Both the position numbers and the translations under genes were made by a program. From an uncultured Acidobacteriota bacterium (GTDB taxonomy: Bacteria; Acidobacteriota; UBA6911), in NCBI GenBank assembly GCA_963809485.1, contig CAWEJX010000006.1:352001-416000 (forward strand): a stretch of DNA of 64,000 nucleotides. Direction: 5' to 3'. Shown here piece after piece: positions 1 to 64,000 of the stretch. The first letter of the stretch is position 1; each line of letters begins with the position of its first letter. The notes below the pieces were generated by a model. The model searched no databases and was not told the DNA's origin. It saw only the letters and a list, made by a program, of their open reading frames with translations.

Positions 1-419
1 TTCCCGCGCACATACTTCCGCCATGCCGGTTCAGCATTGCGGCCATGCTTTTTTGTTGACATCGAAATATTGCGGGAGCACCATGGCGCTATAGAAGGTC
101 AATCTCCTGTTCAACATCGCTCTGTGAACCAGCCGCTGGTTTCACGTGGATTTTGGTTTTGATAAAGAGGTTTGAAGGCAGCGAACGAACGCCTCCAAAT
201 TATTTCATTGGAGATCTTTTGGTTTCCCGGCCTTTTGGCCTTGCCTTTCCTCGCTTTGGGTGAGGGAAAAAGCAAAACCGGGTCTTCCTCTCGCAACCCT
301 GGCGCGAGTCGCCGGTAAATTGGATATATCCACGATCCTAATCGTATCCGGAACTTCAGGGATATGACAGGGAATGAGACGGGTTCAACTTCGCCAATTT
401 ATTTGTGGAGGATGTGTCT

Positions 420-3400
420 ATGCGTACAACCCTATGTGCTTTGGCATGTGTTCTCCTGTGCTTAGGGCTAGCTTACGCGCAAAGCGACAGGGGTACCATT
501 ACCGGCACCATCACCGATTCTACGGGCGCCACGATCGCCAACGCCACGATTGAGGCAAAGAACACGCAAACCGGCGCTGTGTATAGGGCGGCGAGTTCAG
601 GAACGGGCAATTACACGCTTGGCCAATTGCCGACGGGCGCCTACCAGCTCACAGCAACGATGAGTGGATTCAAGCAGTTCTTGCGGACAGGCATCTCAGT
701 CTCAACGGCGCAGGTACTGCGCGTCGATGTGTCGCTTGAGGTGGGTGCCATTACCGAGACAGTCACCGTCAATGCCGATGCTCCTTTGCTGAAAACGGAG
801 AGCGGCGAGCTAAGCCACGTTGTCACCTCAGACCGGATGGGGGACCTCCCGATGATCAACATCTCCCAGTTCGGCATACGGAATACCTTCTCATCGATCA
901 ACTTGCTTCCGGGCGCGGGAGAGGTGCAGGTCCCAACCAGCTTTTTTGGCACCGTTCGTGTCAATGGCCTTCCGGGCGGCACGCAGTCTGTCCGGATCGA
1001 AGGTCAGGATGCGACGGAGACTACATGGAGTGCGGCTTACAACATGTCCATGCCCGGCATGGACTCCATTGAAGAGACGGCGATCCAGACCAGCAACTAT
1101 TCTGCCGAATTCGGGCAGGCGGGCGGCGCCATCTACAACATGACCATGCGCTCGGGTACCAACGCTTTTCATGGAAGCGCCTATGAATACCTGAGGAACG
1201 AAGCGCTGAATGCGACTCAGCCCTATAATCACTTCCTGCCCAAGGACAACAGGCACGATTATGGCTTTACCGTAGGAGGGCCGGTAGTCCTTCCCCGTGT
1301 TTACAGTGGGCGCGACAGGCTCTTTTTCTTCTTCAGCTTTGAGCAGAACCGCCAGAAAGTCAGCGTGAACAATACAAACACTATTCCTACCCTGGCTATG
1401 CGCAACGGCGATTTCAGCGATCCTGTTCTGTACACGGGAAAACAGATAGGTACCGACGCGCTAGGCCGGCCAATCTATAACGGCGCGATTTACGATCCGG
1501 CGACGACCCGAACTGTGACTGGAACTTACGGAAGTTACGCCGGTGTGCCCGTAGTCATCAGGGATCCATTTATGGGCTGCGACGGTCAGCATCCGAATGT
1601 GATCTGTTTGACCGGTCCGAACGCCGTGACATTGGATCCGGTCGCGTTGAATTTCCAGTCGTTCCTTCCGGACCCGACAAGCAACGCGCCGACCAACAAC
1701 TACGTTCATGCGTATCCAAACGCGCCGGTCACCTCAATCCCCTCCCTCAAGATGGATTACAACATCAGCTCCAAATTGAAACTATCCGGATCCTGGTCGA
1801 TGACGGACATCTTCGTGCCTTTCCCTGACGGTTTCCCGGCTGAGATTACATCGGAGCGGGATTTGTGGGAAACGACCCATACCGCGAGAATAAACATCGA
1901 CTACACGTTAAAACCGACGATGCTGTTGCACCTGGGCGGCGGCTACATGGGCTTTGAGTTCTATGACCCTTCGCCGACCACCGGGAAGTCCAATAATCTC
2001 GAGGTCTTTGGCTTGCCTGGAACTTACGTCGATATCGTTCCGACCATTAATGGTCTCGCAGGAGCAAATGGAATGGGCATGGGTGTTATGAGCGCCGCCA
2101 TTGGATCCAACTTTGGCCCGAATGCGCAGTCGCATCAATGGGCGCAAAAGCCGACGGCGACGGCAACCCTCAGCTGGGTAAAAGGCAACCACACCTATAA
2201 ATTTGGCGGCGAATTTCGAGCCGAGTCTTACCCGTCCCTGCCCATAACCCCGGCCAACGGTTCCTTCGCTTTTGCAGCGCAGCAGACAGCTCTTCCCTAC
2301 TTGAATGCCACGAGCACGGGGGGCGGTACCATAGGATTTCCCTATGCAAGCTTCCTGCTGGGCGCTGTGAACACCGGCTCGATCGGTCAGTTGGGCAACT
2401 TTCACTTGGGGAAACATTCGGTTGGCCTATTTGCTCAAGATACCTGGAAAGCCACGCGCAAGCTCACGATCGACTACGGGCTGCGTTACGATTACATGAC
2501 CTATATTAAGAACAACGGCATGATTGCGGCGTGGGGGTTTGATGTCCCAAACCCGAAATACGGCAACCTGCCGGGCGCAGCCATCTTTGAAGGGCAAGGG
2601 CAAGGCAAATGCAACTGCGATTTTGCCAGCAACTACCCATACAATTTCGGTCCGCGGCTGGGAATTGCATACCAGATCAATCCAAAGACTGTATTCCGCG
2701 GCGGCATTGGGATGTCCTACGGCCAGACGGCCGTTCTGGAGATGATTAGCCTGGCCGTTGGATCCAACGTCGCCTACGGTCCCGCGACTACATTTGGTCT
2801 GCCCATCACTCAGTTTCAGGACGGACCGCCGATTGTACCGGTATGGCCGAACTACGATCCGGGCCAGATACCGGCCACGCAAGGTGGCGCCCCTCCCGCC
2901 GGTGCCATCGATCCTCATGCAGGCTATCCGCCGAGGTTTTTAATGTGGAGCGTCGGGATTCAGCGGGAACTCTCAAAGGATATGGTCATCGATGTTTCCT
3001 ACGTGGGCAACCGCGGGGCATGGTGGAATTCGGAGAATGTGCTCACAGACCCCAACAGGGTGACAGAGGCGATATTAAAGGCGCACAATTTCGACCCGAC
3101 GCTTACCAACACAACGGATAATAGCGTGCTGCTCCAGCAATTCAGCACCCTCACTCCGGAACAGATGGCTCATTACAACTTGACACTGCCCTATGCAGGC
3201 TTCAGGGGCACCGTTTCCCAGTCGCTGCGGCCGTACCCGCACGCCGGCAGCCTCAACATCAGATGGGCGCCGCTGGGCAACACCTGGTATGACGCGCTGC
3301 AGATAAAGTTCACCAAACGGTATTCTCACGGGCTCAGCGCGACGGCCAGCTACAGTTTTCAGAAAGAATTGGTTGTAGGAACCGATACTCAAAATCCGGC

Positions 3401-4091
3401 TTTTATGGTTCCTGCTCCTGTAATCAAGCTGGATGACCTGAGGTTTAACAAGACTATCTCGGGCTTATCGATCCCACATCGCATCGTCATCGCTGCAAAC
3501 TACCTGACTCCCAAGGCCAATGTGTACGAGCCATTGTCGTGGCTGATGAGGGATTGGCAGCTTGGGGCATATCTTGTCTATCGATCCGGATATGTGATTA
3601 TGGCTCCCACAGCGCAAAACACTCCCAATCCGGCTCAACTGCTGTCACTCACCGGATCCGCCGTCCATGCGACCGGCAAAGCCGCATACGCCGAGCGGGT
3701 TCCGGGAGTGTCTTTGTACACCGAAGACATTAACTCCCACTGGGATCCCTTCAAGACGTTTATTCTGAACGATGACGCGTGGACCCATCCGCCTGCGGGC
3801 CAATTCGGCTACGGCGTCCCATATTACAACGATTACCGGTATCGCCGGGTCGCCACCGAAAACATGAGCCTTGCGCGGATCTTCAGGATGAAGGAATATG
3901 CGAATCTGGAGCTTCGTGTTGAAATGCAAAACCTGTTCAACCGGACCGCGATTCCCAATCCCACCATCCAGCTGAATGTGCCGCAGACGATGAATAGCCA
4001 GGGCCAGCCAACAGCCGGCTACGGCTATTCCAACGCGATTAACGCCGGGGGCCAGCGAACCGGTCAGATAGTCGCCAAAATCAGGTTCTAG
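420..4091 (+). CDS. TonB-dependent receptor, Oar/Acidobacteria type (carboxypeptidase-regulatory-like N-domain, plug, beta-barrel)
   Basis: Signal peptide; 'GTITGTITDSTGATIANATI' N-domain; 'YSAEFGQAGG' plug motif; 'FHGSAYEYLRNE'; C-terminal Phe. ATG at 420 after GGAGG. Confidence 0.93.
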   Translation: MRTTLCALACVLLCLGLAYAQSDRGTITGTITDSTGATIANATIEAKNTQTGAVYRAASSGTGNYTLGQLPTGAYQLTATMSGFKQFLRTGISVSTAQVLRVDVSLEVGAITETVTVNADAPLLKTESGELSHVVTSDRMGDLPMINISQFGIRNTFSSINLLPGAGEVQVPTSFFGTVRVNGLPGGTQSVRIEGQDATETTWSAAYNMSMPGMDSIEETAIQTSNYSAEFGQAGGAIYNMTMRSGTNAFHGSAYEYLRNEALNATQPYNHFLPKDNRHDYGFTVGGPVVLPRVYSGRDRLFFFFSFEQNRQKVSVNNTNTIPTLAMRNGDFSDPVLYTGKQIGTDALGRPIYNGAIYDPATTRTVTGTYGSYAGVPVVIRDPFMGCDGQHPNVICLTGPNAVTLDPVALNFQSFLPDPTSNAPTNNYVHAYPNAPVTSIPSLKMDYNISSKLKLSGSWSMTDIFVPFPDGFPAEITSERDLWETTHTARINIDYTLKPTMLLHLGGGYMGFEFYDPSPTTGKSNNLEVFGLPGTYVDIVPTINGLAGANGMGMGVMSAAIGSNFGPNAQSHQWAQKPTATATLSWVKGNHTYKFGGEFRAESYPSLPITPANGSFAFAAQQTALPYLNATSTGGGTIGFPYASFLLGAVNTGSIGQLGNFHLGKHSVGLFAQDTWKATRKLTIDYGLRYDYMTYIKNNGMIAAWGFDVPNPKYGNLPGAAIFEGQGQGKCNCDFASNYPYNFGPRLGIAYQINPKTVFRGGIGMSYGQTAVLEMISLAVGSNVAYGPATTFGLPITQFQDGPPIVPVWPNYDPGQIPATQGGAPPAGAIDPHAGYPPRFLMWSVGIQRELSKDMVIDVSYVGNRGAWWNSENVLTDPNRVTEAILKAHNFDPTLTNTTDNSVLLQQFSTLTPEQMAHYNLTLPYAGFRGTVSQSLRPYPHAGSLNIRWAPLGNTWYDALQIKFTKRYSHGLSATASYSFQKELVVGTDTQNPAFMVPAPVIKLDDLRFNKTISGLSIPHRIVIAANYLTPKANVYEPLSWLMRDWQLGAYLVYRSGYVIMAPTAQNTPNPAQLLSLTGSAVHATGKAAYAERVPGVSLYTEDINSHWDPFKTFILNDDAWTHPPAGQFGYGVPYYNDYRYRRVATENMSLARIFRMKEYANLELRVEMQNLFNRTAIPNPTIQLNVPQTMNSQGQPTAGYGYSNAINAGGQRTGQIVAKIRF

Positions 4092-4117
4092 CTGAGCATC
4101 ACTGCATGCACAAGCCC

Positions 4118-4151
4118 CGCCGCCCCGGGTTCCCTGGCACCCGGGGCGGCG
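4118..4151 (+). terminator. GC-rich hairpin downstream of the TonB receptor
   Basis: Perfect 13-bp stem cgccgccccgggt/acccggggcggcg; no clear U-tract. Confidence 0.5.
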
Positions 4152-4254
4152 CATCCGCGAAAAATGCAGCAAGCGACGGCATCCTCTGCCGCGTTTGATA
4201 ATTTCCTTTTCGAACTGGAACAAATGCAGCCTCAGAACGCATGCCAGCGCAAAA

Positions 4255-4390
4255 CGCTGGCCTCTCGAGGCATCGGAAGCGCCTCATCGGCTTTTGCCCG
4301 CGTGAGTCAGCGTTCAAGACCGGCGTAACTAGTCCAACCGCTTTGAGCGGTTTAAATCTTTCAAGCCGGCTTTGCCGGAGGTACCTGACT
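4255..4390. repeat. Dispersed repeat A, copy 1 (IS200/IS605-end-like palindromic element)
   Basis: Highly similar to 44702-44841; ends in ccgctttgagcggt...tcaagccggctttgccggaggtacctgact. Confidence 0.8.
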
Positions 4391-4668
4391 TATGCCGGCC
4401 GGATACAGGAGATGAAGGGTATACGAGATTCGATAGCCTACGGTGTTGTCCTGCCGGAAGAACAGGCCCGGATGTTTAAGATGTTTAAACAGGGGAAACA
4501 GGAATTCCTGTCGATGCTGCCGGGATCTTTCTCTCCGGTCAGGCGCTGATACGGCCGGGCGACGGCATTCAATTAGCCTGCATTTCTACCAGGATTTTCG
4601 CGCATCTCCGTGGACTTGTTCTGCGGAGATGCGCGCCGATCCATGTCCGCTTCGTCATGCACTCCGGT

Positions 4669-5304
4669 TTACCGCACCTCGATGGAAGTAATTTCGTCGT
4701 TGAACCCCCCCAGGTTCGGCACGTTGCCATTGTAAGCCCTGCGGTCGCCCCCAAAACCCTCATGCTCGTAAGCGACTACGCGGGCGCCGCCGAGAACCCG
4801 TATGGAAGAAATCCTGTCGTTATAGCGATCCCCGATGTTCCATTGACGCCCATTGCCGTTGATGCAGAAATAGTCTCCCCCGTAATCGGAATCCGTATAG
4901 AAACACGCCCCGTCTCGAGGTTGGTTGCCGCGGCCCCAGTTTCCGTATTGCCCTTCGTACCTTCCATCGTACGGGCCTTCATAGCGTTCTCCGTACCGTC
5001 CATCGTATCTGCGGCCGCGATCCCGTCGATAATTCTCGAAGTCGTCCCGCTCCCAGCGGTTTGCCTTCGCCCATTCCTTGTATTGCTTCTTCCGGTATTT
5101 CAGGTATTCCCGCCATTCTTTTTCGCGCTCCCGGTCGGCTTCCCGCATCTCTTTCTCATGGTCATACTCCCGATATTGTTTCTCCGCTTCGCGGCTGTTT
5201 TTCGAACGCCCGTCCAGCCCCTGGTTGCGGTCGAAGGTGAAAACCGGAGCTGAGCCCATCAGAAGCACAATAGCAGAAATCCAAAGCCATGGTTTTATGC
5301 GCAT
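4669..5304 (-). CDS. Secreted protein with charged/Tyr-Gly repeat region and C-terminal beta/gamma-crystallin-like domain
   Basis: ATG 5304 with GGAGGA; signal peptide; 'ACFYTDSDYGG', 'NDRISSIRV', 'YEHEGFGG', 'FNDEITSIEV' Greek-key-like motifs. Confidence 0.8.
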   Translation of the reverse strand: MRIKPWLWISAIVLLMGSAPVFTFDRNQGLDGRSKNSREAEKQYREYDHEKEMREADREREKEWREYLKYRKKQYKEWAKANRWERDDFENYRRDRGRRYDGRYGERYEGPYDGRYEGQYGNWGRGNQPRDGACFYTDSDYGGDYFCINGNGRQWNIGDRYNDRISSIRVLGGARVVAYEHEGFGGDRRAYNGNVPNLGGFNDEITSIEVR

Positions 5305-5565
5305 TTTGGTGTCCTCCTGGCGTTTCCCTAAAACCATTCCTGACAGAACAGATGAAGCGCCGCTCAAAATGTTTCAGAATGACGGGAGACTCAAAAGATC
5401 GAGGACCCTCGAGCTGAGACCTGCGACTTGCGACCGGGATGTCGGTACAAAATGCAGTTGGCTTTCGCGAGGGCAGGGGGCTATGGTAGGCAATGCGCCG
5501 CCCATGCATGGACAAGAGGACGAAGATGAGGGGCGACTACGGGTGGCGTCGGCAGGAGGACACAC

Positions 5566-6084
5566 ATGGCGGCTGCCAAGATTATCATCGCGTTTTTCGT
5601 CTGTTCCTTTCTGATCGCGGGAACGGGCTGCAGTACGGCGGAGAAACAGGAATCGCCTGAGGGGATTGGGAGCGCTCCAAGCAGGTCAGAGGTACATAGC
5701 CGGGCGGATTTCGATACCTACCTGGCCAAATTCAACAGCCGCGACTACCAGGGTTTCCTGGACTATTTCGCCGACAATTTCGAAATGATCCATGTCGGCG
5801 GAAGCCTGAGAAGCCGGGAAGAAGTGATGAAGTTCTACAAATTCCTCCACAGCTATATCAGGGAAACGGTCATGGTCGACCGTCTCGTCATGGACCGGGA
5901 CACGATTGCGATGGAAGCGCGGGTTCGGATCGAGGGAATCAGGGAATTGACGCCGGAAAGCGTCGCCGCCTCGGATTACCCGCGGCTGAAATCCCTTAAA
6001 GTGGGTCAGAAGGCCATCATTCCGCAGTTCATCCACTACCACATCGTCAACGGAAAATTCGTCAAAGTGGAGTGCAAGGAGTAG
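5566..6084 (+). CDS. SnoaL/NTF2-like family protein, probable lipoprotein
   Basis: AGGAGG RBS; lipobox-like 'AGTGC'; 'YLAKFNSRDYQGFLDYFADN' and 'YHIVNGKF' NTF2-like motifs. Confidence 0.75.
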   Translation: MAAAKIIIAFFVCSFLIAGTGCSTAEKQESPEGIGSAPSRSEVHSRADFDTYLAKFNSRDYQGFLDYFADNFEMIHVGGSLRSREEVMKFYKFLHSYIRETVMVDRLVMDRDTIAMEARVRIEGIRELTPESVAASDYPRLKSLKVGQKAIIPQFIHYHIVNGKFVKVECKE

Positions 6085-6258
6085 ATAGCCTCATTACAAA
6101 AACGCTGACGAACCCTGATCCATGAAATCATGTCTCTTTCGGCGTCCGTCAGCCAGTGTCAGCGTGCCTCAGCGTTATTTGATCGTTGGAATGTCGGCAT
6201 CCATAGAGGCAGAACTTTTTATATCCAGCTCTCCAGGGATCAAAGCAACTTACAGGGA

Positions 6259-7477
6259 TTACGAAGAAGACTTGTTTGTGCGCTTGTCGCCATGGAATCC
6301 GGCCAGGCCCAGCAGGGTGCAGGCTGCTGCAATCGGCCACATTACATTAAATCCCCATTGCTGGCTGATGATACCGAGCAGGATGGAGCCTGTGGAAACG
6401 CCCGCATCCATCCCTGTGTAGTAGGTGCCTGTGGCAAGCCCACGCTGCTCGGGCCGTACCCGGTCGATAAGCAGGGCCATGGTCGCGGGCTGGGCCGCGC
6501 CGAAACCGAGTCCGAAGAGAGAAGCCGAAATCACGAAAATGGGCAATCCCTGGGCAAAAGGCAGCAGCAGCAAGGCTACGGTAGCGGCAATGATACCCGG
6601 CACGATGGTGGCGGCCCGGCCGTACCGGTCTGCCAGACGTCCGGCGAACATCCTGGAGACCAGCAGGGCCAGGGCCTGGACCATGAAAAAGAATCCGGGA
6701 TTTTGGACTCCGCGCGACTGGGCGAAAATCGAGACAAAAGCGCTGACTGCCCCGAAGGCCATGCCCATGCAGAGCGCTATCCAGGCTATCGGCAGGGCAT
6801 CGATGGCCACGATGCCCGTGCGCGGGGACCAGCGCTCCCGCTTGACCTCCCACGGCTTGCGCCGTTCGCGCGCGAGCAGGGAGATGAGGAAAGCGGTAAA
6901 TCCCAATCCCCCCGGAAAAGTAAAACAGGAACCGGAAGCCTACCGCCCGAATGAGCATAAAGCCGACGACGGGACCGACGATGAGACCGATGGCCTGCGC
7001 GGCGGCGAAAAATCCGACGGCCTCAGCCCTTCGCCTGAGCGGGGCTATATCGGCTACGTAAACCGTGGACGCCGTAGTGTAGCAGCTCAGCCCGAAGCCG
7101 TGCACAAACCGCCCGACCAGCAGGAGCGGGATGGAATTCGCCAGAAGGTAGAAAATGCTGGCAAACCCATAGCAGGATGTTCCGATCAGCACCAGCGGGC
7201 GGCGGCGCCAGGCGTCAGTCAGCCAGCCCATGAATGGGCGGAAGAGCAGGGCCGTAATCGCTAGCGAACCGCTTACCAGGCCGGCGGAGGCCTGGTTGCC
7301 GCCCAGGCTTATGACGTAAACGGGGAGCGTGGCAACCAGCATCTGCATTCCGAAGGAATTGGCGAAGTTGGCCACTGTAACCGAAATGAAATCCGGGGTG
7401 AAGAGGCGTTCGTCGACAACATCCTCAACGGATGCATGCTGAAAATCGTGCCCTGGATCCAACCTCTCTGTCGTCAA
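6259..7477 (-). CDS. MFS transporter (frameshift near 6910, likely sequencing error)
   Basis: Two overlapping ORFs give N- and C-halves with MFS motif A ('GWLTDAWRRR', 'GRLADRYGR'); break at a C-run at about 6908-6913. Confidence 0.85.
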
Positions 7478-7686
7478 TCGCCGGTTTTCTCGTCGTGTCG
7501 TTCATGCCCGGATGATGTCTCCCTATTGCGTTGCGCAGTCCGAACCCTCTCTCTCTGCGAGGCGTGCCTTGCGCGGCCGATGTATGGCAGGTCTGGTTTT
7601 GCCTGTCAATGGATATTTCCAATTGGAACAACGGAATGACTCCCGGATTCCTATGCGTCGGACCCCGGATCGAACGCTAATCAGGA

Positions 7687-7728
7687 TACATTATTGTTGC
7701 CAAACTTCATCAAAACTACATTTATGAA
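7687..7728. promoter_or_regulatory. Paired TACA-N4-TGTA-like sites upstream of the MFS gene
   Basis: tacattattgtt (7687) and tacatttatgaa (7717), 30 bp apart; same motif and spacing as at glnA and amtB. Confidence 0.55.
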
Positions 7729-7833
7729 ATATTTCTTTGGCAACAAGGCAGTTTTACCTGGGGAACTGAGGAGCTTTGACGGTTGCCGTGTGATCGGATG
7801 TGCGGCGGAAGTGGCACGGCAACGACGCCTCAA

Positions 7834-7917
7834 GCTGTAAGCGCAGACAAAGCACTGTAACGCTGATATTTGCCTTCCACTAATTCGGGGTCAGCGTATA
7901 TCAGCGCTACAGCGTCC
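7834..7917. repeat. Palindromic ACGCTGA-type repeat element
   Basis: cactgtaacgctgatat is inverted with atatcagcgctacagcg (15/17). Confidence 0.6.
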
Positions 7918-8239
7918 GGAATTCATGAAAATTCTTCAGCAGCTTCAAGCCTCGGCTGCTGACTATGGATCCAGGACAAGCTCATGTTTCGAGCACTCGA
8001 TAAACAGTATTTCCCACTAAGTCGGCTGCGGCCAGAACTTATTGTTCATGACGCACTCCAATTTGTCGACCGACTAGCGCACCCTCACCATTACAGGAAT
8101 ATAGGATACTTGACTGTAGATTCTCTTTTGGACAAGAGTTATATTTGTAATAACACTGTATTCTCAATGCATTGCCATTCAATTAGCCTGTCAGTCAAGC
8201 ATCCCCATTAACGGAAACGTTTAAGCAAACAGCAAACCA

Positions 8240-9651
8240 CTACGCATCGTAATACAGATGGAACTCATGCGGATGCGGCCGCAGAGCCATCTCGTCGAGT
8301 TCCTTTTCCCGCTTCCACTGAATCCACGTCTCGATGAGGTCGTCGGTAAATACGTCGCCCTCAGTCAGGAATTTATGGTCCTTCTCCAGAGCGTCGATTG
8401 CTTCCGCGAGTGAGCCGGGTGCCTTTTTGGTCTTTGCCAGCTCTGCCTTGGAAAGCTCATACACATCAACGTCCATCGGCTTACCCGGGTCGAGTTTGCG
8501 TTTGATGCCGTCGTTGGCGGCCATAAGCATCGCGGCGAAAGTCAGGTAGCCGTTGCAGCTCGGGTCCGGGCAGCGGAACTCAACGCGTTTTGCCTTTGGA
8601 CTTGGTGAGTACATCGGGATACGGCAGGCGGCTGACCGGTTGCGTGCCGACATACAAAGATTTACCGGCGCCTCGAAACCAGGCACGAGGCGACGATATG
8701 AGTTTGTCGTCGGTGCCGCGAAAGCCAGAATGGCCGGGGCGTGATGGATAAGCCCGGCAATCGCGTGCATAGCCATATCTGAAAGACCTGCATAGCCCTT
8801 TCCGGCGAACAGGTTGACGCCTTTCTTCCAGAGCGAGAAGTGCGTGTGCATACCGGAGCCGTTGTCCTGGAATATCGGCTTGGGCATAAACGTCGCCGTC
8901 TTGCCGTGACGTTTGGCCACGTTCTTGACGATGTATTTATACCACATCAGCTTGTCGGCCTGCTCGACTAACGGTGCGTAAAGCATATCGATTTCGGCCT
9001 GACCGCCGGTGGCGACTTCGTGATGGTGCTTCTCAATCACGATGCCGACCTTCTGCATTTCCTCGACCATTTCGGTGCGGATATCCTGCTGAGTATCGGT
9101 CGGGCTTACCGGGAAATAACCGCCCTTGTATGACGGCTTATATCCGAGGTTTGGCTCCTCGAAACGGGCGGTGTTCCATGACCCTTCCGATGAATCGATT
9201 GAATACATACCGGTATGCTGATTCTGCTCATAGCGGACTTCGTCGAAGATAAAGAATTCCGGCTCAGGGCCGTAATAAGCGGTATCCGCCAATCCGGTGC
9301 TTTTCGCGAATTCAGCCGCTTTCTTGGCGATATTGCGCGGGTCGCGATTGTATTCTTCGCGAGTCATCGGATCGACCACGTCCGCCAGGACGCTCATTGT
9401 CGGCTTTGCGAAAAACGAGTCCATTACCACGGTGCTCAGGTCCGGAACCGCCATCATGTCCGACTGGTGAATTGGTTTCCAGCCGCGGATTGATGAGCCG
9501 TCGAAACCAAGACCTTCCTCTAAGGTCTTTGCGTCGAGGAACTCAATTGGGAAGGTGCAGTGCTGCCATGTGCCAAGAAGATCGACGAACTTCAAGTCCA
9601 CCTCCCGGCATTGTTCTTTTTTGCGAAATCAAAAAATTCTTTTGGAGTCAT
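8240..9651 (-). CDS. glnA: Glutamine synthetase type I (1-nt frameshift near 9603)
   Basis: 'FDGSSIRG', 'HHEVATGGQ', '[14 protein letters not shown]', 'RLVPGFEAP', 'EFHLYYD'. The N-terminus [13 protein letters not shown] starts at ATG 9651 (GAGGTG RBS) in a different frame. Confidence 0.96.
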
Positions 9652-9928
9652 TTGTTCACCTCTCAAAATAAATTGGGTTGCTATGGTTTTTTGCCATTCG
9701 ATGCAAAACACTTTTGAGACTTATGCAGCAAGGCATATGCTATTCTCATTGAACACATTCGATTTAGATAAAAGCTTTGATAGCCTTCATGAGACATCCA
9801 GCGGCCTTTTATCGGCCTAGATTTTAGCGCCATTGATTGCATCACTCCGCCAGTCTCTCATCCATTCAAATCCTGCCAGCCTTTGAGGCTTTATCCCAAA
9901 TGGATAATCCTGTTCCGATAGATCCGTA

Positions 9929-9945
9929 TGCAAACAAAAAGCCAA
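9929..9945 (-). promoter_or_regulatory. Sigma-54 -24/-12 promoter for glnA
   Basis: Minus strand ttGGctttttgtttGCa (GG-N10-GC). Confidence 0.65.
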
Positions 9946-10034
9946 AATTCAGGTTTCCGAATATTTATCTTTTAAACATAACTGAATCAATGGTTTGGAC
10001 GGCTTGGTCAAAACAGGCCAAGGCAAGGCAGAAT

Positions 10035-10077
10035 TACATTATTGTATAAATTATATTGTCATATTTACAAATATGTG
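10035..10077. promoter_or_regulatory. Paired TACA-N4-TGTA sites (putative enhancer-binding-protein UAS for glnA)
   Basis: tacattattgta (10035) and tacaaatatgtg (10066), 31 bp apart, about 90-135 bp upstream of the -24 box. Confidence 0.65.
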
Positions 10078-10354
10078 CCTAATTCCCAATCGCGACTGTT
10101 TCCGGATGATCGAGCAGCAGTTTTGAACAAGCAACGATATCCCTGGAGCCTGGAGCGCGTGCATTCTCGCCTATCGGGACCACAGAATCCCAAAGAAATG
10201 GCCAAGATGTATGGCTGTGGAGCAGCGGCGTATTAGCCTTCTGTCAATGCGGGCCAACATGCTCATGTTTCTCGGACGGATTTTGCCAGTCCAAACTTGG
10301 CGCTTTATCACCAGATTCCAGCACGCCATTAACTCCAATACTGAGAATTAATTC

Positions 10355-10383
10355 TTGACCTCAGGCTACTGCATATATAGCAT
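10355..10383 (+). promoter_or_regulatory. Sigma-70-type promoter for pyrG-carAB
   Basis: TTGACC-17 bp-TAGCAT. Confidence 0.55.
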
Positions 10384-10419
10384 TGACAATCATTGAATAT
10401 TATTGGAGCTTTTAGGGTC

Positions 10420-12303
10420 ATGAACAATGAGGATCAATTATTAACTCTGGAAGATGTGGCTGATCGCCTGAAAATTTCGGTCAGTACTGTACGCAGATGG
10501 GTAAAATCTAATGAATTGCGGTCGATTAAGATAGGCAATCGTGGCCAATACCGCATTGGTTTGAGAGATCTCGAGGAATTCCTTGCCGAACAGGAGGCTC
10601 AACAGCCGGATACGACTACAGTGGCCACTCTCAAGCGCGGCAGAGAATGGCGGCAGGCCGTCGACTGGGCGCGTTCCCATACCAAATACATTGTGATCAC
10701 GGGGGGCGTCATCTCGGGTTTGGGCAAGGGTATCGCTGCTGCCTCCATCGGGAAGCTGCTCAATTCGCGTCTCATGATTGTCCCCATCAAGTGCGACGGG
10801 TACCTCAACACAGACCCGGGAACCATGAATCCGATCGAGCATGGCGAGGTTTTCGTCCTGGACGACGGCGGTGAAGTGGACATGGACTTCGGCCATTACG
10901 AACGCTTTCTGGGAGTGACCTGCCGGTTTGAGTGGAACCTGACCATGGGCAAGGTCTACAAAACAATCCTGGATCAGGAACGGGAGGGTTTTTATCTCGG
11001 CCAGACCGTACAGCTGATCCCGCACGTGACGGACGTGATCAAGGAATGGTTCTACGAAATTCCCGGGCGCCTGCAGGCGGACATCGGCCTGATCGAGATC
11101 GGCGGCACGGTCGGCGACATGGAGAATGAACTGTATCTGGAGGCGGTGCGGCAACTGCGCCAGGAAGTGGGCGAGGCGAACGTGCTGTTTGTCCACGTGA
11201 CTTACATCCCCGTTCCGGCTGGGGTGGAAGAGCAGAAATCCAAGCCGACGCAGCAGTCGGTCAAGCTGCTTAATGAGCGCGGCATCCGGCCGGACGTTAT
11301 CATCGGCCGCTGCAGCGAGCGGCTGACCGAGAAGATCAAGCAGAAGATCGCCCTTTTCTGCAACATCGACAAAACCGCCGTAATCTCCGGTCTCGATGTG
11401 CCGTCCGTGTACCAGATCCCGCTGGTTTTCGAAGAGGAAGGTTTGACCGAAATCGTCCACAAGCGGCTCACCATCTATTCGCCGCCGCAGTTGCTGGAAT
11501 GGCGCAACCTGGTCGACCGGCTTTTGTCGCCGACCGGGCCGGTGATCCGGGTGGCGATTTGCGGCAAATACACGAACCTGCACGATTCTTATGCCAGCGT
11601 GATCGAGGCGGTGCGGCACAGCGGGGCGCATATAGACGGCCAGGTGGAAATTGACTGGCTGGACACGGCGGAGCTGGAGCGAAACAGCGGTTCTTGCGCC
11701 GAATTCCTGCGCAAGGTGGACGCGGTCATTGTTCCCGGCGGCTTCGGCACTCGCGGCATCGAGGGCAAGATCCAGGTGATCCGCTACTGCCGCGAGAACG
11801 GCATCCCTTTTCTGGGCATCTGCTACGGCATGCAGCTGGCGGTTGTGGAATATGCCCGGCATGTGGTCGGTCTGCCGGGCGCACACACAACGGAAGCGGC
11901 CGAAGACGGTTTTGAAGTCGCCGATCCGGTGGTGTGCATCCTTCCCGAGCAGGTCGGAGTCACGCAGAAGGGGGGGACCATGCGATTGGGCGGCCACAAT
12001 ATCGTGCTCAAGGAGAATTCGCGCGCTGCCCGGCTTTATAAAAGCGGGAAAATCCGGGAGCGCTTCCGTCACCGCTACGAGGTTAATCCCGACTATGTGG
12101 CGCGCCTTGAAAAAGCCGGCATGGTGTTCTCGGGCCACGACCCTACCGGCACGATCATGCAGGTCATGGAGCTGCCGAATCATCCCTGTTTCCTGGCGTG
12201 TCAATTCCATCCCGAGCTGACCTCCAAGCTGGAGGAGCCGGCTCCGTTGTTCCGCGAGTTGATTCGCGTCGCTTTTGATAGAAAAAAAGTGCTTCCGGCT
12301 TAG
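10420..12303 (+). CDS. pyrG: CTP synthase with N-terminal excisionase-like (HTH_17/MerR-type) DNA-binding domain
   Basis: '[38 protein letters not shown]' HTH, then '[17 protein letters not shown]', 'KSKPTQQSV', 'GICYGMQ', 'RHRYEVN', 'QFHPEL'. Confidence 0.95.
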
Positions 12304-12311
12304 GGGTACCG

Positions 12312-13445
12312 ATGCAAAAACGAATGCAGGCAATGCTGGCGCTGGCCGACGGCCGCGCCTTTTCCGGCTGGTCTGTGGGTGCGGCCGGCGAAACCCTGGG
12401 CGAGGTGGTTTTCAACACCTCTCTGATGGGCTACCAGGAGGTCCTCACCGATCCCTCGTACCGCGGGCAGATCGTGACCATGACCTACCCGTTGATCGGC
12501 AACTATGGGCTGAATGCCGAAGACGCGGAGGCAAACCGGGTTTTCCTGGCCGGCTTCATAGTGCGTGAGGACTGCCCGACTCCCAGCAGCTGGCGCAGCC
12601 GCACCAGCCTGCACCAGTACCTGTGTCGGCACGGCATTGCGGGCATCGCCGGCATAGACACGCGGGCCCTGACGCGCCACCTGCGCGAGCAGGGCGCCCA
12701 AACGGGCATCATTTCCACTCTGGACCTGAATCCGAAATCGCTGGCCCGGCGAGCCGCGCAGTATCCGACCCTGGACAACCGCGACCTCGTTCGGGAAGTC
12801 ACCTGCGCGGCGCCATACGGCTGGAGCCAGACAACCTGGTCCATGAACGCGGAGAGCATTCCTCCGGCCGCACAGGATGCCGGCAAATATTACGTGGTCG
12901 CATACGACTACGGAATCAAGCACAACATACTGCGCAACCTGGTGCGGGTCGGCTGCCGGGTGGAGGTTGTGCCGGCGTCGACGCCGGCCGCGTCCGTGCT
13001 GGCCAGGAATCCCGACGGCGTTTTCCTCAGCAACGGTCCGGGCGATCCCTCTGCCGTCGATTATGCCATTGCGGAGGTGAAGAAGCTTTTGGGCCGCAAG
13101 CCGGTCTTTGGCATCTGCCTGGGCCATCAGATTCTCTGCCTGGCTTTGGGCGGAAAGACATACAAACTCAAATACGGCCATCACGGCGGCAACCAGCCGG
13201 TGATGGACCTGACGACGCAGAAGGTGGAGATCACGGCCCAGAATCATGGCTATGCCGTCGACATCGATTCGATGGGCGGAGACGTGGTGTGCACACACCT
13301 GAACCTGAACGACCGGACGGTGGAGGGCATGGCCCACCGGCGGTTGCCGGTCTTCTCGGTGCAATATCACCCGGAGGCATCGCCCGGGCCGCACGATGCA
13401 AGCTACCTGTTTGCCCGGTTTGTGGACTTGATGAAGAACCGTTGA
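12312..13445 (+). CDS. carA: Carbamoyl-phosphate synthase small subunit
   Basis: '[21 protein letters not shown]', 'SNGPGDP', 'GICLGHQ', '[12 protein letters not shown]'. Confidence 0.97.
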
Positions 13446-13524
13446 TCTCCTCCGGGAAGAAAGATTCCACGGATATAAAAAGTTTGTTTGCATCCGCCTG
13501 TTCATGAAATGAACGGAGCCACAT

Positions 13525-16768
<3,244 letters not shown>

Positions 16769-16773
<5 letters not shown>

Positions 16774-16831
16774 CGAATTGCGATTGACGATTGGAAACAG
16801 ACAGTGTTGTTCAATCGTCAATCGTCAATTG
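16769..16831. repeat. Inverted heptamer-repeat hairpin between convergent genes
   Basis: gattgacgattg ... caatcgtcaatcgtcaatt. Confidence 0.65.
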
Positions 16832-16849
16832 TTATGCCTCGGCGGTCCT

Positions 16850-17620
16850 TCAAAAGGTAATGCCGTAATAGACGAAGAAATACCGGTTCCTGGCAGCGTT
16901 GCCTTCCTCCCAGCTGTCATTGCCGATGCTGTAGCCGGCATTCAACAATCCGTTTCGCGGGAGCACGATCGAGATGCCCGGCGTGAAATATCCGAACCCA
17001 TTCTTTCCGCTGAACCAGTCGGCCACAATGCTGACCGTTTTATTCGCCGGCTGCTCGTATCCCAGAATCACGCCTGCGCGCGGACCCAAAAAGCTCACCG
17101 GTCCTTCAGCGGGATCCTGGTTTGCGGACACAATGCCATACGGGCCGGCGTGAAAACGCGGGCCGTAATCCCCCGACTTAATCTTCTTGCTGACCAGGCC
17201 GTAGATCAGGCCCCAGCTGTCCTGGCCGCTGCGGTTGTTGAGGGGAGTGTTCAGCAGGCCGCCGACTGCCATGGCGACCCCGGCGTCTTCGCTACTGTAG
17301 AACTTCCACTTTGCATTGGGCTGAATGAATCCGCTGGTTGCGGAGTCACCGGAAAATCTTGTGTTGTAGAGCGGGAAGTTCACTCCGAATTCGAGGTTGG
17401 CGGGTCCGCCGATCACCGTTCGGGGATTGTAGAGGTATGTCCGGGAAACACCGGTCCCGGGCAACTGCATCAGAAAGTCGAATTCCGCATATACTTTGCC
17501 CTGGGCTGCGGTATCCGTAGTCGGGATATTGAAAATTGTGGACTGGGCCAGGGCATGGCCTCCGGACAAAACCGATATTATGACTGCCAATCCGAGCAAC
17601 ACTCTGCATATTTTCGCCAC
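16850..17620 (-). CDS. Predicted outer-membrane beta-barrel protein, unknown family
   Basis: GTG start at 17620; signal peptide ending 'HALAQ'; alternating amphipathic strands; C-terminal 'YFFVYYGITF' beta-signal. Confidence 0.75.
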   Translation of the reverse strand: MAKICRVLLGLAVIISVLSGGHALAQSTIFNIPTTDTAAQGKVYAEFDFLMQLPGTGVSRTYLYNPRTVIGGPANLEFGVNFPLYNTRFSGDSATSGFIQPNAKWKFYSSEDAGVAMAVGGLLNTPLNNRSGQDSWGLIYGLVSKKIKSGDYGPRFHAGPYGIVSANQDPAEGPVSFLGPRAGVILGYEQPANKTVSIVADWFSGKNGFGYFTPGISIVLPRNGLLNAGYSIGNDSWEEGNAARNRYFFVYYGITF

Positions 17621-17763
17621 TGCAATCCGCCTTTCTTGAATGTGAGACATAGGTGTGTCCGGAAGCAGGATGAGCAAGGGGTTCAGCAGTCCCTTTATTC
17701 TCTTTGAGGGATGAATCCGCTCTGCAAATCGCCTCCCTCTCTCCCGGGCGCCGGATTTTCTTC

Positions 17764-17780
17764 TGCAAATTCCATTCCAG
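17764..17780 (-). promoter_or_regulatory. Sigma-54 -24/-12 promoter for the outer-membrane protein gene
   Basis: Minus strand ctGGaatggaatttGCa. Confidence 0.65.
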
Positions 17781-17884
17781 TAGACAGCAGCCCGAAATGG
17801 GCGGCCGGTGCATCCCGTTCCCGATTTGAAGGATGGATGCCTTTTTCGACGACATGGAATGCGAAGATCAGACAAAGCATTTCT

Positions 17885-17926
17885 TGCTTTTATGTAGGGT
17901 ATTTCTATAAATAATACAAAAATGGA
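17885..17926. promoter_or_regulatory. Degenerate paired TACA-N4-TGTA sites
   Basis: tgcttttatgta (17885) and tacaaaaatgga (17915), 30 bp apart. Confidence 0.45.
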
Positions 17927-18030
17927 ACTATTGATGCATCCCCTCGTGTTTCCCGGAGTCTTTGAATCCGTGCGGTGGATTTCAGGGCGGCCGCCCGGAA
18001 TTGGGCGCTTCCGCTCAAGATTCATTAGTC

Positions 18031-18072
18031 TACATATATGTATCAAAATATAGCCAAATCTACATTATTGTA
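18031..18072. promoter_or_regulatory. Paired TACA-N4-TGTA sites (putative UAS for amtB)
   Basis: tacatatatgta (18031) and tacattattgta (18061), 30 bp apart; the second is identical to the glnA site. Confidence 0.7.
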
Positions 18073-18186
18073 GCATGCTTTTTGTTGCTTCCCTCCTGTC
18101 CGCTCGCCCGACTTCTGCGAGGTAAACATTTGTTAATGGGCATTTTATGGTGCCTGCGGGGAAGAAATGGCAGTTGCCTTCGCAGG

Positions 18187-18203
18187 TTGGCATGCCTATT
18201 GCA
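18187..18203 (+). promoter_or_regulatory. Sigma-54 -24/-12 promoter for amtB-glnK
   Basis: ttGGcatgcctattGCa, near consensus. Confidence 0.8.
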
Positions 18204-18236
18204 GTGAAAGCATCGCTGAAAGGAGAAACGAAGACA

Positions 18237-19565
18237 ATGAAGTCAAAAATGCTTACCATACTGGCGATTGCACTTGTTCTGACCGTGATCCTGACCTACC
18301 TGGCCAGTTCGGGCAGGATTGCACCGAGCGGAGATGTCGGCAAGCTGAATGCCGCGGACTCGGCATGGGTTTCCGTGGCTGCAGCCCTGGTGATGCTTAT
18401 GACGCCGGCATTGGGATTTTTTTACGGCGGCCTCGTGCGGCAAAAGAATGTGGTTTCCACCATTATGCAGTGTGTCATCATTTTCGCCATTTCAACCGGT
18501 GTCTGGACCCTGTGGGGCTACAGTCTGGCCTTTGCGCCGACCCAGGGCGGTTTTATCGGCGGATTGAAATATGCTTTTCTTCACGGGGTCGGCGCTGCGC
18601 CGGATGAAGCCTATGCCGCAACGATACCCGGGTCGCTGTTTTACTTCTTCCAGCTGAAATTCGCCGCGATCACTCCGGCGCTCATCATCGGCGCCTTCGC
18701 CGAACGCATACGTTTCCGGTCGCTGATCGTGTTCGTCGTCCTGTGGACGACCGTCGTCTATGCGCCGGCGGCGCATTGGGTTTGGGGCGTAGGCGGCTGG
18801 TTGCGCAATATGGGGGCTCTGGATTTCGCCGGCGGAACGGTTGTGCACGTGCTGGCGGGGGTTTCCGCGCTCGGGTCGGCCATGGTCATCGGCCCGCGCC
18901 ATAAAGGCGCCCATGGAGCGCGTCCCAGCAATGTTCCTTTCGTTATACTCGGCGCGGCGCTGCTCTGGTTCGGCTGGTTCGGCTTCAACGCCGGCAGCGC
19001 CCTGGCCATGAACGGCGTGGCCGTGAATGCCCTGGTTACGACCAATATTGCGGCCGCGTTTGCGGCCCTGAGCTGGATGGCCGTGGACTGGACCCTTTGG
19101 GGCAAGCCTTCGGCAACCGGCGCTGCCACAGGCGCGGTGTGCGGATTGGTGGCGATTACGCCGGCCGCAGGCTATGTCGACTCGACGGCGGCCGTCATTA
19201 TCGGCCTTCTTGTCGGAATGATCTGCAGTTTCGCCGTCGTGTTGCTGGATCGCACCAAACTGGACGACACGCTGGATGTCTTTGCCTGCCATGGCATGGG
19301 AGGAATTTTCGGCGCCATCGCGACCGGATTTTTCGCTCAAAAATTCATCAATCCCGCCGGAGCGGACGGGTTGCTTTACGGCAACCCGAAGCAGGTCCTG
19401 ATCCAGATTGCCGCGGTCGCAGCCACAGCGATTTGGGGATTCGTGATGTCCATCGTGCTGCTCAAGATCATTGACCGGATCATGGGTCTTCGGGTTACGG
19501 CCGAGGAGGAAGAGGTGGGTCTGGATCTTTCACAGCACGGAGAGAGCGCTTACAGCGCCGATTAA
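18237..19565 (+). CDS. amtB: Ammonium transporter
   Basis: 'LDFAGGTVVH', 'LLWFGWFGFNAGS', 'LDDTLDVFACHG', 'GLDLSQHGESAY'. Confidence 0.96.
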   Translation: MKSKMLTILAIALVLTVILTYLASSGRIAPSGDVGKLNAADSAWVSVAAALVMLMTPALGFFYGGLVRQKNVVSTIMQCVIIFAISTGVWTLWGYSLAFAPTQGGFIGGLKYAFLHGVGAAPDEAYAATIPGSLFYFFQLKFAAITPALIIGAFAERIRFRSLIVFVVLWTTVVYAPAAHWVWGVGGWLRNMGALDFAGGTVVHVLAGVSALGSAMVIGPRHKGAHGARPSNVPFVILGAALLWFGWFGFNAGSALAMNGVAVNALVTTNIAAAFAALSWMAVDWTLWGKPSATGAATGAVCGLVAITPAAGYVDSTAAVIIGLLVGMICSFAVVLLDRTKLDDTLDVFACHGMGGIFGAIATGFFAQKFINPAGADGLLYGNPKQVLIQIAAVAATAIWGFVMSIVLLKIIDRIMGLRVTAEEEEVGLDLSQHGESAYSAD

Positions 19566-19654
19566 GGATTGTGGTATCGCACCGGTGTCAACGAATCAAT
19601 GAATGACGCCCAAAGCGCAAATATCGAACCAGGGTTTAATTGAGGAACAACATC

Positions 19655-19993
19655 ATGAAACTGATTCTGTCGATCATACGGCCTCATCGCCTTCAGGATG
19701 TAAAAGAAGCACTCTCACAAATCGGAGTCGCCGGGCTGACGGTGACGGATGTGCGGGGAGCAGGCAGGCAGAAGGGCCAGGTAGAGCGATATCGCGGTTC
19801 GGAATACAGCATCGATCTTCTGGCAAAATGCAAGATCGAGGTTGCCGTCACCGATGACCAGTGCGAAGAGGTTATCCAGGCGATACGAAAAAGCGCCTAT
19901 TCGGGGGAAATTGGAGACGGCAAGATTTTCATACTTCCGCTCCAGGATGCCATGCGCATTCGCACCGGTGAAAGGGGAGAAGACTCCCTCTAG
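19655..19993 (+). CDS. glnK: PII nitrogen regulatory protein
   Basis: 'GRQKGQVERYRGSEY' with the Tyr51 equivalent, 'GEIGDGKIF', 'RIRTGE'; adjacent to amtB. Confidence 0.95.
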   Translation: MKLILSIIRPHRLQDVKEALSQIGVAGLTVTDVRGAGRQKGQVERYRGSEYSIDLLAKCKIEVAVTDDQCEEVIQAIRKSAYSGEIGDGKIFILPLQDAMRIRTGERGEDSL

Positions 19994-20061
19994 CCGGGAC
20001 GAGGGCTCTCTGTGCCCGGACCCTGATCCGTAATTGGATTTTTCGTGAGGACAGGTCTCCA

Positions 20062-20118
20062 GGGACCGTCTCAAAACTACTTTCGCAAGATCCTCGCCGG
20101 CAGTTTTGAGACAGTCTC
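20062..20118. mobile_element. 57-bp MITE-like element
   Basis: 17-bp terminal inverted repeats (gggaccgtctcaaaact vs gagactgtctcaaaact, 15/17) flanked by a TCCA direct repeat. Confidence 0.65.
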
Positions 20119-20180
20119 TCCAGACCCGTTCGGCTAACGGTACCTTTCAAGGCTGAACGGGCGCGTGCTTCCGGACTGCC

Positions 20181-22752
20181 ATGAATAAAAAAATCGAGCT
20201 GCTTCAGCACAAATTCCGTGAAGGGCGGTCGGAATTGTTCCGCCACGTGACATGGAATGCGCCGTGCCATGTTCTGCTCGAGGCCCACGCATCGCTCGTC
20301 GATGGACTTGTACATGAAATCTACCAAATCTCCTGCGAGGCCGCGGACCGCAAGACTGCCCGTTCATCAAATTCGGGTCTGGCCATCGTGGCCACCGGCA
20401 GCTACGGAAGAAGGGAGCTGAATCCCTATTCCGACATCGACATCGCCTTCATCCCATCGGAGGAGGAGGATCCCTGGGTTGAGGCCCTGGTACACACGGC
20501 CTTCAGACTGGTTATGGATGTATTCCTCTCTCTTCGCGATGTCCATGTGGGGTATTCGTTCCGACCTGTGGCCGAGGCAAGCGCGTGGGACGTGCCAACC
20601 AAAACGGCCCTTCTTGATCTGCGGCACATTTGTGGGGACCGCCCCCTGGCGGACAGGCTGGCGAGTCGGATCCTTGGGGTGCTGTCGCCTTTGGACCTCA
20701 TGCTCGAATCCCGGCCCGCAGGCGGGCCGCAACAAAATTCGCGCCCCTGCCTCTATTCGGTGGAACCCAATCTGAAAGAGGGGCCGGGTTCACTGCGGGA
20801 CCTGCATCGTGCCCGATGGATATTCAGACTGCTTCCTGCATCGAATAACCTTAAGCTCGACCAGGCGCTCGAGGACCGCGCAGGCATATCAAAACAGCAG
20901 CTTGCAGAAGTCCGTGATGCCGCGGAGTGGTTCTGGCGCGCCCGGACCTGGCTCCATCTTGCTGCCGGCAGGCTTTCGGATGTGCTGATCACGAACTATC
21001 AGGACCGGATCGCGCGCGAATTGGATGGCTGTACGGCCCAGGAGTGGCTTTCGCGCCATCTGGCCCATTCCGAAACGTTGGCCAGGTTTCGGGAAACGGC
21101 GGTGCGAGCATTGCTTCAAGGCCCGCTGACGGTGAATGGATCTGTTTTGGAAAATGGGTCCCTTCACCTGCAGGAAAAATTCTCCGTATCCGGCGCATGC
21201 AACAGGCATGTTCCTTGTTGCGCAGCGCTATTCGCTCCCCGTGAGCCTGAAGGACCTGAATCGACTGGAGGAAGAGAGAGCCAGTGCCCTGAGAATCCAG
21301 GAACCTTCCCGTGAAGAGGTCCGGGCATTCAATCAGATCCTTGGTGAGAGCCATGGGATTTCTTCTACGCTGCGGCTGCTGTCGAGGTTTGGAATCCTGG
21401 ATCGGTTCATTCCGAACTATTCGGAAGTCATGCGCTTCGTGCCTCCGGATCCCGCCCACCGTCATACTGTGGGTGAGCATTCGATGCGCATTGTCGAACA
21501 CCTCGAAAACCTTCGGGCGGGGCGGGATCCGGCAGGGCAGCGCTTCTCGGACTTGCTCGGCGAGTGTGCGCATTTCGATATGCTTTGCCTGGCCGCATTG
21601 CTTCACGATGCCGGGAAACTGGTGCCGGCAAAGGATCACTGCCGCGCCGGCGCAGAGCTGGCAAATTCGGTTTCGGCCAGACTGAATCTCGCTCCCGAAA
21701 AGCAGGAGATCCTCGAAATCCTGGTTCGTCAGCACCTGCTGCTCGTCCGCACGGCAAGGCTTCACGATCTGAAATCGACCCACGTCATCCGGAAGGCGGC
21801 GGCGCAGGTGCCCAGTCTCGAGGCATTGCGGCATCTCTATGTCTTCACGTATGTCGACAACGGCGCGGTGGCCGAAAACAACTGGACCTCGATGGATCTG
21901 AGAGACCTGGAGGACCTTTACGGGAAATTGAAGGATTATGTCGCACGCCGCTCCGATGAAGCTCCCGATTTGAATGGACAGGAGGATCGGAGCGTCTCGA
22001 TCCGCAAAAAACTGACCGCACTTCAGGCCCGGAATGAAACCGCCGTTCTGAAGCACTGCGATGCAATGCCGGCCGGTTATGTTCTCAACACCCCTTTGGA
22101 AGAGATCGCCTTCCATCTGCAGCTTCTGGACAGGCTCGAAACTGAAGGTGTTGTGTTTGACTTCTACAATCGGCCGGGGGATGACTACTCAGAACTCACC
22201 GTCTGCACGCTGGATGATCCAAGGCCCGGCATGCTGGCAAAAATTGCAGGGGTTCTCTATGGATGCAATGTGGATATTCACAAAGCCCAGGCTTTCACCA
22301 TCCGGAAACAGAAGCCCGTAGTTCTGGATACGCTCTGGATCCGATCCAATGGGATGCAGATTTCAGAAAGCAAAGCCCGGAGAATCCGGTCCGCGCTCAA
22401 AGAAGTCCTGACAGGCGCCAAAACCATCGATAATTTTCTCAAGCTGGCGGGAAAGACGCCGCCCGGCGGCATTGTGCTGGATGCCATCGATCTGCACAAC
22501 GATCTTTCTGAAGAGCACACGGTGGTCCACATCGTGGCGCACGACCTGCAGGGCCTCCTCTATTTAATGACGCGAAGCCTGTCGCGTTGCGGGCTGGATA
22601 TCCATTCTGCCAAAATCACCACGTGGAACGCGCGCGCCGAAAACAACTTTTACGTCACATCAATCACCGGCGGTCAGATACCCGATGAAGATTTGCAGGC
22701 ATGGACCAACACGCTTGCCCGGGTATTGAGGGGCGATGCCTTTGGAGCCTGA
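20181..22752 (+). CDS. glnD: PII uridylyltransferase/uridylyl-removing enzyme (frameshift near 21177)
   Basis: 'GSYGRRELNPYSDID', 'EPNLKEGPGSLRDL', HD domain 'HTVGEHS..LLHDAGK', two ACT domains; break at an A-run. Confidence 0.93.
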
Positions 22753-22959
22753 ATCGTCGGCAGTTTCAAATCTTCTGGGTATTGTCGTTTGTGATTTGGG
22801 CAATCAAAGCCCTCATCGTCATTGTGCTCTATCGCCAAGGCGTCCATGCTTGAAAACCTGGAGATCAAGAACCACATTCGGCGGCTGCGGTTTGATACAA
22901 GCTATTTGCGACGGCAATGATGTAGAATAAACAAAACCCGAAAAATCAGGAGGCAAAGA

Positions 22960-23940
22960 ATGGCGGAATTCAAACCAAACTACATCATCACAGAGATGAA
23001 GAAGAACGTCGTGCTGGCCTGGGGGCGTCCGAACACACCTCTCGATGAATATATCCCCGGCCAGAATCGATCTATGGAGCACGTGCTATATATAGACGGC
23101 GATGTGGAACCCGGCACTTTTTACTCCGAGTGCCTCTGGTTTCTTTCACCGGATAAGGTCCACCCCGAGGCTGCAAGGAAGAATGCCGAAATGATGAAAA
23201 CCCTGAAGCCCGGGCAAAAAATCGGGCCGCAGCCGCATATTCATCCGTTTGACGAGATTTTTACCTTTTTCGGCAGCAATTTTGACGATCCTTCCGACCT
23301 GTGCGGTGAAATGGAGTTCTGGCTGGAAGACCAGCCGGTGACCTTCAACAAAAGCTGTATTGTTTATATCCCTGCCGGATTGAAGCATTGCCCGCTGAAT
23401 ACGAAGAGGATGGACAAGCCGCTCTTTCACTTCAGCATGGGATACACTTCTTCGTATGACCACACCGTGCTCCAGGATAAGGGCGGGAAATTCGCGGGCG
23501 AAAAGGACATGCTCAAGTATTTTGTCTTTCAGGACAAGGCGGACCGGAAAACTCCCGCTTACAGGCACAAAATCCCGGAAGGCTTTATAACCCGCGTAGC
23601 GCATCTTGACGCCGAGACTGTCCCGTGCTCCGAATTTCATGCTGAAACATCGTGGATATGGCCTCCGGAAAGGTCCGGGCTCAAAGAACAGGATGTTTGT
23701 TTTGTCGACAAACACAAGCATTCCTTCTCGGAAGTCATTGCATTTTTCGGGAGCGACCTCGATGACATCCACAACCTTCACGGAGAAGTGGAACTTTGGG
23801 TGGAAGGGAAGCCTTATAGCATAAAGAAGAGCTTCGCCGCGATCATTCCGGAAGGCGTGGAGCACGGGCCGCTGACGATCCGGAACGTCAAAAAGCCCAT
23901 TTTCCACTATACCGTCGGTCGCGCAAAATTGTACGCGTAG
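22960..23940 (+). CDS. Tandem-duplicated cupin (bicupin) protein
   Basis: Two repeats of HxH..E..FFGS..D..L.GE.E.W.E..IP.G..H.PL; AGGAGG RBS. Confidence 0.8.
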   Translation: MAEFKPNYIITEMKKNVVLAWGRPNTPLDEYIPGQNRSMEHVLYIDGDVEPGTFYSECLWFLSPDKVHPEAARKNAEMMKTLKPGQKIGPQPHIHPFDEIFTFFGSNFDDPSDLCGEMEFWLEDQPVTFNKSCIVYIPAGLKHCPLNTKRMDKPLFHFSMGYTSSYDHTVLQDKGGKFAGEKDMLKYFVFQDKADRKTPAYRHKIPEGFITRVAHLDAETVPCSEFHAETSWIWPPERSGLKEQDVCFVDKHKHSFSEVIAFFGSDLDDIHNLHGEVELWVEGKPYSIKKSFAAIIPEGVEHGPLTIRNVKKPIFHYTVGRAKLYA

Positions 23941-24115
23941 CTTCTCGGACGCCTGCTCATCCGCAATGATTTTTGGCGAGGATGGCCCGGAGAGGCTACC
24001 TCAAAGCTTGCGAGGGTGGCCGGAAGGCCGCCCCCAAAAAAACGAACGAGCGTAGTTTCGCACTCATGCGAACCGCTTCTATGCAAAATCCTGCCGGAAG
24101 CGCCGCGGAAACCCG

Positions 24116-24433
24116 TTACTCTATCGTCACCGCCGTACCGCTGGCGCTCACCATCAGCATGGTGCCCTTGCCGATCGTTTCATAGTCCAGGTCGACGCCG
24201 ACGATTGCATTGGCGCCCATCGCCTGTGCCTGCGCCCCCATCTCCTCGACCGCGATACTTTTGGCTTTGCGCAATTCATTTTCGTAGGATGCCGAACGGC
24301 CGCCGACGATATCCCGGATCCCCGCAAAGAAATCCCTGAAAATATTTGCGCCCAGGATGGCCTCGCCGCTTACGAGCCCGTGATATTTGAGAATCTTTTT
24401 CCCTTCGATTGAGGGCGTCGTTACTGTGAGCAT
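24116..24433 (-). CDS. ybjQ: YbjQ/UPF0145 family protein
   Basis: '[40 protein letters not shown]', 'VSASGTAV'. Confidence 0.92.
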
Positions 24434-24805
24434 TGTCTCTTCCTTTCAGGTTATCTGGCTAATGTAGCACCCGGAACAGAGTATCACGACTCTATCCGTA
24501 ATCCGGCCGAAGAATGCAGCGAGGTGTTCGGACAGGCGCTTCAACAGGCAATGCCAGGTGCAAAACGATTGTCAATCCAGCCAGCTGAAAGACTCAGCCC
24601 TGTGGATAAAGCTACGGGCATTATATACATCGACACCGTGAAGTGTGACGGAAAGGTGTGTAGCTCTGCGGTGAAGCCTGGTGTGGCTTTTGCGGCAGTA
24701 GCAGCTCTGAAAGCAGCGGGAAGGGAAACATCCTGTCCCGGAAGCCGGGCACAAACAGTTTTGGGCTTATGACCATGATAACAATCGTCCTTGTCTCCAT
24801 CGACC

Positions 24806-24834
24806 TTGACTGCGTCCGCTTACAGGGCTATTTT
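24806..24834 (+). promoter_or_regulatory. Sigma-70-type promoter for the TonB receptor
   Basis: TTGACT-17 bp-TATTTT. Confidence 0.4.
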
Positions 24835-24866
24835 GACGGGACGATTCGCTTCCGGAGATATTTTAC

Positions 24867-26690
24867 ATGCTCCGTTGTTATGCTGCGGTGCGGAATATAG
24901 GCTTGATTCATGTCCTTGCGGCAGTAGTGGCTTACGGGCTGGTTCCTGCCGCGACAGCGCAGCAGCCGGGGCCTCGCGATCAGGTCGTGGTCACTTCAAA
25001 CCTGGATCCCGTCCCATTCGAAAACCTCTCCCGCACTGTCACCGTCCTGACTCGCGAAGAGATCGGGCGAATGCCGGTTCGTTCCATCGCGGAGGTGCTG
25101 GATTATGCAAGCTCTGTCGATGTCAAATCGCGTGCGCCATTCGGATTACAGGCGGACCTGTCGGTGCGGGGCTCTTCCTACTCGCAAGTGCTCGTTCTGG
25201 TGGACGGAATCCGCATGAACAATTCCCAGACGGCTCATCACAATTCCGACTTTCCCGTCCAGCTGCAGGAGGTGGAAAGAATTGAAATCCTGAAGGGTGC
25301 CGGCTCGTCTCTCTATGGTGCCGATGCGTTCGGAGGCACCATCAATATCATAACGAGGCGTGACGTCGGAAAGGTGAACGCTTCGCTAATGGGTGGGCAG
25401 TTCGGCTTTTTCGAAGGAAGCTTCGGTGCGAGTTTCCGGAAGGCCGGCATCGATCAGTCCTTCAGCGCTTCGGCAGATCGTTCCACCGGTTTCATGTACG
25501 ATCGCGATTTCACCAGCTTGAGTTTCAGCTCACGAACGGGATTCGGAAAATCGTCGCTTTTCATCTCGCACCGGCGCGATGAATTTGGAGCGAATGGCTT
25601 CTATGGTCCGGCCCCCTCCCGGGAGTGGGAAAACCAGACGATGGTTTCGTTCGAACAGCAGATCGCTGTGCCTGCGCTCGACAGCAGTGTGTTTCGTGCG
25701 TACTATCGGACGCACGGAGACACATTTCTCTACGATGTCCGGACCCCTGACCGCAATAGAAACAATCACCGGACCCACGAGGCTGGAACAACGGTGAAAT
25801 CGAAATGGTCTTTGGCCGACAAGGCTGTGTTCTATTTTGGCGCCGAGGCAGGCGCCGACGTCATACGCTCCAGCAATCTCGGGGATCATGAATATGGACG
25901 GTTGAGTCTGTTTGGAGAGGTCGAGTGGAAGCCGAAGAAGCAATTAACGGTCTACTCCGGTATCCGCTGGGATCGTTACACCAATTTTGGCGCTGCAGCC
26001 AACCCGTCGCTGAGCGCCAGCTGGTGGGTCGCTGCGCGCATCCGGCTCCGATCCTCAATCGGGCACGCCTTCCGGATCCCGACATTCACAGAACTGTACT
26101 ACCATGACCCCAACAACGAGGCAGATCCGAACGTCGGGCCGGAGTCCTCGTGGTCGGGCGACGCGGGAGTCGATTTCCTCCCGGCAGGGAACTGGATGGG
26201 ATCTCTGACATTCTTTTTTCGCAACGCGGAAGATGTGATCGACTGGATCCGCGACACGCCCGATGAAAAATGGCGCACTGCCAACATCCGCAAGTTGCGC
26301 GTCCGGGGCATGGAGGCGGGACTCGAACACTCGTTTTCTTCAGGCGTTCGCCTCGCGGTTCACTACACAACGATGGAAAACACGGCCGGCAAAATCGACT
26401 ATTTCTCCAAATATGTATTGGATACTTCGCGGCACTCGTGGGCTGCGTCAGGTTCGGTGGAACTGCCGTTCTCAATGACCTGCGGGCAGAAACTGGCTTT
26501 TACGAAACGCGCCAATGGCATGGACTACTGGCTCTGGGATCTGCGTCTCGAACGTCGCTTCCACATGTTCACGGCTGTGATGGATGTTACCAACCTGCTT
26601 AGCAGTCGTTATCAGGAAGTCATCGGCGTAGATATGCCCGGTCGCTGGTTCATCGCCGGTCTGCGCTTTAACCTCCCCAGCCACCCATGA
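24867..26690 (+). CDS. TonB-dependent receptor (BtuB/CirA-like)
   Basis: TonB-box-like 'DQVVVT', plug 'VERIEILKGAGSSLYGADAFGGTINIITR', 'FRIPTFTELY'. Start approximate. Confidence 0.9.
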   Translation: MLRCYAAVRNIGLIHVLAAVVAYGLVPAATAQQPGPRDQVVVTSNLDPVPFENLSRTVTVLTREEIGRMPVRSIAEVLDYASSVDVKSRAPFGLQADLSVRGSSYSQVLVLVDGIRMNNSQTAHHNSDFPVQLQEVERIEILKGAGSSLYGADAFGGTINIITRRDVGKVNASLMGGQFGFFEGSFGASFRKAGIDQSFSASADRSTGFMYDRDFTSLSFSSRTGFGKSSLFISHRRDEFGANGFYGPAPSREWENQTMVSFEQQIAVPALDSSVFRAYYRTHGDTFLYDVRTPDRNRNNHRTHEAGTTVKSKWSLADKAVFYFGAEAGADVIRSSNLGDHEYGRLSLFGEVEWKPKKQLTVYSGIRWDRYTNFGAAANPSLSASWWVAARIRLRSSIGHAFRIPTFTELYYHDPNNEADPNVGPESSWSGDAGVDFLPAGNWMGSLTFFFRNAEDVIDWIRDTPDEKWRTANIRKLRVRGMEAGLEHSFSSGVRLAVHYTTMENTAGKIDYFSKYVLDTSRHSWAASGSVELPFSMTCGQKLAFTKRANGMDYWLWDLRLERRFHMFTAVMDVTNLLSSRYQEVIGVDMPGRWFIAGLRFNLPSHP

Positions 26691-26833
26691 GCATTGCCTA
26701 ATGAAAGCCGGCGAATTTCATTCTGAGTCCAATCGAGTCCCGCGTATTTGGGAATGGTAGAGACCAAGCCTTGCAGGGCATTCGCTTCAAGCTGAGCAAA
26801 AGGCAGCTGCAGCGCTGGAAGTACGACATAGCT

Positions 26834-26995
26834 GGGGCGAAGGCTGCAAAGCGTCCGATGTCGTTATGTCCCTTAAGGGAGCATTCAGCCGGCCCCGCTG
26901 ACGCCCGCGCAATAGAGCGATGGAGTTGCTCACGAAGCCGCGGACTGCCTGGATGCAGGATATCCCAGACCGCTTTGCAAACATGCCCCTTTTTT
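26834..26995 (+). ncRNA. Candidate rod-like structured RNA between convergent genes
   Basis: Nested long-range pairings ggggc/gcccc, tgcaaagcg/cgctttgca, gatgtc/gatatc, gcattcag/ctggatgc; followed by T6. Confidence 0.45.
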
Positions 26996-27097
26996 CTATT
27001 TTGGCAAAGCATAGGGATCTGCACGTCTGCGGACGGCTTGTGAAGTCGCATTCATTGGATTGCCTTCGCCCGGCCGCGACGCGAAATCTGTGGTTTT

Positions 27098-29863
27098 TCA
27101 GAAGGAATACTTCAGGGCGATCTCGATTTCACGGGCATTTTCTGCGTTGGAAATAACTCCAAATGTGGGGGTTCCCATGAAATTGCCCGGCTGCTGAAAA
27201 TTGGCATGATTGAAAGCATTAAAGAACTGCACCCTGAACTCGAGAAGATTGCCGTCGGCGGAAACTCGGATTCTCTTGAGAATGCTGATGTCCCATGTTC
27301 GTTCGCCGGGAGTCATCAGGATGTTGCGTCCTGAATTCCCGAACCATTGAGGATTCGTTCCCGAAAGATCGGGCATAACAAAATCAGAGGTTTCAAACCA
27401 CTTATCCACGGATCGCTGAGAGCCGGGAAGCGTGCCCGGTCCGATCCGATTCGGGCGGTCACCCCAGACGCCGTCATTGTTCGGATCTCCGAACACCTCC
27501 GGATTAAAGGGCCATCCGGCCATGATGGTCGTAATCCCCGAGATCCTCCAGCCTTCAAATAGCGGGGAGAGCTTGCCTGCCCAATCCGTCGAGATCAGCT
27601 TGCCCCGCCCCACCGGCAGATCCAGAATGTAATTCAGGTTGAACTGCACAGGCGGCTGAAATCCCCACAACGACCGTTCGGCCGCCATGTCCCTGGGATT
27701 GCCGGGATTGACGAAAGCCCATCCCCAACCGTCGCTGACGGCCTTGGTCCATATAAAACCGGTTTGAATCGAAAAAGCACCCGTCAGGCGGCGCTTCAAC
27801 TGAGCATTCAGCCCGTCGCTGCTGTAGGAAGCGCCGCTTGACAGGATTTCAAAACGGCCGTAATCCGGGTTCGGCCGCCGCGGTTGGATCGGAACTCCAT
27901 AGGCTGCCGGAAGAGGAACGTTGGCTGGAATCGTGCGGAACAGCCTCGTCGTTTTCCGTCCTTCGTAGATCAGTTCAAGGCTCCAGCTGCGAAGGAATTC
28001 GTACTGGAGAGACAGTTCCCGCTGCTGGATGTAAGTGTTGCGCAGATAGGGATCCACGGCTTGAATGGTCTGTGCCGCCGGCGCGACGGAGGTAAAGGGC
28101 CGGGAGAGATCCAGGTCGGGTTTTGTCGGGGACTCGGCTCTTTCGAGATAGAAAAATGGATAATTGCGCCCGATGCTGTTGAGCGCCTGAAAATAATTCA
28201 TGGGACTGTGCGTCAGCCTATAGGATGCCCGCAACACGAGGCGGTTGTTGCCGAACGGGCTAAATGCGATACCCAATGCCGGTTCCCAATCGTTCCTGTC
28301 GTCGTAGGCTGCATGCCCGGACTCAAGGCTTAGTCCGAGTTCGCGGGCTCTGGGGCTCCCGGTAATGACGATTTCTCCATCGAGGGGCGGTTCAAAGAGC
28401 AGCGGATAGAACAGCGACACATTGTCGTGGATCGAATGCAGGAAGGGGGCATAGCTGTAAGCGAGCGCCATGGAAAGCGTCAAATGACGGCTGATTTTCC
28501 ATTCGTCCCTTATCGAGAGCTGCCAGGATCTCTGACGCAGATCCGCTCGATCGGAACCATTTCCGCGAGTGGCCGTATAGGGAATCCCCAAAAGAAAATC
28601 CGCAAAGGCATCGCCGCTGAACTGTCCTGAAAAGCCGAACTGGCCACGTCGAGTCCCCCACGTCATGCTCCCGTTAAGCTGGCGAAAGCTCAGGTTCCCT
28701 CCGAATCCAAGAGTGTGATTTCCATGAACGTAGGTATAGTCGCCCTTGTAAGCATAGGTGTTTTGAACAAAGATTTCCGGAGACCCGCCTCCCGGAAATC
28801 CTGCAAATCCGAATCCGAAGTTGAGGCTCGCATAGCCCATAATCTCAAATTCGGGATAACCTTCGTCTATCGGACCCAGGATGTTCACTCCCTCGATTCC
28901 CAAAGAAGCGAGCAAACCCGTCTGATAGGCCTGTTGGGATAATTGAAGGCTGGACTCCCGGTTAAAATCGGCACGCAGGTTCAGCACTTTATTGGAGCTG
29001 AAGGAATGCGTCAGATCCAGCGAGATCGATTGCCTCCGTTGATCGGTTGTGCTTCCGAAGGATGGCACATAGGCGGTGAAAAACTGGCTTCCGTCCGCAA
29101 TGTTGTAGTTGCCGAAGAGCTTGGTCTCGGGGCTGAATTCATAATCCACACGCGTGGTAATGCTGTTGTTGTTGTTCACGATGGGCTGGTTGTTGACGTA
29201 ATTCCGGGCCGGATCATCCCGGTTTGGATCCGGGAACAGCGACAGCAGCTTGGTGGATACCGGGTGAATGCGCGATGTGGGTATTTGATTGTCGGGAAAG
29301 GGAATGCCTGTGAACGGATCCAGGATCTTCCGGCCGGCCGGCGCGCTGAAATCCCCCTGCTTCATTTGCGGCGTAGGCACCAGCGAAAGCATGGTGGAAC
29401 CCTTGATGATCCGCAAACCGTCGTAACTTCCGAACACCTGCAGCTTTTTCGTGATAAAGGCGCCCAAGCTGAATCCGAACTGGTTTCTCTTGAACTCGGG
29501 CAGAGGCTCGCCCACAGGATCGAAGAAATTGCGGGCATCGAAATTGTCGTTTCGGTGGTACTCATAGACCGAGCCGTACATCTTACCCCGCTTGCGCACT
29601 GAAAAGGGATTTACGATCAGCGCAAAGGCCTTATCGTTGGACGCTCCGGACGGGATCCATGATTCTTTCAGCTCTACGCCAAAGGAATCAATCTGCTGGA
29701 GATCCGTTTCCGGCGGCGCTTCGAATCCACCGAGTGATTCCTGGGCGGCCGTTGCGGCTGCAGACGGCGAGTCCGCCTTCTCCTGACCAACCCTGATGGG
29801 ATCCGCTCCATGAACCAGGGCAGGTAAGAGGAGGAGCAGTGCTATAGGCCACAGTTTGATCAT
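27098..29863 (-). CDS. Oar-type TonB-receptor beta-barrel lacking N-domain and most of the plug
   Basis: Signal peptide, then barrel motif 'YGSVYEYHRNDNFDARNFF' at about residue 95; ends 'REIEIALKYSF'. Confidence 0.85.
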   Translation of the reverse strand: MIKLWPIALLLLLPALVHGADPIRVGQEKADSPSAAATAAQESLGGFEAPPETDLQQIDSFGVELKESWIPSGASNDKAFALIVNPFSVRKRGKMYGSVYEYHRNDNFDARNFFDPVGEPLPEFKRNQFGFSLGAFITKKLQVFGSYDGLRIIKGSTMLSLVPTPQMKQGDFSAPAGRKILDPFTGIPFPDNQIPTSRIHPVSTKLLSLFPDPNRDDPARNYVNNQPIVNNNNSITTRVDYEFSPETKLFGNYNIADGSQFFTAYVPSFGSTTDQRRQSISLDLTHSFSSNKVLNLRADFNRESSLQLSQQAYQTGLLASLGIEGVNILGPIDEGYPEFEIMGYASLNFGFGFAGFPGGGSPEIFVQNTYAYKGDYTYVHGNHTLGFGGNLSFRQLNGSMTWGTRRGQFGFSGQFSGDAFADFLLGIPYTATRGNGSDRADLRQRSWQLSIRDEWKISRHLTLSMALAYSYAPFLHSIHDNVSLFYPLLFEPPLDGEIVITGSPRARELGLSLESGHAAYDDRNDWEPALGIAFSPFGNNRLVLRASYRLTHSPMNYFQALNSIGRNYPFFYLERAESPTKPDLDLSRPFTSVAPAAQTIQAVDPYLRNTYIQQRELSLQYEFLRSWSLELIYEGRKTTRLFRTIPANVPLPAAYGVPIQPRRPNPDYGRFEILSSGASYSSDGLNAQLKRRLTGAFSIQTGFIWTKAVSDGWGWAFVNPGNPRDMAAERSLWGFQPPVQFNLNYILDLPVGRGKLISTDWAGKLSPLFEGWRISGITTIMAGWPFNPEVFGDPNNDGVWGDRPNRIGPGTLPGSQRSVDKWFETSDFVMPDLSGTNPQWFGNSGRNILMTPGERTWDISILKRIRVSADGNLLEFRVQFFNAFNHANFQQPGNFMGTPTFGVISNAENAREIEIALKYSF

Positions 29864-29915
29864 ATCAATCTTTCAATTGCGAATGGGGCAATCGGATATC
29901 TCAGGATAGAACCGG

Positions 29916-30614
29916 CTAGAAAACGAGTTCGTTGCCGACGATCATTGGCTTGACGGAAAAAACGGACCTCAGGCGGGAACTAGGGCCCATCACTTCAAGC
30001 AGTTCAAGCGTGATGGAATCACATTCCTTGGTAAGGATTGGAACCCCATTCAGCTCCCTGCTGAAGACAAACTTCGCGCCAATACTCTCCTCTCGAGGGG
30101 GAAAATATGCGCTGAGTTCCAACTGCGGGCACTCCGTTGTGGAAAGGTAGGCCTTGTTTTTCAATGTTTGGGCTGTTTGGCTTTGAAAGAAACGCCGGAC
30201 CATGCTTTCCTCGTTGGGATCATTGGATCGGAACCCGACCGATACGACGATCCATCGTGACGTATCCATTTCAAGGTTGGGCTGCTGAGCCGTTTCAAAC
30301 CGCTTTTTCTCTTCCGGAGACATTTTGTCGTATCCGTTTTGAATCTGCTGAATTCGGGCGTAGGCTTCGCGTATGGGGCGGGCTGAGAGAAAACGCACGT
30401 AGAAGGTATTGTAGATTTCCTTTTCACCCGATATGCCGCTTCCGACTCCGCTGATAACGCGGGTAAAGGTCTCCTGCCTCGCCCAGGGCGAAACGTTCAG
30501 CATTTCTACCGCTTTATCCATGGACCAGGATCCAAAAAGGCTGGGGGCAGACCTTGCAGCGCCGGCTTCCGACATAAATGCAAGCAAAATGCAGAAAAAC
30601 ATCGATGCAATCAT
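29916..30614 (-). CDS. Hypothetical secreted protein
   Basis: Signal peptide; 'WSMDKAVEMLNVSPWAR'; co-oriented immediately upstream of the barrel gene. Confidence 0.75.
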   Translation of the reverse strand: MIASMFFCILLAFMSEAGAARSAPSLFGSWSMDKAVEMLNVSPWARQETFTRVISGVGSGISGEKEIYNTFYVRFLSARPIREAYARIQQIQNGYDKMSPEEKKRFETAQQPNLEMDTSRWIVVSVGFRSNDPNEESMVRRFFQSQTAQTLKNKAYLSTTECPQLELSAYFPPREESIGAKFVFSRELNGVPILTKECDSITLELLEVMGPSSRLRSVFSVKPMIVGNELVF

Positions 30615-31072
30615 ATTCCTGCTCTCGCTAGAATAGTTTCACCATAAAAAGATAGCAGTGTAGCATTTCGGGGCGCCCGATACAGCCCAAATTTACGCTG
30701 CTGTTGTGGTTCGGGGGGTGATTCTTCCTGTCCCTTGCTCCTTTCCCCAGTTTTGATCCTGCTCCGCAGGATGGAAATGCCAATAAATCAATGCCTTGAC
30801 AACCCCTTTAAAAGGCCCAAGAATCGAGAGAGAGAAGCTTGGCATAAGGGGTAAGGCTTCGAACATACGGCGCTGTCTGCTGACCCGGCGCCGAAGAACT
30901 GTCATGTCGAAGATTGTGCCGGCAAAAGTGCCCTATGACGCGATGGTCCGGTTCAGGCTGACAAGGAATTAGGGCAACGATCGACCCTGAGTTATGGGCG
31001 CGCATAACTGGAGATTGACGGCAAGGCCATCTCTGTCGGCAGAAAAAGAGCATGTGCGCGGAGATAAATGGC

Positions 31073-31384
31073 ATGGTTTGCTGCACATCCTGTGGAAAAG
31101 CTTCTGGCGATGTGGGTGAAGGCCGGAGCGTAGCGTCGATTTCCGGCAGTTTCATGGGCGACGAATACACAGAGTCCTATTTTTACTGCGTACAGTGCGG
31201 GGTGTATACAGTTGAGATTTATCACGACCGGTTCCTGGGGGAGAGTTCCGTCTTTCTCAAAGGGCCCGTTTTAAAATCAGAGGGCGATGCTAAGGTCAGA
31301 TTGATTGGGGAGTGCCTCGAGCCCTGGGACAAAAAATGCCGCTGCAAGGCTCATATGAAATATTTCGATGGATGCCTTGATTGA
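31073..31384 (+). CDS. Small Cys-rich metal-binding protein
   Basis: CxxC, CxxC and C-x7-CxCxxH motifs; upstream of flavodoxin. Start uncertain (31052 or 31073). Confidence 0.7.
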   Translation: MVCCTSCGKASGDVGEGRSVASISGSFMGDEYTESYFYCVQCGVYTVEIYHDRFLGESSVFLKGPVLKSEGDAKVRLIGECLEPWDKKCRCKAHMKYFDGCLD

Positions 31385-31457
31385 CCGGCTATCACCCGCG
31401 AAACGCGGATAAGTAATTCACCGGTAAAAAACCGGCAGGAGCAAAGGAGTGTGCGAC

Positions 31458-31898
31458 ATGGCAAAGGCGCTTGTTGTATATGCAACCAGGACAAAAAATA
31501 CTAAGGCGATCGCGGAATCCATCGCGGAAGGGCTCCAAGAGCAGGGAACCGAGGTCACGGTTGTCGATGCCAATACTGTGACGGGCGAGTACGACCTTGA
31601 AGGGTACGATGCCTATATGTTCGGCTCAGCAACTTATCACGGGGACATGATGCCCGTGATGAAAGAGATGCTCTTTATTGCCGAGAGAGCCAATCTGGCC
31701 GGGAAGGCAGGGGGCGCGTTCGGTGCTTACGGATGGAGCGGGGAAGCAGCGCAAAGAATATACGACACCATGAAAAATCTCTACCGCATGAATATGGTGA
31801 AAGGCGCTTTGAGGGTCCAGACGCCGGCACAGCCTGAACGCCTTCGCAAAAACTCCCAGGAGTACGGAAAAGAATTGGCCGGCAAACTAAAAGCCTAG
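31458..31898 (+). CDS. Flavodoxin-domain protein
   Basis: 'VVYATRTKNTKAIAESIAEG', 'FGSATYHG', 'AFGAYGWSGEA'. Confidence 0.9.
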   Translation: MAKALVVYATRTKNTKAIAESIAEGLQEQGTEVTVVDANTVTGEYDLEGYDAYMFGSATYHGDMMPVMKEMLFIAERANLAGKAGGAFGAYGWSGEAAQRIYDTMKNLYRMNMVKGALRVQTPAQPERLRKNSQEYGKELAGKLKA

Positions 31899-31980
31899 CG
31901 GTGCGCGACAACTGAATACAGTCACAATCCCCTAAGCTCTGCTTGGCGGCCGACAGAGGTTGAACGTTCCTGCATTTTTT

Positions 31981-32022
31981 TACGCTGACATACGCTGAAA
32001 GAACCCTGACGAACGCTGATCA
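31981..32022. repeat. ACGCTGA short tandem repeat between convergent genes
   Basis: tacgctgacatacgctgaaagaaccctgacgaacgctgat. Confidence 0.7.
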
Positions 32023-32171
32023 CCAGGGCGACGGTTGGCTTTTGCCGGCGTATATCGGCGATGAAAGCCGCTCTAAAAAGTTGGCCCGATGCACCTGAAG
32101 TCTACCTATCCACCGCTTCTTCCCGGGATTTTGTGGCGACCTGATTTTTCGGTCGTTGCCTGGTTTGAAGA

Positions 32172-33254
32172 TCACCGCTGAATGCGCGCGGATCCGCCCT
32201 GGGCAAAAGCCCGGACCTGCTCGACCGTCGCCATGGTCGTATCGCCGGGAAACGTTGTCAACAAAGCTCCGTGCGCCCAGCCGAGCCTGACTGAATCTCC
32301 GGGAGTCTCGCCCGTCAGCAGTCCATAGATGAAGCCGCTGGCAAAGCCGTCGCCGCCGCCTACGCGGTCGTAGATATCCAGCTCGCACGTGGGTGAGACG
32401 TGCGCACTGCCCTGCACCCAGGCGACCGCACCCCAGCTGTGGCGGCTTGTCGAGTGGACTTCGCGAAGCGTTGTGGCTACAGCCTTGATCTGCGGATGCT
32501 TCTTCACAACCTTCTCGATCATCCCGAGAAACGCGCCGGGATCGAGCTCGGATTTGGCCTCCACTTCCGGGCCCGCGATGCCCAGGCCTTTCTGAAGGTC
32601 CTCTTCGTTGCCGATCAGTATGTCCACGTTTTTGACGATACGCGCCACGACTTCGACAGCTTTCCGCTGTCCGCCCCAGATACTCCAGAGCTTTTCGCGG
32701 AAATTCAAATCGAAACTCGTCACGGCTCCCGCATCCCTGGCGGCTTTCATGCCCTCGGCGATGAGAGGTCCGGTCGTTTCCGAAAGCGAGGCGAAGATGC
32801 CTCCGCTATGAAACCAGCGGAGGCCTCCGGCGAAGATCGTTTTCCAGTCGAAATCCCCCGGCTTCAGGAGGGCTGCGGCCTCATTGGACCGGTTATAGAA
32901 GACCACCGGCGCGCGCACGCCGTATCCCCGGTCGCTGTAAACGGTTGCCATATTGGGGCCGTTGACCCCGTTATGATCAAAATATCTATAGAAGGGTTTT
33001 ACTCCCATTGCCCGGACCCGTTCCGCGATCAGGTCCCCGATGGGATACTTTGCCAGGGCTGTGATGATGGCCGTTTTCATTCGAAAACAATCGGCCAGAT
33101 TGGCCGCGACGTTGAACTCGCCGCCGCTGACGTGGATCTGGCATGTGGTCGCCTTGCGAAAGGGGATGATGCCGGGATCCAGGCGGTGCACAAGCGCGCC
33201 CAGCGAAACAAGATCGAATTCCCCATCCGGCCGGATATTCAGTTTGTTGCCCAT
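32172..33254 (-). CDS. PfkB-family sugar-acid kinase (KdgK-like)
   Basis: 'GGEFNVAANL', 'SFDLNFREKLW', 'GNEED', 'DRVGGGDGFASG'. Confidence 0.9.
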   Translation of the reverse strand: MGNKLNIRPDGEFDLVSLGALVHRLDPGIIPFRKATTCQIHVSGGEFNVAANLADCFRMKTAIITALAKYPIGDLIAERVRAMGVKPFYRYFDHNGVNGPNMATVYSDRGYGVRAPVVFYNRSNEAAALLKPGDFDWKTIFAGGLRWFHSGGIFASLSETTGPLIAEGMKAARDAGAVTSFDLNFREKLWSIWGGQRKAVEVVARIVKNVDILIGNEEDLQKGLGIAGPEVEAKSELDPGAFLGMIEKVVKKHPQIKAVATTLREVHSTSRHSWGAVAWVQGSAHVSPTCELDIYDRVGGGDGFASGFIYGLLTGETPGDSVRLGWAHGALLTTFPGDTTMATVEQVRAFAQGGSARIQR

Positions 33255-33356
33255 AGCCTACTCCTTATGTCTTTCCACTTTCCATCTTCCACCTTCCACA
33301 TCGCCGCCAACCCGCATCGCACCACCGACTATCGGGTGCCTATCCCATATTTCGAA

Positions 33357-34826
33357 TCAAACCGTATATGATGATGATGCCGTCTCCCCGCCGTGCCCGG
33401 TCCAGTTGGTGTGGAAGAACTGACCGCGGGGCCTGTCGATGCGCTCGTATTGATGTGCGCCAAAAAAATCGCGCTGCGCCTGCAGCAGGTTGGCCGGAAG
33501 GCGGGCATTTCTGAATCCGTCGAAGTAGCACAAGGCCGTCGACATGGCCGGGATCCAGACGCCTTGCAGGACGGCTTCGGAAACCACACGCCTCCACGCC
33601 TGTTGCGACCTCTGGATCCGTTCCCGGAAAAAAGGATCGAGCAGCAGGTTGGAAAGGCGCGGATTTTGATCGAATGCCTCTTTGATCTTCGCGAGAAACA
33701 CCGAACGGATAATGCATCCTCCGCGCCAGAGAAGGGCGATGCTGCCGTAGTTAAGATTCCATTTGTATTCCTTGGCCGCCTCCTGGAGCAGGACGAGGCC
33801 CTGGGTGTACGAAATGATCTTTGCGGCATACAGCGCCTGCTCGAGGTCTTTCAAAAAGGCCCGGCGGTCCCCTGTGAACATTTGGTTAGCAGACGAATAC
33901 GCCTGGGAAGCCGCGACCCGTTCCTCTTTCAGGGCAGAGAGGCACCGGGCAAATACGGCTTCGCTGATCAGGGTCAGAGGGATGCCCAGGTCAAGGGACA
34001 CGACGCTTGTCCATTTCCCCGTTCCCTTCTGTCCGGCAGTATCGAGAATTTTTTCCACCAGCGGCTGGCCGTCCGTATCCTTGAAGGCGAGAATGTCCCG
34101 GGTAATTTCTATCAGGTAGCTGTCCAGGTCCCCCGTGTTCCATTCTTTGAATGTCTCGTGCATCTCTCCGGCCGACATGCCGAGAAGCTCTTTCATGATC
34201 TGGTAGGCCTCGCAGATAAGCTGCATATCGCCGTACTCGATGCCGTTGTGTACCATTTTGACAAAGTGGCCGGCCCCGTTTTCGCCCACCCAGTCGCAAC
34301 AGGGAGTGCCGTCGGCAACCTTGGCGGCAATAGCCTGGAAAACAGGCTTGATGTGCGGCCAGGCGGCGGATGAGCCGCCCGGCATGATGGACGGGCCGCG
34401 CAGAGCTCCTTCTTCGCCGCCCGAAACGCCCGTACCGACAAACAGCATTCCTTTGGACTCGATGTGCTTTGTCCGCCGGATCGTATCGGGGAAGTGCGAG
34501 TTCCCGCCGTCAATGAGGATGTCGCCCTTGTCCAGGAGCGGGAGAAGCTGCTCGATCAGTTCATCCACGGGTTTGCCGGCCTTTACCATCATCATGATCT
34601 TGCGTGGACAGGCAAGCGATTTCACGAGATCCGCGGTCGTCTCCGATCCGATGAAGTTTTTTCCCTTTCCGCGCCCGTTGATGAACCGTTCGACCACGCC
34701 CTCTTCCACGCCGGGAACGGTGCGGTTGTAAACGGCGACGGTGAAGCCCCTGCTTTCCATGTTGAGCGCAAGGTTTTCACCCATGACGGCCAAACCCATC
34801 ATCCCGATATCCGCTTTATCTTTCAT
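33357..34826 (-). CDS. gnd: 6-phosphogluconate dehydrogenase, decarboxylating
   Basis: 'GLAVMGENLALN', 'GHFVKMVHNGIEYGDMQ', 'QKGTGKW', 'QAQRDFFGAH'. Confidence 0.97.
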   Translation of the reverse strand: MKDKADIGMMGLAVMGENLALNMESRGFTVAVYNRTVPGVEEGVVERFINGRGKGKNFIGSETTADLVKSLACPRKIMMMVKAGKPVDELIEQLLPLLDKGDILIDGGNSHFPDTIRRTKHIESKGMLFVGTGVSGGEEGALRGPSIMPGGSSAAWPHIKPVFQAIAAKVADGTPCCDWVGENGAGHFVKMVHNGIEYGDMQLICEAYQIMKELLGMSAGEMHETFKEWNTGDLDSYLIEITRDILAFKDTDGQPLVEKILDTAGQKGTGKWTSVVSLDLGIPLTLISEAVFARCLSALKEERVAASQAYSSANQMFTGDRRAFLKDLEQALYAAKIISYTQGLVLLQEAAKEYKWNLNYGSIALLWRGGCIIRSVFLAKIKEAFDQNPRLSNLLLDPFFRERIQRSQQAWRRVVSEAVLQGVWIPAMSTALCYFDGFRNARLPANLLQAQRDFFGAHQYERIDRPRGQFFHTNWTGHGGETASSSYTV

Positions 34827-34838
34827 GCTTGCCCTCCG

Positions 34839-36119
34839 TTATCGGGGGTCTTCAAAACGTTTTCGATGTGCCCAGAGACCCAGGCCGGGATTTGAAATAA
34901 AAAAGATTTCTTCTCCATCCGGCAGCCTGTTGAAACCTTCCGCCAGGACCGCGGGATTGTACCGGGCCGTCATCGCGCGAAGATCGGCATAGCGGAAGCC
35001 TGCCGCTTCAACCTGCTGTTGCGTGAGGCCGCCGGGACAATAGGTTATAGTGAACCGGCCTTCCGAAGACCCATGGATGAGGTGGGCCGCCGTCCCCAGG
35101 CTGTTTTTGAGATCCTCCTGCTTTTGGACCAGGTCCAGAATGCGCGGCGTCCCCACGTACCCGTATTTATGGATCAATCCGTCAATTTGATCGTCTTCGC
35201 CAAACCGCGAAATCCCCGGAGCCAGGATGATGAGTTCCCCATCGTCGGCCAGCGCCATCCGCGTCCTGTAAATGCTCTTGTTACCAACCCACGTGCTTTT
35301 GAATTCCGACGGATCAAGGTACACAACCACTTTTCTGAGCGGCGCATCCAGCATCTGGAAATTGACCGCAAGAGACAGCCCTGCGGCACGGAGGAAACAA
35401 TCCGGTTCATCTCCGATGAAAATCCCCCGGATGACCAGCTCTCCCCTGTCGTTTTTCCCGACGACCGTCAATACGTACACAACCGGCAGGTGCCTGGCAA
35501 AATGCTCGGAACCGTAGTTGAGGATCCGGCGCACAGGAGTATCGGCCCGTCCCATCATGCGTTCCATCCCATACACCGCGCCCAGAAAGTGGGTTTTGTT
35601 TATGGCCTCGGCTCCGCCAGTGCCTACGAAGATGTTTTTGTTGTATCCCGCCATCCCGATCACTTCATGGGGCACGATTTGCCCGAGGGAGAGAATCAGA
35701 TCGTGAGAACCGTCCGCGATCATGCTGTCGACCTGGATGGGGATCGCATAGTCAATTTTGCCCTTGGATACCTCCTTCACGAATGCGGCCGGCACCTCGC
35801 CCAGCATCGCCAGGCTGTTGTGCCAGTCGTGAACGCGAAACAGGCTTGTGGGGACCTTGCCGAACATATTCCCGATTTCTACTCCGGTCATGGGGCTATG
35901 AGTGCCGATGGCGGGCAGAACATCCGTCAGACGGTTTCCGTAATATTTCCAGGCCAATTCGGTCAAAATCCCTGCCTGGGAATGGTAGCGTGTAAAATCG
36001 GGCGGGACGGCAAGCACACGCCTTTTTTCTCCGAGACGATCCAGGGAGGAAAAGAGCGCCTGCCTGGTTTCTTCGGGAGAAAACTCCGTATAGGCTGAAC
36101 CGCGGCTGAAAAGGATCAT
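34839..36119 (-). CDS. LarA-family (nickel-pincer) epimerase, GntE-like mannonate/gluconate 2-epimerase candidate
   Basis: 'VPPDFTR', 'PAIGTH', 'VHDW', 'VPHEVIGMAGYNK'; sits in a hexuronate operon. Confidence 0.8.
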   Translation of the reverse strand: MILFSRGSAYTEFSPEETRQALFSSLDRLGEKRRVLAVPPDFTRYHSQAGILTELAWKYYGNRLTDVLPAIGTHSPMTGVEIGNMFGKVPTSLFRVHDWHNSLAMLGEVPAAFVKEVSKGKIDYAIPIQVDSMIADGSHDLILSLGQIVPHEVIGMAGYNKNIFVGTGGAEAINKTHFLGAVYGMERMMGRADTPVRRILNYGSEHFARHLPVVYVLTVVGKNDRGELVIRGIFIGDEPDCFLRAAGLSLAVNFQMLDAPLRKVVVYLDPSEFKSTWVGNKSIYRTRMALADDGELIILAPGISRFGEDDQIDGLIHKYGYVGTPRILDLVQKQEDLKNSLGTAAHLIHGSSEGRFTITYCPGGLTQQQVEAAGFRYADLRAMTARYNPAVLAEGFNRLPDGEEIFFISNPGLGLWAHRKRFEDPR

Positions 36120-36124
36120 CGCGC

Positions 36125-36955
36125 TTATATTCCTGAATATGCCGAGAATCCACCGTCGATGGGGAGCACAATCCCTGTCACGAATTGGGACACCGGCGAG
36201 AGGAGCCACAAAACTGCCCCGAAAAGATCTTCAGGCTCTCCGAACCGGCGCATCGGAGTGTGGGCCAGGATCTGCTCACCGCGGGCAGTCCGTTCGCCCG
36301 TGCTTTTATCAATCAGGAGATAACGATTCTGTTCCGTGAGGAAAAAGCCGGGGGCTATGGCGTTGACGCGGATCCGGGGCGAATATTCCTGTGCCATGTG
36401 GACAGCCAGCCATTGGGTGAAATTCGACACGGCCGCCTTGGCTGCGGAATAGGCGGGGATTCGGGTCAGCGGGCGGAAGCCGTTCATTGAGGAAATATTC
36501 AGGATGACGCCTTCCCCGCGTTGAGCCATGAGCTTGCCAAAAACCTGGCTGGGCAGGATTGTTCCCAGCAGGTTGAGATCGGAGACAAATCGTAGGGCAT
36601 CCTCGGGGAGATCGAAAAAAGCCCTGTCCCCCGTGGTCGCTCCCGGATTGTTTCCCCCTGCTCCGTTTATGAGGCAATCCACCTGTCCCCAATCGGCGAT
36701 GATCCTTTGCGATGCAAGCTCAATCGAGGCCTTTTTCAGGACGTCGCACTCGATCACCATGGCACGGCCTTTTGCCGTTTTGAGCCGCGGCAGAAGCCGC
36801 TCTGCCCCGGCAGGTTCCCGGTCGAGAATGACGACGCTTGCGTTGCATCCCGCAAGGGCGCACGCAATCCCGCCGCCCAGGATGCCGGCGCCGCCTGTCA
36901 CGACGACAACCCGGCCGCTGAAGTCATAGTGTCGGGTGAGTTCATCGAGGTTCAC
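36125..36955 (-). CDS. SDR oxidoreductase, D-mannonate oxidoreductase-like
   Basis: 'TGGAGILG', 'NGAGGN', 'PLTRIPAYSAAKAAVSNFTQWLAVH', 'IDGGFSAYSG'. Confidence 0.88.
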   Translation of the reverse strand: MNLDELTRHYDFSGRVVVVTGGAGILGGGIACALAGCNASVVILDREPAGAERLLPRLKTAKGRAMVIECDVLKKASIELASQRIIADWGQVDCLINGAGGNNPGATTGDRAFFDLPEDALRFVSDLNLLGTILPSQVFGKLMAQRGEGVILNISSMNGFRPLTRIPAYSAAKAAVSNFTQWLAVHMAQEYSPRIRVNAIAPGFFLTEQNRYLLIDKSTGERTARGEQILAHTPMRRFGEPEDLFGAVLWLLSPVSQFVTGIVLPIDGGFSAYSGI

Positions 36956-37097
36956 AGTGCCTCCCTTTTCCTGGATGAAAACTTCGGAACTCCTGACATA
37001 CTCTCCCAAAAATTATGAAAACTTGCAATCTATCGGACATGGGTGCAGACAAAAACCTGTCCGCTTTTTTTTGCAGGTAGCACCGATATCTCGTTCG

Positions 37098-37276
37098 GCC
37101 GCGTAGCGGCTCGGTGAATTTAGGCCGGCCTTTTAAGGCCGGCATTATGACCGATGAGCAGGATGCGTCGCGTCAGCGACGCCTGAATTCAACCGTAGCT
37201 GACGCGACGGAATCTATTTCAAATCGTTGTCCGGGCCTTGAAAGGCCGGGCTAGAATCATACTGCCGCTACGCGGC
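37098..37276. repeat. REP/MITE-like multi-palindromic element
   Basis: Perfect terminal inverted repeat gccgcgtagcggc/gccgctacgcggc; internal palindromes gccggccttttaaggccggc and cgtcgcgtcagc...gctgacgcgacg. Confidence 0.85.
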
Positions 37277-37440
37277 AAACCTATGAAACGGCGTTAAGCG
37301 TTTCGCAGAGCGGCGGACATATTTTCATAGGAGTATTTCAGAAGTTCTGAAATCCGGTTCAAAGCTGACTCGATTCGCGCGGGCCTGCAGCCGAATGCGC
37401 AATTCGCGGCTGATTGTGAAATATTCCCTCCCGGCCATTT

Positions 37441-38694
37441 TCAGTCAGAATCGAGGAACAGGGGCCGGATGTGCCTGTCATACAGGTTTTCGGTGACATT
37501 TTCCTCTATGGCGTCGCGGTATTCGAGAAGCATCTCCGTGAAGCGGGTTCGCATCTCCGCGGCCACCGTAAAGCCGACGTGCAGGAGCTGGCGCAAATGC
37601 GGATTGTAACTTCTGCACGATTCATCGTGGCGCAGCGCGCGGACAAACTCCTCGGAACTCCACGAAGCCGCCTCGGCGGGCGATGGAAGCCTCTGCCTGT
37701 CGATACGGATAACAGCGAGGTATGGTTTGCACAATTCTTCGCATCGCCGGTAGGATTCTTTATAGATCTTTTTGGCAAACGCCAGTCCGGTGTTGCCCGA
37801 AGCGGCAATACCGGCCAATTCTTCCAGCCAGGTGGTCCCCGCCGTCTTGAGGTGAATCCCTGAATCCATGCTCTTGATGGCGCGGTGCATGATGGGGTAT
37901 AGAGAAAATTTGTCGCTGCCGGTGTGGATGCTCAGTTTCAGGTTGCGGGGTAGATTGAAATTATTAACAGCAAACCTGATGACGGCAAGGTAGTCGCGGA
38001 AGTCCCGTGTGAACTGCTGCCGGTCGCCCACATAATCGCAGCCTTTCAGAAAAGCTCCTGCAAATTTGGGCGCAACGGCCTGGGCTGGAATACCTTCGCG
38101 TGCAAGGGATGCAAGAATGAGCAGCAGCTCGACAGACGTTTGCGGATTCTGAGCTTCGTCTACAGACACCTCGGTAACAAATTGGGTTCCTTTTCTTTCT
38201 TCGATGTGCCGGTAAATGTTGCCAGCCTCCGCGATCGCGCAAAGGTATTTCCGGGCGAAATCCGTAAGGGTCAGGTCCGTGATCTGAACTGGCGCCTGCA
38301 GGTCCGGAATTTCAAAAGATCCCTTGAGCCCGGCCATCGCGGCGAGGAAAGACGCCGTGGGCTCTTCGCCAGGCGGTTTCCCGATGTAATCCGCGACATC
38401 GATGGTGAAATAGTCGTGGGTGGGAAGAAAAGCATCGACCGTAGCCAGTCCGATATGGTCGGCGTCGACATAATAGGGATCTGTCCAGCGGCAGGCCAGA
38501 ACTCCTTCGTCGGCCGCCTTTCGGGCGGCTTCCGGCACGGTTCCGGCGATATTGTGCTCACGGTTGGATTTGTTCCAAACGGGCGCAATCCGGACGCCAT
38601 CCGTGGCGGCCGCCTTCTGCAGCGCGCGCAATTGAGCCACGCATTCGAAGCCGAATCTGTCGCCGATGCCCAAAGAATATTTTTCCAATTCCAT
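37441..38694 (-). CDS. uxaE: Tagaturonate/fructuronate epimerase
   Basis: 'SLGIGDRFG', 'DADHI', 'EVSVDE', 'KLSIHTGSDKFS', 'HLKTAGTTWLEE'. Confidence 0.88.
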   Translation of the reverse strand: MELEKYSLGIGDRFGFECVAQLRALQKAAATDGVRIAPVWNKSNREHNIAGTVPEAARKAADEGVLACRWTDPYYVDADHIGLATVDAFLPTHDYFTIDVADYIGKPPGEEPTASFLAAMAGLKGSFEIPDLQAPVQITDLTLTDFARKYLCAIAEAGNIYRHIEERKGTQFVTEVSVDEAQNPQTSVELLLILASLAREGIPAQAVAPKFAGAFLKGCDYVGDRQQFTRDFRDYLAVIRFAVNNFNLPRNLKLSIHTGSDKFSLYPIMHRAIKSMDSGIHLKTAGTTWLEELAGIAASGNTGLAFAKKIYKESYRRCEELCKPYLAVIRIDRQRLPSPAEAASWSSEEFVRALRHDESCRSYNPHLRQLLHVGFTVAAEMRTRFTEMLLEYRDAIEENVTENLYDRHIRPLFLDSD

Positions 38695-38914
38695 GCTTTT
38701 GAATCCTTCCTTCACCGGTCCCCCGAGCCCGGCGAAGGCTGACGAGAAGCAGGTCAGCGACGGTCTCCGGTCGTCCCTGAGAAGTCATTCTCGCATGTAT
38801 ATATGCAGAAAGCCGTGCGAAAAAACAAGAAACTGGAAGGCCGAATGGCGATGCATTGGCAATCCCCCGTCTATTCCGGAGAATATGTGGAGTTCCGCTG
38901 CTGAGATAAGAATT

Positions 38915-38956
38915 GACGCCGACATACGCTGAAGAAAACGCTGATTAACGCTGACA
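38915..38956. repeat. ACGCTGA short tandem repeat
   Basis: gacgccgacatacgctgaagaaaacgctgattaacgctgac. Confidence 0.7.
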
Positions 38957-39158
38957 AGGGATTTGAGGATAAGCGTATGAAAGCAGACGGAGCTCCTGCA
39001 AACACTTCGAGCAGTTTGCAGTCAGGCATCCGCTTTTGCCAGAAGCTGAAGGTTGGCCTTGTGTTTCGCTATCGGCAAGGGCGTTGATGAAGCCGATGTG
39101 CCTGCAATGGACCAAGAGGAGTATACTTTGTTTTAAGGAAAGCCGAGGAGGTGCAACC

Positions 39159-39791
39159 ATGGAGGAGTACGAGAAAACCTATTACCATAGTCTGTACCAG
39201 CTGGCCGCAACGCTGAACTCAGCCCGTTCGCCGGAGAGCATTCTCCGCTCCATTGTAGAAAATGTCGCAAAAGCCATGGCCGCAAAAGGCTGTTCATTGC
39301 TTTTGCTTACGCCCAACAAAGAAGCGCTCCTTCGGACTGCCGCCTATGGATTGAGTGATTGGTACGTCCGAATGGGCCCTGTATCGGCCGACAAGAGCAT
39401 GTCGGAATCGCTTATGGGCAAATCCGTGGCGGTTTTCGATGCCACGACCGACGAAAGGGTTCAGTTCCGACCCCAGGTGAAGCAGGAGGGAATCGCCTCA
39501 ATATTGAGTGTCCCCGTCAAGCTGAGGGAAGAAGTAGTCGGAGTGATGAGGGTGTATACATCCGAACCGCGCCGCTTCACGGATGCCGACATTAATTTTG
39601 CCGGCGCGGCCGCCAACTTCGGCGCCATCGCGCTGGAGAGCGCCAGGTTTTACCAGTTTCTTCAGAAGGACTACGACGATTTCAGGGAAGGGCTGCTGCA
39701 ATGGCGCGCTGATCTGGGATACGAGTGGATGGCGGAGGAGTCCGTCATCCCTGCCGAAGAGGAAGGCCCCACCATGCCTCCCGGCGGGTAG
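39159..39791 (+). CDS. Stand-alone GAF-domain protein
   Basis: GAGGAGG RBS; 'EGIASILSVPV..EEVVGVMRVY..PRRFTDADI'. Confidence 0.88.
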   Translation: MEEYEKTYYHSLYQLAATLNSARSPESILRSIVENVAKAMAAKGCSLLLLTPNKEALLRTAAYGLSDWYVRMGPVSADKSMSESLMGKSVAVFDATTDERVQFRPQVKQEGIASILSVPVKLREEVVGVMRVYTSEPRRFTDADINFAGAAANFGAIALESARFYQFLQKDYDDFREGLLQWRADLGYEWMAEESVIPAEEEGPTMPPGG

Positions 39792-40094
39792 TCGGGGCAC
39801 GCGTCTTTCGGTCTCTCCCAAAAGCGAGTGAGGATGGCTCTCCGAAGCTATCCTCACGTGGTACCTCCAGTATACCCGTGCCTACCTGCATTGTTTGTTC
39901 TTCCCGCGTATGTCGGAGGCCAGGATCCGTGGCATTCACGGAACCGCTCCAAGCGGTTCACGATCAGGTTTTCGCCTTTGTCGGCCTTTCTTGCTCCACC
40001 CATAATTTTTTCGCTCACTTCCGGGCCTGTTCATTAATAAGGAGAGGGCGGGGGATCATTGCCGCCCGAAACAACCGCGGGAAAGGGGAATACC

Positions 40095-40640
40095 ATGGGA
40101 AAACGTGCGAGAGAGCGTCGGGAGAGACGTGCCAAGATGGATGCGAATAGGGCATTCGCCGGCTGTCGTAATGCAGGGCGGACTGCTTCCATCAGTGATT
40201 TTGATAACGAGCTGAACAAACTGGCGGGGGATGCAGCGTTCCAGGCATCATCGGATTATCCGGCCGAGATGAGGGAATCCGATCTGGAGGATATTCGTCA
40301 ATTCGAGTCGGTCGGATCCGGCATCAGTCTTTTTGAGGGCCTGCAGCAGCGCGGCATGGTACTCCCGCATCCCGAAGGGCTGGATGAAGCGCAGAGCAAG
40401 CGCAAAGCCCTGGAAGTGCTGGGTGCGCTGGCGGATCTGCGCATTTTCCTGATCGGATTCGAAAAGATGTCGGCCCGGCAGCTGTATGCGACGCTCTGGA
40501 ACGAGACGCTCTGGGAAGCGTGCTATGTCAGGAAGCGCAATCCGTGGGCGATTACGATGATCGACCTTTCGCGCCGGAAACCGAGGTCGGGGATGCTCGG
40601 GGTCCTGGAAAAACTCAAAAAACCACTATCGGTTCACTGA
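40095..40640 (+). CDS. Hypothetical protein
   Basis: Open frame with plausible RBS and coding-like composition; no family recognised. Confidence 0.65.
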   Translation: MGKRARERRERRAKMDANRAFAGCRNAGRTASISDFDNELNKLAGDAAFQASSDYPAEMRESDLEDIRQFESVGSGISLFEGLQQRGMVLPHPEGLDEAQSKRKALEVLGALADLRIFLIGFEKMSARQLYATLWNETLWEACYVRKRNPWAITMIDLSRRKPRSGMLGVLEKLKKPLSVH

Positions 40641-40664
40641 AGCAGGCTCGGAATTTTCCTGGCC

Positions 40665-41147
40665 CTACAAGAGCTTTTTCTCAACCAACGAGATGGCTCT
40701 AAATCCGCATCTCTCGTAAAAACGGATGGCAGATTTGTTTTCGGCTCTTACATTGAGTGTAATGAAGGGCATTTGCCTTTCTCTTGCCCATTCTTCGAAG
40801 GAGTTCAGCAATAAAGCCCCAATTCCTTTATTCCTCTCGCTTTCGACAACGCCCAGACTGTCCACATAAGCCTGGCGGGGCGTCGTGAAGATTGGAGGCA
40901 GCTTCCGGAGTTCACCTAAAAGGAAGCCTATGATTTCTCCATCGCGCTCTGCGATGAGGGCTTTGCGAAGCCTGGATCGAACATGTCTTTCAAAATATTT
41001 CCTCCACATATCACGGGCGCCGGGAACCATGTCAAAATCGTGAGCGGATAAATTGCTGTGATAGGCCATAAACTCGTCCCAGGCAGGAAGGGTTTTTTGG
41101 CTGTCCTTTGTCCGCGCGTCTCTGATCACTACCAATCCATGATCCAT
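40665..41147 (-). CDS. GNAT family N-acetyltransferase
   Basis: 'LGVVESERNKGIGALL', 'NKSAIRFYERCGF'. Confidence 0.9.
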   Translation of the reverse strand: MDHGLVVIRDARTKDSQKTLPAWDEFMAYHSNLSAHDFDMVPGARDMWRKYFERHVRSRLRKALIAERDGEIIGFLLGELRKLPPIFTTPRQAYVDSLGVVESERNKGIGALLLNSFEEWARERQMPFITLNVRAENKSAIRFYERCGFRAISLVEKKLL

Positions 41148-41150
41148 TCG

Positions 41151-41396
41151 CTACTCCAGTCCGCATTTATGCAGCAGGCTATGGGCGCGTTCTTCTTCCT
41201 GGGGCATGACGTAAAAATACGCCCCTACCTTGGTGGTGCGAAAGAGCAAGCCGCTCTGGTAGGGTCCGGTTTCCACGACATAGTCGAGACTGCCTTCGTT
41301 GAAAGCCTTTTCGACGGCAAGGGCGTGTTTCAGGCGCCTTGCCATGTAGACAAGAACCAGTTCCTGGTCTTCAAAAAATTCCGGTTCGCGCCGCAT
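41151..41396 (-). CDS. Small hypothetical protein
   Basis: Tightly packed between co-oriented genes; 81 aa. Confidence 0.7.
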   Translation of the reverse strand: MRREPEFFEDQELVLVYMARRLKHALAVEKAFNEGSLDYVVETGPYQSGLLFRTTKVGAYFYVMPQEEERAHSLLHKCGLE

Positions 41397-41451
41397 GGAC
41401 TCTTTGCAGGATGATGGGTTTTGAAGGGCCTATTCTGCCGGCTGCGCCGTC

Positions 41452-43176
41452 CTACTCGAATTCCTCATCGCTCGGCCATTCGGCGGGGCCGCGCTTCAGG
41501 CTGCTTTCGGCCTGGCCCCGACGAATACGTCCCCTGAGAACAAGCACGTCCCGGTAGTCGGACCAGTTGCTGACGACCATGTAAATGCCGAAAGCAAGCA
41601 CCCCGAGCACCAGGATCGACACGATTGCCACGGCTCCGTAATGATACCCGGCCGTATGGGCATCCGGCTGGAAAAAGATGCGCTCGAAATTACGGCCGAA
41701 ATTCATGCCGAAAAATCCGGTCAGGATGGCGCCGGCGCCGATCAGGAGGCTTAAAATGGCCAGACGGTTCACGGCATCTGTGTTGCGTGAAGCGGCATAG
41801 CTTTGCAGAGATGTGTTCAGCTTTTCGATCTCCTGGTCTACTTCGTTCTTGACCGTCTGAATCCGCAACGCGCGGCAGTGCAGGATGAAGTGCTCGAATT
41901 CCTCTTCCTTGTTGGCCAATTCGTCGAAATACCAGTAATTGGAGAAATGCAAAAATTCCGACCGCAGGTCACTGGCCAGTCGGACATTCCCCTTGCTGAG
42001 TTTTCCGTCTTCCCAGTCCCTGTAGATGCGCTTGGAGACGAGAGCGGTGCGTTCGGCGAAGTCCAGCAGCGTCGCACGATAAAACAGAGCAATCAGGGCC
42101 ATCAGGTAGTAACGGGTGCTGAACATGCGGTGAATGAGGAACCCTTCGCGCAAGGTGTGCTGGTCGCAATCGAATGCGCCGATGGTGGCGGTGATGTTGC
42201 TATAGCTGGTGTAGCCGTAATACGTCCCTGTGTGGGCCCACCTGTGATAAAGATGACGCTCCAGTTGTTTGCGGGTAAAATCGGGATCGTATCGATACGA
42301 TTCCCCGTCGAGATCGACATACAAAAGCCGGCTTAAAAATATCCTGTAAGTTTCCGAATGCGCGAAATTTGCGGAGACGGAATCCGGATTCAGGCAGGCA
42401 TAGGTGTAAACCAGCATCCGCTCGTCCAGGACCGGCTCGAACTCCTGCAGCGAGTAATCGCAAAAATAGAGCAGAGACGAAATCGTTCCTGCCAGGGGCG
42501 GCAGGTAGCCGATCAAAGCGGCTTTTTTAATTTCTTCCTCTGCAATGATTTGCCGGTGCCCTTCCTTTTCAACGATCAGCTGCATCTTCGACGGAGTCCG
42601 CCCTTCGCGGATCTGGCGCCCGCTGGACGGATAAACCTTGCGAAACGCCTCGTTGATCCAGAGCGCGTCCGAAGCCGGCAGGTGGAAGGCCTCGACGCCG
42701 ACCGACAGGATTCCGATGCCATTGGCGAACAGGAATAGCCGCAGGTCCGTTATTTGTACCGAAGCGGACCGGCCTTTCACATCCTCCGCGTAGAACCAGA
42801 GCTTTCTGTCGGCGGGAATGGGCAGGGTAAAACAGCACAATAGCGCTTCCCGCTCCTCGGTTTTTTTCGCGACTTCACCCGTATCGAAGAACACCCGGCG
42901 CACATAAGGGTGGAAGAAGACCATGTCCTGAAAGGCCGGGGATTCCAAGTCGAAGCGGGCGTAGGGATCGCGGCGCCAGTAGCCCAGATGCTTCCGGAGA
43001 GGGCCCTGGGGACCTGTGTGGTGTGCGGCAATCCATTCGTCCAGCCCGTCGATCCAATGGTTGTACTTGGCCCATAAATCCCTGTGGTTCTCGACCACGG
43101 TCACTTTATCGATCGAAAACGGGAAGAAAAAGTATGTATGCAAATGAAGCAGTTCGATCGGATTTTGTCGCGCCAT
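41452..43176 (-). CDS. CorA-like protein with large soluble N-domain
   Basis: Two C-terminal TM helices with the 'GFFGMN' signature. Confidence 0.8.
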   Translation of the reverse strand: MARQNPIELLHLHTYFFFPFSIDKVTVVENHRDLWAKYNHWIDGLDEWIAAHHTGPQGPLRKHLGYWRRDPYARFDLESPAFQDMVFFHPYVRRVFFDTGEVAKKTEEREALLCCFTLPIPADRKLWFYAEDVKGRSASVQITDLRLFLFANGIGILSVGVEAFHLPASDALWINEAFRKVYPSSGRQIREGRTPSKMQLIVEKEGHRQIIAEEEIKKAALIGYLPPLAGTISSLLYFCDYSLQEFEPVLDERMLVYTYACLNPDSVSANFAHSETYRIFLSRLLYVDLDGESYRYDPDFTRKQLERHLYHRWAHTGTYYGYTSYSNITATIGAFDCDQHTLREGFLIHRMFSTRYYLMALIALFYRATLLDFAERTALVSKRIYRDWEDGKLSKGNVRLASDLRSEFLHFSNYWYFDELANKEEEFEHFILHCRALRIQTVKNEVDQEIEKLNTSLQSYAASRNTDAVNRLAILSLLIGAGAILTGFFGMNFGRNFERIFFQPDAHTAGYHYGAVAIVSILVLGVLAFGIYMVVSNWSDYRDVLVLRGRIRRGQAESSLKRGPAEWPSDEEFE

Positions 43177-43548
43177 GGTTGGGAATATTACCACCGCACG
43201 CGGCCACACCCAAACAATTACGGGCTATCCGGCGGTATATTTTGTATGGAAATCCCGGGTCCGGGCATTTAATGGGTCCCGGTTTTCAAGGACGCTGATT
43301 ATGCTCCCGAACATGGGACCCTGTCGCATCTTTGCCCCGAAATTCCTTAAGGATGCAGCAGCGCGGCCATTCAGACGGTTATGGATATCATTGGCCCCGA
43401 CAAGAGACTTGCAGCCCGTGGCCTGCAGCCTGTAACCTGTGACCTGCGGCCTTCGGACAATGACTGCCGATTCTCACACTGTCCTGTTCCATGATTCCGG
43501 ACAGCAAAGGCCTCACGATGCGCCGCGCACGGCAGCCTTTGATTTCTT

Positions 43549-44391
43549 ATGCTATATCTAATACTTGTTTCGATCTTGTGGGGATTCTCCTTCATACTCA
43601 TTAAGGGGATACTTGTCCCCCTGGATTCCAATTTTGTCTCCTTTGCCAGGCTGCTGCTCTCCTTGCTTGTTTTTTTGCCCTTTGTGCGCATATCCGGCAT
43701 CGCGGCGCCGGACAAGCTCCGGCTCATGTTTATCGGCGGCGTGCAATTCGGCCTGATGTATGTTGCTTACGTCGCGTCCTACCAGTACCTTCCTGCGCAC
43801 GTCATCGCCCTGATGACAACCACGACTCCGTTGTTCGTTACGCTCTTGAACGACCTGTGCTCGAGGAGGTTTCACCTGACATTTCTGGCGGCTGCGCTGT
43901 TGGCTGTTGCCGGAGGAGCCGTCATACAGTTCCCCCACCAGTCTTCGTCGGCGAGCGCTGTCGGGGTGGTGCTTGTCCAGATATCCAACGCAGCCTTCGC
44001 TTACGGCCAGATCGCCTACAAAAGACTGATGGATTCGAGGCCTGCCCTGCGGGACAAAGACGTCTTCGGGCTCATGTACGGCGGGGCGGTTGTTGTTGCA
44101 GCCATATTCTTTTTGGCAACAATGGATTATGGCCGGATGCGGGTTCAGCCGGATCAATGGCTCGTCCTGCTGTATCTGGGCGTGGTGGCTTCGGGGCTGT
44201 GTTTTTTCCTGTGGAACCTTGGGGCCCGCAAGGTGAATGACGGGATGCTGGCAATCATGAACAACCTAAAAATTCCCATCGGGGTGGTGGCGAGCCTGGT
44301 GATACTCAAGGAAGGCACCGACTATGGCCGGCTGCTTGCCGGATGCGTTTTATTTGCCGCGGCACTGTGGGTAAACCGGTGGCACCGCTGA
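43549..44391 (+). CDS. EamA/DMT family transporter
   Basis: About 10 TM helices; 'SILWGFSF', 'GGVQFGLMY', 'LLYLGVVASGLCFFLWN'. Confidence 0.9.
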   Translation: MLYLILVSILWGFSFILIKGILVPLDSNFVSFARLLLSLLVFLPFVRISGIAAPDKLRLMFIGGVQFGLMYVAYVASYQYLPAHVIALMTTTTPLFVTLLNDLCSRRFHLTFLAAALLAVAGGAVIQFPHQSSSASAVGVVLVQISNAAFAYGQIAYKRLMDSRPALRDKDVFGLMYGGAVVVAAIFFLATMDYGRMRVQPDQWLVLLYLGVVASGLCFFLWNLGARKVNDGMLAIMNNLKIPIGVVASLVILKEGTDYGRLLAGCVLFAAALWVNRWHR

Positions 44392-44563
44392 AAATTGGAA
44401 GGCTGTTTTACATACTTCGCCGGAGTCGAGGTCAAGGGCCCGGGAATGCAGCCTGGCTACTGGGGAATCCAGCTGCTTATGGATTTCAAGCCGGAATCCC
44501 CGTTCGCGGAAGTGTCGAACGCGGATTTCCGAAAAAATCCCGATTTGTTCGGCGAGGGTCAGC

Positions 44564-44841
44564 GAGCAAAAGCCGATGAGGCGCTTCCGATGGAGTTTTC
44601 TGCGGCGGCACTGTGGCAAACGCCCGATTTCTCATACCCTTCATCTCCTTGCCGCACGGCGCTTGCCACAGTGCCGCCGCAGAAAACTGTCCAGCTCGGA
44701 GCGCTGGCCCCTGCGGGGATCGGAACCGCCTCATCGGCTTTTGCCCGCGTAAGTCAGCGTTCAAGACCGGCGTAACTCGTGCAATCGCTTTGCGCGGTTC
44801 CAATCTTTCAAGGCCTCCGGCTTTGCCGGAGGTCCCTGACT
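44564..44841. repeat. Large palindrome plus dispersed repeat A, copy 2
   Basis: gcaaaagccgatgaggcg inverted with cgcctcatcggcttttgc; ttttctgcggcggcactgtggcaa inverted with ttgccacagtgccgccgcagaaaa; 44702-44841 matches 4255-4390. Confidence 0.85.
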
Positions 44842-45024
44842 GGCAAAGAAGAATATGCCCAATTGATATTGCCATTTTTCCGGTTGGCAGCCTGGAAATG
44901 AACCCGAGAAGCCATCGGTATCCCGATTCACCGATCCATGCACGTATCGCGGGACGCGGATCATCGATTCCTTCAGGCTCATGGACGTGCCATTCAGGCT
45001 GTCTATCAAGAGCGAGATAAGCAG

Positions 45025-46296
45025 TCAAACCTCCGCGTAGGCGCAGCGGAACCCGATGTCCTGGGCGATCCAGGAGCGCTCTTCCCGCATATACAGTTCC
45101 CACAGACTTGCCGTCCGGCCGTCGAACCAGGATCCGCCCTTGCACAGCATGCGTTCGCCGTAATTGCGCAGGAAGAACACCGGCTCCCGCTGCATGCCGT
45201 CGACAGGATACATGCCGAGCTGTTTCAGGAGCCTATGCGGCGGAGCGCTTTCCGTATGCGTCATGCCGGCAAACGAAAACACGGTATACGCGCGGTGCGT
45301 TATGTCGGGATTCCTGCCTGTGTAATGCGGATTTTTGATCTCTGTCGAAAGGCAGGCGATGCTCTTGATATTGACAAAGTCCTCGTTTGAACGTCCGGGA
45401 ATAGGACTGTCGAGCTTGTAGGTGCCGGGTGTGCCTGGCATCACGAGGGCGCCATCGGTCGAGATGGCGCGCCAGAGCGGGCTGTCGGGCCCCTCGTCCA
45501 CATTCAACGCGCTGTCGTTGTCCGGGATAATCTGGATCTCCCCGTTTTTAAGGCGCATCCCGGCAAGCGTATCCCAGAGATTCCCGATGAGGTCGAAAAT
45601 CCCGAATGCCGTGCCGTCGTGGGACCAGGTGTCGGGTCCGGTCCCCGTCAGCGTCGGCCACATGTGCATATCAAAGCGAATACCTTTGAACGACCCCATA
45701 TACCGGCGGATGGCGTGCTCGTGTTTGTTGAAAAAATCGCTGCCCGAATTGCTGTTTCCGTGCGGAAAATGACCGTTTTTGCGGCACCAGTGCGCGATCG
45801 CCATATATTCCGCGTTCGTCATCAGATGCCAGCCCCGGCCTTTAGCGGCGCAGGCGGCCTTCATCTCGCCGCGCGTGTACATGCTGGCCGGGTTGCGGCC
45901 GGGAAGCGAATACCCGCGCCCGTGTTCCATGACATTCAGGTACTTGCTGACATAAATCGACTCAAGCACCTGGCCGCCGCCGACGAACGCCGAACAGGGC
46001 TCCTCCGGCGCACCCTCCAGCACGTCCGACCAGAGGAACATCGGGATGCGCACCATGACCGACGGGAGCCCCAGGTCGTCAAACAGCAGCGTGTTTTTGC
46101 CGCCGCTGGCCGCCTCCAGCGCAGCTTTCTCGGCCTTCCAGTTGGCAGGATCGGCGGGAGGCGGAGCGGGCGCCGGGATATACCCCGGCTTCGGACGCTT
46201 CGCGAAAACGCGGAAGCCCATATCGTCGATATACTCGGTCTCGTAATGCTCATAGGCCTCCACCGGCAGAATGACGGGCGTATGTTCCGTGGACAT
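45025..46296 (-). CDS. FGE-sulfatase/CLec-fold protein resembling phage tropism-determinant proteins
   Basis: 'GWHLMTNAEY', 'GIFDLIGNLWD', C-terminal 'GGSW...IGFRCA'; AGGAGG RBS. Confidence 0.8.
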   Translation of the reverse strand: MSTEHTPVILPVEAYEHYETEYIDDMGFRVFAKRPKPGYIPAPAPPPADPANWKAEKAALEAASGGKNTLLFDDLGLPSVMVRIPMFLWSDVLEGAPEEPCSAFVGGGQVLESIYVSKYLNVMEHGRGYSLPGRNPASMYTRGEMKAACAAKGRGWHLMTNAEYMAIAHWCRKNGHFPHGNSNSGSDFFNKHEHAIRRYMGSFKGIRFDMHMWPTLTGTGPDTWSHDGTAFGIFDLIGNLWDTLAGMRLKNGEIQIIPDNDSALNVDEGPDSPLWRAISTDGALVMPGTPGTYKLDSPIPGRSNEDFVNIKSIACLSTEIKNPHYTGRNPDITHRAYTVFSFAGMTHTESAPPHRLLKQLGMYPVDGMQREPVFFLRNYGERMLCKGGSWFDGRTASLWELYMREERSWIAQDIGFRCAYAEV

Positions 46297-46595
46297 GACG
46301 CGTACCCTCCTATGGATCATCCTTGTCTATTTGCAGTTTCTCCATGCGCCGATAGGAAAAATTATCCCATGTTTGAAAAAAATGCTCCAGTATCAGGCCT
46401 TCTTTTGTTTCGGATAAAATACATGCGCGAAAAATAGCAAGAAAATATAATCAACTGCAACAGAACCACCAGGCATCTTGCCGCACATTTTCAAATGCGG
46501 GAATTAGGCTGAAAAAGGACAAAGTTACCTATGCTGGCCGAGAAGCCATTGATAGCTCCCACGAAGTTACGTTGTGGGAATGGTGCCATCTGCGT

Positions 46596-47084
46596 TTAAG
46601 CAGCGGTTCTTTTCCTGAGCTTAATTTCAATGCTATATCCCGCGACTTGGGCGATTTTGGAAAGCTGCAGGAAATGCTTTGAAGCCCGATTCTCCTGCAG
46701 GAGACGCACGACTTGGGTTGGTGACGTATTGAGGGCATCGGCCAGCACGCGAAATGAGAGCTTCGAATCGGAAATCTTAGCCTTCAATGCTCGCTTGAGC
46801 TGATTGATGGGCGACCATTGGTAGGTGGGATCTGAATAATACAGCACGAAATCGGCAGGAAAATCCCCTCGCGTTCCATCCTCCAATATGAACGTCGCGC
46901 CTTGTTCCGCGAGATCAGCCTCGATCGTAATGGAAGCAAAGCGGTTGTCGGATCCGATCTTCATGCCTGTGAAGACCGCAAAGGGGAGGTTATAGCGGTT
47001 CAGTCTTTTTCCTTCTCGGAGCACAACTTCGAGCACTCTCTTTCTGTAGTTAGGAGTGATCTGCTTAAATTTCGGATTTCTCAT
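46596..47084 (-). CDS. Putative antitoxin with C-terminal HTH
   Basis: 'LSFRVLADALNTSPTQVVRL' HTH; overlaps the upstream DUF4160-like gene. Confidence 0.7.
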   Translation of the reverse strand: MRNPKFKQITPNYRKRVLEVVLREGKRLNRYNLPFAVFTGMKIGSDNRFASITIEADLAEQGATFILEDGTRGDFPADFVLYYSDPTYQWSPINQLKRALKAKISDSKLSFRVLADALNTSPTQVVRLLQENRASKHFLQLSKIAQVAGYSIEIKLRKRTAA

Positions 47085-47277
47085 CGAGCATCCCCTCTCT
47101 CCGGAGTGACTCCAGAGCTCTGCGTGCTTTTGGTGTCATTTTGCCCTCCATGACCGTCCAGTTTTCAATGTCGAACTTGAGGATCCGCACGCCGTCCTGA
47201 AAGACATGGACGTGCTGTGGATCATGGTCGGTCAAGTATTTGACAACCAGGACATCAAAGCGTTTCCACCTGACCAT
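47065..47277 (-). CDS. DUF4160-like (HicA-related) putative toxin
   Basis: 70 aa with a 'DHDPQHVHV' motif. Confidence 0.75.
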   Translation of the reverse strand: MVRWKRFDVLVVKYLTDHDPQHVHVFQDGVRILKFDIENWTVMEGKMTPKARRALESLRREGMLDEKSEI

Positions 47278-47497
47278 GGCTAAGTGTACCCTAATATGAT
47301 TACAGATGTCTATCGGTATTCAGACACAAGGAAATGGTTCGGTCGCGAATTATTATCCATAAGTCCCGTTCATTTCCGGTTCTGGGAAGTTCAAGCTCAT
47401 GCGCAGTTGAATTCCCGGGCCACCGGCCGCACGCGGAAATTGATAGCATAAAACTGATTGTGTCGCTTATATGTTCCAGAATTCACTATATCTTTTT

Positions 47498-47581
47498 GAA
47501 CCGCGGAATATCGAATGCGGAATGATGAATTTCGAAGGCTGGCCTGACCTTCTGCGGTTCGACATTCGAAATTCGACATTC
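47498..47581. repeat. Inverted heptamer-repeat element (GAATxTC / ATTCGAC)
   Basis: gaatatcgaatgcggaatgatgaatttcgaag...ttcgacattcgaaattcgacattc; related copy at 56729-56840. Confidence 0.75.
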
Positions 47582-47688
47582 AATATCTGGCGGCGCTTAT
47601 CTTCCCGACTGCTCCCGGAACGCCAGGAAAAGAATTCTCCAGCATTTATCAAACTGATTTCGCCGGATCGGCAAAGCCGGCAGCTCTC

Positions 47689-49101
47689 TTAATGGGTCAG
47701 CCGGCCGGGGGCCAGGTCGGTATCCCTTTGCAGGTAGCGTGTCCCCATCAGCCAGAAAATCCCGGCGGCCAGAAACATCAACCCGATAACCAGAAAGGAT
47801 TTGTTCATGTCCCCGTAGCGGTCGTTCAGGAGCCCGATGATCACGGGAGAGATGACGTCTCCCAAAGCGTGAATCACAAATATGTTGACGGCAAAAGCAA
47901 TGGCGCGCATGGAGGGATGCGTGACGTTGGCCAGAATGGTATTGGTCGGCCCGGTATTGAAGAACAGGCAGAAGCAGGCGAGGAAAATCAGCAGCCAGAT
48001 CGCATACGGAAAAGGTGCATGCAATGCGGCCAGAAAGATCGGGAAGCCGACAATCATCGCCGTCCCTGAAACCAGAAAGTATGAGCCCTGGAAACGGGTG
48101 CGCAGCTTATCTCCGGCAATTCCCCCGAGTATCGTGGCCGCCAGGCCGGAAACCGCCGTGATCCCGCCAAGGATGATCGTGGAATGCTCGGGCGCTCCCG
48201 GCCGGCTTTCGAGGTAATACGGCATCCAGAATGCGATCCCGCCGATTGCGAACGTCATGGCTGTCTGGCCAAGCGTGCAGAAAACATACGACGGTGTGCG
48301 CACCAGGATCCAGTATTCGCGCCATGGGATGGCTTTTGCTTTAGCCTCGCACTTGAGGTCCGCCAGCCCGCGCGGGGGGTCGCGCATGAAGAAACTCCGC
48401 AGGCCAAGGACGATTCCGGGCAGCGTTACCAGCAAAAAAGCCCATCGCCAGCTTTCCAGCTTGATCCCCATGAGCCGGGCGCACCAGCCTCCGATGTTCG
48501 AGTTCCCAACCAGGCCTCCGAGAACATAGCCCAGGGCGCTTCCAACAGGTATGGCGACGTAAAACCAGGCCAGGACCTTTCCGCGGATGCTGACCGGAAA
48601 GATGTCGGAGATCATGACCGGCGCCACCGGTCCGTAGGCAGCCTCGCCGATCCCGACGAAACACCGGGTAAGCAGGAGCATGCCAAATGTGGCAGCAAGT
48701 CCGGACGCGCCGCTGGCAAGGCTCCAGAGGATCACTCCTATGCCCACGATGGCCCAGCGGGATTTTCTTTCCGCGAGCCGCGCGAAAATAGGGGAGCCCG
48801 CCATATAGACCACCATAAAGGCCGTCCCGAGCAAACCGAGCAGGGCATCCTCGGGTTTGAAACCCAACCTGTTTTCGAACCACCGGATGACGGCAAGCAA
48901 AAAACCGCTGCCGACGGCTTCGGCTCCTCCGGCGCCGAAAAAGGTTGTCTTTATGGGGCCCACGACCGCGGACAGCATCTGGCGATCGATATAATTAAAG
49001 AGGTTGATCAGAAACAGCAGGGCGAGCGTGGACCGGGCGCCGGGAAAGAGGGCGTCTCGATCCCTGGCACTATAACCGGCGTCTGAAACAGCAGTTTTCA
49101 T
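47689..49101 (-). CDS. MFS transporter, Spinster-like
   Basis: 'INLFNYIDRQ', 'TRCFVGIGEAAYGPVAP', 'IHALGDVISP'. Confidence 0.9.
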   Translation of the reverse strand: MKTAVSDAGYSARDRDALFPGARSTLALLFLINLFNYIDRQMLSAVVGPIKTTFFGAGGAEAVGSGFLLAVIRWFENRLGFKPEDALLGLLGTAFMVVYMAGSPIFARLAERKSRWAIVGIGVILWSLASGASGLAATFGMLLLTRCFVGIGEAAYGPVAPVMISDIFPVSIRGKVLAWFYVAIPVGSALGYVLGGLVGNSNIGGWCARLMGIKLESWRWAFLLVTLPGIVLGLRSFFMRDPPRGLADLKCEAKAKAIPWREYWILVRTPSYVFCTLGQTAMTFAIGGIAFWMPYYLESRPGAPEHSTIILGGITAVSGLAATILGGIAGDKLRTRFQGSYFLVSGTAMIVGFPIFLAALHAPFPYAIWLLIFLACFCLFFNTGPTNTILANVTHPSMRAIAFAVNIFVIHALGDVISPVIIGLLNDRYGDMNKSFLVIGLMFLAAGIFWLMGTRYLQRDTDLAPGRLTH

Positions 49102-49305
49102 GGGGCTCCTGCTTTTCCCATAACCCTGCCGCCGCCGCGGCAGATGCAGCTTTATGTCGACTGCCCGGCCCGCATTTGAGGATGGCTTTGGAGCCATCCG
49201 GCCAAATGAGATTCGTGCAATGGCCGCTGAAAACACATTCTAGACTGACACAGGCTGTGGGACAATTAACCTTTAAGACTAAACGGAGGATTCCGGGGAG
49301 ACGGG

Positions 49306-51312
49306 ATGGACGAGCTTGAGAAAATCCGGAGTGAAATCAATTCAGTGGATGAGCGCATTCTTGAAGCGCTGGCCGACCGGCGCAAACTGGCGGAAAGCAT
49401 AATCCAGGCAAAAGACCAGCTGGGAACGCCCATCCGGGATGCTCTGAGAGAAGAGCAGATTCTGGCGAATCTTATTGACAGGGGACGCAACCAGGGACTT
49501 GATGCGCATCTGGTCACACGGGTCTTTCACGAAATCATCGACGATTCGATCCGGTCCCAGCAACTCCACCTCCTCGATTATCAGAAATCCGGCTTGAAAC
49601 GCGTCGCCTTTCAAGGGATCGAAGGCGCCTACAGCGAGCTGGCGGGACGCAAATACTTCGCTCCATATCTGGATCAGACGCTTTTTGCGGGCGTCAACAC
49701 GCTGGAGCAGGTTGTGAATTCCGTGGAGGACGGAGATGTCGATTACGGCCTGCTTCCGGTTGAAAACACGGCGGCGGGAAGCATCAACGAAGTCTATGAC
49801 CTCCTCTCCTGCGCCCAGCTCTCGATTGTCGGCGAGGAAGTTTTGCGGGTCGAGCACTGTCTGCTCGCGCTCGATGAGGTGCCGCTGGCCAATATCCGCC
49901 AGATTTATTCTCATCCTCAGGCTCTGGCCGAATGCATGAAATTTGTGGCAAAACTGCCGAATTGCCAGGCCTTGCCCTATGCCGATTCGGCGATGGCTGT
50001 AAAGAAGGTCAAGGAGGAGAAGGATCCCTCGTTGCGGCAATTGCCAGCGAAGAAGCCGGACGGCTTTATGGATTGAAGATCCTGCGTCGCAATATCGAGG
50101 ATCAGCAGAACAACTACACGCGGTTTCTCGTGCTGGCCAAAAAGCCGTCGGCCGTCGACTTGCGGATCCCGTGCAAGACTTCGCTGATCATGGCAACTTC
50201 CCATGAAGAGGGATCCCTGCTGAAGGCATTGAGCCTGCTGCACGAATATAAAATCAACCTGTCCAAGCTTGAGAGCCGCCCCATTCCGGGAATGCCTTTT
50301 CAGTACATCTTCTATATCGATTTTGAGGGGAACACGGCGGAAGACCGGGTCGCGGAGGCGATTGAAAAACTGCGCTCGGCCACGACGTCGCTCAAAGTCC
50401 TCGGATCCTATCCGACGCAGCATCGCGCCAAGACTCATCCCAAAATCGAAATACTTGCCGGAGGGCCTCCGGAAGCCAGTTGAGACGTCGGCGGAGCCGG
50501 CGTCCCGGCAAAAGGAAAAAGTCAGCTACAAACTGGCCAGCCGCGAACACAAACCGGACGACACCATCATTGCCGTGCGCGGAGTCAAGATCGGCGGTCC
50601 CGGCTTCGTCGTGATTGCCGGACCCTGCGCCGTCGAGTCGCGGGAGCAGATCCGCAAATGCGCCCGGTACGTCAAGGAATGCGGCGGCCAGTTGCTGCGC
50701 GGAGGATGCTTCAAGCCGCGCACTTCTCCCTACAGTTTCCAGGGACTGGGTTTTGAAGGGCTGCAAATGCTGGCGGAAGCGGGGAGGGAATACGACCTGC
50801 CCATAGTCACCGAGGTCCTGTCGCCGGCAGATGTGGAGCCTGTGGCGCGCTACGCGGACGTCCTCCAGATCGGGGCCCGCAACATGCAGAATTTCAGCCT
50901 GCTGAGCGAAGTCGGCCGCTCCAACCGTCCGGTGCTGCTCAAACGCGGCATGATGTCGACCATGGAGGAGTTCCTGAACGCGGCCGAATACATTCTCGAT
51001 CGCGGCAATCACCAGGTGATTCTGTGCGAGCGCGGCATCCGGACTTTCGAGACCGCCACGCGCAATACGCTGGATCTCGGCTCGATCCCGATTCTGAAAC
51101 GCCTGACCCACCTGCCGATCCTGGTGGATCCGTCGCACGCGGCGGGGCGACGGGAACTGGTAATGCCGCTGGCTCTGGCGGCGCATGCGGTGGGGCCCCA
51201 TGGGCTGATTGTCGAGATCCACCCGGAACCGGAAAAAGCACTCAGCGATGGCCCGCAGGCGCTGCGCTTTTACGAATTCGCCGATCTGATGCGCCGCATC
51301 TATCAGGGCTAG
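49306..51312 (+). CDS. pheA: Chorismate mutase-prephenate dehydratase, probably fused to DAHP synthase Ibeta (frame breaks near 50033 and 50470)
   Basis: AroQ N-terminus; PDT '[12 protein letters not shown]', 'SHPQAL', 'NYTRF'; ACT 'KLESRP'; then 'YKLASRE', 'IAGPCAVES', '[14 protein letters not shown]' without an apparent separate start. Confidence 0.8.
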
Positions 51313-51321
51313 GATAATGGA

Positions 51322-51987
51322 TTAGGCGCGGATTACGGCGTTGGTACGCCGCTCCTGCTCGATGGTCGAGGTTGGAGTTATGCCGTAGTTGTGACCCGGG
51401 AGAATGACTGTGTTGCCGGGAAGCGTATAGAGCTTCGTGCGAATGGAGCGCTCCAACTCCGCGTAGGACCCTCCCGGAAAGTCTGTTCTTCCCGCGGAAC
51501 CGACAAACAGGGTATCGCCGGTAAACACCATTCCATCGGTGTAGAGACACATCCCTCCCGGCGTGTGTCCGGGTGTGTGGATGACCTTGAGTGCGACACC
51601 CCCGACCTGTATCCGTTGGCCGTCCGAAACCAGTATATCCGCCGGAGGAGATTGCACGGCGCCGAAAAGCTCGATCATTTCGGGGTCCGTGTGCCCCAGC
51701 CATGGCGCATCCGCTTCGTGAATGACTATCTTTGCGCCGGTCCTGCGGACCATTTCGCGGTTTCCCATCACATGGTCGATGTGATGATGAGTGTTGACAA
51801 TGTACTTGATGGCCAGCTTCAGGGATGCCGCTTCCTGCAAAAGCATGTCCGGACTGTCGGACGGATCAATGAACAGGGCCTCTCCCGACTGCTCGTCTCC
51901 GACCAGGTAACTGAAAATGCTGAAATTCCCCACTTCAAATTGTCGGATAAGCAAAGTCGTATCTCCAGTTGTCTGCTCCAAAAGCAT
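51322..51987 (-). CDS. MBL-fold metallo-hydrolase (glyoxalase II-like)
   Basis: 'THHHIDHVMG', 'HTPGHTPG', 'FTGDTLF', 'LPGH'. Confidence 0.9.
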   Translation of the reverse strand: MLLEQTTGDTTLLIRQFEVGNFSIFSYLVGDEQSGEALFIDPSDSPDMLLQEAASLKLAIKYIVNTHHHIDHVMGNREMVRRTGAKIVIHEADAPWLGHTDPEMIELFGAVQSPPADILVSDGQRIQVGGVALKVIHTPGHTPGGMCLYTDGMVFTGDTLFVGSAGRTDFPGGSYAELERSIRTKLYTLPGNTVILPGHNYGITPTSTIEQERRTNAVIRA

Positions 51988-52065
51988 ACATCATACTACG
52001 CGGAAGGCTTTGAGTCTTTAAGGCTTTGATGTAACATTCGAAATTCGCGGACAGGGATTCTGCCC

Positions 52066-52563
52066 ATGCCAACAGAGAACCACTTGGGCTCGTCGTCTGG
52101 AAATCGGGCATCGACGAAATCGCCAATCTGGCTGTGGATACTGTTGAGTATCCTCGTGGGAGGATTGGCCGGATTCGGCGGATTCACCTTTCAATATGCG
52201 CGGGGCAGTTCCTATCTTTCGGATGATCCAGCCGCCTGCGTAAACTGCCACGTGATGCGCGGCGTTTTCGACGCGTGGAACCATGGAAGCCACAAAGCCG
52301 TGGCGACCTGCAACGATTGCCACACCCCGGAAGGATTCCTGGGGCACTGGACCGTGAAAGGAATCAACGGCTTCAAGCACAGCAGCGCTTTTACCCTGGG
52401 CGGCTTCCACGAGCCTATACGCATTGCGGACTCTGACAGAGATATTGCCAGGGATAATTGTCTCCGATGTCACGGTGACTTGACAGCCTGGATGGATTGC
52501 CGGAACGGGCCGGAACCGACGGACTGCCTGCACTGCCACCCGGGCGTCGGACACGATGAATAA
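52066..52563 (+). CDS. nrfH: Cytochrome c nitrite reductase small subunit
   Basis: N-terminal TM helix, 'SYLSDDPAACVNCHVM', four CXXCH motifs. Confidence 0.93.
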   Translation: MPTENHLGSSSGNRASTKSPIWLWILLSILVGGLAGFGGFTFQYARGSSYLSDDPAACVNCHVMRGVFDAWNHGSHKAVATCNDCHTPEGFLGHWTVKGINGFKHSSAFTLGGFHEPIRIADSDRDIARDNCLRCHGDLTAWMDCRNGPEPTDCLHCHPGVGHDE

Positions 52564-52686
52564 TTGCGCCAGGCTATGCGGATCCTGGCTTTGAATCTCG
52601 AATTTCGAGTCAAACAGGACGGATTTTAGCGAGCGTTGCTCCGCTGATATTAAGGCTGCACGGATCGGCATTTCGGGAGGCGGATA

Positions 52687-53994
52687 ATGAGTCAAAACCC
52701 CTGGCTGAAGGGACGAAATCTCGCTCTTGTCGCGGGTATCATTGGTATCGCGGCTCTGGCTTTCGCCGGATTGGCCGCGTTGCTCGTCAATATCCAGCAG
52801 CGGAAGGCTGAGGGACGGGAGTACCCGCTTAAAATTGTGGCGATCGGGGCCGATGAGCTGGACCCGGAGGTCTGGGGCAGAAATTTCCCGCGCGAGTACG
52901 ATACATTCCTGAAAACCGAGGACTCCACGCTGCAAACCAAATACGGCGGCTCCGTGCCGTACAGCAAGCTGGAAAAATATCCGGCGCTGGTTCGTTTGTA
53001 TGCCGGCTATGCCTTCAGCATCGATTACAACGATGCGCGCGGCCACTACTGGGCTTTGGAGGATCAGAAACGGACCAAGCGGCAGGATTTCGCGGCCCAG
53101 CCCGGAGCATGCGCCAATTGCCATGCGGCGGAAGCCCCGCAGCTGATCGCAAAGATGGGATGGGAGACCTTCAACCACATGCCCTACAAACAATTGCAGG
53201 ATCAGCTGCATCGAGGCACTTCGTGCGCAGACTGCCACGATCCCGAGACCATGAGCCTGCGCATCACCCGGCCCGCTTTCCTCAACGCAATGCGGGATCG
53301 GGGGGTAGACCTGACCAAGGCGACGCGTCAGGAAATGCGCAGCTATGTCTGCGGCCAGTGCCATGTCGAATATTATTTCGCGGGCGAGAAAAAGCTGCTG
53401 ACCTTTCCCTGGAAGAACGGCCTGAATATCGACGATATCGAGAAATATTACGAGGACCTTGGATTTACAGACTGGACCCATAAGGAAGCCAAGGCGCCGA
53501 TGCTGAAAATGCAGCATCCTGAGTTCGAAATATACAACAGCGGCATTCATGCGCGGTCCGGGGTCGCCTGCGCGGACTGCCACATGGCCTACGAGCGGAC
53601 GGGCGCTGTCAAAGTTTCGGACCACTGGCTGCGCAGCCCGCTGACGAATATCAACAAGGCCTGCCAGACCTGTCACCGCCAGGAGGAAAAAGAGCTGCTT
53701 GCGCGGGTTGAGCTGATCCAGGACCGGACGGCAGTGCTCAAACAGAGCACCGAAAAAGCGCTGCTGGACGCCATCGATGCAATCGCCGCCGCCGAAAAGG
53801 CGGGCGCAAGCGAGGAAAGCCTGAAACGGGCCCGTCATCTGTACCGCCGGGCCTCCATGCGCTGGGATTTTGTTTCATCCGAAAACAGCATGGGCTTTCA
53901 CAGCTCACAGGAGGCGGCGCGCATTTATGCAAACGCCATCGACTTCGGCCGCCAGGCGCAGTTCGAGGCGCTGAGGGTGACCCCAGCCAGGTAA
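52687..53994 (+). CDS. nrfA: Ammonia-forming cytochrome c nitrite reductase (CXXCH heme-1 variant)
   Basis: 'AGYAFS..Y...RGH', five CXXCH motifs, 'CGQCHVEYYF', 'KMQHPEFE', 'ENSMGFH'. Confidence 0.93.
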   Translation: MSQNPWLKGRNLALVAGIIGIAALAFAGLAALLVNIQQRKAEGREYPLKIVAIGADELDPEVWGRNFPREYDTFLKTEDSTLQTKYGGSVPYSKLEKYPALVRLYAGYAFSIDYNDARGHYWALEDQKRTKRQDFAAQPGACANCHAAEAPQLIAKMGWETFNHMPYKQLQDQLHRGTSCADCHDPETMSLRITRPAFLNAMRDRGVDLTKATRQEMRSYVCGQCHVEYYFAGEKKLLTFPWKNGLNIDDIEKYYEDLGFTDWTHKEAKAPMLKMQHPEFEIYNSGIHARSGVACADCHMAYERTGAVKVSDHWLRSPLTNINKACQTCHRQEEKELLARVELIQDRTAVLKQSTEKALLDAIDAIAAAEKAGASEESLKRARHLYRRASMRWDFVSSENSMGFHSSQEAARIYANAIDFGRQAQFEALRVTPAR

Positions 53995-54107
53995 GTCTTG
54001 CGGCCTCCGCGCGCTCCGCGTCTCCGCGCGAGACAAAAATTTCTCTGAACCCGCGGCTGTTCTCTTGCAGGGCTTTTTCTGCTAGTATAGGCACCGAAGG
54101 AAGAGAA

Positions 54108-54167
54108 ATGACAGCCGAGTGCTCGAATCGTTTTTATTACCGCAGCTCCTATGAGGCCGACCCCTGA
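54108..54167 (+). CDS. Tyr/Phe-rich leader peptide MTAECSNRFYYRSSYEADP
   Basis: ATG 54108 after GAAGGAAG; TTT TAT TAC ... TAT codons; TGA at 54165-54167; directly upstream of the DAHP synthase-tyrA operon. Confidence 0.75.
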   Translation: MTAECSNRFYYRSSYEADP

Positions 54168-54209
54168 GGGCTGCGTCTTTCCTTTCTTTACAGAGATCAG
54201 AGAGAAAAC

Positions 54210-54249
54210 AACGGCCCACCAGGAAAACTTGGTGGGCCGTTCGCATTTT
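54210..54249 (+). terminator. Attenuator terminator hairpin
   Basis: 12-bp perfect stem aacggcccacca/tggtgggccgtt followed by cgcatttt, just before the aroF RBS. Confidence 0.75.
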
Positions 54250-54261
54250 AGGAGAAAGACA

Positions 54262-55293
54262 ATGATCATCATTTGTGAAACAAAAGCGACGGAAACGCAG
54301 ATCGCGGCATTGCAGCAGAAGATCCGCGAGGCCGGCCTGGATGTGCACCGGTCCGACGGCGTGGAGCACACGATCCTGGGGGTCGTCGGCGACCGCAACC
54401 GGCTGGATGTCGGAGGCCGTATCCATGATGCCCGGCGTGCGCGATGTTGTGCTGGTTTCCACTCCCTACAAGCTGGCGAGCCGTGAGTTTCATCCGGAGG
54501 ACAGCGTCGTGCGGGTCGGCGAGACGACGCCTGGTGGGTGGGATGGAAGTCGCCGTGATGGCCGGTCCCTGTGCCGTCGAAAGCGAAGAGCAGATCGAAG
54601 CCAGCGCCGAATTCGTGGCCGCCAGCGGCGCGCGGATCCTCCGCGGCGGCGCGTTTCAAGCCGCGCTCTTCGCCCTACTCCTATCAGGGTCTGGGGATGG
54701 ACGGACTGAAGCTGCTTCGGCAGGCCGCGGACAGACACGGCCTGGCAGTGGTAACGGAAGTGATGACGATTGAGCAGATCGAGACGGTATCGGAATATGC
54801 CGATCTGCTGCAGGTCGGCGCCCGCAACATGCAGAACTATCCGCTGCTGACGGCTCTGGGACATGCGGGAAAGCCCGTTCTTCTGAAGCGCGGCATGTCG
54901 GCCACCATTCAGGAATGGCTGATGAGCGCCGAGTACATATTGACCGAGGGGAATCCGGATGTCATTTTGTGCGAGCGCGGCATCCGGACTTTCGAAACCG
55001 CCACACGCAATACGCTGGACCTTTCCGCCGTCCCGGTGATCAAGCATTTATCCCACTTGCCCATTATCGTGGATCCGAGCCATGGCGTGGGCAACCGCCG
55101 GTTCGTGGCCCCCATGGCAAGAGCGGCAGTGGCGGCCGGCGCGGACGGCATCATGATTGAAATCCACCCGAATCCCGACAAAGCTCTCTCCGACGGACCG
55201 CAATCGCTGAACTTTGAGGAATTCGGCCTCATGATGAACCGCTGCCGGATCATCGCAACCACGATCGGCCAACGGCTCGGGAAGGCAAAGTGA
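54262..55293 (+). CDS. aroF: DAHP synthase Ibeta with N-terminal ferredoxin-like regulatory domain (several frameshifts at 54415-54660)
   Basis: '[23 protein letters not shown]', 'PYKLASRE', 'MAGPCAVES', 'QVGARNMQN', 'DPSHGVG', 'LSDGPQSL' spread over three frames. Confidence 0.88.
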
Positions 55294-55302
55294 TGAAGGG
55301 AA

Positions 55303-56426
55303 ATGAAAATTACTATTATCGGATGCGGATTAATCGGCGGATCCATCGCCCTGGCTCTCAAACGGCGCCGGCCGAAATTGCTCATTGCCGTGTCTTGATC
55401 TGCCGGAGCGCCTCCCTGCCATTCGGGAGGCGGGAGTTGCAGACCAGCTCGGAACGCATGCAGGACCTTGCGTCCCACGTTCCGGAAAGCTCCATCGTGA
55501 TTCTGGCCACGCCGGTGCAGACGGTCCTGGAAACCCTAAGCCAGCTTCAGCCCATTCCTGAGCGAGAACAGACGATCGTCACGGATGTCGGAAGCACCAA
55601 AAAGCGGATCATGACGGAAGCGCAAAAGCTCTTGCCTCCCGGAGTTCATTTCATCGGAGGCCATCCCATGGCCGGATCCGAGCATTCCGGCGTCGAAGCC
55701 GCCGACCCGCTTCTGTTCAGCGACCAAGTCTATGCGCTCTGCCCCTATCCGGATACTCCTCCGGATGCGTTGCTGTCTCTCATGGATCTTGCCGAGAGTC
55801 TTCTGGCACTACCCATTACCGTCGATCCGGAAGAGCACGACCGGATCATGGCAATGGTCAGCCATCTGCCGCAGCTTATCTCCGTGGCGCTCATGCACGC
55901 CGCTCAGGCAGGAGACGCCGAACATGCCATGCTGGATAAACTCGCGGGGCGCGGATTCCTGGACATGACACGTTGTCGGCCTCCAGCTTCGGGATCTGGA
56001 AAGGGATTCTGGAAACGAATCCCGAGGCGATCCACGCAATCGCGCAGTTCAACAAAAGCCTGGAACTTCTGCACCGCGGATCGCTCGACCGCAAAACCGC
56101 GCTTGCCTGGGAACAGGCCGGCAAACGCGGCGGAAGATGGGCCCGGAAAGCCTGGCCCGACCACGAAAACATGATTTGCGCAGCATGATCGATCGCTATG
56201 ACAAACAGATCCTCTCGGCCCTGGGACATCGCATCGAGATTGCGCGCAAAATCGGAAAACTGAAAACAACCAGGCCGCGCCAGTCGTCGATCCCGACCGC
56301 GAACGGCGCATGATGCTGCAACGCGGAGAATGGGGAAAATCATTGAGCCTGCCGGAGGATTTGGTCGAAGAGCTCTTTGCCGTCATCCTGAAACACAGCT
56401 CCCGCATTCAGGCGGAAAAGCTCTGA
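55303..56426 (+). CDS. tyrA: Prephenate dehydrogenase with C-terminal chorismate mutase domain (multiple frameshifts)
   Basis: '[16 protein letters not shown]' from ATG 55303; 'TDVGSTK', 'GGHPMAGSE', '[13 protein letters not shown]'; then AroQ-like '[30 protein letters not shown]'. Confidence 0.8.
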
Positions 56427-56462
56427 GGTTACCGCTCCGGCAGCCCGAATGCACGGGGGGTT

Positions 56463-56972
56463 AGGATCAAAGGAATCAAGGATCAAAGGATCAAAGGGGA
56501 AAAGGATCATGGGAGTCGAGGATCAAAGGATCAAGGGGGAAAGGATCAGAGGGGTCGAGGATCAAAGGAATCAAGGATCAAAGGGGTGCGCAAGTCGGGG
56601 AGGGGTGGTTATCTGGCCTCAGTCCGGCAACACGTCATTATTTCGCATTATGGTAAACCGCCGTCTATGGCGGCGTGACTCGAAAAAACTCTGCCGTTCC
56701 GGGGTGCGTCCTGAAGAAACAGAAAAGAGAATGATGAATATCGAATGATGAATGTCGAATGTCGAAGTAGATGTCTGGAGAGGCGGGCATCGCAAAATAT
56801 GCAAGGGTTCAAATACTTCATTATTCGACATTCGATATTCGCATTGATCTCGCTGCCCCCATCCTGGCGGCTTCCTGATACCACCCGCTCTGCGGGTGGA
56901 GTATTCATTTTCCCTGCTTCTCTATGCTCCTCGATCCCTTTGATCCTTTGATCCTCTGATCCTTTGATCCTT
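56463..56972. repeat. Nested inverted short-tandem-repeat element between convergent genes
   Basis: GGATCAAA repeats (56463-56583) face CTTTGATCC repeats (56930-56972) and enclose a heptamer-repeat palindrome (56729-56840). Confidence 0.85.
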
Positions 56973-57002
56973 TATACCGGGCCTTTCATTGACAATAAGG
57001 GG

Positions 57003-57467
57003 CTAGGGCTTGAATTTGGCGGTCTTTGGATCGTGAAGCCTCCAATGGGCGATCCTTATGCGTTTCATCTTGCCGTCCACCATGTCGTACATCACCCAGT
57101 TTGTCGACAAAACAGGTTCGCCCACCTTCCATGCCTGCCGGCCGTCGCTCTCCGGAGTATCCTTGAAGGGGTGAAACTCAGTGTAGAGCTCTGCGAAAAG
57201 CCTGTCTTCCGTGGATAAAAAATCGCGCAACTCCAAAACCTCTTTCACTGCGGATGTAAGCGCCTTGTAGTTTTCGATGAATTCCTTGGGGCCACGGAGT
57301 GTCCTGGCCGGGACTGCAAGCCCCGTGGCGTTGTCGTAATATTCCACGGTAATATCCGGGGTAAAATAGCCGGCGACCTTCTCAAAATCCTTTTTATTGA
57401 AGTAACTGACGTATTCCAGATATTCCTCCCGGGTCATGGCGCGGCCCTTGCGTTCGGCAGTAGTCAT
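57003..57467 (-). CDS. SnoaL/NTF2-like family protein
   Basis: 'MTREEYLEYVSYFNKKDF..YFTPDI', 'YDMVDGKMKRIRIA'; similar to 5566-6084. Confidence 0.8.
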   Translation of the reverse strand: MTTAERKGRAMTREEYLEYVSYFNKKDFEKVAGYFTPDITVEYYDNATGLAVPARTLRGPKEFIENYKALTSAVKEVLELRDFLSTEDRLFAELYTEFHPFKDTPESDGRQAWKVGEPVLSTNWVMYDMVDGKMKRIRIAHWRLHDPKTAKFKP

Positions 57468-57555
57468 GTGTTTTCTCCTTTCATCTCGGATGGCGCAAGT
57501 CAACCGTAGACCAGTCCCGGAACAAAGTTCAAGCACAATTCGGCTGTCCCGCCCG

Positions 57556-59796
57556 CTAGAAGCGGAAGGTATAGTTCAGCTTGATCCGGAAACGGGTTTG
57601 GGCAGATTCGAACCGGTCCATTGCGTTCTCCTGCCAGCTGTGATTAAGCACCACATAGAACTCGTTCCCTGGTTTGAGGATCCAGCGCAGGCGGCTTTGA
57701 AGGCCGATGTTGCGCGAATCCGTGTCGTATTGCACAAAATTGGCCAGGCTGATGAAGGGGGTGAAGGAGTAGTCCAGGCGGTACATCACCAGGCTCGAAT
57801 TAAAATTTCCCTCCTTCAACCGGATCCAGTACTGCTCCCAGCTGAAGGATGTCGTCAGATGGCGGTCTTTTCTCCAATCCAGCTGCGCGGACAATCGGCG
57901 GCGGGTGCCTGAGTAAAAAGAACCGGTCCAAAATTCGCTCGAAGCCGAGACCGGCCGGGACTGTGAAGTCCAAAGCATAAGGGCATGGGTGCCGAATTTG
58001 TATTCGCCCGGGGGAAGCGTAATTCCGTGCCTCGGACTTATCGTCCAGGGTTCAAAGAGCTGCTCATGGTTAATTATGTAGTTGTAGCCGAAGAAATCTC
58101 CGCTGTTCATCCGCCACTGGAAAGGAGTCAGTTCCAGTTCTCGGCTTTCCCAGCTGCCGTGTTTTAGGCTGAAATAGTCGGTGTAAGAAAATTCGTGAGA
58201 CATCTGGCGGATATTCCAGAACTCAGGCCTGGGGGAGATTTCGCCATTGAAAGATGAGATCCGCACTCCGGTCCGGGGCACAAACCCGAGCGCGGGATTG
58301 TAGTTCTCCCCTATTTTAAGCCACTTATAATCAAAATTTATAAGATCGTTGGGGTAGGCGACAACACCTCCAAAGGAATTGTCGAGGTTTTCCAGGCCCG
58401 TCGTGCTGGTTTTTGTTCCGAAAAGGGTCAGGCTCAGGTTCTTCCCCCGGTCCAGGAAGTTGGATGTGGCCAGCTTCAAATCGATGCCGCCCATCTGGTT
58501 GCTGGTCCGGCCGGTGGGATCCCCGTTGGTGAACATGGCGCCGAGATAGGATTGTCCCCCAAAATTGGCTTTCACGCGCCCGACAAAGAGATTCTTGCTG
58601 GCCAGCTTGAGGTCCGGCTGATCCGGTTCATCGAAGCGGCCGGTCTGGACATCCAGGATTCCCACATCGAACTTCCCGATTTTCCCGGTCAGTTTTTCGC
58701 CGACGAGAATAGGTATCTCATTGCCCTCCACCAGGCCGATCCTGCGTGAGAAAAAAGGCATGAGTTCACTGCCCATGTTAAATCCCGGGGGGCCGTTATC
58801 GGCCGGCAGACCGAACTCAAAAATCCCCGCATCCTCCAGAAAGAAAGAACGTTTTTCGGGGAAAAACAGGGGGAAGCGCGTCAGGTTGACCTGTCGCGCG
58901 TCGACTTCAGTTTCGGCAAAATCCGTGTTGACCGTCGTGCTCGACACCAGATTGGCCGTAATGCGATAGAACATATCGAAACCCGCGTCGCCGGTCCCCT
59001 GAACCTTGTCCTCACGGTTGATGTCGCGGCTGAATCCGGTAATGCCGTACGGCTTGATATCCAGCCCGACTCCCTGGGATGGCTGCTCGATGCCTGTGAT
59101 ATGGCCGGCCCGAACCACCTGGAAGAGCTGTACATCCAACGATGGTGATGCCCATCTTGATGTTTCCCGCCCCCGCGCAAGAAAGCGGGAGATGTTGAAT
59201 CCCCATTCCGAGATTCGCGGATTGAATCCGATCGTCTTGAAAGGAATTTCGAATTCGGCCGTCCACCCCTGGTCATCGATATGCGTTCGGACGTTCCATA
59301 TGCCATCCCATTCCAGTGAAGCTCCCTGGTTTTCGGTTATCCGGCCTTCCACCAGGGCTCCGGCAGCATTTGTGGAAAAGTAGTATGCGTTCCGGTTGTC
59401 GTGATAGGTGTCGAGCACGATCTCGATATTATCGTTTTCCTCCAGGAATGCATCCCGCTTCATCTCCGTTGCCACGATCTGCCCCGGATTGTGGTCTTCA
59501 CACCGGACAGCTATGTATAGTGACTCCTTGCTGTAGGCGAGCCAGACTCTCGTTGCTTCGGTCGGGGGATCGCCTGAGCGGGGTTCCACCTGCACAAATT
59601 GGGTGATACTAGGGCTTTCCTGCCACGCCGGTTCGCTCAAGATTCCATCGATCTGTATTTTTTCGGAAATACGACGGATGGCAACGCTGTAATCCTCGGC
59701 CGGGAAAAGCGGTTGAAGGTAAAACATAATCAGTCCGACGAGGATTGCAGCCCGAAGGGCGAATCGATGGATACGGGACACAGGGTGATCATTCAT
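57556..59796 (-). CDS. CBM9-like domain plus DUF5916-type outer-membrane protein
   Basis: 'IQIDGILSEPAW', 'GWTAEFEIPFKTI', 'NTDFAETEVD..VNLTRFPLFFPEKRSFFLE', C-terminal Phe. Confidence 0.88.
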   Translation of the reverse strand: MNDHPVSRIHRFALRAAILVGLIMFYLQPLFPAEDYSVAIRRISEKIQIDGILSEPAWQESPSITQFVQVEPRSGDPPTEATRVWLAYSKESLYIAVRCEDHNPGQIVATEMKRDAFLEENDNIEIVLDTYHDNRNAYYFSTNAAGALVEGRITENQGASLEWDGIWNVRTHIDDQGWTAEFEIPFKTIGFNPRISEWGFNISRFLARGRETSRWASPSLDVQLFQVVRAGHITGIEQPSQGVGLDIKPYGITGFSRDINREDKVQGTGDAGFDMFYRITANLVSSTTVNTDFAETEVDARQVNLTRFPLFFPEKRSFFLEDAGIFEFGLPADNGPPGFNMGSELMPFFSRRIGLVEGNEIPILVGEKLTGKIGKFDVGILDVQTGRFDEPDQPDLKLASKNLFVGRVKANFGGQSYLGAMFTNGDPTGRTSNQMGGIDLKLATSNFLDRGKNLSLTLFGTKTSTTGLENLDNSFGGVVAYPNDLINFDYKWLKIGENYNPALGFVPRTGVRISSFNGEISPRPEFWNIRQMSHEFSYTDYFSLKHGSWESRELELTPFQWRMNSGDFFGYNYIINHEQLFEPWTISPRHGITLPPGEYKFGTHALMLWTSQSRPVSASSEFWTGSFYSGTRRRLSAQLDWRKDRHLTTSFSWEQYWIRLKEGNFNSSLVMYRLDYSFTPFISLANFVQYDTDSRNIGLQSRLRWILKPGNEFYVVLNHSWQENAMDRFESAQTRFRIKLNYTFRF

Positions 59797-60160
59797 TCGC
59801 AGACACTCTCCGCAAGCTGGAGCATTGATTGAAACGGCGGCGCACGAAACGAGCCGGCGCCCTTGGGCCCACAGTATAAGTTCTGCCGCGGGCACGAGCA
59901 GCTTGGCTCCAGCCGGCGGTGTGATGCAGGTATTATCTGCGGGATGCACATTACGGACAGGACTGGCCTCCCCGTAATGCACACAGACATAATACGCGAG
60001 ACAGCCAGAATGTTACATTTGGAACTCTCCTGGATATCGGTGCGGGCCCCTGCCTGTGCCTGCCGCAGGCTTCCCCGAATTTCTCACCGCTTTCATGCTG
60101 CGGCGGCTCAATCGGGCCTGTGTGCTCTGGATTGAGGGGCGCAAGCCACCAGGTCGAATG

Positions 60161-60388
60161 TCAGTACCAGTTGCGGATAATGCCCAAGAGCTTTTTGAGA
60201 GATTCCCATACATCGCCGGTGAAGTCATAGATCCAGAGGGCCCCGTTTTTTATCGCGGCCAGAACCGAAGCCGTGGTCCCGGGTCGCAAGGCCTCTAATA
60301 TTATGAGAAGAATGGCAACGGACAGAGTTGTGACCAGAATTCTTTTTGTCCAGCTTTCTCCTTTCAATATCACCTGTAGTTGCGTCAT
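60161..60388 (-). CDS. Possible small membrane protein
   Basis: One hydrophobic helix plus an amphipathic tail; start uncertain. Confidence 0.35.
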   Translation of the reverse strand: MTQLQVILKGESWTKRILVTTLSVAILLIILEALRPGTTASVLAAIKNGALWIYDFTGDVWESLKKLLGIIRNWY

Positions 60389-60530
60389 GGCGCAGAGAAC
60401 CCGCATCGATCCGAGTGGATTTATCTTTTGAACTAATTATAGCGAAAAGCGAAGCGAATAAGGTCAAATCATGGTAAAGAATTGTTAATCCTGTGTCCGG
60501 GATCACATCCGGCCGTGGGGATTGCCGGAT

Positions 60531-61805
60531 TTACGGTTGTTTCAGGCAGGGAATCGTCTGGGGGCCCTCGGGGAGGACGCCGATGCGCGCCGAAGGCCCG
60601 TATTCCTTCACCAGCCCGGCCAGCGTGGCATCAAGGTCGGGTGCGGGCTTGAGCAGGGCCGAGCGTATCTGCTCTTCAGTCAGGCCTGCACTGTGGATAT
60701 ATACGCTTGCCTTCAGCTGAATTTGTGCCTGGATCTGAACCTGCCACTGGTCCTGCTGCGGGCATTGTTCCGACAATACGCGGTCCAGCAAAGCCTGTGG
60801 ACTGCCGGCCCGGCGCAGCAGATTTCCGTACAATCCATGTTCGGGGATGCCGTCGCAGCATCCGGAAACCATCACTATGGCGCCGCCCGGCCGCACGATC
60901 TGCGCCGCCGCACTCATCCCTTTAACGGTCTGATAGAGATTCAGGTCCAGCGGATAGCCTGAGTTGGTTGCCACGACGATGTCGAACGCCTTTTCAACGG
61001 CGAGCATCGCCGTTTTGCGGACGAAATCGACACCCCGGGCGTGGGCAAGGTCGAGATCCCCGGCAAAAACACCCGTAATCGCCTGGTCCCTGTTGAGGGC
61101 GACGTTCAGGAGGAAAATGCGCCCTGCGCGGTGCGCGGCCTCGCGCGCTTCCTCCCAGATGGGATTTCCTTGCGTGATGCCCCAGGTAGCTTTGGGATCG
61201 GCAATATTTTGCGCACAATGATTGCGCAGGATCGTCTCCAGACCGGCCATGCCCGGCATGAGGGCCTTGCCAGCGCCTGAAAATCCGGCGAAAAAGTGCG
61301 GCTCGATGAAACCGGTAAGAATCTTGACGGAACACCCGGAAAGCTCCCGGTTGATCCGTATCTCATTGCCGCTGCCGGTGCACCCCAGGCTGACCTGGGT
61401 GCTTGAATCGAAAGCGTTGTTCTGGAGGATCTCATGCCCGGCGCCGGCAAATGCGCCCAGCATGCGGTGAAGCTCGCCAACGGTTTCGGGCCGGTGTGTC
61501 CCAAGGGCGATAAACAGGCGGATATTCGATTGCGGGACATGGGGCATCTCCGCAATCAGCGCTTCAAGTAGGAGTTCATTGGGCGTGGCGCGGGTCAAGT
61601 CGTTGACGACGATGCCTACGGTATCCCCGGCGTTGATGTATTCTGCCAGCGGCAGGCTTCCGATGGGAGTCTGCAAAGCTTCCCGCAAAGCTTTGCGGGG
61701 ATCTTCGATGCCCGGGACAAACCGCGGTTCGATAACCTGAACATCCCAATTGTCGTCGAGATGGAGATCCAGTCCGCTTGTGCCGTAGGCTAGATGAACT
61801 TTCAT
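60531..61805 (-). CDS. larA: Nickel-dependent lactate racemase family protein
   Basis: 'VNDLTRATP', 'IALGTHR', 'GFIEPHFFAGFSGAGK..MPG', 'GYPLDLNLYQTVKGM', 'DQWQVQ'. Confidence 0.9.
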   Translation of the reverse strand: MKVHLAYGTSGLDLHLDDNWDVQVIEPRFVPGIEDPRKALREALQTPIGSLPLAEYINAGDTVGIVVNDLTRATPNELLLEALIAEMPHVPQSNIRLFIALGTHRPETVGELHRMLGAFAGAGHEILQNNAFDSSTQVSLGCTGSGNEIRINRELSGCSVKILTGFIEPHFFAGFSGAGKALMPGMAGLETILRNHCAQNIADPKATWGITQGNPIWEEAREAAHRAGRIFLLNVALNRDQAITGVFAGDLDLAHARGVDFVRKTAMLAVEKAFDIVVATNSGYPLDLNLYQTVKGMSAAAQIVRPGGAIVMVSGCCDGIPEHGLYGNLLRRAGSPQALLDRVLSEQCPQQDQWQVQIQAQIQLKASVYIHSAGLTEEQIRSALLKPAPDLDATLAGLVKEYGPSARIGVLPEGPQTIPCLKQP

Positions 61806-61952
61806 GGTATTCGGCTCATGCAGGCAAAGGCTTCCGGGATTGTGCTTCCGGAAGAACAATTAGTGCAACGATGGAAAGCAGTAACCTAAATAAACCCGTA
61901 ATCGCAAGCTTTGCTGGGAGACTCACAGAGCTTGACAGGTTCAGGATCATTG

Positions 61953-61993
61953 AACGCCGACAAACACGGACGAAACGCTGACGAACGCTGATC
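61953..61993. repeat. ACGCTGA short tandem repeat
   Basis: aacgccgacaaacacggacgaaacgctgacgaacgctgatc. Confidence 0.7.
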
Positions 61994-62039
61994 AATGATG
62001 CAGCGGAAGCGTCTCGATGGCTCTTGCCGGCGTATGGCA

Positions 62040-62110
62040 GCGGTTGGAGGCGGCTCAGCTCATCCAACCGCTTTGAGCCGTAAACAATCAAGCCGGCTCT
62101 GTCGGAGGTA
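62040..62110. repeat. Dispersed repeat A, degenerate partial copy 3
   Basis: tccaaccgctttgagccg..tcaagccggctctgtcggaggta aligns to 4333-4383. Confidence 0.6.
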
Positions 62111-62190
62111 GTTGTAAATTTCCGCGAACTGAGAAGGTCTGTATCTGACCATGCCGCGCAATTCGCAAATGCTATTTGAATCCGCACCGG

Positions 62191-62601
62191 TCACTTGCTG
62201 CCGGCATTGGTCAGGACAAGCCTGCCGTGCTTCACGCCCTTTAGGCTCAGGAGGTGGTCGGCGAATACTTTGGCCTCCGTCCCCCGCCCTTTGAGGATGA
62301 TCACTTCCAGGCAGTTGTGATGATCCAGGTGGACGTGTGTGCTGGCCAGCACCTGACCCTTGTAATCATGCTGCGCCTCAATCAATTGCTCGGACAGCTT
62401 GGGCTGATGATGATCATAAACGAGCGTGAGGGTCGCCACCACAACTTTGTCGGATACAATATCCTCTTCTACGAACTGATCCCTCACCAAATCCCGAATC
62501 GCCTCCGATCGGCTGCCATAGCCTTTTTGACGGATGGTCTGGTCGAACCTCTCGAGCAGATCTCGCTCGAGGGATATGCCGGTTCTTATCAAGGATGTCA
62601 T
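62191..62601 (-). CDS. nikR: Nickel-responsive regulator
   Basis: 'GISLERDLLERFD..GYGSRSEAIRDLVR', 'YDHH', 'HVHLDHHNCLEV'. Confidence 0.95.
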   Translation of the reverse strand: MTSLIRTGISLERDLLERFDQTIRQKGYGSRSEAIRDLVRDQFVEEDIVSDKVVVATLTLVYDHHQPKLSEQLIEAQHDYKGQVLASTHVHLDHHNCLEVIILKGRGTEAKVFADHLLSLKGVKHGRLVLTNAGSK

Positions 62602-62735
62602 AAGGGATGCACCTCCAATGACCAGCTCGAATGCTGGCAATTTACATCCACGGGACCCATCAAGCGGAAGCAGCCGGAAGGTCCGTTACAATAGATCTTT
62701 CCTCCGGATACTTTTAGATCATGGCACATGAGCCC

Positions 62736-63599
62736 TCAAATCAGATCTCTGGTAGCGGCGTCCAAATTCTCCGGATCAAACCGCACGAGCGCCAACTCGA
62801 GCCCGTCATGGGCGGCCGAAAAAGAGAAGGTTCTGCCGATCCGTTCCCTCCAGGTGCCCGTAATCCGGGCGGATTCATGGATATGGCCGTGCAGGGTCAA
62901 CAGCGGCTGCCGGGATTCGATGAACCGGCGGACCGCGATGCTTCCCACATGGACGTCGAGATCCACATAATCGAATTTTTGCCCATCCAGCGCAGCCCTG
63001 TCGAGACTTGTGTTGTAGGGGGGCGTATGAAACAGCAGGATGGTGTGCGAAAGGTTCGTCTCTTGCACCAGCTTTTCGAGATCGTTCTGGATGGTTTCGT
63101 GCCTCAGCACCCCCTTGGGAACCTCAATCGAGAGCCAGCCTTCCTCGGGTGAAATGCAGAGCGGATCCACATAGCGGGAAACGTCATAGCGCTCCCAGTC
63201 TTTCAGCATGAACGGCGTCGGCGGCACATAGGCGTAACCATAAATGGCATAGTTTTTCCATCGAGCACATCGGCCATGCATATAGAACCAGAGTCCCTGG
63301 TCGTGCAACTCCTCCATGCGCTGTTCTTCAAAACGGCCGTCATCATTTCCCATTATGATGAAAACGGAAGGGTACGAGGCGCCCAGGTCTTTCTTGAGCC
63401 TGGCAAATCCATCGGCCAAAATGCTTTTAAGAAAATCGTCATAGGTTGCCTTCGCGCTCGCAAGTGCCCCGAAGCCCGAAGGGAAAAGGTCTCCACCCAG
63501 AAATACGGCGCCGGGCTTTTCTTTTTTGATGGCTTGAAACAGTTTTCCGTAACGGTCTTCCCTTCCGTGAAGATCCGCCGCAAAAAAGCAAATTTCCAT
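62736..63599 (-). CDS. Metallophosphoesterase
   Basis: 'ADLHG', 'GGDL', 'GNDD', 'HTPP', 'LHGHIHES'. Confidence 0.9.
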   Translation of the reverse strand: MEICFFAADLHGREDRYGKLFQAIKKEKPGAVFLGGDLFPSGFGALASAKATYDDFLKSILADGFARLKKDLGASYPSVFIIMGNDDGRFEEQRMEELHDQGLWFYMHGRCARWKNYAIYGYAYVPPTPFMLKDWERYDVSRYVDPLCISPEEGWLSIEVPKGVLRHETIQNDLEKLVQETNLSHTILLFHTPPYNTSLDRAALDGQKFDYVDLDVHVGSIAVRRFIESRQPLLTLHGHIHESARITGTWRERIGRTFSFSAAHDGLELALVRFDPENLDAATRDLI

Positions 63600-64000
63600 A
63601 TGTTCCTCGCATAAGTTAATACCTTTTTTTGCGCGTTCGTGCACCATGAAATGTGCTGGAAGGAGTGGCCTCAAATCGAAGGTTGCAGGTTTCAGCTCGC
63701 AAGCCTTCCTGTCGGGAATCGCGGCTCCGTCAAAATAATCTCTGGCTTTGAGTCATTGTATAGCCCCAAAACTATAGTGCCGGCGTGTGCAGGATTCGTG
63801 CTAATTTGTAGCTGCAAGCTTTCCATCGGAAGGAGGACATTGATGATATCCCAGGGTGAGGGGAGCGGGAACGCCAAAATCCGGTTGGGCATAAGCCGGT
63901 GCCTTCTGGGAGACAAAGTCCGGTATGACGGCGGTCACAAGCTGGACCGGTTTGTAACGGAGACACTGGGCCGGTGGGTGGAATATGTCCCGGTATGTCC

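Follow-up and report, generated by a model that had tools for sequence, protein, structure and literature searches.

A CTP synthase fused to a BldC-like domain in uncultured bacteria carries three direct repeats on its own promoter: a candidate self-regulating enzyme

In the window (the whole 64,000-nt stretch of DNA that was analysed), pyrG encodes a CTP synthase joined at its N-terminus to a helix-turn-helix (HTH) domain with a predicted BldC-type fold, and three direct repeats lie on the promoter of this fused gene. The repeats are the new observation reported here. Based on their position and distribution, the fused protein is probably an enzyme-regulator ("trigger enzyme") that binds the repeats and represses its own gene. 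An initial annotation had proposed a DNA-binding trigger enzyme without seeing the repeats; this idea has gained strong circumstantial support from a triple repeat that is conserved, unique in the genome and located on the enzyme's own promoter. CTP synthase is a universal and heavily studied enzyme, and the way it forms tetramers and filaments in response to nucleotides serves as a model of how assembly can regulate an enzyme.

The single uninterrupted frame described in the initial annotation was confirmed by the ORF listing, Pfam and NCBIfam. It remains open without a break up to the stop at 12303 on the forward strand (listed as an ORF from a TTG at 10393), and its first ATG, at 10420, yields a protein of 627 amino acids. 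A start at 10330, as given earlier, had to be abandoned: it falls outside the coding frame, and positions 10330-10419 hold the promoter, the three repeats and the ribosome-binding site. The gene and its downstream partners are composed as follows:

10420-12303, forward strand: HTH-PyrG coding sequence, 627 aa plus stop (ORF listing, translation, Pfam, NCBIfam)
10438-10593, forward strand: BldC-like winged HTH (HTH_17), aa 7-58 (Pfam, NCBIfam, PDB sequence and fold matches)
10594-10635, forward strand: variable acidic tether, aa 59-72 (pLDDT below 50; low identity among relatives)
10636-10683, forward strand: conserved helix preceding the PyrG core, aa 73-88 (both structure models; W77 invariant)
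10684-11475, forward strand: synthetase (ALase) domain of CTP synthase, aa 89-352 (PF06418)
11578-12267, forward strand: class-I glutamine amidotransferase domain, aa 387-616 (PF00117)
12312-13445, forward strand: carA of the cassette, 8 nt past the pyrG stop (Pfam)
13525-16773, forward strand: carB of the cassette (Pfam)

The N-terminal domain was matched by HTH_17 (PF12728) over aa 7-58 at 6e-14, with 52.5 bits against a cut-off of 27 and coverage of profile positions 1-50 of 51. High-scoring matches to CTP_synth_N (PF06418, aa 89-352, 1.4e-108) and GATase (PF00117, aa 387-616, 3.2e-40) were obtained for the remainder, and the PyrG equivalog TIGR00337 was matched with 729.6 bits (cut-off 462.75) over aa 87-616, model positions 2-525 of 526. 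Residues C468 (in GICYGMQ), H597 and E599 (in FHPE) of the GATase domain, which we take to be the Cys/His/Glu amidotransferase triad, are invariant in 62 of 62 aligned rows. The PyrG part is complete and presumably active. The linker of about 30 residues suggested earlier is not one unit: the variable acidic tether is followed by a conserved helix, which appears at aa 75-87 in both predicted models and contains a tryptophan, W77, that is invariant in 62/62 rows. The HTH was modelled with a pLDDT of 82-91 (aa 11-60); the full-length AlphaFold model has a mean pLDDT of 69.7, and the placement of the HTH relative to the tetramer is unreliable in it.

It was noted previously that the junction, TCC CAT ACC AAA TAC (S-H-T-K-Y), contains the letters "cc at acc aaa tac" and is thus one base short of ATG ACC AAA TAC. 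This raised the concern that a small excisionase-like gene and pyrG had been merged by a sequencing or assembly indel near 10670-10690. The probability of such an artefact is practically negligible. The open frame recurs in relatives from several sources: the HTH plus PyrG architecture was found in 61 of 63 database matches to aa 1-100 (length 622-642 aa, identity down to 52%), and the fused gene is encoded at 16 genome loci, 15 of them with a complete ORF and the 16th ending at a contig edge, as well as at 11 metagenome loci. The residue before T/V-K-Y differs among these relatives (H, N, K or R), and the frame stays open. Contigs (not reads) from two other runs, X1 and X2, span 10590-10900 without any gained or lost base. 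A separate pyrG would, in addition, have neither a start codon nor a ribosome-binding site, as the initial annotation had also remarked; after M1, the translation has no further Met ahead of the PyrG core. The conserved frame in relatives and the bridging contigs rule out a frameshift or assembly artefact at the junction, and the caveat of the missing G is settled in favour of the fusion.

A separate HTH gene beside unfused pyrG was sought with an N-terminus HMM (E <=1e-3, <=3 kb of flank) and was absent at 69/69 unfused loci of the sister lineage; likewise, none of 20 native Acidobacteriota relatives had an HTH in the frame upstream of pyrG. A library of 1.84 billion representatives yielded only fragments of the fused family and generic HTH_17 proteins (<=55% identity). 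The locus of P0072, the closest unfused protein, was sought, and the best matches were fused relatives instead. Four shorter matches (P0063-P0066) have the length of fragments, with P0064 beginning within the tether; among complete sequences of the fused clade there was no member without the HTH domain. The own genome (95.7% complete) contains a single CTP_synth_N match, HTH-PyrG itself, which answers the earlier question of a second, unfused pyrG: the fused gene is the sole pyrG. In each of eight genomes of the genus with the fused gene, one PyrG match was found with a 127-aa query. The unpublished genomes G034, G063 and G186 contribute solely to the counts of unfused PyrG made for the class and phylum samples, and there only in part. 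In the literature searched, no paper describing an HTH-PyrG fusion was found, in agreement with the initial annotation, which knew of no characterised example.

In principle, the domain could be a passenger that is neutral or in decay, such as an excisionase remnant of a mobile element that carried pyrG-carAB. The match to the excisionase family TIGR01764 "excise" (42 bits, cut-off 28.8), the status of the gene as a xenolog (see below) and a base composition that is AT-richer in the HTH-coding part than in the rest are in keeping with such an origin. The compositional difference was already pointed out in the initial annotation: GC is 0.39-0.43 at 10350-10574 vs 0.55-0.64 further downstream, and third-position GC is 0.43 in the HTH-coding part vs 0.78 in the rest of the gene. 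However, the HTH equals the GATase domain in conservation: in comparison with the 11 most divergent relatives, identity is 0.74 for the HTH and 0.75 for GATase, vs 0.20 for the tether. R25, R26, W27, G39-R45 and other HTH residues, about 20 positions in total, are invariant in 62/62 rows. The fused genes also form one deep, monophyletic clade (72-96% identity) in which every complete member has kept the HTH. A passenger is therefore very improbable. On the evidence of these sequence comparisons, the fusion is real and under selection.

The fused PyrG is only 45-50% identical to other Acidobacteriota PyrG, and because of this the fused pyrG is regarded, from sequence divergence, as a xenolog that displaced the native gene. 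Its carriers are labelled Acidobacteriota and Lernaellota, so that its distribution crosses phylum-level labels. The host of the window is an uncultured soil or wetland bacterium. The order pyrG-carA-carB, with the fusion at its head as first described, is shared by 10 of the 15 related loci whose downstream sequence is available; a second carA, of native type, is located at G000:C5. The neighbours of fused pyrG change between related loci. Upstream, on the opposite strand, lies glnA (8240-9601), and the initial annotation had considered it a possible target of the fused protein. This was not supported: glnA is upstream in just 1 of 16 related loci (L028), and the glnA-pyrG spacer holds no second repeat site.

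The region preceding the start codon contains four elements:

10355-10360, forward strand: -35-like hexamer TTGACC (promoter scan, 17-nt spacer)
10378-10383, forward strand: -10-like hexamer TAGCAT, overlapping repeat 1 (promoter scan)
10381-10406, forward strand: putative operator, comprising R1 CATTGA (10381-10386), R2 CATTGA (10391-10396) and R3 TATTGG (10401-10406)
10405-10408, forward strand: Shine-Dalgarno-like GGAG, overlapping repeat 3 (read from the sequence)

The three direct repeats, approximately (C/T)A(T/A)TG(A/G) with a 10-bp period, begin 39 nt ahead of the ATG, overlap the -10 box and extend as far as the ribosome-binding site. The strict pattern was detected about 39 nt before the ATG at 16/17 genome and 8/11 metagenome fused loci, counts that overstate independence, as these loci are kin; the four fused loci missing it retain either two good repeats or the TGR core, still spaced at 10 bp. 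No strict match was found in 20 upstreams of native, unfused Acidobacteriota pyrG or in 62 upstreams of unfused pyrG from the sister PyrG lineage, controls that represent other lineages with other promoters. In most of the related loci, TTGAC occurs at the same spacing from the repeats, and TAG(C/T)AT is conserved in the repeat-anchored alignment. The -35, the -10 and the repeats are conserved; the flanking upstream sequence is not. GGAG is absent from some relatives, e.g., L028 and L033. Part of the conservation of R3 may reflect the ribosome-binding site with which it overlaps.

Within the whole 6.04-Mb own genome, the repeat pattern has one match. A weight matrix trained without the window and its near twin scored 36.6 at the own site and 20.0 at the next site in the genome. 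In five other fused genomes, the pyrG upstream was matched in 5/5, with two further matches in all and none for the reversed-pattern control. No wider regulon for the pattern was found in the own genome or in these five. An RNA leader, riboswitch or attenuator was also considered for this region and was ruled out: there was no Rfam match at E <=1 in 9400-10800, and the leader (10385-10450) folds at -7.4 kcal/mol with a z of +0.55, no better than shuffles.

The HTH might have a function other than autoregulation, as a nucleoid, DNA or RNA tether or as a protein contact, in which case the repeats would be the site of another factor or simply promoter and leader elements. HTH_17 occurs in many non-regulatory settings, the fold matches include RacA-type anchoring proteins and Xis proteins, R3 coincides in part with the ribosome-binding site, and the binding of the repeats by the HTH is itself a prediction from sequence. 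We nevertheless consider this unlikely. The repeats accompany the fused gene across Acidobacteriota and Lernaellota labels while its neighbours change; they are missing from 82/82 unfused pyrG upstreams and are unique in the genome; and a general nucleoid tether would need no specific site on its own promoter.

Under the preferred reading, autorepression, a BldC-like domain on a flexible acidic linker and a complete PyrG would form a bifunctional CTP synthase. The HTH domains would bind the three phased repeats head-to-tail, one domain per repeat, on the same face of the helix, and transcription of pyrG, and also of carAB where linked, would then be repressed. CTP synthases tetramerise in a nucleotide-dependent manner, and a dimer/tetramer switch of the fused enzyme in response to ATP, UTP and CTP is expected. 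The avidity for the repeat array, set by how many HTH domains are joined in one assembly, could therefore follow the nucleotide pool, and the outcome would be product feedback without a separate regulator. The sequence and model comparisons establish the fusion, its conservation, its fold class and the repeats, which occur exclusively with fused genes and once in the genome; binding of the HTH to them, the direction of regulation and the control by nucleotides are inferred. Among the points against autorepression, three repeats have no obvious match in a four-subunit enzyme, and the score against the BldC family model NF033787 is low (18.1 bits against a cut-off of 77, so that HTH-PyrG falls outside that family), with repeats that differ in sequence from those of BldC.

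As a further alternative, the HTH would bind the repeats, but the effect would be activation or fine-tuning of expression, or an action at the level of translation, in place of transcriptional repression. The direction of regulation is indeed read from position alone, and BldC both represses and activates. However, the site spans the -10 box, the expected transcript start and the ribosome-binding site of a promoter with an optimal 17-nt spacer, and this is the position of a classical repressor, not that of a MerR-type or upstream activator. Activation or translational control is accordingly given still less credence than a role outside autoregulation. Autorepression may be extended to a fuller scenario, in which nucleotide-driven tetramer or filament formation would gather the BldC-like domains for cooperative loading on the repeats and switch off pyrG(-carAB), with promoter, operator, sensor and enzyme travelling as a self-contained, horizontally mobile module that displaced native pyrG in several uncultured lineages. 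This extension is tentative and, taken as a whole, doubtful.

In this fuller scenario, HTH-PyrG would be the first CTP synthase to serve as its own nucleotide-sensing transcription factor. If autorepression is correct, a CTP synthase that brings along both a DNA-binding domain and the operator for it would represent a new regulatory solution in the style of the BirA and PutA enzyme-repressors, and would offer a simple system for the coupling of metabolic-enzyme assembly to transcription. It would also widen BldC-type direct-repeat binding beyond small free-standing regulators. The gene is also a clear example of how a foreign version, here with predicted self-regulation, can replace an essential housekeeping gene. 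The module of promoter, operator and gene is compact (~2 kb) and specific, with one site per genome, and so lends itself to direct tests in vitro and in a heterologous host.

Several known systems share part of this arrangement. Canonical PyrG has the same family and domain order; however, it starts at M(T)KY, as in 20/20 native Acidobacteriota relatives, whereas 88 residues precede the PyrG core in HTH-PyrG. Bacterial pyrG is known to be controlled by reiterative transcription or by attenuation via leader RNA (Bacillus, Lactococcus); the fused gene has a DNA repeat array and no leader RNA structure. The excisionases of HTH_17/TIGR01764 belong to the same Pfam and NCBIfam family, mycobacteriophage Pukovnik Xis (4J2N) being a fold match at rank 10, and such proteins often bind tandem sites cooperatively. 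In contrast to them, no recombination role is apparent here, and the HTH is carried by a housekeeping enzyme with its own promoter as the sole matching site. Classical MerR regulators combine a coiled-coil dimerisation helix and an effector domain with a palindromic operator that lies inside an over-long spacer of 19-20 nt. Neither of their models was matched above cut-off (PF13411, 18.5 bits against 21.6; PF00376, 17.3 bits against 28.2), and the promoter described here has a 17-nt spacer with direct repeats downstream of the -10 box.

BldC of Streptomyces, with which the BldC family of MerR-like winged-HTH regulators was founded, was the PDB protein closest in sequence to the HTH (6AMK/6AMA, E 0.005). 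The same entries were the best Foldseek matches (target-normalised TM 0.73-0.82, rmsd 1.5-1.9 A; 1.5-1.8 A over 50-52 columns at 32-34% identity), with E-values of 0.013-0.054 that are weak because the domain is small. On these model comparisons, the HTH shares the BldC-type winged-HTH fold. In the sequence alignment, the base-contacting Arg30 of BldC has an invariant counterpart in R26, and His46 corresponds to R41, also invariant; Lys26, however, is replaced by Ser22. In the BldC study, direct repeats of about one helical turn are described as being bound by head-to-tail multimers of variable number, with the repeat consensus AATTxxxx(C) (PMC5859096). Direct repeats at a 10-bp period are also present on the promoter here, as known from the DNA sequence, but they are CATTGA-like. 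BldC is, moreover, a free-standing protein of 68 residues with a large regulon, whereas here the HTH is fused to a 539-aa enzyme with apparently one site per genome.

The closest parallel in logic is found among enzyme-repressors. BirA, PutA and NadR, which are experimentally established, carry an N-terminal DNA-binding domain and repress the genes of their own pathways, with palindromic operators; operator binding by BirA is driven by ligand-induced oligomerisation. HTH-PyrG likewise unites an enzyme and a DNA-binding domain in a single polypeptide, and the nucleotide-driven tetramerisation proposed for it would follow the logic of BirA, but with another DNA-binding fold, another enzyme and direct repeats in place of a palindrome.

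The fused gene lies on the forward strand of the window, in a frame that runs uninterrupted to a stop at 12303. The frame contains a TTG at 10393 and its earliest ATG at 10420, and the product (HTH-PyrG) has 627 aa. The initial annotation had assigned 10330-12303 to the feature; its fused frame, domains and neighbours were recovered, but 10330-10419 is non-coding. The domains of the protein are:

aa 7-58, HTH_17 (6e-14)
aa 89-352, CTP_synth_N, in a complete CTP synthase part
aa 387-616, GATase, in the same complete part

The ~30 residues after HTH_17 contain no Met or start signal. HTH-PyrG scores 729.6 bits against TIGR00337 (cut-off 462.75) and 42 bits against TIGR01764 "excise" (cut-off 28.8); by every sequence test it is a PyrG and, in addition, an HTH_17 member. 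The HTH-coding part was indeed found to be more AT-rich than the remaining gene. In all 17 fused loci, GC3 is lower in the HTH-coding 180 nt (10420-10600 and its equivalents in the 16 related genome loci, L024-L039) than in the PyrG part (0.40-0.70 vs 0.66-0.94), the two being nearly equal in L030. Foreign origin, 5'-end selection or self-bound AT-rich DNA are possible explanations of this skew across the deep fused clade.

The fusion itself is almost certainly real. When only aa 1-100 were scored, a protein search gave 63 hits. Of these, 61 have 622-642 aa and both HTH_17 and PyrG domains, with identity over aa 1-100 down to 52%; the remaining two, with 370 and 563 aa, have the length of fragments. 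A scan with one genome per species gave 16 fused loci, all from MAGs of uncultured organisms, which bear the label Acidobacteriota, "bacterium" or, once, Deltaproteobacteria fen_1099; the frame is complete and open (627-648 aa) in 15 and cut by a contig end in the 16th. Eleven more fused loci were found in metagenomes, some probably from the same organisms as the genome loci. An indel at the domain junction had been raised as a concern; contigs of two other sequencing runs span 10590-10900 with no letters inserted or missing. No second, unfused pyrG was detected in the organism's own genome (95.7% complete), which has a single CTP_synth_N match. In the organism's GTDB genus, 25 genomes (its own among them) divide into eight with the full fused N-terminus, 13 with unfused PyrG only and four incomplete ones (completeness 71-89%) that gave no match. 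Source annotations name the fused proteins simply "CTP synthase", and, in agreement with the initial annotation, no description of such a protein was found in full-text searches of the literature, judged by title and abstract. Other HTH_17 fusions in the own genome (L002, L004, L005, L009) combine HTH_17 with PBP_like or a response-regulator receiver, SPFH/Band-7 with a C-terminal HTH_17, and a MerR-like HTH with a TPR protein; PyrG is the sole enzyme among the partners examined. Some Acidobacteriota pyrG matches (e.g., G044:C1:1512299-1513891, G096:C35:35532-37127 and G063:C25:4677-6269, the last from an unpublished genome) sit within frames that stay free of stops for 1000-1340 aa, which may be other fusions or just long open frames in GC-rich DNA.

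PyrG matches were obtained in 397 of 401 genomes sampled across the phylum; among the matches listed, all except the window's own and that of a genus-mate are unfused and 45-50% identical. Unfused PyrG of other uncultured groups, with labels including Myxococcales, Zixibacteria, Fibrobacterota and a Thermoprotei bin, are 65-73% identical to HTH-PyrG, and Candidatus Lernaella stagnicola (phylum Lernaellota) is the label on one fused protein. In a 50-row maximum-likelihood tree built from the PyrG part by a quick search, with SH-aLRT as the sole support measure, the 20 fused sequences fall into one group (99), with two unfused proteins as sister (97) and seven native Acidobacteriota sequences across a long branch. 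The own genome carries a second, native-type carA-carB pair preceded by the signal peptidase gene lepB (G000:C5:69969-74314; locus L064, 7969-12314). This second carA is 60% identical to that of the window, and genus-mates' carA are at that same level; thus, on sequence comparison, the window carAB looks like part of an imported cassette. By its genes, the organism has two carbamoyl-phosphate synthetases. The simplest reading is a single fusion event, after which the module spread, sometimes with carAB, displacing native pyrG in part of the genus.

In silico, the HTH is under purifying selection. Identity between the window and the 11 most divergent relatives is 0.74 in the HTH, 0.20 in the tether (59-72), 0.49 in the following helix (73-88), 0.84 in the synthetase domain and 0.75 in GATase. 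W77 and some 20 positions of the HTH are the same in all 62 rows. AlphaFold predicts strand-helix-helix-hairpin-helix for aa 7-60 (pLDDT 82-91), with the tether disordered and a further helix over 75-87; the full-length model has moderate confidence. The closest solved structures by both sequence (E 0.005) and fold (rmsd 1.5-1.8 A, 50-52 columns, 32-34% identity) are the BldC-DNA complexes 6AMA and 6AMK, followed in fold by MerR-type NmlR, RacA and phage Xis; the weak Foldseek E-values (0.013 and worse) are expected for a domain of only ~50 residues. The BldC family model fails on the domain (18.1 bits vs 77), which by sequence tests is BldC-like and outside both the BldC family and classical MerR. 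Its nearest non-PyrG relatives include proteins (P0125, P0129, P0136-P0140, P0170) with either 4-8 tandem HTH_17/MerR-type domains or HTH_17 flanking a PAS-GAF core at both ends; such covalent arrays fit a direct-repeat binding habit.

Aligning the DNA upstream of the start codon from the 16 genome loci with that of the window revealed three direct repeats, ~(C/T)A(T/A)TG(A/G), with a period of exactly 10 bp, a putative operator absent from the initial annotation. In the window these are:

10381-10386, R1, CATTGA, overlapping the -10-like TAGCAT
10391-10396, R2, CATTGA
10401-10406, R3, TATTGG, overlapping GGAG

TAGCAT is paired with TTGACC at a spacing of 17 nt. Of the 17 loci, 16 contain the strict triple-repeat pattern, placed at -39 relative to the ATG in 14 and at -33 and -40 in the remaining two; because the fused loci are relatives, such counts should not be read as independent trials. 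The sole miss, L039, keeps the TGR core at the 10-bp period. The strict pattern also occurs in eight of 11 metagenome loci; the other three either have two good repeats beside a degenerate one or share the L039 variant. Neither control set contained it: none of 20 native, unfused pyrG genes of relatives at genus and class level had it upstream, nor did any of 62 unfused loci from the PyrG lineage nearest the fused clade. When made slightly stricter, the pattern has one match in the 6.04-Mb own genome, at pyrG, and a weight matrix from 15 loci (window and near twin left out) scores 36.6 there vs 20.0 at the next-best place. Five other fused genomes all have the pattern upstream of pyrG, with two further matches in all five together and none for a reversed-pattern control. 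Conservation around the repeats is limited to the -35 and -10 boxes, and the array persists where protein identity drops to 72% and flanks are unalignable. These in silico comparisons show a phased array, in what would be a repressor position, that appears exclusive to fused genes and unique per genome.

The neighbouring genes are less constant. In the window, carA begins 8 nt past the HTH-pyrG stop and is followed by carB, with glnA on the opposite strand, 820 bp upstream. The suggested regulation of glnA was not borne out, as glnA is upstream in only one of 16 related loci. carA-carB is downstream in 10 of the 15 having downstream sequence; in several loci without it the next ORF of at least 120 aa is on the opposite strand. 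Since these neighbours vary, the constant unit is promoter, repeats and HTH-pyrG. An RNA element in the leader was considered and rejected: Rfam gave no match in 9400-10800, and the leader folded no better than shuffled sequence. The ~750 bp that separate glnA from the pyrG promoter (9602-10354) are AT-rich (GC 0.36-0.45), with no Rfam match and two small ORFs (9837-10049 and 10042-10236) without Pfam match. Immediately past carB, on the same strand, a 309-aa ORF (16778-17707) also lacks a Pfam match.

Autoregulation by HTH-PyrG through the repeats is, on this sequence evidence, reasonably probable. Each repeat would be bound by one HTH domain, head-to-tail, and occupied repeats would block RNA polymerase or transcript start. 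CTP synthases form tetramers in the presence of ATP/UTP or CTP, so the assembly state of the enzyme could set the number of tethered HTH domains able to bind together, and feedback from the nucleotide pool might follow. Such nucleotide- or assembly-dependent control is a tentative proposal that we consider rather unlikely.

BirA, PutA and NadR each join an N-terminal DNA-binding domain to an enzyme and act as repressors of their own pathway; HTH-PyrG would resemble them in logic. In its predicted DNA recognition it resembles BldC. BldC forms head-to-tail multimers on direct repeats, with base contacts by Lys26 and Arg30 and with His46 in the AT-rich minor groove (PMC5859096); in the 6AMA/6AMK sequence alignment the HTH-PyrG counterparts are S22, R26 and R41.
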